From contig OZ218953.1 in NCBI GenBank assembly GCA_965112735.1, positions 1,364,001-1,428,000 of the forward strand: a stretch of DNA of 64,000 bases. The letters run 5' to 3'. The notes beneath the pieces were generated by a model, which saw nothing but the letters and a program-made list of their open reading frames with translations, was not told where the DNA came from and ran no database searches. Each line of letters begins with the position of its first letter. Position 1 is the first letter of the stretch. The position numbers and the translations under genes were made by a program. This DNA is from Phaeosaccion multiseriatum (taxonomy: Eukaryota; Protista; Ochrophyta, other classes). Positions 1-64,000 of this stretch are shown here, in pieces.

Positions 1-221
1 CGAGAGAGCGGTCTATCAAGCATCACCACAGCATACTTCATGTTGCCCTCCGGAGTGCTCCTCTTTCACCCCGCACCCCCGCCCCGTGTCGGTGCATTCA
101 TCCGCCTCTGTAGCCTCTCACCCTCCCGAATGATCTTGTGCTCTGTCTCTATCTATCTCGCTCTATCTATCTATCTCTCTGCTCATATCTCTTTCCTTCC
201 CCTCTCTCCATCTCTCTGCAG

Positions 222-1745
222 GTTGTGACTCCTTGGAGTACGCTGTCACCTCAATTTGAGGCTCGAACGGTTCCCCCGTCAAGGTCGACGTCTTGAGAGC
301 TGGCACCAAATCCACAAAGGTGCACGCATGTGCATGCATACACGCACTGAGCTCCACACTCCTCCGCCTTGTCCTTTCTCTGCCTATCGAAACCTTGTCC
401 TGTCTTTGCCTTTCTCTGCATCTTGCAGGTGTCTTGACTGTCCCTTGCTTGCCTTTTCCCACGTCTGTGTATGTCGGTGTCTCCCGTCCGTGCTCAGCCT
501 CTTTCTCATATCAAAGCGTGAAGCCTCTACGGATCTGTCTGTGCGGCCGCCTCGGGTTCCCCTTCCTTCCTCCCTCCCTCCCTCCCTCCCTCCCTCACTC
601 ACTTACTCACTCCCTTTGTCTCTCCGAACTTGAAACCAGTCTGCATCACACATACCTCCCTCCATCAATTTGCGGAGACCCTCAGACCCTCAGACACAGA
701 CCCTCCCTCCCCTCCCTCGCCCGCCCTCCACCCCCTCTCTCCCTCTCTCTTTCCCTAGCCTTTGCGTTTCTGATAAGTAAGGTGGTGCAGCTGAAGAAGC
801 TGGAGAGCAACCCCAGCTACTACAGCATGGGTGTGCAGCTGTCCGCCAACATGCATGGCGTGAAGCGTGTCATCCCCTCCAGCCCCGTTGAGACCGTTCA
901 GTTGGCAGCGGCAGAGACTTCTACGGTCATCAGAGACACCACCAGGGGGCTCTCACAGGTGGGGTGGGCGGCCATGGTGTGGTGTGTTTTGCTTCCCCTT
1001 CAAATCAGTTCATGTCCTTTCCTTCTCCATCCAATAGCGCTCCGACCCCCCCCCCCCCCTGAATCGATGTATCTATCGATCCATGATGCCACACGCTGAT
1101 CATTTTGTGTGGGTGTGGTCAAAGAATGGTGGGGGTGTGGTCCCACGATTGTATTTCCGGTGCCTTACGATACCTGCCTCCTCGCCGCCGCTCCATCCCT
1201 CCCTCCCTCCCTCCCTCCCTCCCTCCCTCCCTGCTTCTCACGCAGCTTCTCAGAGGCTCCGGCGGTCTCGGACAAGTGCAAGGCCCTGTGGGCGTAGTGA
1301 AGACAGGAGGAGAAATGGCGAGGGATGGAGGCGCTCGGTCGCTGCTGCCCTTTGCGGCCGTCATCTCCATCAACTTGGCCGTGGTCAATGCACTGCCCTT
1401 CCCTGGGCTGGATGGGGGGCAAATGGCCTTCCTGCTACTCGAGCTCGTGCAGGTACGCGCGCGTGTGTGTGGGTGGGTGTGTGCCTGTGCGCGTGCGTGT
1501 GGGTGTGGGTGTGAGTGGGTGGATCGGTGGGTGGGCGGGTCGGTGGGTGAGCGTGTGTGTTCGGAGGAGTTGTCAGGTAAAGGCAGAGAGGTCATCGGTC
1601 GCTTGACATATTGCTGATTTGGCAGGGCGCAGCTCTCTTGATCGCGGAGTGGCGGCCACAATTAACGGCGTGGCCTTCCTGCTGCTGCTTGCCCTGGGCA
1701 TATATATTATATATATATAGTGGTGACATTCTGCTCCAAAAATAA
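222..1745 (+). CDS. M50 family (RseP/S2P-like) membrane zinc metalloprotease, 3' part; carries lesions (possible pseudogene)
   Basis: Exons ~222-319, 782-958, 1246-1452, 1626-1745. Motifs GPVGVV and SINLAVVNALPFPGLDGG (NxxPxxxLDG) are diagnostic of RseP-type M50; PDZ-like tail (PVKVDVLR). In-frame TGA at 257-259 and compensating frameshifts in the last exon. 5' end lies outside the window. Confidence 0.8.
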
Positions 1746-2372
1746 ATCCATCTTGTCAGTAGTAAAACAAACAAAAAGCCCTTGAAGGGTATCGCATAAA
1801 CTACACGTCCCGAACTCACGTTACCTTACGGGGGACAGCAATGTGGTGGGGGGGGGGGTGGAGGGAGAGGATCTCGCCACGGACACACACACAGAGACAC
1901 ACATATACACACACACACACACAGACACACACAAAAGAGAGAAAGAGGGCTTGCAGCAACCGAGGTGAGGGTGCCTCGGTCGATGTTGAGTTGAGACAAG
2001 TGTTCCACGAGATGAGCCCTGTGACACCAAGGCAGGCACGTGCCACGCAGTGCGCGACTCCCTACGCAGGGGAGCAAGAAGCAAAGAGAAGGGCGAGAGG
2101 ACAGACAGACGTGGCTCCTCCCTCGTGGCCCAAGCGTAACACTGTACCTGTATTAACAGTGACACATTATCAGTTAAAAAATATTTTCCTCCTAAACCTT
2201 CTAACTTATGTCTACCGTGCGCGACTGATCCCCAATACCAGTTCCGCTCCGCAAAATGGGTGTTCACCACGGTTGTTGTTGGCCTTGAGTGAGAACGCAT
2301 CGATACCGCCGCTCGGATGGTCTAGACCGCCGTTCAGCAGGTGTCCTTGGTGCCTTCCTTCCGCCGTGTCTC

Positions 2373-3326
2373 TTACTTCAACTTGTCCACTTCGTCCCCA
2401 GCCTTGTCCGCGGCATCCCCTGCCGTGTCGAGGGCTGAGTCCTTGGCACTGGTGGCGCTATCCTTCACGCTGCTGGCCCCGTCGGAGACGCCATCCATGG
2501 CATCCTTGGCGGCGCCCTCAGCCTTGTCCACGGCATCCCCTGTCTTGTCCTTCACCGTGTTGGCCGCGTCGCCAGCTGAGTCCTTGACGTTGCTGGCCCC
2601 GTCGGAGACAGTATCCTTGGCATCCTTCGCCGCGTCCTCAACCTTGCCCGCGGCATCCCCTGCCTTGTCGACAACTGAGTCCTTGGCGCTAGCCGCGCTG
2701 TCCTTGACGTTGCTGACCTCGTCGGAGACAGCATCCTTGGCATCCTCAGCCGTGCCGCCGAGCTTGTCCTTCACCTTATTGACCGTGTTCCCAATCGAGT
2801 CCTTGGCGCTTACCGCGGTGTCCTTCACGCTGCTGGCACCGCCAGATACAGCATCCTTGGCACCCCCAGCGGCGTTGCCAAGCTTATCCTTCACCTTATT
2901 GGCCGTGTTCCCAATCGAATCCTTGGCGCTCACTGCGGTGTCCTTTACGCTGCTGGCCCCGCCAGAGATGGCGTCCTTAGCGCTGTCCACGATATCAGAC
3001 GCCTTGCCATTCATGATCTGTGTTGTTGCCATCATCGGGGCGGGGACACGCACAGACAGGCAGGTGTAGGGACAGCAGACGCCATGCCAGAAAGAAAAGA
3101 CAAGCAAGTAAGAGGGGAGAGACGGGACGCATAGCGGACGCAACGTGGAAGGGATGGGACACAGACGGTTCGTCCTCACCGAGTCAGTAAGCCGCTTTGG
3201 CCCTTCGTTCGTGGAGCTTCTTGTCGGAGCCTTGTAGGGGGCCGCGCTGCCGGTCAAGGCTGTGGGTCCCACGAAGGCGGAGGCGCAACCGAGAGTCGCA
3301 AGAGTGGCGAAGCAAGCACTCTTCAT
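2373..3326 (-). CDS. LEA-like (group 3 type) repeat protein with bipartite plastid presequence
   Basis: MKSACFATLATLGCASAFV = signal peptide + ASAF; in-frame GT-AG intron 3179-3018; exon 2 is built of AKD/VKD 11-mer-type repeats in ~40-aa super-repeats, rich in A, D, K, S. Confidence 0.8.
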   Translation of the reverse strand: MKSACFATLATLGCASAFVGPTALTGSAAPYKAPTRSSTNEGPKRLTDSVRTNRLCPIPSTLRPLCVPSLPSYLLVFSFWHGVCCPYTCLSVRVPAPMMATTQIMNGKASDIVDSAKDAISGGASSVKDTAVSAKDSIGNTANKVKDKLGNAAGGAKDAVSGGASSVKDTAVSAKDSIGNTVNKVKDKLGGTAEDAKDAVSDEVSNVKDSAASAKDSVVDKAGDAAGKVEDAAKDAKDTVSDGASNVKDSAGDAANTVKDKTGDAVDKAEGAAKDAMDGVSDGASSVKDSATSAKDSALDTAGDAADKAGDEVDKLK

Positions 3327-3620
3327 GAGGGTTGGAATCGGACACACGGAAAACGTGGATGTAGCTAGAAAGTGTTGAAGGAGCTGAGTGCTGGGAATAG
3401 CCGGCTTAGTTGTGACTCAGACTTTTTGTTCTTTTCTTAAAGCCGTACTTGCTTCATCCAAGGGGTACACACATGTTGAAGAAAACTGGCTGGCGTCGCC
3501 ATTTGTGTGGTGGTGTTTTTCTCAACTTTTTTTTTTTTTTTTTTTGCTCGCCGCAGCTCGGCAGTTCCGGTTTTTTTTTTTGCAGCGTCTGCTGCCCCCC
3601 CCCCCCCTACCGGCATCTAG

Positions 3621-4417
3621 GGTCACGCAGCTGCTGCTCATCTCGGGGGCAGATGTGAACAAGACGAATTAGCCGAGGAAGCTCACCGCTCTACGTTTTG
3701 CAAGCCAGAATGGTCATGACATTGTAGTGGCTGGATCAGCTCATAAAGCACAGCCGGCGCTGATCTCGCAAGCCGTGACGTTGAGGGTGGGATAAGTGCT
3801 TTGATGGAAGCGGCTCGGGGGGCGGGGGGGGGCAAGGACACAGAAGCCTTGTGCGAAAGCTCCTATAAAAGGTGGTGCAATACACTTGGCATCTGAGTTT
3901 GCCATGCTCGCATCGTGCAAGGGCTCCTCTCAGGAGGTGTTGACGTTGAAATTCTCATTGGCACTTGACGATGGGTGTTAGTACAGCTTTGTTTCGCTCT
4001 GGCTGCTGGGCAGGCAGGGCATGAGGCAGTGAATGATCCATGGCATGAGCTCTCTCTCTCTCTCTCTCCTCTGCACGTCAGGGGCTTATCCGGACATTGA
4101 AGGTACTGTCAACGGTGGGACGCTGTTCTTCGCATTGAATGGCCATAGCGGGGCGGCGTTGGCTGGAGCTGGGTCTCGGGAGGAGCCTCACTGGCAAAGG
4201 CTCTGACAAGAGTACACGTGCTCAACAACCATGCAGGGGACTGCTGTGTTGATTTCCTTGTGGCCGCGGACAGGCATCGCTTCCTTTATGTCACAAAGCG
4301 CGTTGGACCTGATGCGGGGTACTGTCCGTCTCTTTGGCAAGGAAGGGAGGATTAAGGTGTCGCAGAGAGAAGTCAGCCCTGAGGTGCTGCAGGAGGTGGC
4401 GGAGGAGATGGCATGAT
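3621..4417 (+). pseudogene. Degenerate ankyrin-repeat gene remnant
   Basis: VTQLLLISGADVNKTN*PRKLTALRFASQNGHDIVV (in-frame TAG at 3670-3672). Further broken ankyrin-like segments downstream (GAIHLASEF.., ..AGQAGHEAV, ..LNGHSG) with stops and frameshifts. Confidence 0.65.
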
Positions 4418-4802
4418 GAACGGGGCGCTTCGGGTGTGTGGTCAGCAAGGCGGGGAAGGAGGACTGGTGGTGCTCTGATGAAGGGGACAAGCCTCTTCTG
4501 CATTGTAAGCAGGGAGAGGGCGGGGCGAGGGCTTCGATTGAGGCAAGGACAAGGTGCAGAAGTCCCCTAGAGTTGCGTTTGCGCATAGAATACACCGATT
4601 ATCAGACATCTCCCTCCCCCCTCCCAACGGTGTGCCCTCCCCACCCCCCCCCCCGTCCACGTGCCCCAACCCTAGCACCCCCCCCCCCCCCCCTCCTCAA
4701 CCCTTTCTCCCCCCTGATCCAAGCAGCACAGTACAGCGTACACAAACACACACACATATATATATATATGCGCGCACACACACACACACTCTTACATGCA
4801 CC

Positions 4803-4835
<33 letters not shown>

Positions 4836-4843
4836 GTCCGGAT

Positions 4844-5056
4844 GTGACGTCACACAATATATCTTTCCCGATGTACCGATGTCGGCCCCGATATACTGAT
4901 GTCGGCCCCGATACCATCAGTATCGGCATCGATCCCACATCGGTCCCCATCCTAACCCCTATATGGAGATCTCGGGGCCGATGTCGGGCCCGATCTTATC
5001 ATGTAGGCCCCGATATAGGAGACATCGGCCCCGACATCGGACCCGACATACAGGGT
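4844..5056. repeat. Cluster of direct and inverted ATGTCGGCCCCGAT-like motifs (probable transposon subterminal remnant)
   Basis: About 8-10 copies of TCGG(C/G)CCCGA variants in both orientations, starting at the palindrome GTGACGTCAC; no complete TIR pair found. Confidence 0.55.
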
Positions 5057-5100
5057 GCATTATTGGGCTCTATTTAGGCTTCAAAAACACACTCGGCCCC

Positions 5101-5195
5101 TGACATGCTTCTGAGGCGACCCTGGTTCCTGCTTCTGGCCGGCGCCAGCCGGCCTGCTTCCTGCTTCTGGGCTGGCCTGTCTCAGAAGCATGTCA
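5101..5195. mobile_element. ~95-bp MITE-like element
   Basis: Perfect 15-bp inverted repeat TGACATGCTTCTGAG ... CTCAGAAGCATGTCA; internal CTGCTTC repeats; no TSD recognised. Confidence 0.65.
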
Positions 5196-5215
5196 AGTAC
5201 CCACCTCAGCCCCAG

Positions 5216-5694
5216 CCATGCACGCCTAGCGGCCTAGGCCTATTTGGGAAAATTGTCCGGCCTAGCGAGGGCCGTAGGCCCTCGGCCTAGCTATTTGTAT
5301 GCCGCCACCTAGGCGGCCTAGGCGGGCCGGAGGCCCGCGGCCAAGGGCAGACGCCAACTAGGACGGTGGGAGTGCCCAGAGTGCAAGAGTAGTCAGTTTT
5401 AAGCAAATGTATTGCATGGGATTGCTTGGAAGTGAGGAGTAGCTAGACTTGGTTCGTGTTGTCTCTTTCCGCCTCGACTCGCTGGCCCTATGAGGAGTGC
5501 AGGCCTACAGGTGTGCTGCTACCCACTTCCTGGGCGGCACCACGCACGCGCCCACGGTCACTGCCTGGGAGGCCTGGGAGGCTGCCTAGAGGCGGGCTAG
5601 AGGCCGCCTAGGACTGAAAAGTGAGCGGCCTAGGGCGGCCGGAGGCCGCCGGCCTCGGCCTTGCGGCCTAGCTAGAACCGCTAGGCTTGCATGG
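5216..5694. mobile_element. ~480-bp non-autonomous TIR element (MITE-like)
   Basis: 17-bp TIR CCATGCACGCCTAGCGG / CCGCTAGGCTTGCATGG (1 mismatch); dense GGCCTAG/CTAGG motifs in both subterminal arms with a non-repetitive middle. Confidence 0.75.
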
Positions 5695-5704
5695 GGTCGA
5701 CCCC

Positions 5705-6141
5705 TGACACGCTATGCATCGCCCACTTTCTCGATAGCGCGCTATCGCGCTATCGGCCGGCTGGCTGGCGCCGGCGACAGCGGATAGCACCCGCCCCCCC
5801 CCCCCCACCAAAGCCGGCTGGCGCCCGGCGATAGCTAGCGGATGGCGTGCCGGCTGTCGGCTCCAGGCGAGGTTTCTCGGGCCCCCGATAAAGCAGAAGC
5901 CTGCGGCGGCCTGCGGCCGAAAGTAAGAAGCCTGCGGCTGGCTGGCTGGCCTGCGGCCAGAAGCCTGCAGAAAGTAGCGAGAAGCCTGCCAAGTCCCCCA
6001 TTTTTCTCCCAGCCAGGCAGCCTGAGAAGGCAGCCAGCCTGAAGTCTGACCACTGGCCTGCGGCCAGAAGCCCGAAGCCTGGAGGGGGTACGGCCCAGAA
6101 GCCTAAAGCCCGAGAAAGGGACCCGACACACAGAGCATGTT
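5705..6141. mobile_element. Degenerate or composite TIR element
   Basis: Left end TGACACGCTATG vs reverse complement of right end TAACATGCTCTG (9/12 match); left arm has GCTATC/GATAGC motifs, right arm has repeated AGAAGCC(TG) motifs. Confidence 0.45.
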
Positions 6142-6293
6142 ACTTTATATATATTACACCCTTAAAGGCAGACAAAAGAAGAGGAAAAAGGAATGAATTA
6201 ATGACATAATCGTTTCCCTCCTTGAGTTTTCTTTCTGTCCCCTGTAAATCTATCTCTTCTCTCTTTCCTCGCACTTGACACCAGCAAACACAC

Positions 6294-7424
6294 ATGGAAA
6301 ATAGGGCGTTGGCATGGGTGACAGCGTGCCCACAAGCGAAGCAGCAGTAACACCTTCATCGGGTCCTCTCCTCCCTCTGCAACAGGAAGGCACCGCTTTC
6401 TTCGAGCAAGTCGCTTGGGATTCGAGTCCAAGCCACTGCGTCTACGTGAGGGGGCTGCGAGAACATGGTGGGTTATAACAAATTTGGTTCGTGCCGGGCA
6501 CTGATCTTAGAAAAGGAAGCTGTCCTCTCGAGCAGTCCCCGTCATTCCCCCTCGATCTCTCTTTCCCCCGTCCGCCCGCAGCCGACTCGGATGCCCTGAG
6601 GAGCAAGTTCGCACGCCGCTTCGGCCCCGTGGACCGCGTGTTTTGCAAAGAGGGCAAGGGTGGGAAATGCTTCGCCTTTGTCACGTTCCTCACCCAGTAC
6701 TCTGCCATGACTGCCATTGAGGCAAGGTACATTGTGAGTAGGCAGCTCGGGGACCCGTCTTGTGGCGACAAGCTCTTCATCGGCCCTCTCATAGAGTCGT
6801 CAAGGCCGCCGGGCAGTGCGACCAAGACCTTTGCCACCGACTACAGTCTGTCTAGCAAGATTGCAAACGAGATCCTGGGCTTTGATAACTGGGACAGTGA
6901 GGTGCTCGAGCACGCATTTTGGGACGACGTCGAGGAGGGAGGCCAGGGATACTTGGCGGGGGCGCGCGTCAGCGTGACTGTTCGCTTCGGAGAGGAGCTG
7001 CTGTACGCGGAGGGTATGAGCTGTGTACGGGCACTGGCTACGAGAGACCGATACAACGTCAAGAAGAGAGCCATCGCTGCCGCCCGGCACACGGCCTTCC
7101 GGGACAACGTCTCTTTGGTAAGTCTTTTTATCTTGCGCGTCAACAACACAGGGTGAAAGCGTGGCATTGTTCCTTCTCCCCCCCCCCCTGTCGCGGTTAG
7201 ACTGTCGTTCCTCAGCGCCAAGAAGCGCGGAAAAGAACGAGTTGAGTTCCACACGATAAGAGAGGGCTAACCGAGCATGCGCCTTCCCTCCTCCTCATGT
7301 TGTCTCCTCGTCCTCTCCCCAGCTTTTGAAGGACGGAGTCTGCCACGCTGTTGCCAACTCGTATGACGAGGACAATGTGCCGAAGGAGGAGACGGTGTGG
7401 ATGGATTTCAGCATAGCCGGATAG
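6294..7424 (+). CDS. RDM1-like protein (RRM + RAD52/Rad22-type domain)
   Basis: Exons ~6294-6317 (start uncertain), 6386-6467, 6582-7117, 7323-7424. RNP2 CVYVRGL and RNP1 CFAFVTF, then the RAD52-type motifs IANEILGFDNWDSEV, YAEG, VKKRAIAAARHTAF and NVSL|LLKDG. Confidence 0.75.
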
Positions 7425-8629
7425 CCGCCACACCCATCGATCGGTACAATGCCGAGTCTCGCCTCTGTGAAGTGTGTACCTGGCCGGCGCCAGGACTCCC
7501 TCTTATCCCCATTCCCCGCGCTGCCCCTGTGCACGTACTCCACACGCCACAGCTTGGTTCCCCTGCGAGGCATCGGGAGTATGGGCATGGACGGTAGCAT
7601 TGCTTTTATGGTTTGGGGCAGCATGACTCACTGTGGAGGGCTCAATTGTGACTCACTGTGTAGGGCTCAAGTGCCCTTCACTGAACGAGCACAGCCTTCA
7701 ACAAATACACAAGTGTTGTACAAATGCAAGGAGGCGCGCCGTCGCTGCTCCCTCTCCGGTCCTTCGTGTGCATCTTTCTGCTCTGCATAACGGCCACAAC
7801 CGTGGGCAAGACGTCTTGCCATCAGTTCCCTCCCTCTGGAGCCGTCTTCTTACTTGCCATCAGTTCCCTCCCTCTGGAGCTGGCTGCTTCTCTGACACCG
7901 CAGCAAGTCGCCGCTCCCTGCAAAACCAACAGCTCTTCCCTCTCGGCACATGTAGCCACTCTGACTGACATTGACCCTCTCTCACTGCAGCCTCTCTCCG
8001 CTACTATCGCTGCTGCGGTGGGTACTGTCTCTGGGAGCTCCTGGAAAGCGCAAGCACGTCCTTTTAAAGCCTTGGGGCCAGTGGAGCAGCAAGGAGCCCA
8101 GTCAGGAAACGTGGGATGACCACTTTGTCTTCCCCTTCCTACAACCCTGTCCACTCGTATCCAGTAGGAGCCACCGGAGTAGAGTCATCCAGGTGAGTCC
8201 GTGCCCAGTGCAGTCCAGTGCTCCGCCATCCATCACGGCCTCTGCCCCATGAGCAGACTACACGCACGATGGAGAGCATCGGGAATGAAATGGGGCTGCT
8301 ACACACTTACTCTCCCCTTCTGCGCATCTGCTTGCTCTCCCTCCTCCATCCCGTGCCCACGTCGACCGAAGTCCTTCCCTTTCCTTTATGGCTGGGCTGG
8401 TCTGACATCGCCGGCTGGGTGCAGGCGGCAGCGAGAGAGAACGTCATGGTCGCATCATGCACAAAGCCTTGCTCCAGGAGCGTTCGCCAGGAGCGTTCTT
8501 CGGATAGAGCCACGCCGGAGAATTGGGACCGGTGTAGCTGCCGCTGCTGCTGCATAACGTATACACCTCCTTCCCCTTCACAGCGGACAAAGGAGGGGGA
8601 GTCAATGACGTTGATTCTTGCATTGCCGA

Positions 8630-10440
8630 CTAGCTGTCTTTTCCTCTTCCGATGCCTCCCTTGACAGCACCCAGCGTCTCCTTCCACTCAACCGCGTACT
8701 TGTCTGTGTGCTGGAGCGTGCCCGTCTTGACCAACTCTTCAAGGGCGGGAAGGAAGCCCCCAACCCCGACTGACCCCACCAGGACCACCAAGATGGAGAG
8801 CTGAAGTATACAGTACCATCGTGCAATGTTTTTACGGACGGAGAGAGGCGGGCGAGACGGGCAGCAGGACAGAAGAGACACAAGAGAAAGAGAGAAAGAA
8901 GAGCAAAGAGGAAAGAGGGAGAGGAAGGAGCGGCGGTGAACGAAAAGGGCCGAGTGACAGATTGATACAGGGGAGTCTTGTACAGTACCCCGTCAGGGAA
9001 GGACCAAGCCAAATGGTTAGACAGGGGAGTATTGTGCCGCAATGTAGGGGAAGGAACAAACCAAAGGGTTGGAGTTGGACCAGGCCATGCTTCCGGAGGT
9101 TGTTGGGAGAAGCGCACTCACTCACTCACTCACTCACTCACTCACTCACTCACCGGAAGGGAGATGGACGGGCCTAGCACGGCCTCAAGCGCTGCATTCA
9201 CGCCTCCCGCGTGGCAGAGAGAGAACCACAAGAGCGCGAAGAGCGACCCCACCCCTGCCCCCACGAGGACCTGAGGAAGACTGTGAAAGCCCACCTTGAC
9301 ACGCCACAGGCTGGAGGGGAGCGGAGGGGAGGGGAGTGGGATTGAAGGGAGGGAGAGGGAGAGAGTGGGTTTTGGGGGCAGAGCGTGGCGAGAGAGAGAG
9401 AGGGAGGGGGGGGTGGGGGGGGGGGAGGAGTAGCTTGGTGTGCAAGGAGGACGAAACTGATGGAAAAGAAGGAGGGAAGCGGACTGGACTCTTCCTTCAT
9501 GACCGCCACAACTCGGAAACAGCGGGGCTCTGGTACCTTGCAACGATAGCGTACGACGCCAGTGCCCCCTGGGTCTGCAGCGTGTCCAGCGGCCACCACC
9601 CGGGGGTAGACGTCTGTAGACTGAGCCCCACGTAGGAGGAGAGGAAGAAGAGAGCCTTTGGGCAGGTATGTGCAGGCGTAGGGAGGGGGGGCGGGCGTGT
9701 GCTGATGTCAGAGCAGGTGACGAGGGCGAAGAGGGCATTGGTTCCCTCTCTCCCTCCCCCTCTCCTACACTCACCACAGCATGGGAACTGGGCATGCCAG
9801 GATCGACGAGCCTGGACCCCTCTGGCCGGCACTGGTTGAACAGTTTCTTCAACACCTGCCCCGCAGCAGCAGCGACAGCAGCAATGCCAGCACAGAGTGG
9901 AAGGGATGCTGTTAGAGATGCGGTGTGGAGAACGTCGAAGTAGCAGAGGGGTGCCATTTTGATACAACCATCAAAAAGTAAAGACACCTCTAGCGAAAGA
10001 TTTGAGCAGCGACGTCATACCTTGGAGAGTACTCCACTGCTGATTCCCCCAACCACCCACGTAAGCGTTTCAGGGTCCCTCCTGATGAGCAGTGCGGCCG
10101 CCACCGAGCCAGCGACGGCCCAGCGCGTGCTAAGCCCGATCACGGCTAGGAGCGCATCTGCGACTCCCTTCACATCAAGCGCTGCTTCCTCTCTTCGGGA
10201 ATCAAGCGCTTCAGCAGGAGCCACTTCCTCAGTCTGTTGGATGGCCTGGAGCGGCTTAAAAGACTGCCTCTTCTGCATGAGTTGCAGCCCTCGCAGTCCT
10301 GCTCGATGGGGAGGAAAGTGAGTGACGCTGCTCCTGCTGCTGCTCCTCAGAGGCGATAACGAAACGGAGAGCGGCTGCAAAAAGGCCGAGCACAGCGCAA
10401 GAGTCTGCAAGAGACACAGGCACCAGGGTGCACGGTGCAT
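8630..10440 (-). CDS. PAP2-family lipid phosphate phosphatase (LPP-epsilon / dolichyldiphosphatase-like), plastid-targeted
   Basis: Five exons; PAP2 motifs KKLFNQCRP, GMPSSHA, WRVKVGFHSLPQV; N-terminus MHRAPWCLCLLQTLALCSAF = signal peptide + SAF followed by a Ser/Arg-rich transit peptide. Confidence 0.88.
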
Positions 10441-10739
10441 GCTAGTTTGTTTGAAAGCCAAGGCCTTCCATAAAGGGGAAAAATCAATTTCCCACAATTT
10501 CAGTTTCTCCCCCTCCCCCTCTTGCTTCCTTCTTTCGATTTCTTCACCTCAAAGAGCAGAGAGGAAGAGCGACGAAGAAAGAGAGAGAAAAGGGGGACCA
10601 GCAGTACTCAGTGCTGAAAGTGGAGAGCTTCTCCGACCATCTTCTTCGCGGCAAGCAGCCGCAGGAGCAGCAACAAGGGCGGGGAACGTGCCGAAGAAAG
10701 AAGAGGTCCGGGGGAAAAAGGAGGAGTTAAGAGTTCAAG

Positions 10740-13700
10740 ATGGCCAGCAAGGAGGACACCGGCAGCAGCAGCGAGGCGCCGTCACCACCTGTGGAGGGGG
10801 TGGCGCCTGAGGCCGCGCCCGAGGCAGCGAGTGACGCCATGAAGGTCAACATTCGCTGCAGCAATGCTGACAAGTACGAAGTTTCTTGCGACCCCGCCTC
10901 CACCGTCCTGGACTTCAAGCGAAGCATCGCGGACAAGACGAGTATTGCGGCCGAGTCCATGCGACTCATTTACAGGGGACGCATCTTGAAGGACGCAGAG
11001 ACCATACAAAGCTACTGTAAGTGGTGCAGCCACAGCAGAGAGAGAGAGACGGCAGGAATCAGGTTCCTTTCTGCTGGTACTGTGGAAGTCGTCGGCTCCG
11101 TTCAATCGCGTCATCCAATGGTTGCCTGGCTGCCCCCCGTGTTGAGCTTGCTGACTCGTCCACACCTTCTTTTCTTCGTATGAACCTCAAAACTCCGTCT
11201 GACTCCCTCAAAGAATGTCACGTTCTAAAGAACACGAGCGACTAGCATGCACGCAGTCGGGTGGTCACCGCTTTTGTCTCCGCGCAGCGCGTCCAAGTGC
11301 TGCTCACTTACCTTCCTCCACCCCGTTCACCCCTTCTACCCCCACGCCTAACAGCTGTAAAGAACGGCGAGACGATTCACTTGGTGAAGGGTGCCAAACC
11401 AGCGGCAGCGTCTGCCCCTCCCGCCCAACCTACGCCAGCGGCAGCGGCAGGAGGAGGAGGGGATGGAGCGGCGGGGGCGGGGATGGGAGGTTTCCCACCC
11501 ATGCCGGGGGCAGTAGGAGGAGCAGCAGGCGCGGCGAACCCCTTTGCCGCTCTTTTCGGTGGGGCCGCTGGCGGCGCCGGGGCGCCTGGAGGAATGCCCC
11601 CGATGCCTGACGTGAATCAAATGCAGCAACAGCTCATGCGCAATCCGGAGATGATGGCCAACATTATGAACTCGCCCATGATGCAGGGGCTGCTCAACAA
11701 CCCAGACACGATGCGAAATATGGTGAGACGCACAAGAGGGGGAGAGACGCCGCTTAACATTGAGTCGTGGAGTCTTTCAAAGTGCTGACATACACATCTG
11801 GAGACATGAACTCAGCCGCACCAAGACCTTCCCCCCCTCTTGGCGAGCCTTACTCACCTTGGACCCACGCATCATCCTCATCATGCCATCCATCCACCCA
11901 CCCACACCCACCCACACCCATACCCTACCCCCAGATGATGAACAACCCGCAGATGCAGCAAGTGATGGAGCAGAACCCTCAGCTACGGCACGTGCTCGAC
12001 GATCCCGCCGTGATGCAGCAGGCCCTCAACGCTATGCGCAACCCCGCTGCCATGCAGGAGATGATGCGCAGTCAGGACAGAGCGATGAGCAACATTGAGT
12101 CCATGCCGGGGGGCTTCAACGCATTGAGGCGTATGTACACTGAGGTGGGTTGGGAGACGGAGAGCGTGAAGGGGGGGGGGCGGAGCGTGATCGGATGTTG
12201 CTGTCCATGAGCAGCAGAGGCTTGGCTTTCTTTGCCCTTCCTCGTGCGCGCGTGCCGTGTGTAGGCAGTGTACGCAGGTTCTTCCCTCTCCTGTCCTTGA
12301 CAGACGCACCTCTCACCGTTGCACTCGCTGCTGCTCTTTTTTATATCTGGTGGCAGGTGCAAGAGCCCATGATGCAGGCCACGCAGGGTATGGACAATAG
12401 GGAGAGCACGGAGGGAAGCTCCGATGCCTCCGGTAACTCTTCCTCCGGAGGCGCGTCCTTTCCCAACCCGTGGGCAGGGCCTGCCGCCGGCACAGCACCA
12501 GCCGCTGCGCCAGGTGAGGGAGGGAAGAGGGAAGAGGGGGGCTTGGTTTGGGTGGTGGGTGAGCAAGTATAGGTTGACTGACTTGCACACAGTAAGCAGT
12601 CCGTTACTCAAGTGACGTGAGTGGGATTCTGTGGGTGTGGGGTGGGTGAAATGGAAATAGTGTGGGACTCAGCCGTGGCGAATTCGGTATGGGCTTGTAA
12701 CTTGGGAAGTGGAGCACTTGCTTACTCCCGCCTTTCTCTCTCTCTCTCTCCCTCTCTCTTGTCTGTCTGCCTTTGTCTCTGCACGTGCCCAGGAGCGACA
12801 GGAGCGGGTGGTGCAGCGGCCAACCCAGCAGCCAACCCTTTCGGTGCCTTTGCCAACCCCTGGGCAGCGGGCGGAGGTGCAGCAGCCAGCAACCCTTGGG
12901 CAGCGTTGGGGATGATGGGGGGAGGAGCGCCGGGAGCACCAGGAGGAAGCGGGGCAGCAGCAGGGGCACCAGCAGGGGCACCAGCAGGGGGGGCAGCAGC
13001 AGGGGCGGGAGGGACACCAGGAGGTGCAACACCGGGTTTCCCAGGTATGCCACCAGGAGGGATGGACCCCAATATGATGGCGGCAATGATGCAGAACCCT
13101 CAGGTGCAGCAGATGATGCAAGAGAGCTTGCAAAACCCCGCCATGTTGGACCAAATCGCCGCCACCAACCCGCAGCTTCAGCAAATGCTGCAGGCCAACC
13201 CGGGCATGCGAGAGCAAATGCCCCATATAATGCGCTCCATGGCAGACCCGAACACCTTCCAAGCCATGATGAATATGCAGCAGTCGATGGCGCAGCTGCA
13301 GCAGGCAGGGGTGCTGCCGCCCGGGATGGGGGGCATGATGGGGGGAGGCTTCCCTCCTGCCCCGCCTGCAGCGACGGGGGGCGGGCTGGACTTTAGCTCT
13401 TTGCTAGGGGGAGGAGGAGGAGGAGGAGGAGGAGGAGGAGGAGGAGGAGGAGGAGGAGGAGGAGACGCAGGAGGAGGAGACGCAGGAGGAGGAGGGGGGG
13501 GTGTACCAAACCTTGCTTCTCTGTTTGCGGCCATGCAGCCACCCGGTGGTGCCACGGGAGCACCAGCCACTCCCACCATCCCCACCCCTGCTGCCAACCC
13601 AGAAGAGACGTACGCATCTCAGCTGGCCAGCCTCGATGGCATGGGCTTCACGGACCGGGCGGCCAATATTCGGGCTCTCGTGTCGGCCAGGGGCAATGTC

Positions 13701-13742
13701 AACCTTGCTGTGGAGAGGTTGCTTAGCGGAGGGCAATTGTAA
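10740..13742 (+). CDS. DSK2: Ubiquilin / Dsk2 (UBL-STI1-UBA)
   Basis: UBL ([16 protein letters not shown]), STI1 repeats ([26 protein letters not shown]), UBA ([31 protein letters not shown]); five exons with GT-AG introns. Confidence 0.95.
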
Positions 13743-14306
13743 ACTACGTCAGACAGACAGTGAGAGTGACAGACGGGCAGACAGCCAATCAGACAGACAG
13801 GCAGACAGACGGGCAGGACTGTCTGACGGGCAGACAGCCAATCAGACACACACGCAGACGGACAGACAGACAGACGGGTGCGGCTCAGGAAGGGCTTGCA
13901 TCAAGAAGGGGCGTGGGGGCGTTATGGGGGGGGGGCGCAGAGAATGACCAGGGTTGGGGGGGAGGGGGCGGCACCAAGCAAACGCAAATCACTCCCACCA
14001 TGTACAGTGCTTCAATCAATCAATGTCAGAGGAGGGAGCAAGGAGCAGGCAGTCCCCGGTGTGTGTTTACTTTTTTCAGATGGCAATTCTTTATTTACGA
14101 ACCCCCCAACCCGGTGCCGGTGCTTTCAAGACTTGTTGCGCATTGGAAAATAAAAGAATTTGTTTTTTTCGGCCAAGCAACCTCTCCCTTCTTGTACTCA
14201 TGTCCTATTCTTGAAAATTAAAAAAAATAAAACGAGTGCTCTGGCAAATGTTTGAATGCGACGGCCTTGAGGGCCCCAAATATACATGAGGGATCACACT
14301 GCAATA

Positions 14307-15747
14307 TCAAAGTATGCATGAACCACTGTCGCTGCGGTGGCCCCCTTCTTGCTCTCCCTCTTGCTCATCCCGCTCCTCTGTCTCTCCCTTGACGCCATCT
14401 GCGGCACCTCCTTCTGCGTCAGGGGTTACACCCGCCTCTGTTCCGCAGTCCTCATGCGGCGTATCAAATGACCCATAGAGCGAGGCTTCTTCGTCGCCGT
14501 CGGACTTGTCATCGCCCCCCCCATCTCCTATTCGCCCATTCGCAAACCTTTGCCGAGCCCTGCCCTCTCTGTACATTCGCGCTACATAGTAAGCGTCCTC
14601 CTCTCGAAGCCGCTGGGTTCCCTCCACGTCCGCCTGCTCCAGCTTCTGTGCCAGCGCTTCTCCTTCCCCCCCCCTACTTCCCCCTGCTTCCCCCCCCCCC
14701 CCCGCGCCCCCCGGCTGCAGCTCCTTGAGCTGCTGCACAAAGCCTGGATTGGGACAGATGGACTCTCTGCGAGCCGTGGTGTACTGTAAGGCCTCGTCGT
14801 ACGGCATGCCCAGGTGTAACATGAGGTAGGCGATGACAATGGTGGCGCTCCGAGAAATACCGGCGGAGCAGTGCACCAGAACCTGCAATACATCAAAGCA
14901 AAACCCAGCAGCAAGTCAGTCAAGCAATAATACACACATACACGAATACACGCAAGCAAGGGCAATAGAGTGAGCGGAGGGCTCTGTTATCTTCCCATCT
15001 GCGCTGTACTCCACAAACGAACTCGTCAAGTCTCCCCCCCCCCCCACCCCCTATACTCAATCCCGGTAGCAAGACAAGCGTGTGTGGAACGGCTCACCTT
15101 TCCCTTGCTGCACCTCGAGTTGTGGATGAAGGTGAGCAGCTCGCCGAAGTGCTCGTGCAGGTCCGTGAAGGGGCTGTCCGCACACTTCACCTGCAGCTTC
15201 CCAAGAAGCGGCGTTTTCTCTGGTTTCAATGAAAGGAGAGACAGCAACCAAGTCAGCACATTTCTCTCAACTTGGAGTCAGTCCCCCATCGCATGTACTC
15301 ACCATGAGGGCCTACGTTACAAACACTGACACAGTGAGTGACGCCCTCCTTGATGAACCAGTCCGGAGCGTTTAGCACGTCTGAGCCGCCCAAATAAAGA
15401 CCTGATACGACAGAGGGAGCAGTCATGTACGAGCAGTGGGGAGGAGACATCAGACATGAGACATAATGCGGATCTGTCTGTTCGTGCATCTGCGTGTCAA
15501 AGGCGGGTAAGAGGGGCACTACAACGTCAACATACCATTCAGAATCGCTGCCGGCGCTGAGGATTCTACCTCAGCTGCTCCAGCACCGAAAGTTGGGGCG
15601 ATCTTGGCTCGCTTCCTTCTCCGGCACGAGGGTGGCGGCGGTGGAACCGCTTCGCAGGTCAGCGCCTCGTCCAAAGTCGGGTTAGGCCCGCCTAAGCCTT
15701 CGTCTCGCCGTCTCTTTTGGGAGGGCCGCGGAGGCGGAGAGACCTCG

Positions 15748-15785
<38 letters not shown>

Positions 15786-15992
15786 GCTGCTACTGCTACT
15801 ACTACTACTACTGCTCCTCCTACCATTACCTGGAAGACTCCCCACACGTCCCTCCAAGACTTCCGTCGACATTTGCTTCAGCTGCTGCCGCTGCTGCTGA
15901 GGCAAAAGAAGTCCTCCCGCTTGTCCTGTAACGTCACTGTGAAGAACCTCTGCCGCGAGACTCGGAGCTCTTCGCTTCTCACTTCTCGCCAT
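14307..15992 (-). CDS. Dual-specificity protein phosphatase
   Basis: SGLYLGG, THCVSVC, CADSPFTDL, catalytic VHCSAGISRS, IVIAYLM, ICPNPGFVQQL across four exons; start ATG tentative. Confidence 0.9.
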
Positions 15993-16175
15993 ATTACCTT
16001 CTCTCCTCCTTCTCCTCCTCCTCCTCCTGTTGAAGAGGGACAACTGGCATTGAAACTGCTCAGCCTTGAGTTTCAATTCTTTTTCCCCTCCCTTGTTACT
16101 TTTAATCCTCTTGGAACAGCGCAGCCATGACTTGATGTAAAGGAGAGCCGATGGGAAGCCAAAGACATCGGTGAG

Positions 16176-18137
16176 ATGAGCGCAAGAATCTCTGTTCTCT
16201 CCGCCACTGCCGCCCCTCTCCCCCCCCCTCCCTTGGAGGAAGAGGGAGAATGCTCGCCTGGTTTCGCTTTACGCGAGGGCATCCTTGCGCCTGAGGCTTT
16301 GGAGACACTTGGGGTGGAGCTGGAAGGACTGTATGCCGGAGCACGGTCTGGTGAGGTGAGATTGAGCACCCCTCTCCGGGAGGCTTCCAGCAGACCCAGG
16401 GATCAGCAGAGAGGGAGTGGGAAGAGCCAGAGAGCGCGCAAGAGGCACCCCATAATGACACATGAATGCTCGCTCGCGTGTGCTTGCTATTGTTGCATTC
16501 TTCTGTGTGGCAGATTGAGCTGAAAGGGCGCAGCTTATGGGCACCCAAGAGGGACGAGAAGTGGGAAGAGGGACGCGCGCACGACGCCATACACTTCGGG
16601 GTGTTCGTGGCTCCCTCTGGTCGGGCAGAAGCCAGGTAGGAGATAGCTGGGTGAGTGGACCTTCGACTGACCATCTTGCCCATTGTGTGGCGGCTTCTTA
16701 TTGCTTCCCCTGCTTGCTGCTCCCTCTCGCCAGAGCCCTGGAAAGCGTGCCTGAGCTCTTCGACAGCCTCTGGGCAGCCTTGGCGGCGAGTGGGATTGAC
16801 GACAAGGGCGACGCTCCGCAACTGGCGGTAACTGTTCACTTTTATGCCCCAGGACAATACAGCTCCAGCCTGGCCCGGAAGCCGAAGGGAGGCGGGGATT
16901 TCGAGTGGCCGCTTACTCTCGTTGGGGTCCGAGGCTCCGTTGGCTGTGTCGGGGGAGCGGCGCAGACGAGGCCAGTACAAGCAGAGCAGAGCAAAGAAGC
17001 AGAAGAAGAAGAAGCCGAGGCATCGCAGCAAATACCCCCAGGCGCGTGCTTGCTATGGAATGGTGCGGAGGAGGACCACCTGTCCATCCTCCCAAGTGCT
17101 GAGAGTCGACTTGTCGTCACTCTGCGACGCCTCACGCCGCGGGCTGCAGCTCGCCTCGCAGGACCTGCTTCTAGGCCGGCCAGGCACCAGAGAGGGGATA
17201 CGCCTGACAAGGTCCAGGTGCGTGTCACTGCGCCGCACCCGCCCATCCATCCCCATCCCCTTTTTGGCCTACACGGCTGACTTCGGCTGCCTTCCCCATC
17301 CCTCCTCCGTTCGGTCGACCAACACACGAACGAGCAGGTGCTCATTCCGGGAGCGCCAGTGCTCGTGATGGAGGAGGGTGGCGGGGGCGGGGACTGCCGA
17401 AGGACCCCCACACTGGAGGCAGAGCATGTGCATGCTGTGTATGACACTATCGCCAAGCACTGGAGCCACACGCGGTACAAGGCGTGGTGAGTAATTTTGA
17501 GATGCCCTCCCTCCTTCGTGGTGAGTGGTGAGCTCCTTACTTCTCCCTTCGCTCCTTCCTGCTCTTCCCTCCTTTCTCCCCGTCGCCCGCTTCAACTTGA
17601 TGACGCTGAGCTCTTGCTGCTGCTGCTGCTGCTGCTGCTGCTGACACTGCTGCTGAATACTGGTCCTCCCACCACCCGACGGTGGCACAACAGGCCAAAG
17701 GTGGCGGACTTTCTGAGCGAGCGACACAGGCACGCCCTTATCGCCGATGTTGGGTGCGGTAATGGCAAGTACCTCCGCTGCACCAACGCCTCCAGGGGTC
17801 ATGTGCTGCTGGGCAGCGACGTCAGCACGCCCCTGCTGGAGGAGTGTTGCAGGCGCTTCCAGGAGAGCCAAGGCGAGAAGGTGGAGGTGCGTGTGGGCGA
17901 ATGTGTGAATGCAAATGAGTTAGTGAAAGTGCATGTCGGAGGAGCGTTGTTGGGATGGGAGGGGGGGGAGGGAGGGATGTGCGTTGCGCGTGGGGCGTTG
18001 GTGTTTGATGGTTTGGTGTGGGTTAGGGGTGCCCACCCTTGACGTGAAGGAAAGGCCTTCTTTTCTCCGTTCATCTGATGCTCTGCTGATAAAAGCTCTC
18101 TGCGGCAGTAGCAGAAAGCAGAGCAAGCAGCAGCGGC

Positions 18138-18174
<37 letters not shown>

Positions 18175-19302
18175 ACCCCGCTACTACTCGAGAAGGCCCC
18201 ACCCCCATGCCGTGTACTTCCTTCCTTTGTGTTCCTATACCCTGCATTGGTGTTCACGGCGCAGGTGGTGGGTGCAGATGCAATGACTCTGCCCTATCGC
18301 GACGCGTGTTTCGACGGCGCCATCTGTATCGCCGTTCTGCACCACTTATCCACGGTAAGGAAGGAAGGAAGGTCACCCTAGGTCACCTTCACCACCCAAA
18401 AACCTTTCCTCAAGAAAGAAGCGAATGAACGCCTCAATGCCCTCCCACCCCCTGCTGCCACTCCGCCTCCGACTACAACGCAAACAGGAGCCCCGGCGGC
18501 TGCAAGCCCTGCGTGAGATTCACCGCATCCTCAGGCCCGGGGCGGAGGTGCTGGTGTACGCGTGGGCGCGTGAGCAGGGCCAGGAGTCGCGGCGCCGCTT
18601 CGACCACGCGGATGTGCTTGTGCCCTGGAACGAGGGCAGGCAGCACCAAGACGAGGAGGTGAGGGAGGCGTGTCGAGGCAGGCGTGCTGAGGCGGGTGGG
18701 CGTGCGTGCGTGCGTGCGTGTGTGCTTGCGCCAGTCGTCAAGGCTCATGAATCAATCACACACCATCACACACCGCTCACTCATGGATAGTCCCCGACTG
18801 ATCGACTGACTGACTGACTCCCACTCACTGCGATCTCCCGACCAATTCACTGACTGACTGACTGACTGACTGACTGACTGACTGACTGACTGACTGACCG
18901 ACCGACCGACTATCCGACTGACTGACCGATTGCCCGACGGACCGACTGATTGACTGACTGACTGACTGACTGACTGACTGACTGACTGACTGACTGACTG
19001 CCTAACTGCCTGCCTGACTGACTGACTGACTGCCCTGTCCCTGCCGACCCTTTGCCGACCGTGCCTGTCTGCAGGTCCCCGTCAAAGCGGAGCACGCCGT
19101 GACTGACGTCCAAGGAAACCGCATCCTGCAGAGGTACTGCCACGTGTACCAAGAAGGGGAGCTCGAGGGCCTCTTCGCCCAGCTCGGGCCTATGTTTGAA
19201 GTTGTGCACAGCTTCTACGACTGCTCCAACTGGTGTGTGGTGGCTCGAAGGACGGACGTGGCTCATGGGAATCATCGCATGCCGCCACTACCAGAGGTAT
19301 AG
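16176..19302 (+). CDS. ALKBH8: ALKBH8/Trm9-like tRNA wobble-uridine methyltransferase with a degenerate AlkB-like N-terminal domain
   Basis: EAEHVHAVYDTIAKHWSHTRYKAWPKV, DVGCGNGKY, IAVLHHLST, VYAWAREQ, DVLVPW, RYCHVY..GEL, SNWCVV. Upstream AlkB-like strands (VHFYAPGQ ... RLVVTLR). Confidence 0.88.
18797..19031 (+). repeat. Intronic (CTGA)n microsatellite (tandem CTGAC branch-point-like motif)
   Basis: Long ACTG/CTGAC runs just upstream of the acceptor at ~19074. Confidence 0.9.
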
Positions 19303-22246
19303 ATAGAGAGAGAGAGAGAGGGGGGGGAGGCGCTCCGATGCTTCTTGTTTGTTCTCATGTTTTTGGACCCACAGGATGCCATACTTATTTTTATTTTCAA
19401 CCAGCAGCTTGCGATCTATCCCTCTCCTGTGTAAGTAGTTTGAGCAACAACGAAAAAAAAAAAAAAGGCCGAGGAAAGAAGGGGTCGAAATAGGGGGAGG
19501 ATTCCTATTAAGTCAATAAATTTGTCTCCCCCTTGTATGTCAATTAACCGCCCTGGATGTCAGTAGAATCAACATTTTGAGTGGGCTCAGGAAAAGAGGT
19601 ATTACGCACGCTACAGAGCACCACAGGCGAAGCGCTTCGGGAGATCTGAGGCAAAGACCGTATTCTAGATGTTGAGCAGCTTAAAGTCTGATTGTTGCGT
19701 CTGTATAGAGCGATTTAGGAGGTGAAATGTGCTGCTATGTTGACGAGATCTTTGCCCCTGAACAAGGGAGAAAGAGAGAGGCGTAGCTCACACAAGAGGT
19801 AATAATCTTCGGGCTGAATACGGATTATGTAGTCAAATAGCCGATGTGAAGCTGGGAGCGCGGTCTTAGGAGATAGTGGGCTAACATGTGGAGCTGAAAT
19901 GTCCGTTGCTTTGGCGGGAATTTGGGCCTCATACAAGGGGGGAGTGGGGGAAGAGCGTGTGCGAGCAAGAGCCCATGAGGGAGGAATGGCTTTGAGCAGA
20001 CTGCGACCCACATATGGACGTCGACGTTGAGCAGCTAAGAGTGCGATTGCAGGTGCTGTGGAGCAGAAGGGGTGAGGCGAGATGGAAACACCTATGGCAG
20101 CAGTTTTCACCTCAAAAATGGTGAGGAGAGGGAGGAGCGTGTGCGACCAGCAGACCACGAGATATGAAACCCTTGAGAAGACTTGAGGGATACATAGTCT
20201 GCTGAGTGCTGGGCAGCTCGAAGTGTCCTTTCAGGAGCTACAGAGTGAGGGAGAGAATTTACAAGTGTGAAGGGCCCCTTTTCGTCGTCATCCTGACCCT
20301 CGATCGAGGGGGAAGAGAGGGTATGACGATAGATATGGGCCAGATACAACGCGAGGCTACACCTCATGACCATGCGCCGATTTGGTACTCTTTACATGCT
20401 CTCCTTGGCGAGGATGCGATTTACAACGCTATCTATGTGTATATTCGTCATTTTAACCCAATTTCACGGATGGGCAGCTCCAACTGTACACACACTGCCC
20501 CTCCTCCCCTTATCGGTGCTGCTACGGCTACTACTACTATAGATGCTGCACGAGGCTCCGTCTTACCTGCGAAATCCGTCTCGGTAGCCCGCCAAGCCCT
20601 CCTCTGGCAGCTCCTAACCCCCCTGCCACGGCCTCCACCCCACTTTCTCTGCATACAGAGCGGTCAGCGACTTGAGTATGGCCTTGCGGCTCATCGCCCT
20701 GTCGCCCCTGAGCCACAATCGCTTCTCGACCATGTGCCACGACGAGCACCACCACCCACAGCAACAGCACGCTACCTCCCCCCCCCCCCTTCTCCGGCTC
20801 AGCTCCCATGGCCGCCTCGGCTGCCGATGGCGCGTCCAGCTGCTGCTTGATTGAGCTTCTCTCACTCGTGGCTGGTAGGCTTCAATACAATCACGCTCAT
20901 CCGCAGTAGCCAGGAGGAGCTGCAGCTGATCGTGCAGCAACGGCGTCCCCCGGGGTGGACGACGAGGCGGATAAGCTTGACTTCTATCTGGACGCCTGCT
21001 TCTCTTCCCCCCGCTCGTCTGGCCACTGCCGCTCGTGAACCCCTTGCTCCTTACCTTCTCGCTCCCTGAAGAGAGGCAGGATGGTCGCCGCAGTCGTTCT
21101 CCTGCCCCGGTAATGACCCTCGTGATGACCTAACCGAAGGGGCCAAAATTAGGGAGGTGGACACGAGGTGATTTCCCATGTCTGGTTAAGCTCGCTGAAG
21201 CTGAAAGTTGGACATCTGACAGCTCACACACTAGATGCCACAACATACCTTGTGTCGCCATTGACTCTGCCGGGAAGGTTCCTTCCCTTTCCTCTCCACC
21301 CTCATACTTCGCCACCTGTGCAGTGACCTCGGGAGAAGATGTCGAAGTCCCCCCGATAGCCCCACCACCCACGTCCCGCAATAACAGGGGGCAGGGGAGT
21401 TAGTATTACGCCCCTTAAGCAAGACCGATGCTCTGACAGGGCGTGGGATCGGCTGCTCATGACCTCACAAAAAGGACCCTTCAAAGGCAAAAGAGAGGGG
21501 AGTACACGTATGCGATTGTGCACATGGGATTATGACCTTTGAAGCTAAAACTTTGTCACAAGCCAGGCTACATATGAGTGATGTTGATCCCACTTGGACC
21601 CCTCGTAACTGCCAGGCAAAGCCTTCCATCTCACGCCCTCTCCCCCTCTCGTGCGCCCTCACATTTTCGGCCACCGCGGGCGACGACCTGCCATAGACCT
21701 CTTGCCCTCCGCCCATGGACAGCGGCGGTACGGGAGTCGTCAGACGTATCCTGCGGACCAGATGACGCCCTGATGGGCCCTGAAAATGGGTAGAATAGAG
21801 CAGCGTCCACGTCTCAGAGACATGCAACTGTGAAGGTGGAGTACCCTAACTTCAGGGGCCAAAGTGCCGACGAGCTGGAGGCGCAAGAGCATGCGTTGCA
21901 TATGAAAAGTTTCGTATACTCCTGGAGAAGAGATACTGTCTTGGACCCCGCTTATCTCTATGGGTATACCCCCCTCCGTCCTCTCTCTCTATCGAAACCA
22001 AGGTTGGAGAAAAACGCACCTTTGCCGCTCACCCGCTAACTCTTGCCACAAAGCTGCTGCGAGCACGCTCTCAGCTGCCCAATCCCGAGTTCACTGTGTT
22101 TTCCTCAAGCTTGCGCAAGCGCTTCGTCTGGGATAGTCGGTATGTCTTGTATTCGTCTCCTCCCTCACGTGCCCCACCCGATTCAAAAAAATGCCCAAAA
22201 AATTTCGGTCCTACTGACATCCAGGGCGGTTAATTGACATACAAGG

Positions 22247-25200
22247 GACCACCCCCCCAAAAAACACTTACGTGTCTATGTGAATGCCCGCAAGGGCACG
22301 ATGCACAATAAATTGCTGATCCAGGAGGTGGGACTGCTGTTCGCAGTGGAGGAGTGTACGTTGAATGTGGTGGCATGCTCGGCGGACCTGACCGGATGGG
22401 AGGGCCTGCTGCTGGGCTCGGCCGACAAGGTCATCGGCAGCTCCCTCAGGGAAGTCTTCGCGGGAGAGGTGTGCGTGGTCTTGGAGAGGCTGATGGCTCG
22501 ATTCGCCGATCTGGCGCGGGGAGACAGCGGTAGAGATTTCTCCTGGTTTGTGTTGGACTCTCTCTCCAAGGTGCGTGTGGGAGGGAGGGAGAGGGAGAGG
22601 GAGGGAAAGGGAGAGAAAAAGAGGGGGGGATGTTTGTTTGCAGAGCGCTCGCTGGAGGCGTGCTGGTTTGTGTGTTCGCGCGCGTATTGTGAACTCGTCT
22701 CCCACCCCTGCTCGCACAGTCTTGTTGCATCATCCGCTGCTGCTGCCTTGGCCGCTCAAAACTCCTACTCGTGGCCTCTTTGCTGACTCTTTGTTTCATT
22801 CCTTCTGGTGGTAGGTCGACTTCCTCCTGCCACACAACATGTGTGTGACACTCGCGCCCTCCAACCCAGGGATAGTGCTGCTGCAGCTTGAGCCCCTTCC
22901 TCGCTTGGCGGAGCCGAACCCCATGAATGAGATGGGAGTCCGAGCGGCGCGGATTGTAGAGACGCTTACCGCTTGCCCCGACATCCCGACCTTGGTCTCC
23001 AAGGCGTGTCAGAGCATCATGCAAGTGCTCCCCTGGGACAGGGGTATGGTGTACATGTTTCATCCGGACCAGAGCGGTGAAGTGGTCAGTGAGCATCTCC
23101 GACCAGAGGCGGACGCAGCAGAGCTTGGGGCTTCTTATCTTGGGCTGCGCTTTCCCGCCAGGGACGTTCCGCCCATCGCGAAGCTTCGTTACCTTCGTAA
23201 CATGTCCAGAGCGATTAAAGATATTCACGCAGGCTCGGTCGAGTTTGTGGGGCATACGGCGAATGGCGAGCCGGTGGACCTGAGCAGGAGCATCATGCGG
23301 CCGTGCGGCCCGTGCCAGACGGAGTACTACAAGAACATGAACGTGTGTAGTTGCATGTCTATTGGCATCGTCGTAGGTGGCGAGCTGTGGGGGCTCCTGT
23401 CATTCCACTCCTACTCGGGGTGCCTCTGGCCCACGGCGGACCAGCGTATGTTGTCCCACGCGCTGGCATCCACGGTGGGGGTGCAGATTGAGCGGTATCA
23501 ACGGGCGGCGGAAACTGCAGACAAGGCTTGCCTGGGGCAGATCCTTTTGAGTCTGCCCACATCGGATAACCTGGCCTCTTTCCTAGAGGCCCACTCGAGT
23601 ACCCTGCTCAACTTGCTGGACGTCAAGGGAATCTGGGCGAAGGACCTTGTCACGGGCGCCGTGGTGTTTGAGACTGGCGACAGAGAGAACAGGCTGTTTG
23701 TCGAGTCAGACTTGGTCAAGGCCAGCCCTTACGGTCGCTCCTATGGGGTCTTTCCCGATCCATTACTGGCCTACGCGTGCATTTCGAACCAGGACTTTAC
23801 ACTGGTGCTCACGAGACCTTCCAAGGCCCACGATGTCAAGTGGGCAGGGGACCCCGACGGTGCGGGAGAGCGTGCTGATGCATCGCAAATGCGTCCGAGG
23901 AGGTCTTTCGCTGTGTTTCTAGAGAAAGCAAGGACAGAGGTCCTGTCCTGGTCGCAGGTGAGTGAGTGAGTGAGTGAGTGAGTGCGTGAGTGAGTGAGCG
24001 AACAGGCTCAGTAGTTAGATCGTTTGCTTTTGACTCTCAAGTGAGTTTGAGTGAGTGAGTGAGTGAGTGAGCGAGTGAGTGAGTGGGTAAGTGGATGAGT
24101 GAGGGAGGGAGGGAGTAGCTTCTTGAGTGGGTAGGTGAGTAGGTGAGGTGACCGAGGGAGTGGGTGTGTGAGGTGCGCGGGGGAGGGAGGAGTGAGTGAA
24201 TGAGAGGGTGAGCGAGGAAGTGCGCGTGCCTCGCTCTTTCACCTGAGCCGCCGAACTTCTCCAGGACATTGACATTTCATGATTGTCCCCTCCCCCTCCT
24301 CCCCTTGCCGTGCGGCTTGTCTCAATGGCTTATTCCCTCCCTCCCCTCAATCCCTCCCCTCCCTCCCTCCCCTCCCTCCCTCCCCTCCCTCCCTCCCTCC
24401 CCTCCCCCTCCCCCCCCCCCACAGCACGAGATGGATCTCATCGCGACTCTGGCTGACACCATCGTGGCCTACATCCACTCCACCATGCTGAAACGCGTGC
24501 AGGAGGACTTGAACAAGAGCATGTACGAGAAGAGCCTCGCGGAGGAGGCCAGTCGCAACGATCACGAGGTAGGTACATCGTTCGCTTAGTGTTCAGCTGG
24601 AGTTTGGTTGTGCTCCCTCTTTCTGACTCTCGCTTTCCGTCGCCTGCGGAGCCTTCGCACCTCGCTTCTGCCTCTGGCCCCCACCCATACACCTCTCCCT
24701 GAACCCCCCCCCCCCCCTCCCTCTCTCTCTCTCTTACGCCTCACATTCAGTTCTTTGCACACATGTCGCACGAGCTGCGGACGCCCTTTCACGGTACGTT
24801 GGCCGTTGCTACTGCAGCGGTTGCTGTTCTTGCTGTGCGTCTTTCATGCCCTCATCCCTTGGCGTGCTGCACATCAATCATGCATGGGCGATAGACAGGT
24901 AGTGCTTTTACTCTCTCTGGTTACTATTCTTATGTATTGTATCGTACCTGCATGTGATGTGCCTAAAACTAAAATACAGGGGTGATGAGCTCTCTCCAGA
25001 TCATCCGCGAGGAGGAGGGGATGGCAGTCAAACAAAGGAACGAGTTCATAGACACGGCCCTTCAGAGCGGCGCCACCATGCTGCAGACGCTCGATAACAT
25101 TCTCAACATCGCCAAGCGCAAGCAAAAGGTAAGCGAGCAAGTACGCAAAGAAGCAAAGACAAAGGTTGAATTCCTTGCACGGCATTACTGTCCCTATCGC

Positions 25201-26868
25201 TTCGCTCATTCTTTCTTCTTTCTAACGTATCTCTCTCTATCTCTCTCTCCCTCACAATACTTCTGTTCTTTTTTTTTTTAATGTACAGGGAACCGATCCC
25301 GTCCTGACAATTTTCTGCCTAGAGGACGTAGTTGCGCGAGCCGTGGAAGGCATGCGTCACTTTGCCAGCCTCTCCGGGGTTGTCTTCCTGGACCGTTACA
25401 CCTTCAGCCCCACGCTCGCGGTCCGAGGAGATGAGCCCGGCATTAGGCAAATAGTGTCAAACCTGGCCAGCAACGCCATCAAATTCACTCCGGAGGGGGG
25501 GCTTGTGAATGTGTCCGTAGCCATTTGTGACACTTTAAGAGAGGCGAAGAGCATTTGGGAAGGGGAGGCCAAAACCTATGCCGCCTCCAAGCTTCACTCC
25601 TCAGTGGGTCCGAATCATGTGGACCACGGGACGACAGGGCAGCAGAGCAGCAGCAGCAGCAGCAAGAAGTGGATTGTGGTCATCGTGACCGACACGGGCT
25701 GCGGCATCCCTGGCGGTGAGTGAGTATGAGGGAACAAGGAAGGAAGGGTGAATCGATAGAAAAGAAGGGATGGATGGCCCACTCTCCTCCTTATGCGCGT
25801 GTGGATAATGTGCTCTGCTCTCCCCTGCCTGTGGCATTGGCACCAACTCCCCCCCCCCCCTCCCTCTCCCTTGCTTCAACAACCACCCACAACCGCGCAG
25901 CTGAACTGGATAACATTCTGTCACCTTACGTGCAAGTGTCCAGCGGGGTCAGCAAAGTGTACCAAGGCACTGGGCTGGGTCTGCACATCTGCTTCCTCAG
26001 CGTGTACGGTATGCAAGGCTGTATAGGCGTCGCATCAGAGCTCGGAAAAGGCACCACCTTCATCACCATGCTACCCGTTGAAGTCGTGTCTTCAGTGCTT
26101 GTCCCACCGGCAATCAAGCGAACCGCTATTCCCCGGATAGAGCCAGGCGCCAAGACACATTTGATTGTCGTTGTGGACGACAGCAAGCCAAATGTCAAGC
26201 TCGCTAGCAAGCAGATTCGCAACGCCTTGGGGGATAAAACGGAGGTGCTTACCGCCTTCAATGGCAAGGAGGGCTTGGACCTTGTATTGCAGCTGCGCGA
26301 GGAGGGGAGGGTCATCCACGGGGTGGTTATGGACTACCACATGCCCATCATGTCAGGCTTGGAGGCTATTCACGCCATTCGCGAGTATGAGAAGGAGCAT
26401 ACTGTGTTGCACCCTACGCCCATCGCGGCCTTTACTGCTGATGTGACGGAGAAGTCGAGGTCCGAGTTGCTTCTCGCAGGGGCGACGATGATCATCAACA
26501 AACCCGTCTCCAAGGGGGACATTGCGGAGGCTTGCTTCGCCATGATCTCTGCGAGTGGCGACTCTGACGACGACCAGAAGGATGGATGGAAGGGTGGATG
26601 GAAGGATGAGGGGGCTTCTGCCCCGGCCCCTGTCGCTTCCTCTCCTGCTGAGCAGCAGCAGCACCAGCAGCAGCAGCAACAACAACAACAGCAGCAGCAG
26701 CAGCAGCAGAGCGGTGAAGGTGACGCGGCCCTTGCGGCTTGTGACAAGCCGTTGCCCACCGTACGCCCCACACTTCGCCCTCAGTCCTCGGGACCGCGCT
26801 CTCTCGGTACCCCCCCCCCTCAATTCCCGCGCGCTGCCACACGCCCCCATTCTCCTACGGGTCCTTAA
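22247..26868 (+). CDS. Phytochrome: PAS-GAF-PHY-histidine kinase-receiver (5' end uncertain)
   Basis: Exons ~22247-22570, 22815-23957, 24425-24568, 24751-24793, 24980-25128, 25289-25715, 25901-26868 join in frame. PAS_2 LIQEVGLLFAVEE; GAF DRGMVYMFHPDQSGEVVSE, YLGLRFPARDVP, DLSRSIMRPCGPCQTEYYKNM, LWGLLSFH; PHY tongue WAG..PRRSF; HisKA SHELRTP; HATPase NAIKFT, DTGCGI, GTGLGL; REC VDDS..MDYHMP..KP. Confidence 0.93.
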
Positions 26869-28153
26869 GATCCTTCGAGACGCAGTGAGCCTCTGATTAA
26901 GAGAGAGGGATGGGTGGATGATGACGAGAACAGAGCTCGCCTGCCTTCAGAGCTTCTTTTCCCGAGCCTTAAACCGAGTTGAGGAGGCAGAGAGAGTAGG
27001 GGACAGCGCCGTGCCCGCCTTTGGGGGTTTGGGAGGTCAAGGCTTCACTCATTTAGTACATAACGGGCGGACGCCCCCCTTGGCTCGATGCCTACGTACC
27101 AACACTTACCGTACATGCATAAAGTGTTCTGACCACATCATATTATGCTTGATCTACAGCATCAGCCAGAGGCCACTCTTTTTGAGTTTCCGAAATGGTG
27201 GGGGAAGAGTATCGGAAGAGTAATACGGATCAACCCCGTTTGACCCCCTCCCCTCTCAGTACAAGCACAAGGACGGGCAGGAGGCCCAACCAAGAGACAC
27301 GAAGGGTGGGTTGCCCCCATTGGTTCTGTTTCCATGTTCCAACTGTGCGTATCCGTACACACGTACGCATGCTGCTGCGCTGCTGCTGGGGTCAAAGGGC
27401 TTCCTTCACTTCTGCATGCCCACTTTCCTCTCCAACTGGCAGTGAAGAGTAAACCCGGGACCCGACTCGGCAGGTGGGCGAGTGCAAGTGTTGCATGCTG
27501 TGGAGGGAGCGCTATTCAGGCACCAGGTGTGGCCCCGAAGTCGGCAAGAAGCCACAAGGGTTTCCGCAGCATGCATGCGCCGCACCGCCAAGGCTTCTTG
27601 GTGGTGTGGGGGGGGGGGGCTCAAATGGATGGTGTCATCCCAGTGCCGCTGCTGCCGCCGTGCTGCCCTGCTGCTGCTGGAGCCTCTTTCTGTCTCCAGT
27701 GCGCTTGCGCTCTCCCCGGTGGCCCGCAAAGTGTGTGGCGGGCATGGGACATGACATACTCGCGTCGGTCGTACGGTACGCTCTCTCCCCCCCCATGTGG
27801 GGCTTGCATCTTCTCCTTCTCTCGGTCACCCGACCTTCCCAGACCGTCTTCTCAATGTTGACGCGCTTGACGCGCTTCGCCTATCCTTGACGGGCCTCGC
27901 TTGCCAGCATCAGATCCAGCAGCCTTACCAAGCCCCTCCCCTCTGAGCGGGCGAGTTCCACATCCCGGCTTGTTCTTGTGGAGCATGGGCGCGGGAGTGC
28001 GAAGAGACAACCCTCTGGTACTAAACGGAAAAAACCTCTTCTTTCGTTTCCCTTCGTTTCCAGCTGCTTCCAAATTCAAGCCTGCTCGACAAACTGTCTT
28101 CCCCCTCCCTCACAGCGTCCGTCCCGGCAGCAATTCGATTCGCTCCCAACATC

Positions 28154-29578
28154 TCAAGACTTCGCCGGGGGGCCATCTCTACCCCCTCCACACTGTTGTT
28201 GCTCGGCTTGGGTTGCCTGCCAAGACCGCGCCCACATATGCACCGCGAACGACTCAGGCTGCGCGTACTTTCTGGCCTCCGCGTCACAAAGCCCGCCGCC
28301 TCCGTGCAAGTCAAGACTGACATTGTTCGGCATTGGGTAGAAAAACGGGGTGGGCAGGATCAACACGCCGCCCCGTGCCCCGTCCCCGAGTTTCTTGCCA
28401 CCGCTGTTGCCTACTTCACCCTCCGTGAGGAAGTGCCGAACTATGCTTCTTGTCAATAGGCCGGGGCCTGTTCTGCTGATGGTGCCTTCCTTGTCGCTCT
28501 TGCCAAACTGCGGAATCGTTGCCGTGGAAACATTCTTCAAGTCCGCGCCCCCAAGAAAGGCGGACATGTGTTGGGCAATATCGGGCACGTCCGTTTGTAG
28601 CGACAAGAGACTCAGAGGACTGAAATCTGCTGCTGCTGGCGACGACGGACCCGTAGCACCAGCCTTCTCAGCCTTGTCAGAGGAGGAGCTGCTGCTGTCG
28701 GTAGAGGGTGGCCTTGATGCTGCTTCTGATGAAGCGGCAATCTCCTGTACCAGTCTCTCTAGTAGGGGGTGCCCAGCGGTACACCCGATGAAGCCATTGT
28801 TCACCTCCGCCGTGCCTGTGTTGGACATGCCTGGCGATGGAGAGGGGCGACGAGGCAAAGGTACACACACATGCAAGCATGTTCATCCATGGTAGCGAGC
28901 GTGAGCCACAGGTCAGGAGGGCGGACTACGATACAACAAAAGCAACTATTACTCTGCTGCCCACCTGCGTAGAAGAGACAGCCGAGCTCGTGAAGAGTAG
29001 TGAGCGACTGGATCGCTAAGAAGTCGCAGTCCACGTACACACCGCCGTATCGGAGCAAGATTTCTGAAAAAGGCCGAGAGCAATGTGTGTGGAAAGTGAT
29101 GAGGGGGGGGGGGGGGGGTTAAAAAATGAGGAGGAGGGAGAAAGATGATAATACATGCCAATATAACTTTATCTTCTTCCTCACCGTATCTGGCGATGTC
29201 TGATTTCTCCCCGTAGTTCTGAGCCCGCTCGTAGGCCGCTGCGTTGCGCAGCTTCAAGCCTTCCACATCGCTGCTGCCCCACAGCCGGACCTCCCACCCT
29301 GTGCCATCACCCAGCAGCATTGTCTTCCACCCTTCCACAAGGCGCTGTTGAAAAGGGGGCATTGGTCCCCCTAGCCAGATGAAGTGCACGAGCTTGGGGA
29401 TGGCGGTAGTCGGAGTAGCAGCGGCGTCGAGAGGAGAGGAGCGGTACGCTTCGTATGTAGCCTCCATCGCGCCGAGCCACTTCGACTCCTTGGCCTCTGT
29501 GGTCCACCGCGTACCTGCATTCATTCCCCTCGCAGTGATGGAAGCACAAGCGTCCCATGCTCGCCAACCCATAGCCAT
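28154..29578 (-). CDS. Glycosyltransferase family 32 (DxD, Och1/capsular-synthesis-like)
   Basis: IPKLVHFIWLGG, EKSDIARY|EILLRYGGVYVDCDF, NNGFIG..GHPLL, RTGPGLLT, FAVHMWARSW over three exons; start ATG tentative. Confidence 0.85.
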
Positions 29579-29685
29579 AACAAAAGTAAGCAAGTTGTAG
29601 CACTCCCTCCACCGCCAGTTGTAGATCCAGGTTGTTTGACTCGTAACACCCGAAAGTGTCGGGGATCGTGTGAACGTGCTGGGGA

Positions 29686-30141
29686 ATGGCCCTTCCCTCA
29701 TGGCTCACCTACGTGTTCGTGGCTCTCCTCATTACGGGCTCTGCCTTCTTCTCCGGCCTGACGCTTGGTACGGGTCCCGCATAAGAGTGCGAGGGGTTGC
29801 GGGATCGTTGCGGTGACAATTGACTCATCCTCCCCTCGTGCTTGCTCTCTTCTGACTGTGTATTCAGGTCTGCTGGGACTTGACAAGATCGGCCTGCAGA
29901 TTGTGGCGTCCAGCGACAATGCCACGCTTGCGAAGTATGCCAAGAGGATGCAGCCAGTGCGCGAGAACGGAAACTTGCTCCTCTGCACCCTCCTCCTTGG
30001 CAATGTGGCGGTCAATGCCCTCTTGTCCATTCTCCTGGCGGACTTGACTTCGGTGAGTTATGAGTCCTGTAGTGCCAAGCGCATGCGATGCTTACTATGG
30101 ACTCGCTGCTCTCTCTCTCTCTCTCTCCCTCTCTCCCTCTC

Positions 30142-30208
<67 letters not shown>

Positions 30209-30439
30209 GTCTGTTTGTATGGCGAGAATAGGGCCTGAATGGTTTCTTCCTCTCCACCGCTCTCATCACGATATTCGGAGAGATCATCCCCCAGGCCGTG
30301 TGCAGTCGACACGCCTTGAGGATTGGATACACTGTGGTCCCGCTGGTGAAACTCATGGTCGTACTGCTTTATCCTTTCGCGAAGCCTCTCAGTATGGTCC
30401 TGGTGAGTAACAAGCACGCACGCATGTATACATACATAC

Positions 30440-30476
<37 letters not shown>

Positions 30477-31128
30477 CCCTCATCAAACATTGGTCGGGGG
30501 CGACGTCCTACACGTGTCCTCACAACTCTCTCCCTCGGCCCCTTTGCCAACCTTCTGCCTTGTTCCCCCATGCCTCACTCACGCCTCTCTACTTGTATTG
30601 CCTCTGTTCCATCGACCATTTTGCTGGGGACATTGGACGGGCGCTGCACAGGACGTCATGCTGGGTAAGTCAGCAAGGAAGAGGCGTCTGTGACGTCTTC
30701 CTCCGGCTCTCCGCTGCCCCCCTCTGTCCAATGATGTCCCCACTCAGGAAGAAGATTGCCGATGATAGACTTCCCTCCTTCCCTTCCTCCCTCCCTCCCT
30801 CCGTCCCTCCTCTACGTCCGTCCCCCCCTTGTTTCTTCCCTCCCTCTCTACTCTTGCCTCCCCCCCCTCCTCCCTGCGTGTACTCTGTCTCCCTCCCCCA
30901 CTCTCTCCTTCCCTCCCTCCCTTCTTCCCTGCCTACCTGCCTCACCCCCCCCCCCCTCAGGCGATGAGATTGGGACTATTCATACGAGGACAGAGCTGCG
31001 AGAGCTCATGTCTATTCATGCCACGCACGGGGCCATTGACATAGAGACGGCGAGGGAGGTGAAGGGGGCGCTTCATTACAAGGACGTCCCGGTCCAGGTC
31101 AGTGTGCGTGTGCGTGTGCGTGTGTGTC

Positions 31129-31159
<31 letters not shown>

Positions 31160-33063
31160 TGGGGGGGGGGGGGGAGGGCTTTTGCTTTTTCCTACGCTTT
31201 TCACTCTTGTACACTTAATTTTGGTTGGCTGCTTCTTGTGGTGCTGCTGAGGGAGAAGAGTCCAGCGATTGAACGACACAAATACATCAAAACAAAGCTT
31301 TGATGAGACTTTCCCACCCCTCACTCCTCCCCCTCCTCTCCTCCCGTGCAAATGATAAATGATGACAACGATGACACATCATCCAACTGCAGAACATTAT
31401 GACGCCAATAGAGCACACATTCATGTTGAGCGAGCACAGTAGGCTGGACCTGGACACCATGGCCAAGCTCTTCAAGTCGGGCTTCAGTCGCATCCCTGTC
31501 TATGGGAGGGACAAACATGACGTGGTGGGGCTTCTGCTAGTCAAAGGTGAGCGCGTGACAAGCGCTGGAAGCGGATCGGAGCGAGTGGAAGAGGGCAGGG
31601 CCGTGATGATGCAATACAATACAAAAGCGCAATTGCAATACAAACCAAGTCAGTTTTTGATTTGGACTTTCCTTTCTATCTCCCGCTCCCCTCCCCTCCC
31701 GTCCCCTCCCCTCCCCTCCTCTCCCCTCCCTTCCCTGCACTCAGATTTGATCTTCATGGACCCTGAAGATCGCGAGCCCGTCCGTAGGCTTCTCGACATC
31801 TTTGGACGGCCGCTGCAGACGGTGTGGCCGGACCAGAGCTTGGGGGAGGTGCTGACCATGTTCAAGGCGGGGAGGAGCCACTTGGCAGTTGTCAGGGACG
31901 TAAACAACCAGGGGCCGGTGAGTGGGGGAGAGAGGAGAGGAAGGGAGGGGGTTTTATTGACTTGACAATAGGAATCACCTATGAAACTGAAAGTGTGTGT
32001 GTATGTGTGTGTGTGTGTGTGGGCGAGGGGAAGGGAGGGGAGGAAGCAAAGAGGGTGGGGGCGGGGGGGGGGCGGAGGAAAGGCTTGTTGTCGTCGTTTT
32101 GTGTGTGGGTTGGGCAGCTTCTCTCCTCCACACAAAAACAAAGGCGATATATAGATATATATATACCATGCTACACTCATATTATCGTATCCTTCTTCCC
32201 CTCTCCCCCCCCCCCCCCTTCCCTCCCTCTCACCTACCCCACCCCAACTCCACTCCACTCCACTCCACTCCTCCGCTTTCCATTCGCCAATTCTTCAGGG
32301 CGACCCGTTCTACGAGACCAAGGGCATCATCACTCTAGAGGATATTATCGAAGAGATTTTGGGGGACGAGATTGTGGACGAATCGGACGTGTTTGTCGAC
32401 GTGGTGAAGCGGGACGGAAGAAAAGTCGAGACGTTCGACTTTGGGCGGCTGGCGCTGCTCAACGGCGTGGCGCAGCGGAAACCTTCGGCACTGCACCCGG
32501 GGGAGGCACTGGCGGTGGAGGCCTTTTTGCAGCGACACGTGGCGCAGTGTCACGGGCTCAGTGAAGAAAGTGTCAAGGAGATGGTGCGGCGAGCAGAGGT
32601 GTTGGAGATGAGAGGCAACTTTAGTAAGGAGAATGTGGGGGAGATTGAAGAGGAGGACATTTTGTACAAGAGGGGGCAAGAGAGCCAGTGCACCATTCTC
32701 ATTCTCCACGGCTCCATTTGTATACGCAAGGGGGAGGAGGCGGTGCTGAGCTACGCCACACCGTGGACCCTGCTCGGGGAGGAGGCCCTTGCCCAGCAGG
32801 GAGGAGGAGGAGGTGGGAAGGGGGGGGAGGGCGGGGAGAGAGGCGGCGGTGGTGGTGGCGGCTTCAAGCCGGACTTTACAGCGCATGTGACGAGTGAAAG
32901 CGTCAGGTGTCTCCGATTCTCTCCTCGGCAAGGTCAAGCTCAACAAGGTTCAGCAGCAGCAAGCGAGAGCGAAGCCAACAACGGCCTCGAAGAGACTCTT
33001 CGCGGCCCGGACGGGGAGACATTAGAAGAGGACAGCACAGCTGCCGCGCCAATACAAGAATAA
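29686..33063 (+). CDS. CNNM/CorC-family (DUF21-CBS-CNBH) metal transporter
   Basis: SAFFSGLTLG|LLGLD, GNLLLCTLLLGNVAVN, IFGEIIPQAVC, IMTP, SGFSRIPVY, GRSHLAVV, GIITLEDIIEEILGDEIVDESD; includes a 13-nt micro-exon at 30652-30664. Confidence 0.93.
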
Positions 33064-33824
33064 CACCTGCTGCTCCAGACGAGGACCAACAGAGCAGCGG
33101 CCTTTTCTGTACCACCCGAGGCTGCTGGAGATGAAAATGAATGAATGTAATATACGAATAGCAACCTCTTCCATGCCCATATGCCTCTGCTCTCTGTGCC
33201 TCCTCCACTCTGTTATGCCCTGGGAAGGCGGAAGGTGGTGAGCGATTCGATTCCAAGTGGTGCGCCCTCCTCTCCCCTCCCCGCAAGGCAAGGGGTCTGG
33301 GGTCTGATGTGTGGGGCAGGGGGCAGGTGTGAGGAGGTAAGGAAGGAAGGCCCTGGCTGTCAGTGGTCCGCACTGCGCACGATGGCCCTTGATGGATGCA
33401 GTCAACAACAAGGAAAAGGAGAGGCTGCCGTCGGACGAGTGCACTATCCGCCACTTGTTGTGGATGGGGGGGGGGGGGGGGGGCAATCTCTTCTCTGTAT
33501 GTATAAAGCTTTAATTTCATTTTGTTTTTTAAATTTAATTTTAATTTTAAAAAAAATGACTTTGTCAAGTCTTCCTTTCTCTCCTTGCCCCCTATCCCCA
33601 ATCCCGTCTCCCTTTCCCACAAAATTACCTCCCACTTTTAATTAAAACTGAAATACTTTGTACAATGTATCAAGCCTTTCTTCCTTCCTCTTCCCTTCCT
33701 TTCCTCCCCTTCCTCGCCCCCCCCCCCCCCCTCCCCCATTTCCCTTCCTTTCCCCGCCCTAAACCCCCGCCTTCCCTTCTTCCAGCCCCCCCCCCCTCTC
33801 GTAACCGTCTGTTTAACATTTACA

Positions 33825-34405
33825 CTACACGCCGCCCAACACGGAGCTGGCAGTATCCAATTCGCCAAAGTCGAGCTGCAGATCGCCCTCTGCAATCAGA
33901 TTGTTGAGGTTTCCAGAACTCTTGCTGGTGCTGCTGCTGCTGGTGCTGCTGCCTGCCGTGGTGGCAGCGGCTCCTCCTACTCCTCCTGCTCCCCCACCCA
34001 ACCCCCCTCCGAGCAGTGCCGAAGCAGCGGTGGGCACCAGGAATGAGCCACGCGCATCTGCTGCGGACAGGGCAGGAGACGACAGTGACTGAGGGAGGAA
34101 CACGGAGGAGGCAGGAGAGGAGGAGCCTTCCCCCACGATCCCTCCCAGCTTCGCCACCGCCCCTCCTCCTCCTCCTCCTCCTCCTCCTCCTCCTCCTGCT
34201 GCTCCTCCCAGTCCCATTCCCATTCCACTGGCCGCTCTCCCTCCACCCGGCGCCCCCGCCGCCCCTCCTCCTCCTCCTCCTCCTCCTCCTGCTCCTGCTC
34301 CCAGGACCCTCGAGTCAAGCGAGGACTGTCTCTGAGGCTGGGGAGGAGGAGGAGCTCCGAATTGCTGGAGCCTCTGCTGCTGCGGCTGCGGCTGCTGCTG
34401 GGGGA

Positions 34406-34445
<40 letters not shown>

Positions 34446-35978
34446 TTGTTGTTGTTGCTCAAGATGAGAAGGACTTACTCCAAAATCCTCTCGAAGAGGA
34501 AGCTCCGAAATCACGTCCCATCCGCCCCTCTCCCACTCACCCCCCCCCCCTCCCCCCCCTGGTGGTTTAAAGCCCGGTGGGGGAGCTTGTAGGCCCGGAA
34601 TCTTAGCCACACCTGCCCCCACACTCACAGCGCCACTCAGCTGATGCCGGTGCTGGTGGTGGTGTGGCTGCTGCTGCTGCTGCTGTGGCCTCTGTGCATC
34701 AGGGAGTGGGGCCGAGCGGGACCAAGCCCGATCTGGCACATCCGACGGCGGACCGGGAGAGGCTCCTCGAAGAGGCCCTCCTTCATACATGTGTCCACCG
34801 AAGTCTCCTCCTCCTCCTCCTCCTCCTCCTCCTCCTCCTCCTCCTCCTCCTCCTCCTCCTCCCACTCCCGCTCCTCCCATATGCTGGTGCGGGTGCCCCC
34901 CTGGCCCTTGTTGTTTGGGGTGCAGCTGCTGGGGCTGGCTTAGGTTCTGTGCACTCACAGAAGGCCGCATAGTTGAGTGGTAGGAGGACTGCTGCCCGTG
35001 GTGACCACCGCCTCCGCCTCTGCTGCTATCAATCAGATTGCCACCACCTCCTCCTGCCCCTCCTCTGAAAGACGAAGAATACTGAGAGGGCGGTATGGGG
35101 GGAGGGGGTGCCTTGCCAAAGCCGCCGTGCTGTTGATTGGGCCCCCGTCGATTGGGTCCATGAAATGGTAGATTGTGTGCTGTCTGCTTGTTGGAGAAGC
35201 CATGATGGTGTTGCTGCTGCTGGTGGTGCTGCTGGTGATGGTGGCTTCCTCCAAACTGGTGCTGCTGATGATGATGGTGGGAGGTGTGCCCACCACCCCC
35301 ACCCCCACCCCCACCCCCTCCTCCTCCACCAATGCCACCCCCGCTGTTCGCGCTACTGTGGCTCATATCCCGTTGACTACTTAGCTCCGCCTGCCGCATA
35401 ATGGTCTTGCGAAGGGCCTCTACCACTCTCTCCATCTCACTGTTCCTGTCCCTGAGGTACCGCGCATCCTTCCTCGACTCCTCCAGTAACATGACCACCG
35501 ATCGCAGCTGCTCCGATTGCTTCGAAGGGTCGCTAAACTCCCCCTCCCCTCCCCCGCCTCCTCCTTCCAGAGACGCGTTTGCACTATTGCTCAAGCCCTC
35601 CAACGCCGCCGTGTGGGAGGCCACAGCCTCGCTCTTGGCACGGGCCAGGAGCTGTTCGTAGTACTCTCGCAAGCGACTCACTTCTCCACGCTCCCTCATC
35701 TCCACCTCCTCCACCCTCTTGCGCCACTGCGCCTCGGTGTTGATCATGTGCTGCCTGTTGTTCAAGAGCTCAAGCTGCACATCGTTTAGTTGCTTCTTGT
35801 GGGCCTCCCCGAGCTTGTTGAGCTCAGCGTCTTTCTCCTGTACCAGCTGCTGAATGGCCAACTCGTGCTGCTCTCGCTGCGTGGCCGAGGCCTGTGAGTC
35901 AAACGAGGGGGCGTTGTGGTCAGTTCAGTTCAGGGGGAGTACGGGGTAAGAAGGCCAAAAAAACGCACACGCGGAGGC

Positions 35979-36018
<40 letters not shown>

Positions 36019-38105
36019 TTGAGGCAACAAGAAAAGGACCGCGGTTGGAGCCAGAGAACGGATCAGCGTGGTGAGGGGGATAGCAAGGGTCGAAGAAAGT
36101 TTAGGAGAGGGTGCGACACGACTATGGATCCAGAGCCGGCTCGCCCGACAGGACAAAGAAACAGGTGGGGCATCGGAGGTTAAGTAGCAAGATCCTGACG
36201 GTTACACTGCTACAGTAGTGGTGATTCACGCACCTTCTCAGTCTCCTCCACGATGCCCCTTTCCCTCTCGCTGAAGCGCATTCTCAAGTCCTGACTGCTG
36301 TCAGCAGACGCCGCCATGTGCCGCTGGAGCTCCTGCCGCATGCCTGAGCAGAGAGAAAAAGAAGGAAGAAGAAGAAGAAGAAGAAGAAGAAGAAGAAGAA
36401 GAAGAAGAAGAAGGAGAAGAAGAAGAAGAAGAAGAAGAAGAAGAAGAAGAAGAAGAACAACAACAAAAAGAGGAAGTCCAATGAGATTCGTGCCTGCTCG
36501 GCATCGAACACGTGTATAGAGAGAAAAGCAGGTAGGTGGAGGGGAGGTAGGCAGGCAAGGGAAGTTACAAGCTTACGTACCTGTCATGTGCGTGTGGTTC
36601 TCCTGTCGAGAGTTGCCGAGTTGCTCTTTCAGAGCCTTGATCTCCTCGTGCTGCGCCTGGAGGGCATTCAGCACCATAAACGGGGTCACCTCGCCCGTGC
36701 TGCTTGCCCCCAGCAGGGACGACAAGGGCTCCGTGGAGAGGATGGGAGAGCGAGGGCCAAACGTCTCCTCCCACTTGCCAGACACGCTGCTAGAGCTGGA
36801 GGCTTCGTTCTTTGTCTGCCGTCGCTCCTCCTCCAGAGAGCCCAGCTGCGTTTGAATCTCTTTGGACATTGCAAACACATACCTGTGTGCAGGCCCCATT
36901 TGATGTGGAAAGGGGCGAGTGAGATAGAAGGTAAAGGGCTTGTTACAAAAATACAATAGGAGGAGGGACTTTTGTGTTCCACAATTGGGTCATCGTCAAG
37001 CCAGGTGCAGAGTGTTGACCTCTTGTGAGATGATGGAGTGAGCTCTGAGAGCCGCATCGACTTCTTGGCCAATCTGAAACTGAAACTGATACTGAAACGG
37101 GGGAGCGAGAGGGGTGGACAAGAGGAGCGGGCTTAGACCTACCTTGCAGCCGCCGAATTTGAGGCGTATTCCCCCCCACATTTAGCCTCGTAGTGCTGGC
37201 AGATATTGCCAATATTTTGAATGGCAGAGGACGCAGGAAAGTCTCGAAGCGAAAGGCCTGAGCTCACTCCAGGAGGACCAGTCCTGCCGAGGGAAGAAGG
37301 AAGAGAGATGAGAGGGGAGGGGAGGAGAAGGTAGTGAGGGTGATGATGGGGAATTATTAAGCGGTACGGTTGTAGACATCGCTCCGAAGATGAGCTTGAG
37401 AGGAGTAAGGACGCTCGCATCTACTGTACACACATCCACGCCGTCAGAGAAGAGCGACAGGACCAAGACTCGAGTATGGTGCAAGCGAAAAAACTCTTTC
37501 CAAGGGAATAAATGGAGCATCATCAGAAGGTCTGTCGTGAAAGAAGACCATGAGAAATACACAAAATACTGAAAACTCCAGATGGGTGGTGAAGGAGTGA
37601 GCAGGGTGTGAGATACCAGGCGGGACAAGTCCAGGGCAGTGAAATGCGGTCAATGAGCACAAAAGACTCTCTAGCGACACATGCAGAGCAGAGTAACAGC
37701 CCGAGGGGAAAGGAGATATCTCTTGTCAAGGCGGGTGAGGGGCAGTGGGAAAAACACTGCCGTTGTGGGGAAGAACAAAGCACACTCTAACATTAAGACT
37801 GGGACTTGCCCAGGAGTAAAGACTATGACACACTCGTACCGATGGAGAGGCTCTGGCATATCCGGAGGCGTTGACCCAGGCGATCGTGTGGTGTACTTCC
37901 ATTCAGGCTGGCTGCTGGGCTGGGCATGGAAGTGGTGCGGCTGCAAAAGCGCTTGCTGCGATGGCGATTGGTTGGGCTGCTGATGCTGAGAATTCGGGCG
38001 CTGCTGTCCTTGCTCCTGCTGCTGCTGCGGTTGGCTGTCTTGCCGAAGCTGCTGCTGCTGCTGCGCTGGCTCCTGAGGGCGTTCAAAGCCTCCGTGCTGC
38101 TCCAT
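33825..38105 (-). CDS. Hypothetical multi-exon protein with central coiled coil and Q/G/H-rich low-complexity C-terminus
   Basis: Long terminal exon (>678 codons) plus upstream GT-AG-flanked exons with heptad-like segments (LQAQHEEIKALKEQL; QEKDAELNKL...). The 5' exon structure is only partly resolved. Confidence 0.7.
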
Positions 38106-38494
38106 TCGCAGCCTCGTGCTTGCCGAGGACGCTACACGGCAGGTCCCCTCCGACTTCTATGCCTTGTAAATGTAGATGGCTCCTCCTCCTCCTCGTGTGC
38201 CTTTATTACCTCATCTCGTACCGGCTGTGTAGCTCTTTTTTTTGTCGGCCACAGGACGTCTGACCCAAAACGCAAAAGTAGTGGTGCTCGACATGAGAAA
38301 TCGATACAAGATTCCTGGTGTCTTACACTTTAGGATCCTTAGCACAGCCCCCCTCCATCACCCCTTGTGCTCACGGCTTTCTTATCAGGGAAGGCCTGGA
38401 GCGTCTTTGCAAGTTTCCAAAGCTAAAGCAAAAGCTAACCCCGAGAAAAGGGAAAATATAAATATCTCTCTCCCCTTTGAGACCAGGCGAGGCG

Positions 38495-39580
38495 ATGCTC
38501 CTCCGCGGGCGTGTGCTCTCCACGCTGCGGGGCGTTGTGAGTAGCACCAGCATTAGCAGTAGCAGTGGGAGGGGAGGATGTATTTATTTCAGCAGCATGG
38601 GCAGAAGTAGCAGCAGGAGCAGCGGGGATGGCGGCAGGAATGGCAGTCATTTTGGCGGTACGACTGGCAGTAGCATCCCAGCGATGGGTGGATTGGGTGG
38701 CTCCTGTAGGCGTCGAAAGAGGGCGGACATGGGTCAGTGGAGCAGCACGCTGCGATTCAGCGCGGAAGCGGGATCACGCCACAAGCATTGCGACCACTCA
38801 CACGACGGTGGAGCGGAGCAAGAAGAGTCAAGTGCGGCGCCTGTCGAGAAGGATAGGCCATGCTGGAATTGTGGCATGGCGGTGTATTGCAGTAAGTTAT
38901 TTTGTAATTCGTGCGACTCCGTGCAGCCCATGGCAAGTACGACGAACTACTACGATGTGTTGGGCTGTCCAATGAGTGTGTGGGTGGACCAAAACGCCAT
39001 CGAGACGAGGTTCAAGACCCTACAGAAGCAGCTTCACCCAGTGAGTCTCTCTCTCTGTCACATGTTGCGCCGACCACGTCCTTCAATCAATCACTCGCGC
39101 CTCCCTCATTCCGCTCCCCTCCCTCCTTCTCTGCGCACCCTGACGTACCAGGACCTGCATAGCAGGAAGAGTGAGGAGGACCGAGCGCTGTCTACAGCCA
39201 ACTCCGCCGTGGTCAATCAGGCCTATCAAACTCTCAAGGACCCGCTAGAGCGCGTGAGGCACTTACTGAAGCTTATTGGAATCACCGCTCTGGAGGAAGA
39301 CAGCAGAGAGACAGTGGACGGGGCCTTTCTCATGCAGGTGATGGAGACGAGGGAAGAGCTCGAACAGGAGGACGTTACTGCGGAACAAGTGGAGGACATT
39401 CTGACTTGTAATGGCCATGAGATCAAGGCGTGTCTGAAGGATCTGGAGGACAATCTCACGCGCGGCAACGTGGACAACATAACCAAAGCCGCCATTCGCT
39501 TGCAGTACCTCTCGAAAATCAGGGAGGAGGCGGAGAGAGTGCGCACCGTGCTCAGGGACGCCGCTGAGCGGAGTATGTGA
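38495..39580 (+). CDS. HSCB: Mitochondrial Fe-S co-chaperone HscB/Hsc20
   Basis: Arg/Ser-rich presequence; CWNC...FCNSC..VQP zinc motif; J-domain HP|D split by intron 39041-39151; NQAYQTLKDPLER; FLMQVME. Confidence 0.93.
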   Translation: MLLRGRVLSTLRGVVSSTSISSSSGRGGCIYFSSMGRSSSRSSGDGGRNGSHFGGTTGSSIPAMGGLGGSCRRRKRADMGQWSSTLRFSAEAGSRHKHCDHSHDGGAEQEESSAAPVEKDRPCWNCGMAVYCSKLFCNSCDSVQPMASTTNYYDVLGCPMSVWVDQNAIETRFKTLQKQLHPVSLSLCHMLRRPRPSINHSRLPHSAPLPPSLRTLTYQDLHSRKSEEDRALSTANSAVVNQAYQTLKDPLERVRHLLKLIGITALEEDSRETVDGAFLMQVMETREELEQEDVTAEQVEDILTCNGHEIKACLKDLEDNLTRGNVDNITKAAIRLQYLSKIREEAERVRTVLRDAAERSM

Positions 39581-39863
39581 ATATACCAATAATGATAGGC
39601 AAAGAGGGTCGAGTCTCCCCGCCCTTCCTTCCCTCTACGATGAGATTTGAGTACAATATCGCCCGTCTCGGGGGTTTGTGGCGGTGCAGTAGTGTCCAGG
39701 CAAGGGAGGCTTTGAGGAGCCCACCAGTGTATTTGTCCTTTAGGGAGTCGTATGCTTATGGCAGCCACTGGATGCGCATCAGCGGCTCCCGATACTTCAT
39801 CAATCACATACAGAAAGCCACGAGCGAAGGCCACCCACCGACCACCAGCTCACGTGCCTCCCT

Positions 39864-40832
39864 CTATCTCAGACGCCTTGCCTCTCGCTCCCACTCCAGC
39901 AAGCACAGAATGTCTCCCTCGCGGACGGGGCCCTTGACGTTTCGGATGATGGATCGAGACGGGTCATCGATGAACTCAACGCGGACCTGCGTGACGTTTC
40001 CTGTGTTACCAGTGCGCCCCAGCACTCGGTTCACCTTCGCCAGCTTCATCCCGCCTTGTGCGTCCTGGAGTGGAGTGGAAGGGGGCAATCATGGTTCATT
40101 GAAGGAAAGGGAGGCAAAGAAAGGGAGAGGGAGAGGGAGAGGGGGTGTGTAAGCAGGGAGCAGGTGTAGGAGTATGTGGATGTGCTCGGAGAAGGTCCCT
40201 GCCCTCAAAAACATTTCTCGGAGAGGAAGGAGGGAGTTGCTGCTGCTGCTGCTGCTGCTGCTGCTCCTGCTGGACCAGCACCTCTCCAACAATCTCCGCC
40301 GCTCGAGACAGCTCAGATCCCCCCTACGGGCAAGATGAGCGACCAGACGCCTCCTCCAGTGGCCGCATTTGGCAAGTATTTTGCGGCTCTCTCTCGCAGC
40401 CCCTCTCCCCCACCGCCAACCCCAACCTCCGGAGTTGCCAAAATCATACAAATCAATTGGCCGTCCTGCGAACGCCAATTCGCACCCACTCCGAGCCGCT
40501 GCTAGAGGCTGCCCGCGCAACACAACTCTCCTCTGGGCGACCCTAAATGCCGTCAGGGTTCAGCCCCTCCAGAGTCCCCATAGTCCTCCACCTGCTCCTC
40601 TGATCCGCCTGGAGTACTCCCATCCCTCTCATTAGCCTCGTAGGAGCATCTACAGCCCCATACACGCCAGTGCTGCACGCACACAAGGCGCTGCGCTGCT
40701 AAAGCACAGAGAGCACCAACTCCCACAGCAAGAGGGACTTTGAGTGGGCGAGGAGTACACGAGCGAGAAAAAGAAAGCGGCAGCAGCAGGAACAGCAATA
40801 GCTGCAGGAGCAGTAGCACGACCACGTACCAT
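39864..40832 (-). CDS. RPS28: 40S ribosomal protein S28
   Basis: ATG-only coding exon (40832-40830, AAACATG|gtacgt), intron 40829-40065, exon 2 [19 protein letters not shown]...[26 protein letters not shown]. Confidence 0.95.
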
Positions 40833-41068
40833 GTTTAGTATGCAAGAAGAACGAAGCCGCCTTCAAGAGTGGTGAGATGGACAAGCCTGTGCCAAGCCCC
40901 AGCCGACCAAGTCGCGATCCCCCGGGGTTTTTCCAATCCCAGGTGGGTTGATTTAGCCCTCGAGCAGAGACGAGCTGGAGTAAGCTTTTCCCTGCCCTAG
41001 CTGTGGTGAAAGAACAAGATTGCTGAGGAGGGTACATTGGAGTCTGGGCCGCCTCGTCGTGTGGCAAC

Positions 41069-42232
41069 ATGGAGGTGGAAGCGGATACGACCCGTATCTA
41101 CATGAACGAGCGGTAAGTGCCCTTGCGGACACCAGCACCTATAGCAGCGGCTGGGGGGGAGAAGCAGTGAGAGACCAGCAAGCGCAGGGAATCTGTCAAG
41201 CTTGGACTCTTGGTCACGAAGTTGGCTTGCGGGCGTGGTTCTCACTTAATTCCGCTCCCTTTTGTCCCTCCTCCGCTCTCTACTTCTCCCACTGGCCCAT
41301 CCCTCGTATTGGCCTCTCTCCACAGCGAGAAGCTGGACTGCCGCTTCTATGAGCAGCAGTACCCGGAGATTGAGGATGTGGTGATGGTCAATGTGCGCAA
41401 TATTCAGGACATGGGGGCGTATGTGGTGTTACTCGAGTACAATTTCATCGAGGGAATGATCTTGCTGTCCGAGCTGTCACGACGGCGTATCCGATCAATC
41501 AACAAGCATCTCCGAATCAATAGGAACGAGGTGGCCATGGTGCTGCGTGTGGACAAGGAGAAGGGGTACATTGACTTATCCAAGAGGCGGGTCAGCCCAG
41601 AGGACGTGGCAAAGTGCGAGGACAAGTACAACAAGGCCAAGCAAGTGCACAGTGTGTTGCACTACGTAGCGCAGAAGCGAGGATTGATTTTGGAGGATTT
41701 GTACAAAGCTGTGGGCTGGCCGCTATACCGGAAATATGGACACGCGTACGACGCGTTTAAGCTGTCTATGCAAGAGGACAATGAGGACGATGTGTTTGAG
41801 GGGCTGGACGTGGATGAGGATACCAAGGCCCTGCTCCTGGTGTACATTAAGCGCCGCCTGGCCCCACAGCCCATCAAGGTCCGCTCTGATATCGACGTGA
41901 CGTGCTACTCCTACGAAGGCGTGGACGCCATTAAGGAGGCGCTGGCGGCTGGGGTGGAGCTCGGGACCAAGGACATGCCAGTGCGGATTAAGCTCATCGC
42001 TCCGCCGCGGTACGTGATGGACACAGTCACGTTGGACAAAGAGGCGGGCAAGGTGAGGCTGCAGGCCGCCATCGATAGGATCACCACCGTAATACAGGAG
42101 AAGGGGGGCAAGATCGAGGTCAAGATGGCCCCCAAGGCGGTGTCGCAGAGGGAAGAGTCGGAGCTGCAGGCCATGATGGAGAGGTTAGCGCTGGAGAACG
42201 AGGAGGTGGACGGAGACAACGAAGAGGACTGA
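41069..42232 (+). CDS. EIF2S1: Translation initiation factor eIF2 alpha
   Basis: CRFYEQQYPEIEDVVMV, EGMILLSELSRRRIRS (Ser51 site), VDKEKGYIDLSKRRV, IKLIAPP; intron 41113-41325; start at 41069 or 41102. Confidence 0.96.
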
Positions 42233-42561
42233 GGAGGGGAAGGCGCCCCGCTTAATGGGTAGATATTGAACTATATACACGTATGTATCCAAGTGAGCGA
42301 GCGATCGAGCTCCATGTGTCCTTTTGCTTGCCCTCCTTGTGCTTGTGGATAGGAAGTCTCGAGGTGGCGTTTCCCCATCATATGCCGCCGCCCTCCCCTA
42401 CAAGGAAGTACATGTAGCACAAAGAAATGATACGACCTTACGTAACGGCACCATAGGTACGTTAGTTTCATTTTCAGTTTGTTGGACCTCGGTCGGGGAA
42501 CTGTTAAGGTGGTTAGAGGAGGAGATAACGCACCGCAAGCAGCAGGAGGGTGCTGGATAGA

Positions 42562-45500
42562 ATGGCGGCTGCAGCAGTAGCAATGATGGTGTCCCCTGAG
42601 CAGCCAGCAGAGGCTTCAACGTCAACAGGTAAGGGCCTCCACGGAGCCATCCCCAGAGACGTGTAGAGAACATCTCGTGAGCCCTTTCCCTTTGCGCCCT
42701 TGCTACCGTTCCCCACAGCGGCCGGGTTGCTGGCCCTGCTGGAGGAGGAGGAGGAGGAGCTTCGCTCGTATGCTCTGACTAAGCTTCATGAGGTGGTGGA
42801 CCAGTACTGGGCCGAGGTGTCTTCTGCTCTGCCCCTGATTGAGGAGCTGTCGGAGGATGATACCTTCCCTTCGCAGGACCTCGCGGCAGCTGTGGCGAGC
42901 AAGGTGCGATTGGAACGCAGAGTGGCCTTCCCAGCGCGGGAAATGATGCCGCTCTTTCTCCCATCGTGCTGCTACTCATCCTGCTTCTCCTCTTCCTCCC
43001 CCTCCTGCTCCTCCTCCAAAAGGTTTTCTTCCACCTCGAGGAGTACAACGACGCGCTCCGCCTGGCCTTGAGCGCAGGAGAGTACTTTGACGTGTCCTCC
43101 AAGACAGAATACGTGGGCACCATGGTCAGCAGGTGCATTGATGAGTACACGGCTCTGCGCGTCAAAAACGCCAGCGCTGTTGGAGAGGAGGCCGTCAGCC
43201 CCATCGACCCCCGCATGGAGGCAGTGGTAGAGCGCATGTTTGAGCGGTGCTACAGCGATCAGGAGTACACACAGGTTGGTTAGAGACCACGATCATGATC
43301 ACGGCGGGTGTGACACTTCGCTTCCTTGTCTGGTGTGCCCGTTTTTTCAGGTCCGGTGGTGCCGTTTACTATTCATGTCTTTCCCCGGTGTAGTCAACTT
43401 GCCTTCCATCATTAAGAGCCCCCTATCTCTCCATGGCCTCTATTCTTCTCCAGGCCATGGGCATTGCCCTTGAGTCGCTCCGCCTCGACAGGGTGGAGGA
43501 GACACTCAAGAGGGCTGAGGACGCGCCCAAGCTGCTACTGTACACCATGAACGTGTGCCAGACGCTTGTCGCCTCCAAGCAGACCAGAGACAAGGTGTGT
43601 GTGTATGTGTGTGCGTGCGTGCGTCTTTGTGGGCGCGCGCGTGTGTGTGGGAGGGTTGCCGCCGCATTCCCTTCCACGCATGCACCTCCACTGACTCCCC
43701 CCTGCCTGCCTTGCCTGTCCCCCCCCCCCAGGTCCTTCGTGTTCTAGTGCAGCAGCATCGCCTGCAGGCCAAAGTGGACCACGCGGCGGTATGCGTGTGC
43801 CTGCAGTTCCTCAACGAGCCCCGCCTCGTCATGGAGATCCTCGCGTCCATTCTCAGGGAGTCACAAGAGGACGCCCTCTTGGCGTATCAGGTGCGTGTGA
43901 AAGGACGCGCTGCGCACATACTACTACTACTACTACTACTACGCCCCTTTCGGCATTTATTTTTGCTCCGTGCTCCGTGCTAAACTGCCCTTCTCGTGTA
44001 CACGTGTGCCTTTGTGCCCGTCCGTGTGTGTTGTGTGTGTTTGTTTTCTGTGCTTAAAAACTGCTGTAGATTGCCTTCGATCTCGTGGAGTCTGAGAACC
44101 AAAAGTTTATGATAGATGTGGCCTCGGCCTTGCCCAAGAAGAAGTCTAAGGAAGCAGCTACAGAGGAGCCTGCTGCTGATGCTGCTCCTGCCGAGTCCAC
44201 GGGCGAGGAAGGGGAGGGGGGCGGCGAGAAGGTGGAGGCGAAGGAGGAGAGCGATGGGGCTGAGGAGGAAAGTGAAGAGTTCTGGTCGCGAATCGCAAAA
44301 CTCCGCCTGGTGAGTGAGTGAGAGGTGGTGCAAGGGGCGAAAAGAAGAACGAGACGACTACATGAATGAATGAACAATGCCTCGCAGCGTCCGTCATCCG
44401 GTGCCCTCCTTTGGCCCATTCTTGGGCGGTTCGATTCTCCTTCCTTCCCTACTTTCTCGGTTACCACCTGTACTGTCTGTATCTATGTGTGTCTGTGTCT
44501 GACTATCTGTCTGACTACCTCTCTCTGTGTGTGTGTGTATGTATGTCTCCCGTCCCGTGGCAGGTGTTGGTGGGTGGCTTCAGCCAGGATCTGTCCCTCA
44601 GCTTCATGCACCGGGCCTGCGAGACGGACCTACTCATCCTCAAGAACTTGAAAGCCGCCGTGGAGAGCCGCTACAGGTGTGTACGTGTCTGTGCGCGTGC
44701 GTGCGTGTGTGTGTAATGCAGGCTGCCTTGTCTGGAGTGCCTTTGTTACACCCTAAACCGTAAACCTTGCCGTTTCTTTTTCTTTGTGTTGTTTTCGTGT
44801 GTTTACGACTTACCGCTCCCCCTCCTGCTCTCCCGTGTCCCCCACCTTCGCCTCTTCCCCTCCCTGCCCTCCCCCCTCCCCCCCCCTTCGCGATTCCCCA
44901 CCCCCTCGCAGCGTCCTACACAATGCCACTGTGGTGACCCACGGCTTTATGAATGCAGGCACCACACGAGACGGCTTCCTCCGCGACAACCTCGAGTGGA
45001 TGGGCAGGGCAAACAATTGGGCCAAGTTCACTGCCACCGCCAGCATCGGGGCTGTGCACAAGGTGCGGCTTCAGTTTCAGTCTTCGTTTCTGTTCCAGTT
45101 TCAGTGATTTTGACCTTCGCCGCCAGTATCGAGCATCTTGACATCCGTAAATATCGATTATCGAGCGTCTTGTGCAGCGGTTGATTGATTATTCGGAGCG
45201 TCCACCACAGCGTCATAGTTGTTTGTCCGCTCCGTCCGGCATGTTGCCTCCTCCCTCACCTTCACGCCTTAAACCTCTCTTGCTTGCCTGTCTGCCGGCC
45301 TGCCTGCCTTCCCTGCCCCTGAAACACCACGTACATCACCGCATGGCATCACAAATGACATCGTCGTCGTCGTCATCATCCACTTGTGAATTTAAAGGGA
45401 CACGTGAAAGAGTCCATGAACCTGCTGCAGCCCTACCTGCCCGCCGGTGGAGTGAGTGCCAGTCCCTTCAGTGAGGGCGGTGCGCTGTATGCGCTCGGCC

Positions 45501-48442
45501 TTATCCACGCCAACCGCGGCAACGCACCCGCAGAGGGAGGAGCAGGAGCAGCAGCAGCAGAAGGAGGAGGAGGAGGAGCAGAAGGACCGGCAGCAGCAGT
45601 AGCAGCACTAGGAGCAGGAGGAGCAGGAGCAGCAGCGGCGGGCGGGGCTACCGACGTCCTTCCCTACCTCTCCGGTGCGCTGAGAGACGCGGGCGCAAAC
45701 GAAGCCGTACAACACGGGGCTTGCTTGGGCCTGGGCCTCGCTGCGATGGCAACTCACAGCGAGGAGCTGTACGAGTCCATGAAAAATACGCTCTACTCCG
45801 ATAGCGCCGTCTCCGGAGAGGCCGCGGCACTGGGCATTGGCCTGGTGATGCTCGGTTGCGGCACCAAGACCCCGGTGGGGGAGGCGGCGGTCCGGGACAT
45901 GCTGACCTACGCACACGACACGTCGCACGAGAAGATTATTCGAGGCCTCACCCTCGGCATTGCGCTGGCCATGTATGGGCAGGTAAGTTTCATGCCCGTG
46001 GGTGCGTGCGTGCGTGCGTGGGTTAATGCATGCCTTCAACTGAATGGGGACAGGACCTGTTTGCCTTCGCCTTCCACGATGGGATGGAGGAACCGCCCCC
46101 CCCTTTCTGAACATTACGTGTTGCGTTCTCGACTGTATACACACACGTACACACGAGAGCGAGAGAGAGTCAGACTCGTCTCTTTCCTCTTGTCACAGCT
46201 TTTTGTCCTTATCCTTGTCGTTGGCCTTGCCTTGCTCTTTTGTCTTGGTGTGTTGCAGGAGGAGGCAGCGGACAGCATGATCGAGCAGCTCGCCCGCGAC
46301 AGAGACCCCATCCTGCGCTACGGAGCGTGCTACACCGTGGGACTGGCCTACTGTGGCACCGGCAACAACAAGGCCGTGAGGAGGCTGCTGCACGTGGCTG
46401 TGAGTGACGTCAGCGATGACGTCAGGCTTGCTGCCGTCACCAACCTGGGCTTCTTGCTCTTCCGGACCCCGGAGCAAGTAAGTGTGGAGGAAGAGGAGCA
46501 AGAGGAGGAGGAGGAGGAGGGGGAGTGGATGAGCGCAATTTCCTCTTTGTCGTTCTTTCCCTTTGTCTCTACGTACTTTGCGCAATACTTTCTGCTGCGG
46601 CTTTTGGTCACATTCGTCTTTTGTTTTGTTGCCTCTACCTGGCGTTCGTTCACTTCACGTCACTTTGCTCACCTTTCCCCTCCCCTCTCTCATCTCTCAC
46701 CACTTTTAACTTATTAATGAACAGGTGCCTCGGTTGGTGTCCCTGCTGGCGGAGAGCTTCAATGCGCACGTGCGCTACGGCTCGTGCATGGCCATTGGCA
46801 TCTCTTGCGCAGGCACGGGTAGCAAGGAGGCGCTCGAAGTGCTTGAGCCCATGACACAAGACGCCGTGGACTTTGTTAGACAGGTAGGAAGGGGAGGAGG
46901 AGGAGGGGGGGGGGGGGGGCTGTTTCGACTTGGATGGATGGAGGAGGATGTGAAATCGTCACCGCCACTCATGCACACACACACACACGCACACACACGT
47001 ACACACACACACATATATATATATATACATACGCACACATGACAGGGTGCAATGATCGCCATGGCCATGGTGCTCATCCAGCAGAGCGACGCAGGGCCCG
47101 CGGCTAGCGGCAATGGCACAGGAGGAGGCTCCAACGGCTCGGGGAGGGCGGTGGGGAGCAAGGCGAAGGCCTTCCGTGCCAAGCTTGCGTCCATTGCAAA
47201 GGACAAGCATCAGAGCACGATGACCAAGATGGGGGCCATTCTCGCGGCGGGGATTTTGGATGCGGGGGGCAGGAATGTGACCATTTCGATGCAGAGCCGG
47301 GCGGGCTTCACAAAGATGGGTGCGGTGGTGGGCATGGCTATCTTCTGCCAGTACTGGTACTGGTACCCGCTCATGCACTTCCTCACGCTGAGCTTTACCC
47401 CCACCATGCTGGTCGGCTTGAACAAGTGAGTAGGGGTTTGATTGTCAGTGGGGGTGGGGAGTTGGACATTGCGAGTTGTGCTTCATCTCTCTTTTCTCTC
47501 TCTCTCTCTCCTTCCCTCGCCTCACCTTTCTCCCCGGAAGATGAATGAATTCACGAAAATCAATGCTGTTACTGACTTCCTCTCACCACAAACACACATT
47601 CACAAACACAGAGACCTCAAGATCCCGGAGAGCTTCAAGGTGACGTGCAGCTCGCGGCCCAGCCAGTTCGCCTACCCCAAGAAGCTCGAGGAAAAGAAGG
47701 AGGAGAAGAAGGAGAGGGTCACCACTGTGGCACTGTCCACCACTGCCAAGGCCAAGGCCCGTGAGGCTCGTAAGGAGCTTGCCAAGGCCAAGGAGGGCGG
47801 CGGAGCCGTGGAGGGGGGTGACGCTCCCACAGCAGGGGCGGCAGCAGTGCCAGCGGAAGAGGGGGCCCCGGCCGAGGGAGGCGAAGAGGCGAAGGTAAAG
47901 AGGGGGATGGGAGGGTAGGGTAAGGGCGGGGGATGGCAGTGGATGGCAGGAGATGGGTCGTGTGGTGGTGCTCAAACTAGTGCCGCTGTCTGCCACTGTT
48001 TGAATTCGATGAATGAAGTGATTGGAATGAACTGAAGTGGTCTGTGATAAGCTTTGCGAAGTGTTGCATTGACTGAGTTATCTTCTTATCATCTTACGTG
48101 TTGTGGTCTCCCCCCCCCGATCAGGTGGAGCCCAAGAAGGCAAGGCGCAAGCCCGAGCCCGAGAGCTTCACGGTGGACAACCTGACGCGTGTCTCGCCCT
48201 TGCAAGAGGCATTTATACTCGTGCCCGACGACCAGCGGTACACACCCGTGAGCTCTCGCATGGGGGGCGGCGTGGTGATGCTGGTGGATAAGCAGCCCGA
48301 GGAGCCGGACGATGGGTGCAAGGCGCTGGAGGTGCCCGGCGGGGCGGAGGAGGAGGAGGAGGCCGATCCGCCAGAGCCGTTCGAGTGGACTCCTCCGCCT
48401 GTTGCTGCTGCTGCTTCGGAGGCGGCATCGGAGAGCAGCTAG
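42562..48442 (+). CDS. RPN2: 26S proteasome regulatory subunit RPN2/PSMD1
   Basis: [83 protein letters not shown]; many GT-AG introns. Confidence 0.96.
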
Positions 48443-49355
48443 ACAGCGGGATTATGACGGCGCGGTTTGGGTGGTTGGTCGGCTGGTTGGCTGGATGGTT
48501 GGTTGACTAGTTGGTTGTTGACTGGCTGGGTGGCTGGCTCATTGTTCGGCCAGGAGGATTTGCGTCTTTGTCGAACCTCTGGGCTGTAAGCTGTGGGTGT
48601 GGGGGAGAAGGGGGACAAACGCACTTGCTTGCGCGATACATCGGCGACGGGAGAACAAATACTAAGCAAACTGTCTTTCTAAGATTTAGTCGTAAGAGTA
48701 CTCGCTCACCTCCGAGACGCCTAAAAGGCGATTGGCGTACCGCAGTGCCACTAACGCGACCAAAGATTCTGAGGGTCTTGTTGCACTCCCCTTACCCACC
48801 CCTACCTGGGACGCGGAACCCGAAAGACTGCTGACCTCGGCGATAGAGGCACTTTAGGGGGGAGGTGCTGCAAGGCACCCTTATGTAAGACCCACATGGC
48901 GCTTACGTAAGGAACAGGAGTTTCAGTTAGGCCTCCACACGCTGCACGGCCATAGAACTGAACTTGATAGAGGTTGCAGGAGGCAACGATGCCGGCATTT
49001 GACTTGTCTCGACGAGGGCAACACGATGCGCATGTTCCAGCCGGCTAAAACAGTACTTTGGGGTGGAAGGGGGGGTCGTTTGGGTGTCTTTGGAGGTGAG
49101 TGATGAGTGATCATGTCAATCATGGGGGATCGAGGGGGAGGAAAAAAAAAGGGTTTCAGTTCAGTTCATGACAGTTACACCTGCTGGGTGCCTCCACGAG
49201 CCCAGACGAGGAGCAATCAATCAATACGATATATTGTAGGCGAAGGAGGGGGGGCGCACAAGTGCGCTGTGAAGGAGCAAGTGGATAGGGGCAGCAAAGA
49301 GAGAGGAGGGAGAGAGGAGCAGCAAGGCGCGGGAGAAGGTCCCTCTAGGTTCAGC

Positions 49356-50955
49356 ATGCAAGTCTCTTCGGTGCCTCGAGATAGCACCATCGCATCGTCG
49401 CTGGTTGTCCAGGACTACGTCCGAACTCACGTACGAAAGGAGAAGGGCGTGAATAAGGCCCTGATCCCAAGGACGACCGATACCGCATTCGTGAGTACTT
49501 TTGTAACCCTGTCTCTCCTTCTCGAAGAGGGAGAAGGCTCGCTTCTTCTTCTTACCCCTCCCGCATCATCATCATCCAAACCCCTCTTAACTGCTCTCTT
49601 CTTCTCTTCCTGGCTCAACGCCCTCCCTCTCCCCTTCCCCTCTTTCTCACTGCTACAGGGAAACTTTCCGGCATCGTACAAGCGAAGAGACCATTGGGAC
49701 GGGAATCCTACGCTCAGACGGGGCATGCGAAAGGATTACACACCCGCCTTATCTCCCATGAAGAAGCCTCAGCGAAGCTCGTTCCCGCAATCTCCCCCCC
49801 GGCAGCAGCAGCAGCAGCAGCAGCAGTATCAGCAACATGTGCAGCATCAGCAGCAGCAACAGCAGCAGCACGCGCAACCGGCACGAATAGAAATAACGGG
49901 GCATAGTAAGCAGAGCGTTGCCCGTCCCAAGACCGCTATGACTACGAGGGAGCAGGCATCCACGCAGGCCTCCAGACCACACCAACCGAGTGCACAACGC
50001 CCAGCCACGGCATCTTCAAGTCGAACAAGGCCGACTCAGCCGTCGCGAGCCGCACCAACACAAAGGCCCCGCCGCTCAGGAGGCAGCAGAGGCAACCAGG
50101 AAGAGGAGAAACAGTTAGGCTTGGAAGAGCTCCAGAGGACCAAGGAGTATCTGAAAACAAAAGGCAAGTTTCAGATCACCCCTTCTAAGCTCATGACTAG
50201 CCTTGAAGTGGCCAGGGCCACCAACACCCGACCCTCAAGCGCCCCGGCCTACCTTCGGGGGAAAGTAGCACCAAAGCCGCCAAAAGCAGGCGCGTGGAGG
50301 CGGAGGCCCATTCCCTCTACTCTCTTCCGCAAGTACTATGAGAGAGGGGACCTTCCCTTGTGTATAGAGCACCGAGCAAATGGCAATGGCATCAAATGGA
50401 AGATCAATACGGTGAGTGAGTGAGTGAGTGAGTGAGTGAGGGAGGGAGGGAGAGAGGGAGGGAGGGAGGGAGGGAGCGAGGGAGGGAGGGAGGGAGGGAG
50501 GAACGGTAGGCACCAATGTATGAGTCCCTTTTCGCAGAGCCAGGACCGATGACACTCAATTCTAGAAGGGAAGACCAATCACCACCACCACCTCCTCCTC
50601 CTCCTCCTCCTCCTCCTCCTCCTCCTCCTCCTCCTCCTCCTCCTCCTCCTCCTCCTCCTCCTCCTCCTCCTCCTCCTCCTCCTCCTCCTCCTCCTCCTCC
50701 TCCTCCTCCTCCTCCTCCTCCTCCTCCTCCTCCTCCTCCTCCTCCTCCTCCTCCTCCTCCTCCTCCTCCTCCTCCTCCTCCTCCTCCTCCTCCTCCTCCT
50801 CCTCCTCCTCCTCCTCCTCCTCCATCTTGCCCTGCTTGGGCGTGATACTGGTCCCCGCTCGTATCTGCCAGGCCGACCTCGACTATCACGTGTACTTGCC
50901 GGTACGTGCCATCACTCTCTCTCGTGTCTTTCATCTTAGAAAGAGGCCATGTCGG

Positions 50956-51050
<95 letters not shown>

Positions 51051-51998
51051 ACCTGTACGTCTGTCTGTGTACCTGCCGGTACGATCAACGCCTACGTGGA
51101 TGCCTGCTCGGTCCAACTGATGCCTGGTCCGGCTGACCGATCGCTCTGTCGCCTACCTACCCACCCTTCTCTTCTCTTCCTCAGCTCTTCTTCTCAGGGC
51201 TCCGTGAGGTGGAGGATCCGTTCCGGTTCTTGGCCATACAGGGGACGCTTGACATGATCGAGAGGGCACCCGAGAAGGTCCTGCCCGTTGTCCCACAGGT
51301 GAGGGGAGAGAAACAAGGAAAGGGAGGTGGGGAGGAGGGGAAGAGAGATGGAGCGAAGGGGAGAGAGAGGGGGGAGGGGGGGGAGAGAGAAAGAAAACAG
51401 GACAGGAAGGCGGAAAGAAACAGAGAGACAGAGAGGAGAGGGGTGGGGGGGGGTGAAAGAGGGGTAGTTGCGTGCGGTATTGGCGTCCCCTGAAGTGGGA
51501 CGCCGCCTTTCAGCACTGCGGCTGCGGTACATGCACAATGCACAACCACCCTTTTTCCTTTCTTTGCTTTCCACTGGCCTACTCAGTCCTTCCCTCCTTC
51601 CCTCCTTCCTCCCCTCCCTCCCTCCCTCCCTCCCTCCCTCCCTCCCTCCCTCCCTCCCTCCCGCCTAACAGATCATCCTCCCGCTAAAGATGGCACTCAA
51701 TACGCGAGAGCCCAGCATCATCAGTCCGGCCCTCAAAATCCTGCAGCAAATGATCCTGCTGAATCCCGTCATTGGACAAGCGCTGGTGCCCTACTACAGA
51801 CAGATTCTGCCCATTTGCAACCTCTATAAGAGCTTCAACAAGAACCTTGGCGACGGCATTGATTACAACCAGCGCAGTAGGACGGTGCTGGGGGAGCTGG
51901 TGCATGAAACGCTTGAGATTATGGAGCAGTTTGGAGGCCCGGATGCCTTTATTAACATCCGGTACATGATCGCTACGTATGAGTCCGCATTCCCGTGA
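49356..51998 (+). CDS. PACRG: PACRG-family (Parkin coregulated) protein with long Q/S/T-rich N-terminal extension
   Basis: FRKYYERGDLP, LDYHVYLP|LFFSGLRE, KVLPVVPQ|IILPLKMALNTR, GQALVPYYRQILP, GGPDAFINIRYMIATYES; start ATG tentative. Confidence 0.9.
50591..50823. repeat. Intronic (CCT)n trinucleotide tract, about 77 units
   Basis: Uninterrupted CCT run inside the PACRG intron 50412-50871. Confidence 0.95.
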
Positions 51999-52772
51999 GG
52001 TGGGTAGGTAGGTAGGTAGGCAGCCTGACCCTCTGAGAGGAGGGAGACTACCTAGCTATGAAGAGAGAGTCATCGGCATTTGCGTGTGGTGGAGCGAGTG
52101 CGCAGACGCTCTGTCGACTTCGTGAAAGGAGCGAGGGAGGAGGACATGAGAACGTCAATCGCTCGGGGGAAGGGCGAGGAGAGAGGAGAGGAGAGGTGGC
52201 TCTAGGGTCCAAGGCAAGCAGCGGAGCAGAATCCGAGGCAAGCAGCGGAGCAGAACAGGGCTGCTCTGCTTCTGTCTGTCTGGCCACTGGTGGGGCTATC
52301 CACGAAGGAGGGAGCCGAGACGGCAGTATGTGTGACTCCGTCTTTATTAGCACTTGTCGCAGTCTGTGTAGGCATCTACTATCGCACGCACCCAGCCACG
52401 CACGCACACACGTACCACGTACCGAAAAAAAATTTAATGCAATGCAAGCGGACGGTTACTTGGAGGGGAGAGGAAATACTTCCCTAGCTTTTTCTCCTCT
52501 TGCTGTGTCTCTCTCGCTGTCTTTCTCTCTCTTGTGGACTCTTCGCCTTTCTCCCCCCATCGTTTCAGTTATACATATGACAGTGATATGTATATAAAGA
52601 GGAGGGTTGCTATGGCCCTTAGCGTCGCGTCTTGCTCACTTCAAGGGGAACCCCATGGCACCGGTGTGCATGTACGTGATTGTGTGAGTGTGTGGCTCAC
52701 CCCCTCCCCCGCAGAGCCGACGGAGCAGGTTAAAGTGATCGAGGATAGCAAAGCGAGATCGGAAGGGCACAG

Positions 52773-53478
52773 CTCTGCACTGAGTCACATCCCCTCCAGC
52801 CACCCCGAGCAGCCACAAGTGAATCGTCTCTGCACTGAGTCACATCCCCTCCAGCCACCCCGAGCAGCCACAAGTGAATCGTCTCTGCACTGAGTCACAC
52901 CCCCTCCAGCCACCCCGAGCAGCCACAAGTGAATCGTCTCTGCACTGAGTCACACCCCCTCCAGCCACCCCGAGCAGCCACAAGTGAATCGTCTCTGCAC
53001 TGAGTCACACCCCCTCCAGCCACCCCGAGCAGCCACAAGTGAATCGTCTCTGCACTCAGTCATATCCCCTCCAGCCACCCCGAGCAGCCACAAGTGAATC
53101 GTCTCTGCACTGAGTCACATCCCCTCCAGCCACCCCGAGCAGCCACAAGTGAATCGTCTCTGCACTGAGTCACACCCCCTCCAGCCACCCCGAGCAGCCA
53201 CAAGTGAATCGTCCCTGCACTGAGTCACACCCCCTCCAGCCACCCCGAGCAGCCACAAGTGAATCGTCTCTGCACTGAGTCATACCCCCTCCAGCCACCC
53301 CGAGCAGCCACAAGTGAATCGTCTCTGCACTGAGTCATATCCCCTCCAGCCACCCCGAGCAGCCACAAGTGAATCGTCTCTGCACTGAGTCACATCCCCT
53401 CCAACCACCCCGAGCAGCCACAAGTGAATCGTCTCTGCACTGAGTCACATCCCCTCCAGCCACCCCGAGCAGCCACAA
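52773..53478. repeat. 55-bp minisatellite, about 12.8 near-identical copies
   Basis: Unit CTCTGCACTGAGTCACA(T/C)CCCCTCCAGCCACCCCGAGCAGCCACAAGTGAATCGT starts at 52773, 52828, 52883 ... 53433; substitutions only, no spacers. Confidence 0.97.
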
Positions 53479-53487
53479 ACGATCGCC

Positions 53488-54031
53488 TCATCGCAGCGCA
53501 ATGGTGCCGTAGTCGAGCAGCCGAGGAGTGGGCCCCGCCTCTGAGAACACTCCGCTCGTGTCTCCCAAAAAGTAGGGCCTCTGCGTCCCCCAGGGATAGG
53601 AAGCGTTGGCAACTGTGTGCTGGTACTCGCTAAAGAAGTCGTCCGTCCCCGTCTGTCGCCTCCACACGACATCCTCCCCGTCGTCGCCGTCCTCGATAAA
53701 GACCAAGCCCCCTTCCCGCAGCACGAGGTTGTGTTCATTAATGGTCATCCCCGCACTGATTACGAGTGAAATTTGAGCCAAGTTGTGCATCCTAGTGCGA
53801 GAGAGCCCCCCCTCCCCGCCCTGGGGAATGTCCATGCCTTTCAAGTTGTAATTCAAGAAGCTTCGCACCGCACGGCCGAGCTTATGATCCAAGCAGATTT
53901 CGATGGAGAAGAGAATCCCGTCCAGAGAGAACCAGTTGTGAGTGATGACCTTGGGGAAGGGGAGGAGGACGAGAAAGGGATGGCACGGGCAGCAATTAAG
54001 TGATGGGGGGGGGGCGAGCAGCAGGAGTAGG

Positions 54032-54098
<67 letters not shown>

Positions 54099-55436
54099 AT
54101 GCTGTGAGACAGCAGTAATGTAGTCCAAGAAGGGCAGGAGAGGGGCGGGGGAGGAGCATTTTTCTGTAACGCTTACCTCAAAGTCCCTCTCGTGAAGTCG
54201 GTCCCAAACGAGATCAAGAATGACGTCATTGTCAAAGGTGTGGTGGCCCTGGTCATCTGGGTCGGTGGTGATCGTGCTTCCACGGCCCCGTGTAGGTGAC
54301 AAGAAGTCAATCTTACTGACATAGGTCTTCGGGGCGACAAACCTCATCCCGCTGGGAGAGGTGGTGGCGGGGTCAAACCCTTTGAGCATGAAACTGAAGT
54401 TGATAAACCTGCGCTCCTCCTCCGGGTCGTTGGGGTCGAAGCTCCGATCTACACCCACCACGGTGCCAAACACGAAGAACCAATCCTTGTACTTGGCTTG
54501 CTCGACAAGTTTTTCGAGTGCGATTCCGATGCGTACAACGGCAGACAGCTCAAGCTCGTCCTTGCCGGGAGTCTCATCGTTCAGCAGGCCGCCTAGCTCG
54601 TAGGCACCATGAGGCCCTCGAAAGTAGAACTCTGGAACCAAAAATATTTTGAGAGTCTGGGGGGGGGGGAGTGTACGACGACGGTTGAGGCGTGAGGTGA
54701 AGCGAGGATTGGGAGGGTCACACGCACACACGCGCACACACACAAGCACGAATGAACGCATGCACAGACGCAGACACACACAAATACGCCCACACGCACC
54801 GTCTCACTCTTGTCCGAGAGCTCATACGCTGCATCAACTGCTTCGGTCATGAGAGCAATCCGCCGGTCCACATCGACCTTCAAATCGGCAAACCCGACTG
54901 AGACGAGAGAAGGGAAGGGGAGGGGGCGGGAAAGGAGGGAAATGAAAAGCAGTACGGGCCAAAGACGGTATCTGTGCCTCCTCTGCTCGGACTTTGGCGA
55001 GGAAACAAGAAGGTAGGTGAAACATTTCAGGAACTCGACCGCCATACCCAGGAGTATGACATTTGCTGCTCTGAAGCCTCCTCTTTCCTCTTCTCCTCAC
55101 GCTCGTACCATAGCATGCTTCGTCTCGAGGGTCTTTGGAGCCCTCTTTCATGGTCCCGTGGTGAGTGTGTAGTGACTCGCACTCTGGATTAGTTTCGTTA
55201 TTAGCCAATATCACCGGGGCGGGCCCAGTGCCAATGTCAAAGGCCAATGTCTGCACAGACGTGTACCGTGAAGGGGCCTCCTTCGCAGCGGACTCCCCAT
55301 GCCTGCTCTTATCGAAGAACATCCCGAAGGCCACGGCCGCGATGACGAACAGAAGGACGCCAACGAAGAAAAAGTTCCATCGGCGTCGTCGCTGGGCACC
55401 AGGCGGCTCCTCCACCGAGGGGATGGAACCGTACAT
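53488..55436 (-). CDS. Type II membrane protein with carbon-nitrogen hydrolase (nitrilase-superfamily)-like domain
   Basis: N-terminal TM (FFFVGVLLFVIAAVAFGMFF) after RRRR; IFLVPEFYF (Glu), VFGTVV, INFSF, APKTYVSKIDF (Lys), FSIEICLDH (Cys); four exons. Confidence 0.72.
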
Positions 55437-55556
55437 TGCCACGGAGCGCACAAGCTGCGTAGTTTTTTTTTGTAAAGGGAATGATATCAAAAATGCTAAG
55501 TGGAGGGGGGGCTCACATGTTGGAACACCAACTCACAACTGGCCGCAACCTATCGA

Positions 55557-55601
<45 letters not shown>

Positions 55602-55658
55602 CTGACCCTTTTATTTTAAAAGAAGGATGATAAAGCGTAATACCGCTGCAAAAGTTGA

Positions 55659-58600
55659 ATGAATCTGTTCGAAGAATGGAACGAGCTGAACAGCTCAGGC
55701 GGGCCAGCAGCGGCTAAAGTCGACCATGCTGATGCCGCCGTCGCCTCCTTGCGAGGGGGACTCTCTCGCAACGCAGGCCCCTCCTCGGCTGGTGCTGCCA
55801 TTGGGTCGTCATCGACACAGAGAAGCTCGCACGCGAAGCAGCAGGCTCTTTCAGAACCGTTTGGGCGTCAGCAACAGCAACACCAGCAGCAGCAGCAGCA
55901 GCACCAGCAGCAGCAACAGCAGCAGCAACAGCAATTTCCACCCCAACCCCCGCTCGGTAGGCAGAGGCAGAGGGACAAGGGGAGTGCAACCCGTGCAACT
56001 CAGCCACGGAGTGCGCTCGGCAGCCTGGAGAGTGCTGCCCTGCCCCCCCTCTTCTCGCTGCACAAGTTTGATCTCGTGGGCGCACAAGCGAGCGCTGCCT
56101 TCGGAGAAGGAAGAGCCTATGCCCCGCCGCCAGTGTCTTGGTCTGTGTTAGCGGTGGCAGTGTCGAACAATGTCATCGCCATGGGGACTTCCGACTGCAG
56201 GGTCATCAGATGGAACGTGGAGGATGGTAATGCGGGCGAGCCTGAAGGTATGGTCGAAGTCTCGGGCTTGGCTATTGTGGGTCCCCTCTCGCCCCCCTTC
56301 CCTCCTTTCCCACCTTCCTCTCACTCCTCCATACTGCCCCCCCCCCCCAATGGTTGGTCTCTGATGCACTGCTTCCTCCTCCTCCTCCTCCTCCTCCTCC
56401 TCCTCCTCAAAAGAGACGGAGATCTCCCGGAACCCGGACGACAGCATCCACAACATCTTCCTCGACCCAACAGGCAGCCACTTGGTGGTCAGTCTGCACG
56501 GGGAGGAGAGTTATTACCTACACTGTCGCTCCAACAAGGCCAAGAGGCTGGCCAAGTGGACGGGTTGCGCTGTCGAGGCCATTGCATTCGACAGGCAGAG
56601 GGGCACGGAGCTCACCACAAGGTAAGTAAGTGTGTGTACACGTGTGTACGTGTGTACGTGTGTGCATGCGTGTATGCGTGTGCGCGTGCTTGTGCGTGTG
56701 TATGTGTTGTTCGTGGTTGTGCATGCGCGTGTGTCGGCTGCAACCAAGTGAGAGATGTCAAGAGACCACGAGTAGAGGACGAGGAGTGGGCATCAACATC
56801 AGCATCATCATTCGACACAAAACAAGCAACACGGACGTCATCCAGAACCACCCACCAGTCTGTCGCACACGCACGCACACACACACACACACACGGCTCC
56901 CAAACACTCAAAACTCAGGAGCCCCACTCAGTGCGCTTTGCCTTTGCTTGCCTCTCTCTGCCTTCTTACTGCTGCGTGGCATTCTTCATCCGCCTATCCC
57001 TGATCCTTTGATCCTACACGCTGACATGCATACTTACCTACCCTACGCGCTTTACCTGCACACTGCTTGCAGGAACATTCTGGTGGGCACTCGAGACGGC
57101 ATCATTTACCAAGCCGTGCTGGACAGCGCAGGAAAGGATGCTAACAGGCCGCTGATAGAGGTGGGTGGGTGGGTGGGTGGGCCCCTTGGGCAGTTGTATG
57201 ATCCTGTGTCTGTGTGTGTGCGTGTGTGTGTGTGAGTGGGGGATGGGGAAGCCGAGTAAACCTACATGCAACCCTGCTCTCTTTTTTTTTTTTTTCTTCT
57301 TGGTGCAGCTGCACTCATGACACTCACGTGCAGACACACACATTACCCCTCTCTCCCGACGCACACACACACATACCTACACCCTCCTCCCCACAGGTCT
57401 ACAAACTGGGGCAGCATCGCGACGGACGGGCAGGCGGGGGCAGTGGAGGAGACGGAGGCGGAGGAGGTGGAGGCGGAGGAGAAAGAGGAGGAGGGGTGGG
57501 GGGAGGAGGAGGAGGAGGGGGCGGGGGAGGAGGCCACGCCATCCATGCCCTCCACTTCGAAACTATGAGTGCAGCGGTACATGGCGACTCGCGCTTGCTG
57601 GTCCTGGCTGCCACCGCGTCCCCTACACGGCTCTACTCCTTCGTGGGGGGGCCATCCTTCGAGGTTCTCTTTCGCAACTACCGAGAGTCTGGCAGCTCGT
57701 CGTTTCACGAGCTTCCCGGCAGGTTCGCGCCGTGGGTGGGGTGGGTTGGGTGGATTGGGTGGTGTGGGTTGTGGGGCGGCTGGGTGGGGTGGGTTGGGGT
57801 GGGTGGGGTGGGTGGGGTGGGAGAGAGAGAAGAGATGCCAAGAAGCTTGACGTTCCCTTTGGAATGCCCCTTCTGTGTCTTTCACCCCCCCCCTCTCCCG
57901 CGTGCACACACACACCCCTCTGTACCCTTTCCTCCCCATTGTGTGATGGCATGCCACGTTGACTTGCTCTTCCTCCTCCTCCTCCTCCTCCTCCTCCTCC
58001 TCGTCCTCCTCCTCCTCCTCCTTCTCCTCCTCCTCCTCCTCCTCCTCCTCCTCCTCCTCCTCCTCCTCCTCCTCCTCCTCCTCCTCCTCTCCCCTCTCCC
58101 CTCTCCCCTCTCCCCCCCCCTCCCCCCTCCTCCTCCCCCACAACCCAACCCCACCCCTCGCCAGTCTAATGTCCACCGAGCTCCATCTCTTCAGCCGACC
58201 TCAGGGAGGCAGCAGCTCCTCCCTACACTTCAACCGTCAAGAACCGCCCCACGCCTTCGCCATGCTCGCCTCCCCTGGCATATACTGCGGCAAGCTCGCG
58301 TTGGATAACCACTCACCCAAGCTCTTGTCCTACGAAGGCGAGAGTCCCCTTGTCGACGCTCAGCTCGTCCCCTATGCGGATAGCACCGCGACAAGGAAGC
58401 AGCAGCAGCAGCAGGAGCAGCAGCAGCAGCAGCAGCTCTTGCAGCAGAGTGGCGGGTTGCAAACCCTCTTTGGAAGAGGAGGAGGCACCCCGTTCTCTGG
58501 GGCACCGCCCCTGTCTATGGCTATTACCTCGCACCACTTCCTGCTGCTCTATCCCAAGTTGTTGCAGGTGGGTGGAAGGGAGCCCCTCCCCCCAAGCAGT

Positions 58601-58673
58601 ATTGAGTGGCTGCGGCAGGGCAAGGCAGGGGAGGGGCAGGAGTGGGGAGGGTACGGGAGGACAGGCTTGTTGG

Positions 58674-58704
<31 letters not shown>

Positions 58705-58915
58705 ATTGTTGTTGTTGTTGTGTGTTGTTGGGATTGCTTCTTGTCTCCAATCCCCGCCATCCCATGATACTTCCGCCGCTGCTCTACCCTACTCTACTCT
58801 ACCCTTCTCGACCCTACCCTACTCTACCCTACCCTACCCTACCCTACTCTACCCTGCCCTACCCTTCCCTTCCCTACCCTGTCCTGTCCTTCCCTACTGC
58901 ACCATCACCACCACC

Positions 58916-58961
<46 letters not shown>

Positions 58962-59232
58962 GGTTGTGAGCCGCCTCAGTGGGGGGGTGGTGCAAGAGGT
59001 GGAGCTTGACTCACTCGAGGGGCACGCTCTCAAACTCCAGGCGGACCCCTTCTTCAGCAGCGGCAGGCTCTGGCTCTTCACAGACCGACACCCCTTCCAA
59101 GTATGCACACCTCAACGTATCTTGTCTCTCCCTCTCTCGCTTTCTCTCTCTCACTCTCACACTCTCTTTGTCTCTCTCTCTCTCTCTCGCTTTCTCTCTC
59201 TCTCACTCTCACACTCTCTTTGTCTCTCTTTG

Positions 59233-59266
<34 letters not shown>

Positions 59267-59312
59267 TCTCTCTCTCGCTTTCTCTCTCTCTCACTCTCAC
59301 ACTCTCTTAGTC

Positions 59313-59348
<36 letters not shown>

Positions 59349-62300
59349 CCTCTCTCTCTCTCCCTCTCTCCCTCTCACTCTCTTCAAGTCTCACTCTCTC
59401 TCTCCCCAAGCGCCTCTCCCTCCGTGCCTACCGCCCCTTGACTGCTCTTTGACTGTCCCCTGGCTGTCCTTTGACGGTCCCTTCTTCCTCAGGTGGTGGT
59501 GCAGCAGGAGGACCGAGACATGTGGAGCCTCTGTCTGGCCAAGGCCTTGGAGGGGGACGACGAGGGGCACTTCGACAACTCTCTACAGCACTGCCATTCC
59601 GCTGCGGAGAGGGCAAAGGTATCGATCGTAGACACACACGCACAATCGCGCCCAAACACGCGGGCTTATCAAGCCCCCCTCCCCTCCCGCCCTTCCTTCC
59701 TCCCCTCCCTCTCTCCCTCCCTCCCTCCCTCCCTTCCTCCCTCCCTCCCTCCCTCCCTTCCTCCCTCCCTCCCTCCCTCCCTCCCTCCCTCCCTCCCTCC
59801 CTCCCTCCCTCCCTCCCTCCCTCCCTCCCTCCGTCTCTCCCTCCCTCCCTCCCTCCCTCCCTCCCTCCCTCCCTCCCTCCGCCCCACACACGTTCTCTCC
59901 CTCCCCCCCCCCAAACCAGGTTCAATACGTGCGCGGCTCCTACTACTTCCGCAAGGGCCGTTTCGGCCTCGCGGCGCGCTTCTGGGCGAAGGCGCCTTGC
60001 TGCTTCGAGGAAGTTTGTCTCAAGCTGCAGGAAGCGGATGACATTCGCAGCAAGAGGGGGGGGCAGGACAACCATGGGGGCCAGGGAGGGACGGGGGGAG
60101 GAGGGGTGAGGGGGGGAGCGCTGCGGCTCTTCCTGAGGGAGAAGCTTGAGGCGCTGGAGGAGCAGCAAAGGCCGTCAGAGAGCAAGATGCAGAGGACCAT
60201 GCTATGCACCCTCATTACTGAGCATTTCCTCAAGGTGAGGGAGTTGGTGATACAGATGGAGGGAGGGAGGGAGAGGGAGAGGAAGAGAGGCAGGGGAGGG
60301 AGGGGAGGGAAGGAGGGAGGAACGGGAGGAGAGAGAGGCGGCGGGCGGGGACAGGGGGCGGGAGTGCCATCCAAGCTGAGCACTGGCACTTGGGCGTATG
60401 TAAGCGAATGTGTACCTTGTTATCGTGAAGAAAGGTGCGAAGGAAGGTGTTGAGGAAGGCTTCCCTCACTGTGATTAAGGCGTGAAGTAAGGCTTCCTCT
60501 CTCTGACCGGACCCGAACACTCGCCAAACGTATGTCATTGCTCTGTTGCTGCCCTGTTGTTGCACTGTTGCCCTACCTTTGCTGCCCTTGCTGCCCTTGT
60601 TGCAGGCCATGGACGAGGCTGAAGGCAGCTGCAGCAGCATTAGTGGTAGTAGTAGTAGTAGTAGTAGTGGTGGTACTAACAGCAGAGTCACAAAGGGCCA
60701 CAGCGGGGAGGTGGATGTGGAGGTTGAGAGGGAGGAGTTCCGTTTGTTCCTGCGTCGGTACTGCGCCTCTCTGGATCCTCGCACCACCCTGAGCCTGCTC
60801 GCCTCGCACGACAGACCCGCAGAGCTCCTTTTCTACGCTGAGCTCATCGAAGACTACGAGGTGGGTGGGTAGTAAGTCAATGGATGGGTGGGTAGTAAGT
60901 CAATGGATGGGTGGGTAGTAAGTCAATGGGAGGGTGGGGGGTGGATGCGTGCATACATATCGGTGGTGCCGTAGGAGGAAGGAGGGACGAGGGGTGGTGT
61001 GAGGGTATCGCTGCTGAGGACGATGGAACCAACCCAAGCCAACCCCCTTCCCTTTCCTCTCTCTCATCCTCTCCCCACTTTCTCCCCTCCCCCCACCCCT
61101 CACCCTCTCTCTCCTTCCCTCCCCTCCCTCTCCCTCCCTCCGTGTCTCTCTGCAGCGAGTCATCTCGTTCCACATGGCCTGCCGCCCTTCTCCCAACGTC
61201 TCCGCCGCTCTACGAGTGCTTCAAGAGGCCCCCTTCCCTCAAGTGGAAAGTCTCATTTACAAGCATAGCGCCAGACACATCCTGCAGGACCCGAGGGGTA
61301 CCATTTCGCTGTGGATGGACAAGCCACAGTTGAGGCCGGACAAGCTTATCCCGGCCTTTGTGCGCTACAGCCAGGCTAGGCAGTTGGTGATACAACAGCA
61401 GGGGCAGCACCGAGAGGAGGAGCCTGATTACGCTGTTGCCTATCTGGAGCATTGTGTCAACGTGTTGGGCAATCAAGACGCCGCCATCCACAACCATCTC
61501 CTCACGCTCTACGCACAGCACTACGAGCACGCCTCCTCTCGAGCGCTCAGCGAGGCAGGGGGAGGGACAGTATCATCAGGGGGGTTGTCGAGGGGGGGCA
61601 CAGGGACAGACACAGGGATAGGTGGTGAGTGTCACCGACGAAGGAAGGAAGGAAGGAAAGAGGGAAGGAGGGAGGGAGGAAGGAAGGAAGAATGGAAGGC
61701 GGGCCACTCACTCCGCTCATTCCACTCATCACTCACCCACTCACTCTCTCACTCACTCCACTCACTCCACTCCTTCACACACAGGGCCAGGGCCAGGAGG
61801 GGCAAGCACGAACATCAGTGCTGCGAGCTCAGCGGGGGCCAAACTTCTTGCCTTCGTGACGGTGGAGGAGCGGAGGCGCTTCTTCGACCTGCAGGTGAGC
61901 AAGTGCATGAGTCAATGGTTGGGTGGGCAGTAAGCCAGTGTATGAGTGAATGGGTGGGTGGGTGGGTGGGTGGGTGGGTGGGTGGAAAGGTGAATGAGAG
62001 CAAACGGGACAAGGCAATCTCTCTCTCTCTCTCTCTCTTCTCTTCCTGCCTCTCTCTCTCCCTCTATCCCGCTTGCCTCTCTGTCACTATTGCTGCATGC
62101 AAACAACGACAAGACCAACGACAACATCAACCAAATATCACCACCAAAACACCAACCCCACCCCCCATCCTCCCCACCACCACCACCCGAACCACCCAAC
62201 AAAACCGAACAGTACGCGCTGAGGATTTGTTCTGCTGCTGGCCACTCTCGTGCCTGCGTGCACGTGTACCTGGCGCTCGGCCTTTACTCCGAGGCCGTCT

Positions 62301-63712
62301 CCCTTGCCCTCACCATCAGCGAGGAGCTTGCCAAACAGGCGGCGGATGCAGGAGGGAAGGTGTCTGATGAGAAGCGCAAGGAGTTGTGGTTGGAGGTGGC
62401 GAAGCACTCCATCAGTGGATGGCAGTGGAAGGGGCAGAGGGGGGACGCGGATATGAAAAAAGCCCTCGCCATGCTGAATGAGTGCGACTTGCTAAGCGTA
62501 AGTATATGTACCTCGCCTCCTCCGCCCACCCCCTCTCTCTCCTCCTCCTCCTCCTCCTCCTCCTCCTCCTCCTCCTCTCTCCTCCTCCCCACTCTCTCCC
62601 CCCCACCTCTCGTTGCCTCTCTCCCTCCCTTCTCTCCCTCGCCTCCTCCTCGCCTCTGGTGGGAATGGAGCTCACTCAGTGCACCAACCGCATTCGTTCG
62701 TTGGTTCGTTCAATCGAATGAATCGCCGCTCTTTCGCCACTCCCTTCACCCTCTCCTCCCTCCCTCCCTCCCTCCCTCCCTCCCTTCTCTCCCCTCGCTC
62801 CACCCCCCCCCTCTTAGATCGAGGATCTGCTCCCCTTCTTTCCAGACTTTGCGGTCATCGACTCCTTCAAGGCGGAGATTTGCAACAGTCTGGAGAGATA
62901 CAACAAGAGAATCGAGGTTGGTGTGGTTGATGTGGTGTGTTGGTGGTCAGTTGGTTGGTTCGTTGGTTCGTTGGTTGGTTGGTGTGGTTGGTTGATTAGT
63001 TGCCTAGAGAACCAACAAGAGAATCGAGGTTGGCGTGGTTGATGTGGTTGGTTAGTTGGTTGGTTGGTTGGTTGGTCGGTGTGTTTGGTTGGTCGATTGG
63101 CGTGGTTGGTTGGTTGGTTGGTTGCCTAGAGAGAAACGACAAGAGAATCGAGGTTGGTGTGATTGGTTAGTTGGTTGATTGATTGGTTGGTCGGTTGGTG
63201 TCGTGGGTTGGTTGGTTGGTTGGTTGGTTGGTTGGTGTGGTCAGTTGGTTGGTTGGGTGGTTGGTTGGTTGGGTGGTTGGTGGGTTGCCTAGAGAAAAAC
63301 AACAAGAGAATCAAGGTTGGTGTGGTTGGTTGGTTGGTTGGTTGGTTGGTTGGTCGGTTGGTGTGGTTGGTTGGTTGGTTAGTTGGGTGATTGGTTGGGT
63401 GTGGTTAGTTAGTTGGTTAGTTAGTTGGTTGCCTAGAGAGATACATCAAGAGAATAGAGGTCGGTAGGTCGGTTGGTTGGTTGGTTGGGTTGCTTGTTTC
63501 TCGGGTCTGTGTCTGTGGTACACTGATTCCCTTCTCTCCCTCCCTCGCTCGCTCGCTCGCTCGCTCTCAAGGGTTTCCGTCGTGAGATGGACGAGTACAT
63601 GGAGGGCGCTGAGGCCCTTGAAGCAGAAATGAAGCAGCTCAAGGGAAGGAGCATTTATGTGTCTTGCCATCAGACGTGTGAGCTCTGCGGCGGCAACATA
63701 CTTAACAGCGAG
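55659..63712 (+). CDS. VPS18: Vacuolar protein sorting 18 (Pep3/deep orange), 3'-truncated by the window
   Basis: IFLDPTGSHL, ILVGTRDG, TRLYSF, FEEVCLK, LIPAFVRY, AIHNHLLTLY, YALRIC, RKELWLEVAK, IEDLLPFFPDFAVIDSFK, start of RING (CELC). Confidence 0.95.
62890..63470 (+). repeat. Tandem re-duplications of the VPS18 exon 3' end plus splice donor, spaced by (GGTT)n
   Basis: The true exon end AGATACAACAAGAGAATCGAG|GTTGGT (ending 62916) is copied with ends at 63028, 63152, 63315 and 63459. Confidence 0.85.
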
Positions 63713-64000
63713 GTGAGGGAGGGAGGGGGGGGCGGGGGGGACTTGGAGGGAGAGGAGTAGATACATAGGTATTAGACAGATAGATGGACTGATACAATTG
63801 TAGGTTAGTTGGGTATAAAGATCGGCTACATCGAGCGTCACCCAGAGACAGATGGCAACACAGCATATAGATACAAAGGAAGGACCTTGCCCACGTGCAT
63901 CAGCACCCCAAACAAAGGGACATGTCCAACTCTTGGCTCAACCCCTCTTGTTCTCACCCTCCTGCTCTACTTACTCTCCACGCCACTGCCCATACCCTAC

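Follow-up and report, generated by a model that had tools for sequence, protein, structure and literature searches.

Does a phytochrome in which the conserved His260 has been replaced by Gln still sense light, or has it turned into something else? This question is raised by a gene in the window studied here, a stretch of 64,000 nucleotides from the alga Phaeosaccion multiseriatum. Few residues of the phytochrome superfamily are as well conserved as His260, which has a central role in chromophore protonation and has been studied mainly by means of laboratory mutants. The known natural phytochromes without this residue, TCCP and TCEP, carry a Cys instead (PMC11880981). Moreover, the function of the stramenopile phytochrome clade has been called 'cryptic' outside the diatoms (PMC13150293). 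As judged from its sequence, the gene encodes an intact phytochrome hybrid kinase of this clade. It is an interesting variant to test and not a new kind of system.

The gene occupies positions 22301-26868 (+) and is a nuclear phytochrome-type hybrid histidine kinase gene with seven exons, encoding 1047 amino acids (Table 1). All six introns have GT-AG borders, and the spliced model comprises 3144 coding nucleotides plus the stop codon, with no internal stops. The earlier note had described a complete reading frame starting at 22247. This description has to be abandoned, as translation of 22247-26868 in a single frame is riddled with stops, which rules out a gene consisting of one ORF. Position 22247 is noncoding, being where a transposon terminal inverted repeat ends, and the true ATG is located at 22301. 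A pseudogene is ruled out as well, since the frame and the splice sites are intact and a spliced contig is present.

Table 1. Coordinates of the features at the phytochrome locus, given as positions in the window.
Feature	Position	Strand	Description
High-copy TIR element	19530-22247		49-nt terminal inverted repeats at 19530-19578 and 22199-22247
Exon 1	22301-22570	+	Start codon, PAS domain (MHNKLLIQEVG...); PAS_2 E 2.8e-5
Exon 2	22815-23957	+	381 codons: end of PAS, GAF (E 1.5e-12), PHY (E 6e-13)
DVP (DIP variant)	23163-23171	+	Asp207 and Pro209 kept; Ile208 replaced by Val
CGPCQ	23304-23318	+	Cys254, Cys257, Gln258; from translation, alignment and contigs of two studies
NMNVCSC	23334-23354	+	Cys268 and Cys270 (DrBphP columns 270 and 272); Ser274 kept
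PHY tongue	23838-23909	+	Both conserved motifs present: KWAGDP, RPRRSF
Exon 3	24425-24568	+	Linker helix to kinase; GT-AG borders, frame kept, collinear with relatives
Exon 4	24751-24793	+	H-box HMSHELRTPFH(G); codon of phospho-accepting His at 24769-71
Exon 5	24980-25128	+	Remainder of dimerisation/phosphotransfer helices; from GT-AG splice model and collinearity with relatives
Exon 6	25289-25715	+	ATP-binding domain; HATPase_c E 8e-9
Exon 6 motifs	N-box 25460-86; G1 box DTGCGI 25691-708	+	Read from the spliced model
Exon 7	25901-26868	+	G2 box GTGLGL 25966-83; receiver, Response_reg E 3.4e-13
Exon 7 receiver motifs	DD 26167-87; phospho-Asp in VVMDYHMP 26323-46	+	Thr and Lys also present
Exon 7 tail		+	About 100 low-complexity residues with poly-Gln; stop codon 26866-68

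The domain set PAS-GAF-PHY-HisKA-HATPase-REC that had been read from the letters is present, although HisKA appears only after splicing. Pfam searches with the exon pieces identified PAS_2, GAF, PHY, HATPase_c and Response_reg. HisKA obtains no Pfam score because it is split by introns, the H-box itself being divided between exons 4 and 5; relatives carry PF00512 at the collinear position. The order PAS, GAF, PHY is that of the canonical knotted phytochrome photosensory module. Over GAF-PHY, phmmer aligned the protein with solved bacteriophytochromes at an E value of 9e-34, and the AF2 model of exon 2 (pLDDT 86.6) resembled PAS-GAF-PHY structures in Foldseek with a TM score of about 0.8. In the spliced model, the H-box (HMSHELRTP), the N-box (NLASNAIKF) and the G1 and G2 boxes can all be read, as can the DD, phospho-Asp (MDYHMP), T and K of the receiver. 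By sequence, kinase and receiver have kept their catalytic residues, as expected of a hybrid histidine kinase.

Contigs from two studies bear on the correctness of these letters. No differences were found over 22220-23949 relative to contigs from three runs of one sample, nor over 23162-23446 relative to the contig of a run from a second sample and study. DNA contigs from the one sample and spliced, cDNA-like contigs from the second study give identical pocket motifs. A His codon at the Gln position would have spoken against the earlier note, but the contigs of both studies agree on Gln. The two samples might derive from the same strain.

The gene is transcribed, and one splice junction was observed directly: a contig of run X5, from the second sample and study, connects 22568 with 22813, leaving out intron 1. 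The X5 contigs, with a depth of 1.4-5.5, consist of exon pieces only, and one of them begins at 25900, compared to a predicted exon 7 start at 25901. A loose end of an X5 contig at 24794 was considered as an alternative exon and dismissed; its letters are absent from the window, and it was read as the sequence of a paralogue.

The 5′ boundary of the gene is set by the high-copy TIR element, which lies outside the gene itself. Its two terminal inverted repeats are 92% complementary, and it ends 53 bp 5′ of the start codon. Contig depth runs in the thousands over 21300-22284, compared to about 60 within the phytochrome gene. The ORFs of the element have no Pfam match. Located 5′ of this 2.7 kb element is the apparent end of another gene, where an ORF shows methyltransferase-domain matches that are all sub-threshold.

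The earlier note saw no attachment Cys at the N-terminus, and this observation is upheld. From the in-frame TGA at 22235-37, upstream of the ATG, through the protein start (MHNKLLIQEVG), there is no Cys ahead of the IQ motif. Six residues precede the knot-centre IQ, which is fewer than in any relative seen; the relatives with a GAF Cys likewise have Cys-free and short N-termini, of 7-13 residues. The interval between TGA and ATG offers only two candidate acceptors, both of the AAG type, whereas the six real acceptors all read CAG or TAG. Given the in-frame TGA, the poor acceptors, the TIR element upstream and the short N-termini of GAF-Cys relatives, an upstream coding exon bearing an N-terminal Cys is rather unlikely.

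The three pocket motifs listed before, DVP, CGPCQ and NMNVCSC, are all confirmed by translation. According to the phmmer alignment, Cys254 occupies DrBphP column 256, Cys257 the column of Cph1 Cys259 (DrBphP-259) and Gln258 the His260 column. An attachment Cys is therefore present in the GAF domain, accompanied by a second Cys, and the His of the canonical module is replaced, in agreement with the earlier reading. In the His260 column, 294 of the 300 homologues have His and not one has Gln; His is nevertheless near-universal rather than absolute, as natural exceptions with Cys exist. The codon, CAG, differs from a His codon by one base. The Ile208 column holds I in 137/150 homologues and V in 3/150, while column 272 holds S or T in 137/150 and C in 2/150.

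Not every feature of the pocket is equally unusual. The claim of an atypical pocket stands for the Gln, but it is weakened for the other two features, as DVP is found in at least six homologues and CxxC followed by His in six relatives (CSKCH in P0007, P0213, P0214 and P0216; CNRCH in P0225 and P0229). Among relatives of the brown-algal type, a lone Cys in position 256 is common. The description of CGPC as thioredoxin-like was too strong: it shares the four letters, as well as the N-terminus of a helix in the predicted model, but the motif is situated in a GAF domain and the thioredoxin fold is absent.

The remainder of the pocket is well preserved. Tyr176, Phe203, Asp207, Pro209, Tyr216, Arg222, Arg254, Tyr263, Ser274 and His290 are kept, among them every other bilin contact, including those to the propionates and the D ring. 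The tongue motifs W-x-G (WAG) and PRxSF (PRRSF) are kept too, and in a 60-row alignment all 11 invariant columns are retained. Of 48 highly conserved GAF-PHY columns, the protein departs from the majority in 8, and 55 of the remaining 59 rows depart less often; most of its changes are conservative (E>Q, I>V, R>K, L>M). Together with a long branch (length 1.13 vs a median of 0.65), they make some relaxation of constraint possible, as far as sequence can tell.

Alignment and a tree place the protein among algal phytochrome hybrid kinases. BLASTP gave one collinear alignment over residues 1-941 with full-length stramenopile relatives (E down to 5e-160), at 30-40% identity, and the nearest relative is only 32-40% identical. 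In a tree built by a quick search and rooted only at its midpoint, the protein belongs to a clade of 29 rows (99% SH-aLRT) with the Seminavis, Ishige, Laminaria and Sphacelaria phytochromes; this stramenopile clade, which includes xanthophyte members, is set apart from the bacterial and fungal phytochromes. A phaeovirus origin was also considered and rejected; the gene has six introns, and FirrV-1 H1 is one distant homologue among those found. No orthologue was found among about 15 billion proteins or in metagenome contigs. The best match among 1.84 billion representative proteins had 40% identity, the metagenome contigs yielded two loci at 31% identity, and a word search with the motif region, covering proteins of 210-667 amino acids only, returned no match. 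As a consequence, conservation of the Gln cannot be demonstrated, and the substitution is known, at the sequence level, from one species.

Probably, although with considerable room for other readings, the protein is a working bilin photoreceptor kinase, attached via its GAF Cys, with a chromophore pKa shifted by the Gln. A linear tetrapyrrole would still be bound in the GAF pocket and linked covalently to Cys257, the candidate attachment site in view of the lack of an available N-terminal Cys. Light would isomerise the bilin and cause the PHY tongue to refold, which in turn would modulate autophosphorylation at the H-box His and transfer to the Asp of the protein's own receiver. Gln at the His260 position would most likely lower the proton affinity of the chromophore, so that the red and far-red states may persist but depend on pH, or be shifted or partly bleached. 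This pH dependence is proposed on the basis of the engineered Cph1 mutant H260Q, which is chromophorylated and functional, has a near-normal Pfr and shows a shifted pKa in both states (PMC12420706). Cys254, Cys268 and Cys270 are regarded as lineage decoration for now. The earlier note had left four alternatives, a protein that is spectrally shifted, pH-sensitive, redox-gated or light-blind, and sequence cannot choose among them. Of these, pH sensitivity finds published support in the Cph1 mutant, while loss of light sensing is disfavoured since every other bilin-contact and tongue residue is kept.

Rather than shifting the pKa of a working sensor, the loss of His could mark a gene on its way out, in which a recent, possibly strain-specific His to Gln change and the nearby transposon have impaired an ordinary phytochrome that is still transcribed. 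CAG lies a single transversion from CAC or CAT, the terminal inverted repeat ends close to the ATG, the evidence for expression is thin, and the diverged conserved columns, the long branch and the lack of an orthologue with a conserved Gln fit this picture as well. Yet the 3.1 kb of coding sequence, interrupted by six introns, shows no stops, no frameshifts and no damaged splice sites, kinase and receiver retain their catalytic residues, most of the departures are conservative changes and H260Q leaves Cph1 functional, which makes decay unlikely. It is quite unlikely, too, that the protein is a light-blind derivative that uses no bilin and acts as a thiol redox kinase, its output being altered by cycling of CGPC between dithiol and disulfide. 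Preservation of the remaining bilin contacts and of both tongue motifs would be unexpected were the chromophore dispensable, the six relatives that combine CxxC with His indicate that CxxC is not tied to loss of the His, the cytosol is reducing, and the motif lacks the surrounding fold of a thioredoxin. What such a kinase would have in its favour is a motif identical, letter for letter, to the thioredoxin active site, a helix predicted by the AF2 model to begin at its Pro, four pocket Cys that all lie within 17 residues and the missing His. Moreover, bacteriophytochromes provide a precedent for a change from light to redox sensing, and apo-bacteriophytochromes still signal (Fixen et al. 2014, as cited in PMC6879726).

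The pocket Cys could also take part in the light response itself. In a two-Cys photocycle, Cys257 would anchor ring A of the bilin and Cys254 or Cys270 would add reversibly to its C10, yielding a state that absorbs blue or violet light, with Gln in place of a His that would otherwise be in the way. TCCP and TCEP, which form a second thioether and cycle between blue-violet and yellow-orange states, replace exactly this His (PMC11880981), Cys254 lies four residues ahead of the His260 position, and marine algal phytochromes tuned to short wavelengths are known (PMC13150293). However, the second Cys of TCCP and TCEP is at 260 itself, where the P. multiseriatum protein has Gln, and Cys254 coexists with His in relatives, which renders such a photocycle improbable. 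The same low probability is assigned to the broader idea that the pocket Cys are functional, either because a CGPC disulfide redox-gates attachment of the bilin to Cys257, and with it light sensing, or because Cys254 or Cys270 adds reversibly to the bilin in a photocycle of new geometry that the absence of His260 permits. If true, this would be a new way to tune a phytochrome in a marine alga. A natural, expressed phytochrome with Gln at 260 offers a test case: it could reveal how much change the pocket tolerates before light perception is lost, and whether spectral tuning in marine algae makes use of chromophore pKa or of thiols. If the protein behaves as a conventional red/far-red sensor, or has no activity, it would simply be another divergent member of a fast-evolving family.

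Compared to known systems, the protein shares its domain architecture with diatom DPH and with the brown-algal and xanthophyte phytochromes (Ishige okamurae, Seminavis robusta, Tribonema minus). The diatom homologues seen have an N-terminal Cys, whereas the P. multiseriatum protein has none there and combines a GAF Cys with Gln in place of the conserved His; the characterised diatom phytochromes bind biliverdin (PMC13150293). The metagenome relatives with CSKCH or CNRCH have Cys in columns 256 and 259 in common with it, yet all keep His260. The CSKCH group, whose tree path to the protein is among the shortest, also has a short, Cys-free N-terminus. A chromophore-less bacteriophytochrome from Rhodopseudomonas palustris has reportedly lost its attachment Cys, unlike the protein described here, which retains an attachment Cys along with the other pocket residues. 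The R. palustris protein is the precedent for a phytochrome scaffold sensing redox through Cys, having evolved from a light sensor (Vuillet et al. 2007, as cited in PMC6879726). Dual-Cys bacteriophytochromes (DCB) pair a PAS-knot Cys with a GAF Cys, and the former is missing ahead of the IQ motif in P. multiseriatum. TCCP (cyanobacterial) and TCEP (algal) are defined by a Cys at 260 directly after the GAF Cys, a place taken by Gln in this protein. Finally, Cph1 H260Q from Synechocystis has the same attachment position in the GAF domain and the same change at 260. It was engineered in the laboratory from a cyanobacterial protein, whereas the Gln of P. multiseriatum is natural, belongs to a eukaryotic clade and is accompanied by Cys at 256, 270 and 272.

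The protein encoded at 22301-26868 of the window is a real, intact and expressed stramenopile phytochrome, a hybrid histidine kinase, and what appears new in it is a naturally occurring change of a pocket residue that is nearly invariant elsewhere. The earlier note had described a complete reading frame over 22247-26868, but a single-frame translation of this interval is broken by many stops, and the phytochrome domains are spread over separate ORF pieces in differing frames. Splicing of the exons listed in the table, with removal of six introns of 160-467 nt that each follow GT...(C/T)AG, yields 3144 coding nt plus a stop codon and a protein of 1047 aa with zero internal stops. BLASTP of this protein against full-length relatives gives a single collinear segment over residues 1-941 (E down to 5e-160) and reveals no missing or misplaced exon. 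Intron 2 (23958-24424) consists mostly of GTGAGT-like and CCCT-like simple repeats, and the C-terminal tail carries, in the region of 26640-26700, a poly-Gln run (CAG/CAA) of approximately 25 residues, past the end of all relatives.

Exons of the phytochrome gene, in window positions
Feature	Positions	Strand	Source
Exon 1	22301-22570	+	read from DNA
Exon 2	22815-23957	+	read from DNA
Exon 3	24425-24568	+	read from DNA
Exon 4	24751-24793	+	read from DNA
Exon 5	24980-25128	+	read from DNA
Exon 6	25289-25715	+	read from DNA
Exon 7	25901-26868	+	read from DNA

The first base previously assigned to the gene, 22247, is in fact the final base of a transposon inverted repeat. Position 22301 is probably the true start. 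An in-frame TGA is located 64 nt 5′ of this ATG, within the 49-nt inverted repeat, and the N-terminus, MHNKLLIQEVG, places six residues only ahead of the knot-centre IQ. Relatives with the GAF Cys have N-terminal extensions of just 7-13 residues, without Cys. With this start, the protein belongs to the GAF-Cys-only type. The inverted repeat pairs with 19530-19578 (92% complementary), and both bound an element of about 2.7 kb (19530-22247) that is present in high copy, with contig depth in the thousands. No Pfam domain, recognizable transposase or clear target-site duplication was seen for this element. The element ends 53 bp 5′ of the start codon and may thus contain the phytochrome promoter or 5′ UTR. 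Farther 5′, a second same-strand gene seems to end; an ORF there (17497-18042, +) has weak, sub-threshold methyltransferase-domain matches only (Methyltransf_25, E 6e-5). By eye, the coding part of that gene stops near 19300, and an A-run comes next, near 19450.

Expression is illustrated by public contigs mapped to 21300-27200. Contigs of three runs from one sample contain the introns and are identical over 22220-23949. Contigs of run X5, which stems from another study and another sample, consist of exon pieces only, at a low depth of 1.4-5.5. One joins 22568 straight to 22813, with intron 1 spliced out; the 2-nt offset from the modelled junction results from a shared AG. Another begins at 25900, at most one base from the predicted exon 7 start (25901), and a third covers 23162-23446 with zero differences. 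X5 is labelled 'DNA?' and behaves like cDNA, which indicates that the gene is transcribed and spliced. A cDNA-like X5 contig matches the H-box exon (24751-24794) and then continues with letters missing from the window, reading ...HGVISAVRIVR where the phytochrome gene has HGVMSSLQIIRE. The contig most likely derives from the spliced transcript of a histidine kinase paralogue whose H-box exon is nearly identical.

Pfam recognizes PAS_2, GAF, PHY, HATPase_c and Response_reg; the kinase has its H, N, G1 and G2 boxes, and the receiver its DD/D/T/K residues. Solved bacteriophytochrome modules align with the GAF-PHY exon at E 9e-34, and the AlphaFold model of this exon (pLDDT 86.6, pTM 0.86) superposes on PAS-GAF-PHY structures with a TM of about 0.8. 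Among 1.84 billion representative proteins, searched exhaustively with HMMER, there were 4890 matches, the best just 32-40% identical; named top matches come from Sphacelaria rigidula, Tribonema minus, Ishige okamurae ('phytochrome') and Seminavis robusta. A maximum-likelihood tree, built from 58 photosensory modules by quick search with midpoint rooting only, places the protein within a 29-row clade (99% SH-aLRT) together with the labelled diatom and brown-algal rows that the tree includes, apart from the bacterial and fungal rows. Its branch length is 1.13, against a median of 0.65. Clade members are mutually just ~35% identical, so that its low identity is typical of the family. No orthologue was found among the proteins and metagenome contigs searched, and a motif-region word search of proteins of 210-667 aa gave nothing similar. 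Among the relatives, local identity is highest (40%) for P0004, which lies on a eukaryote-like contig (L001/L002, Logan SRR32080885/6) beside CAP and RING-finger genes and whose phytochrome is split into two adjoining ORF calls, GAF-PHY-HisKA and HATPase-REC.

The pocket motifs translate as previously read, i.e., DVP (23163-23171), CGPCQ (23304-23318) and NMNVCSC (23334-23354); model numbering is, by coincidence, at most two residues off that of DrBphP. The replacement of the near-invariant His by Gln258 is confirmed: in two sets of 150 homologues, the Cph1 His260 column contains 294 His and six Tyr, and Gln only in this protein. The rows with Tyr have motifs suggestive of multi-GAF, non-phytochrome matches. 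The codon, CAG (23316-23318), is one base off a His codon and is found in contigs of both studies; a single strain may underlie the two samples. The pocket is atypical in its Gln; several other features held to be unusual occur in relatives: CxxC followed by His in the homologues P0007, P0213, P0214 and P0216 (CSKCH) and P0225 and P0229 (CNRCH), the column-256 Cys alone in Sphacelaria-type rows, and DVP in at least six homologues. The protein does not represent a new kind of system. All other bilin-touching residues (Tyr176, Phe203, Asp207, Pro209, Tyr216, Arg222, Arg254, Tyr263, Ser274, His290) are retained, as are the two tongue motifs WAG and PRRSF. In a 60-row alignment, 48 columns are at least 85% conserved; the protein departs from these eight times (E>Q, I>V, R>K, L>M, H>Q, L>Y, G>N, G>P), more often than 55 of the 59 other rows, and is a divergent rather than a wrecked family member. 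The CGPC codons (23298-23315) are contained in a pair of 9-nt units that are nearly identical, CGGCCGTGC and GGCCCGTGC (R-P-C and G-P-C). This suggests that the second Cys pair arose through local slippage or conversion; relative to homologues, the net length change is zero.

Judged from its sequence, the protein is best read as a working photoreceptor kinase. The bilin would sit in the GAF pocket, bound through a thioether to Cys257, and the light signal would pass via the tongue to the DHp/CA kinase, leading to phosphorylation of its own receiver. Replacements of His260 in Cph1 can abolish chromophorylation, while engineered H260Q is reported as chromophorylated, with near-normal Pfr and a pKa shifted in both states (PMC12420706). 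By analogy with these variants, Gln258 would most likely cause a pH-dependent photocycle, possibly partly bleached, and the protein merits brief spectroscopic attention ('a spectroscopist's afternoon').

CxxC pairs at the start of a helix are an arrangement in which disulfides readily form. In the AlphaFold model, the helix bearing Cys257 and Gln258 begins at the Pro of CGPC, which makes redox gating of bilin attachment by a CGPC disulfide stereochemically conceivable. A kinase that has become light-blind and senses redox instead would have a bacterial precedent in Vuillet et al. (2007), as cited in PMC6879726, but the full set of bilin contacts retained here argues against it. Natural loss of His260 is known from the tandem-Cys cyanobacterial and algal phytochromes, which have Cys at that very position (equivalent to DrBphP M259C/H260C and Cph1 H260C), form a second thioether and perform blue-violet/yellow-orange cycles (PMC11880981). 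Their defining feature is this Cys, whereas the Phaeosaccion protein carries Gln.
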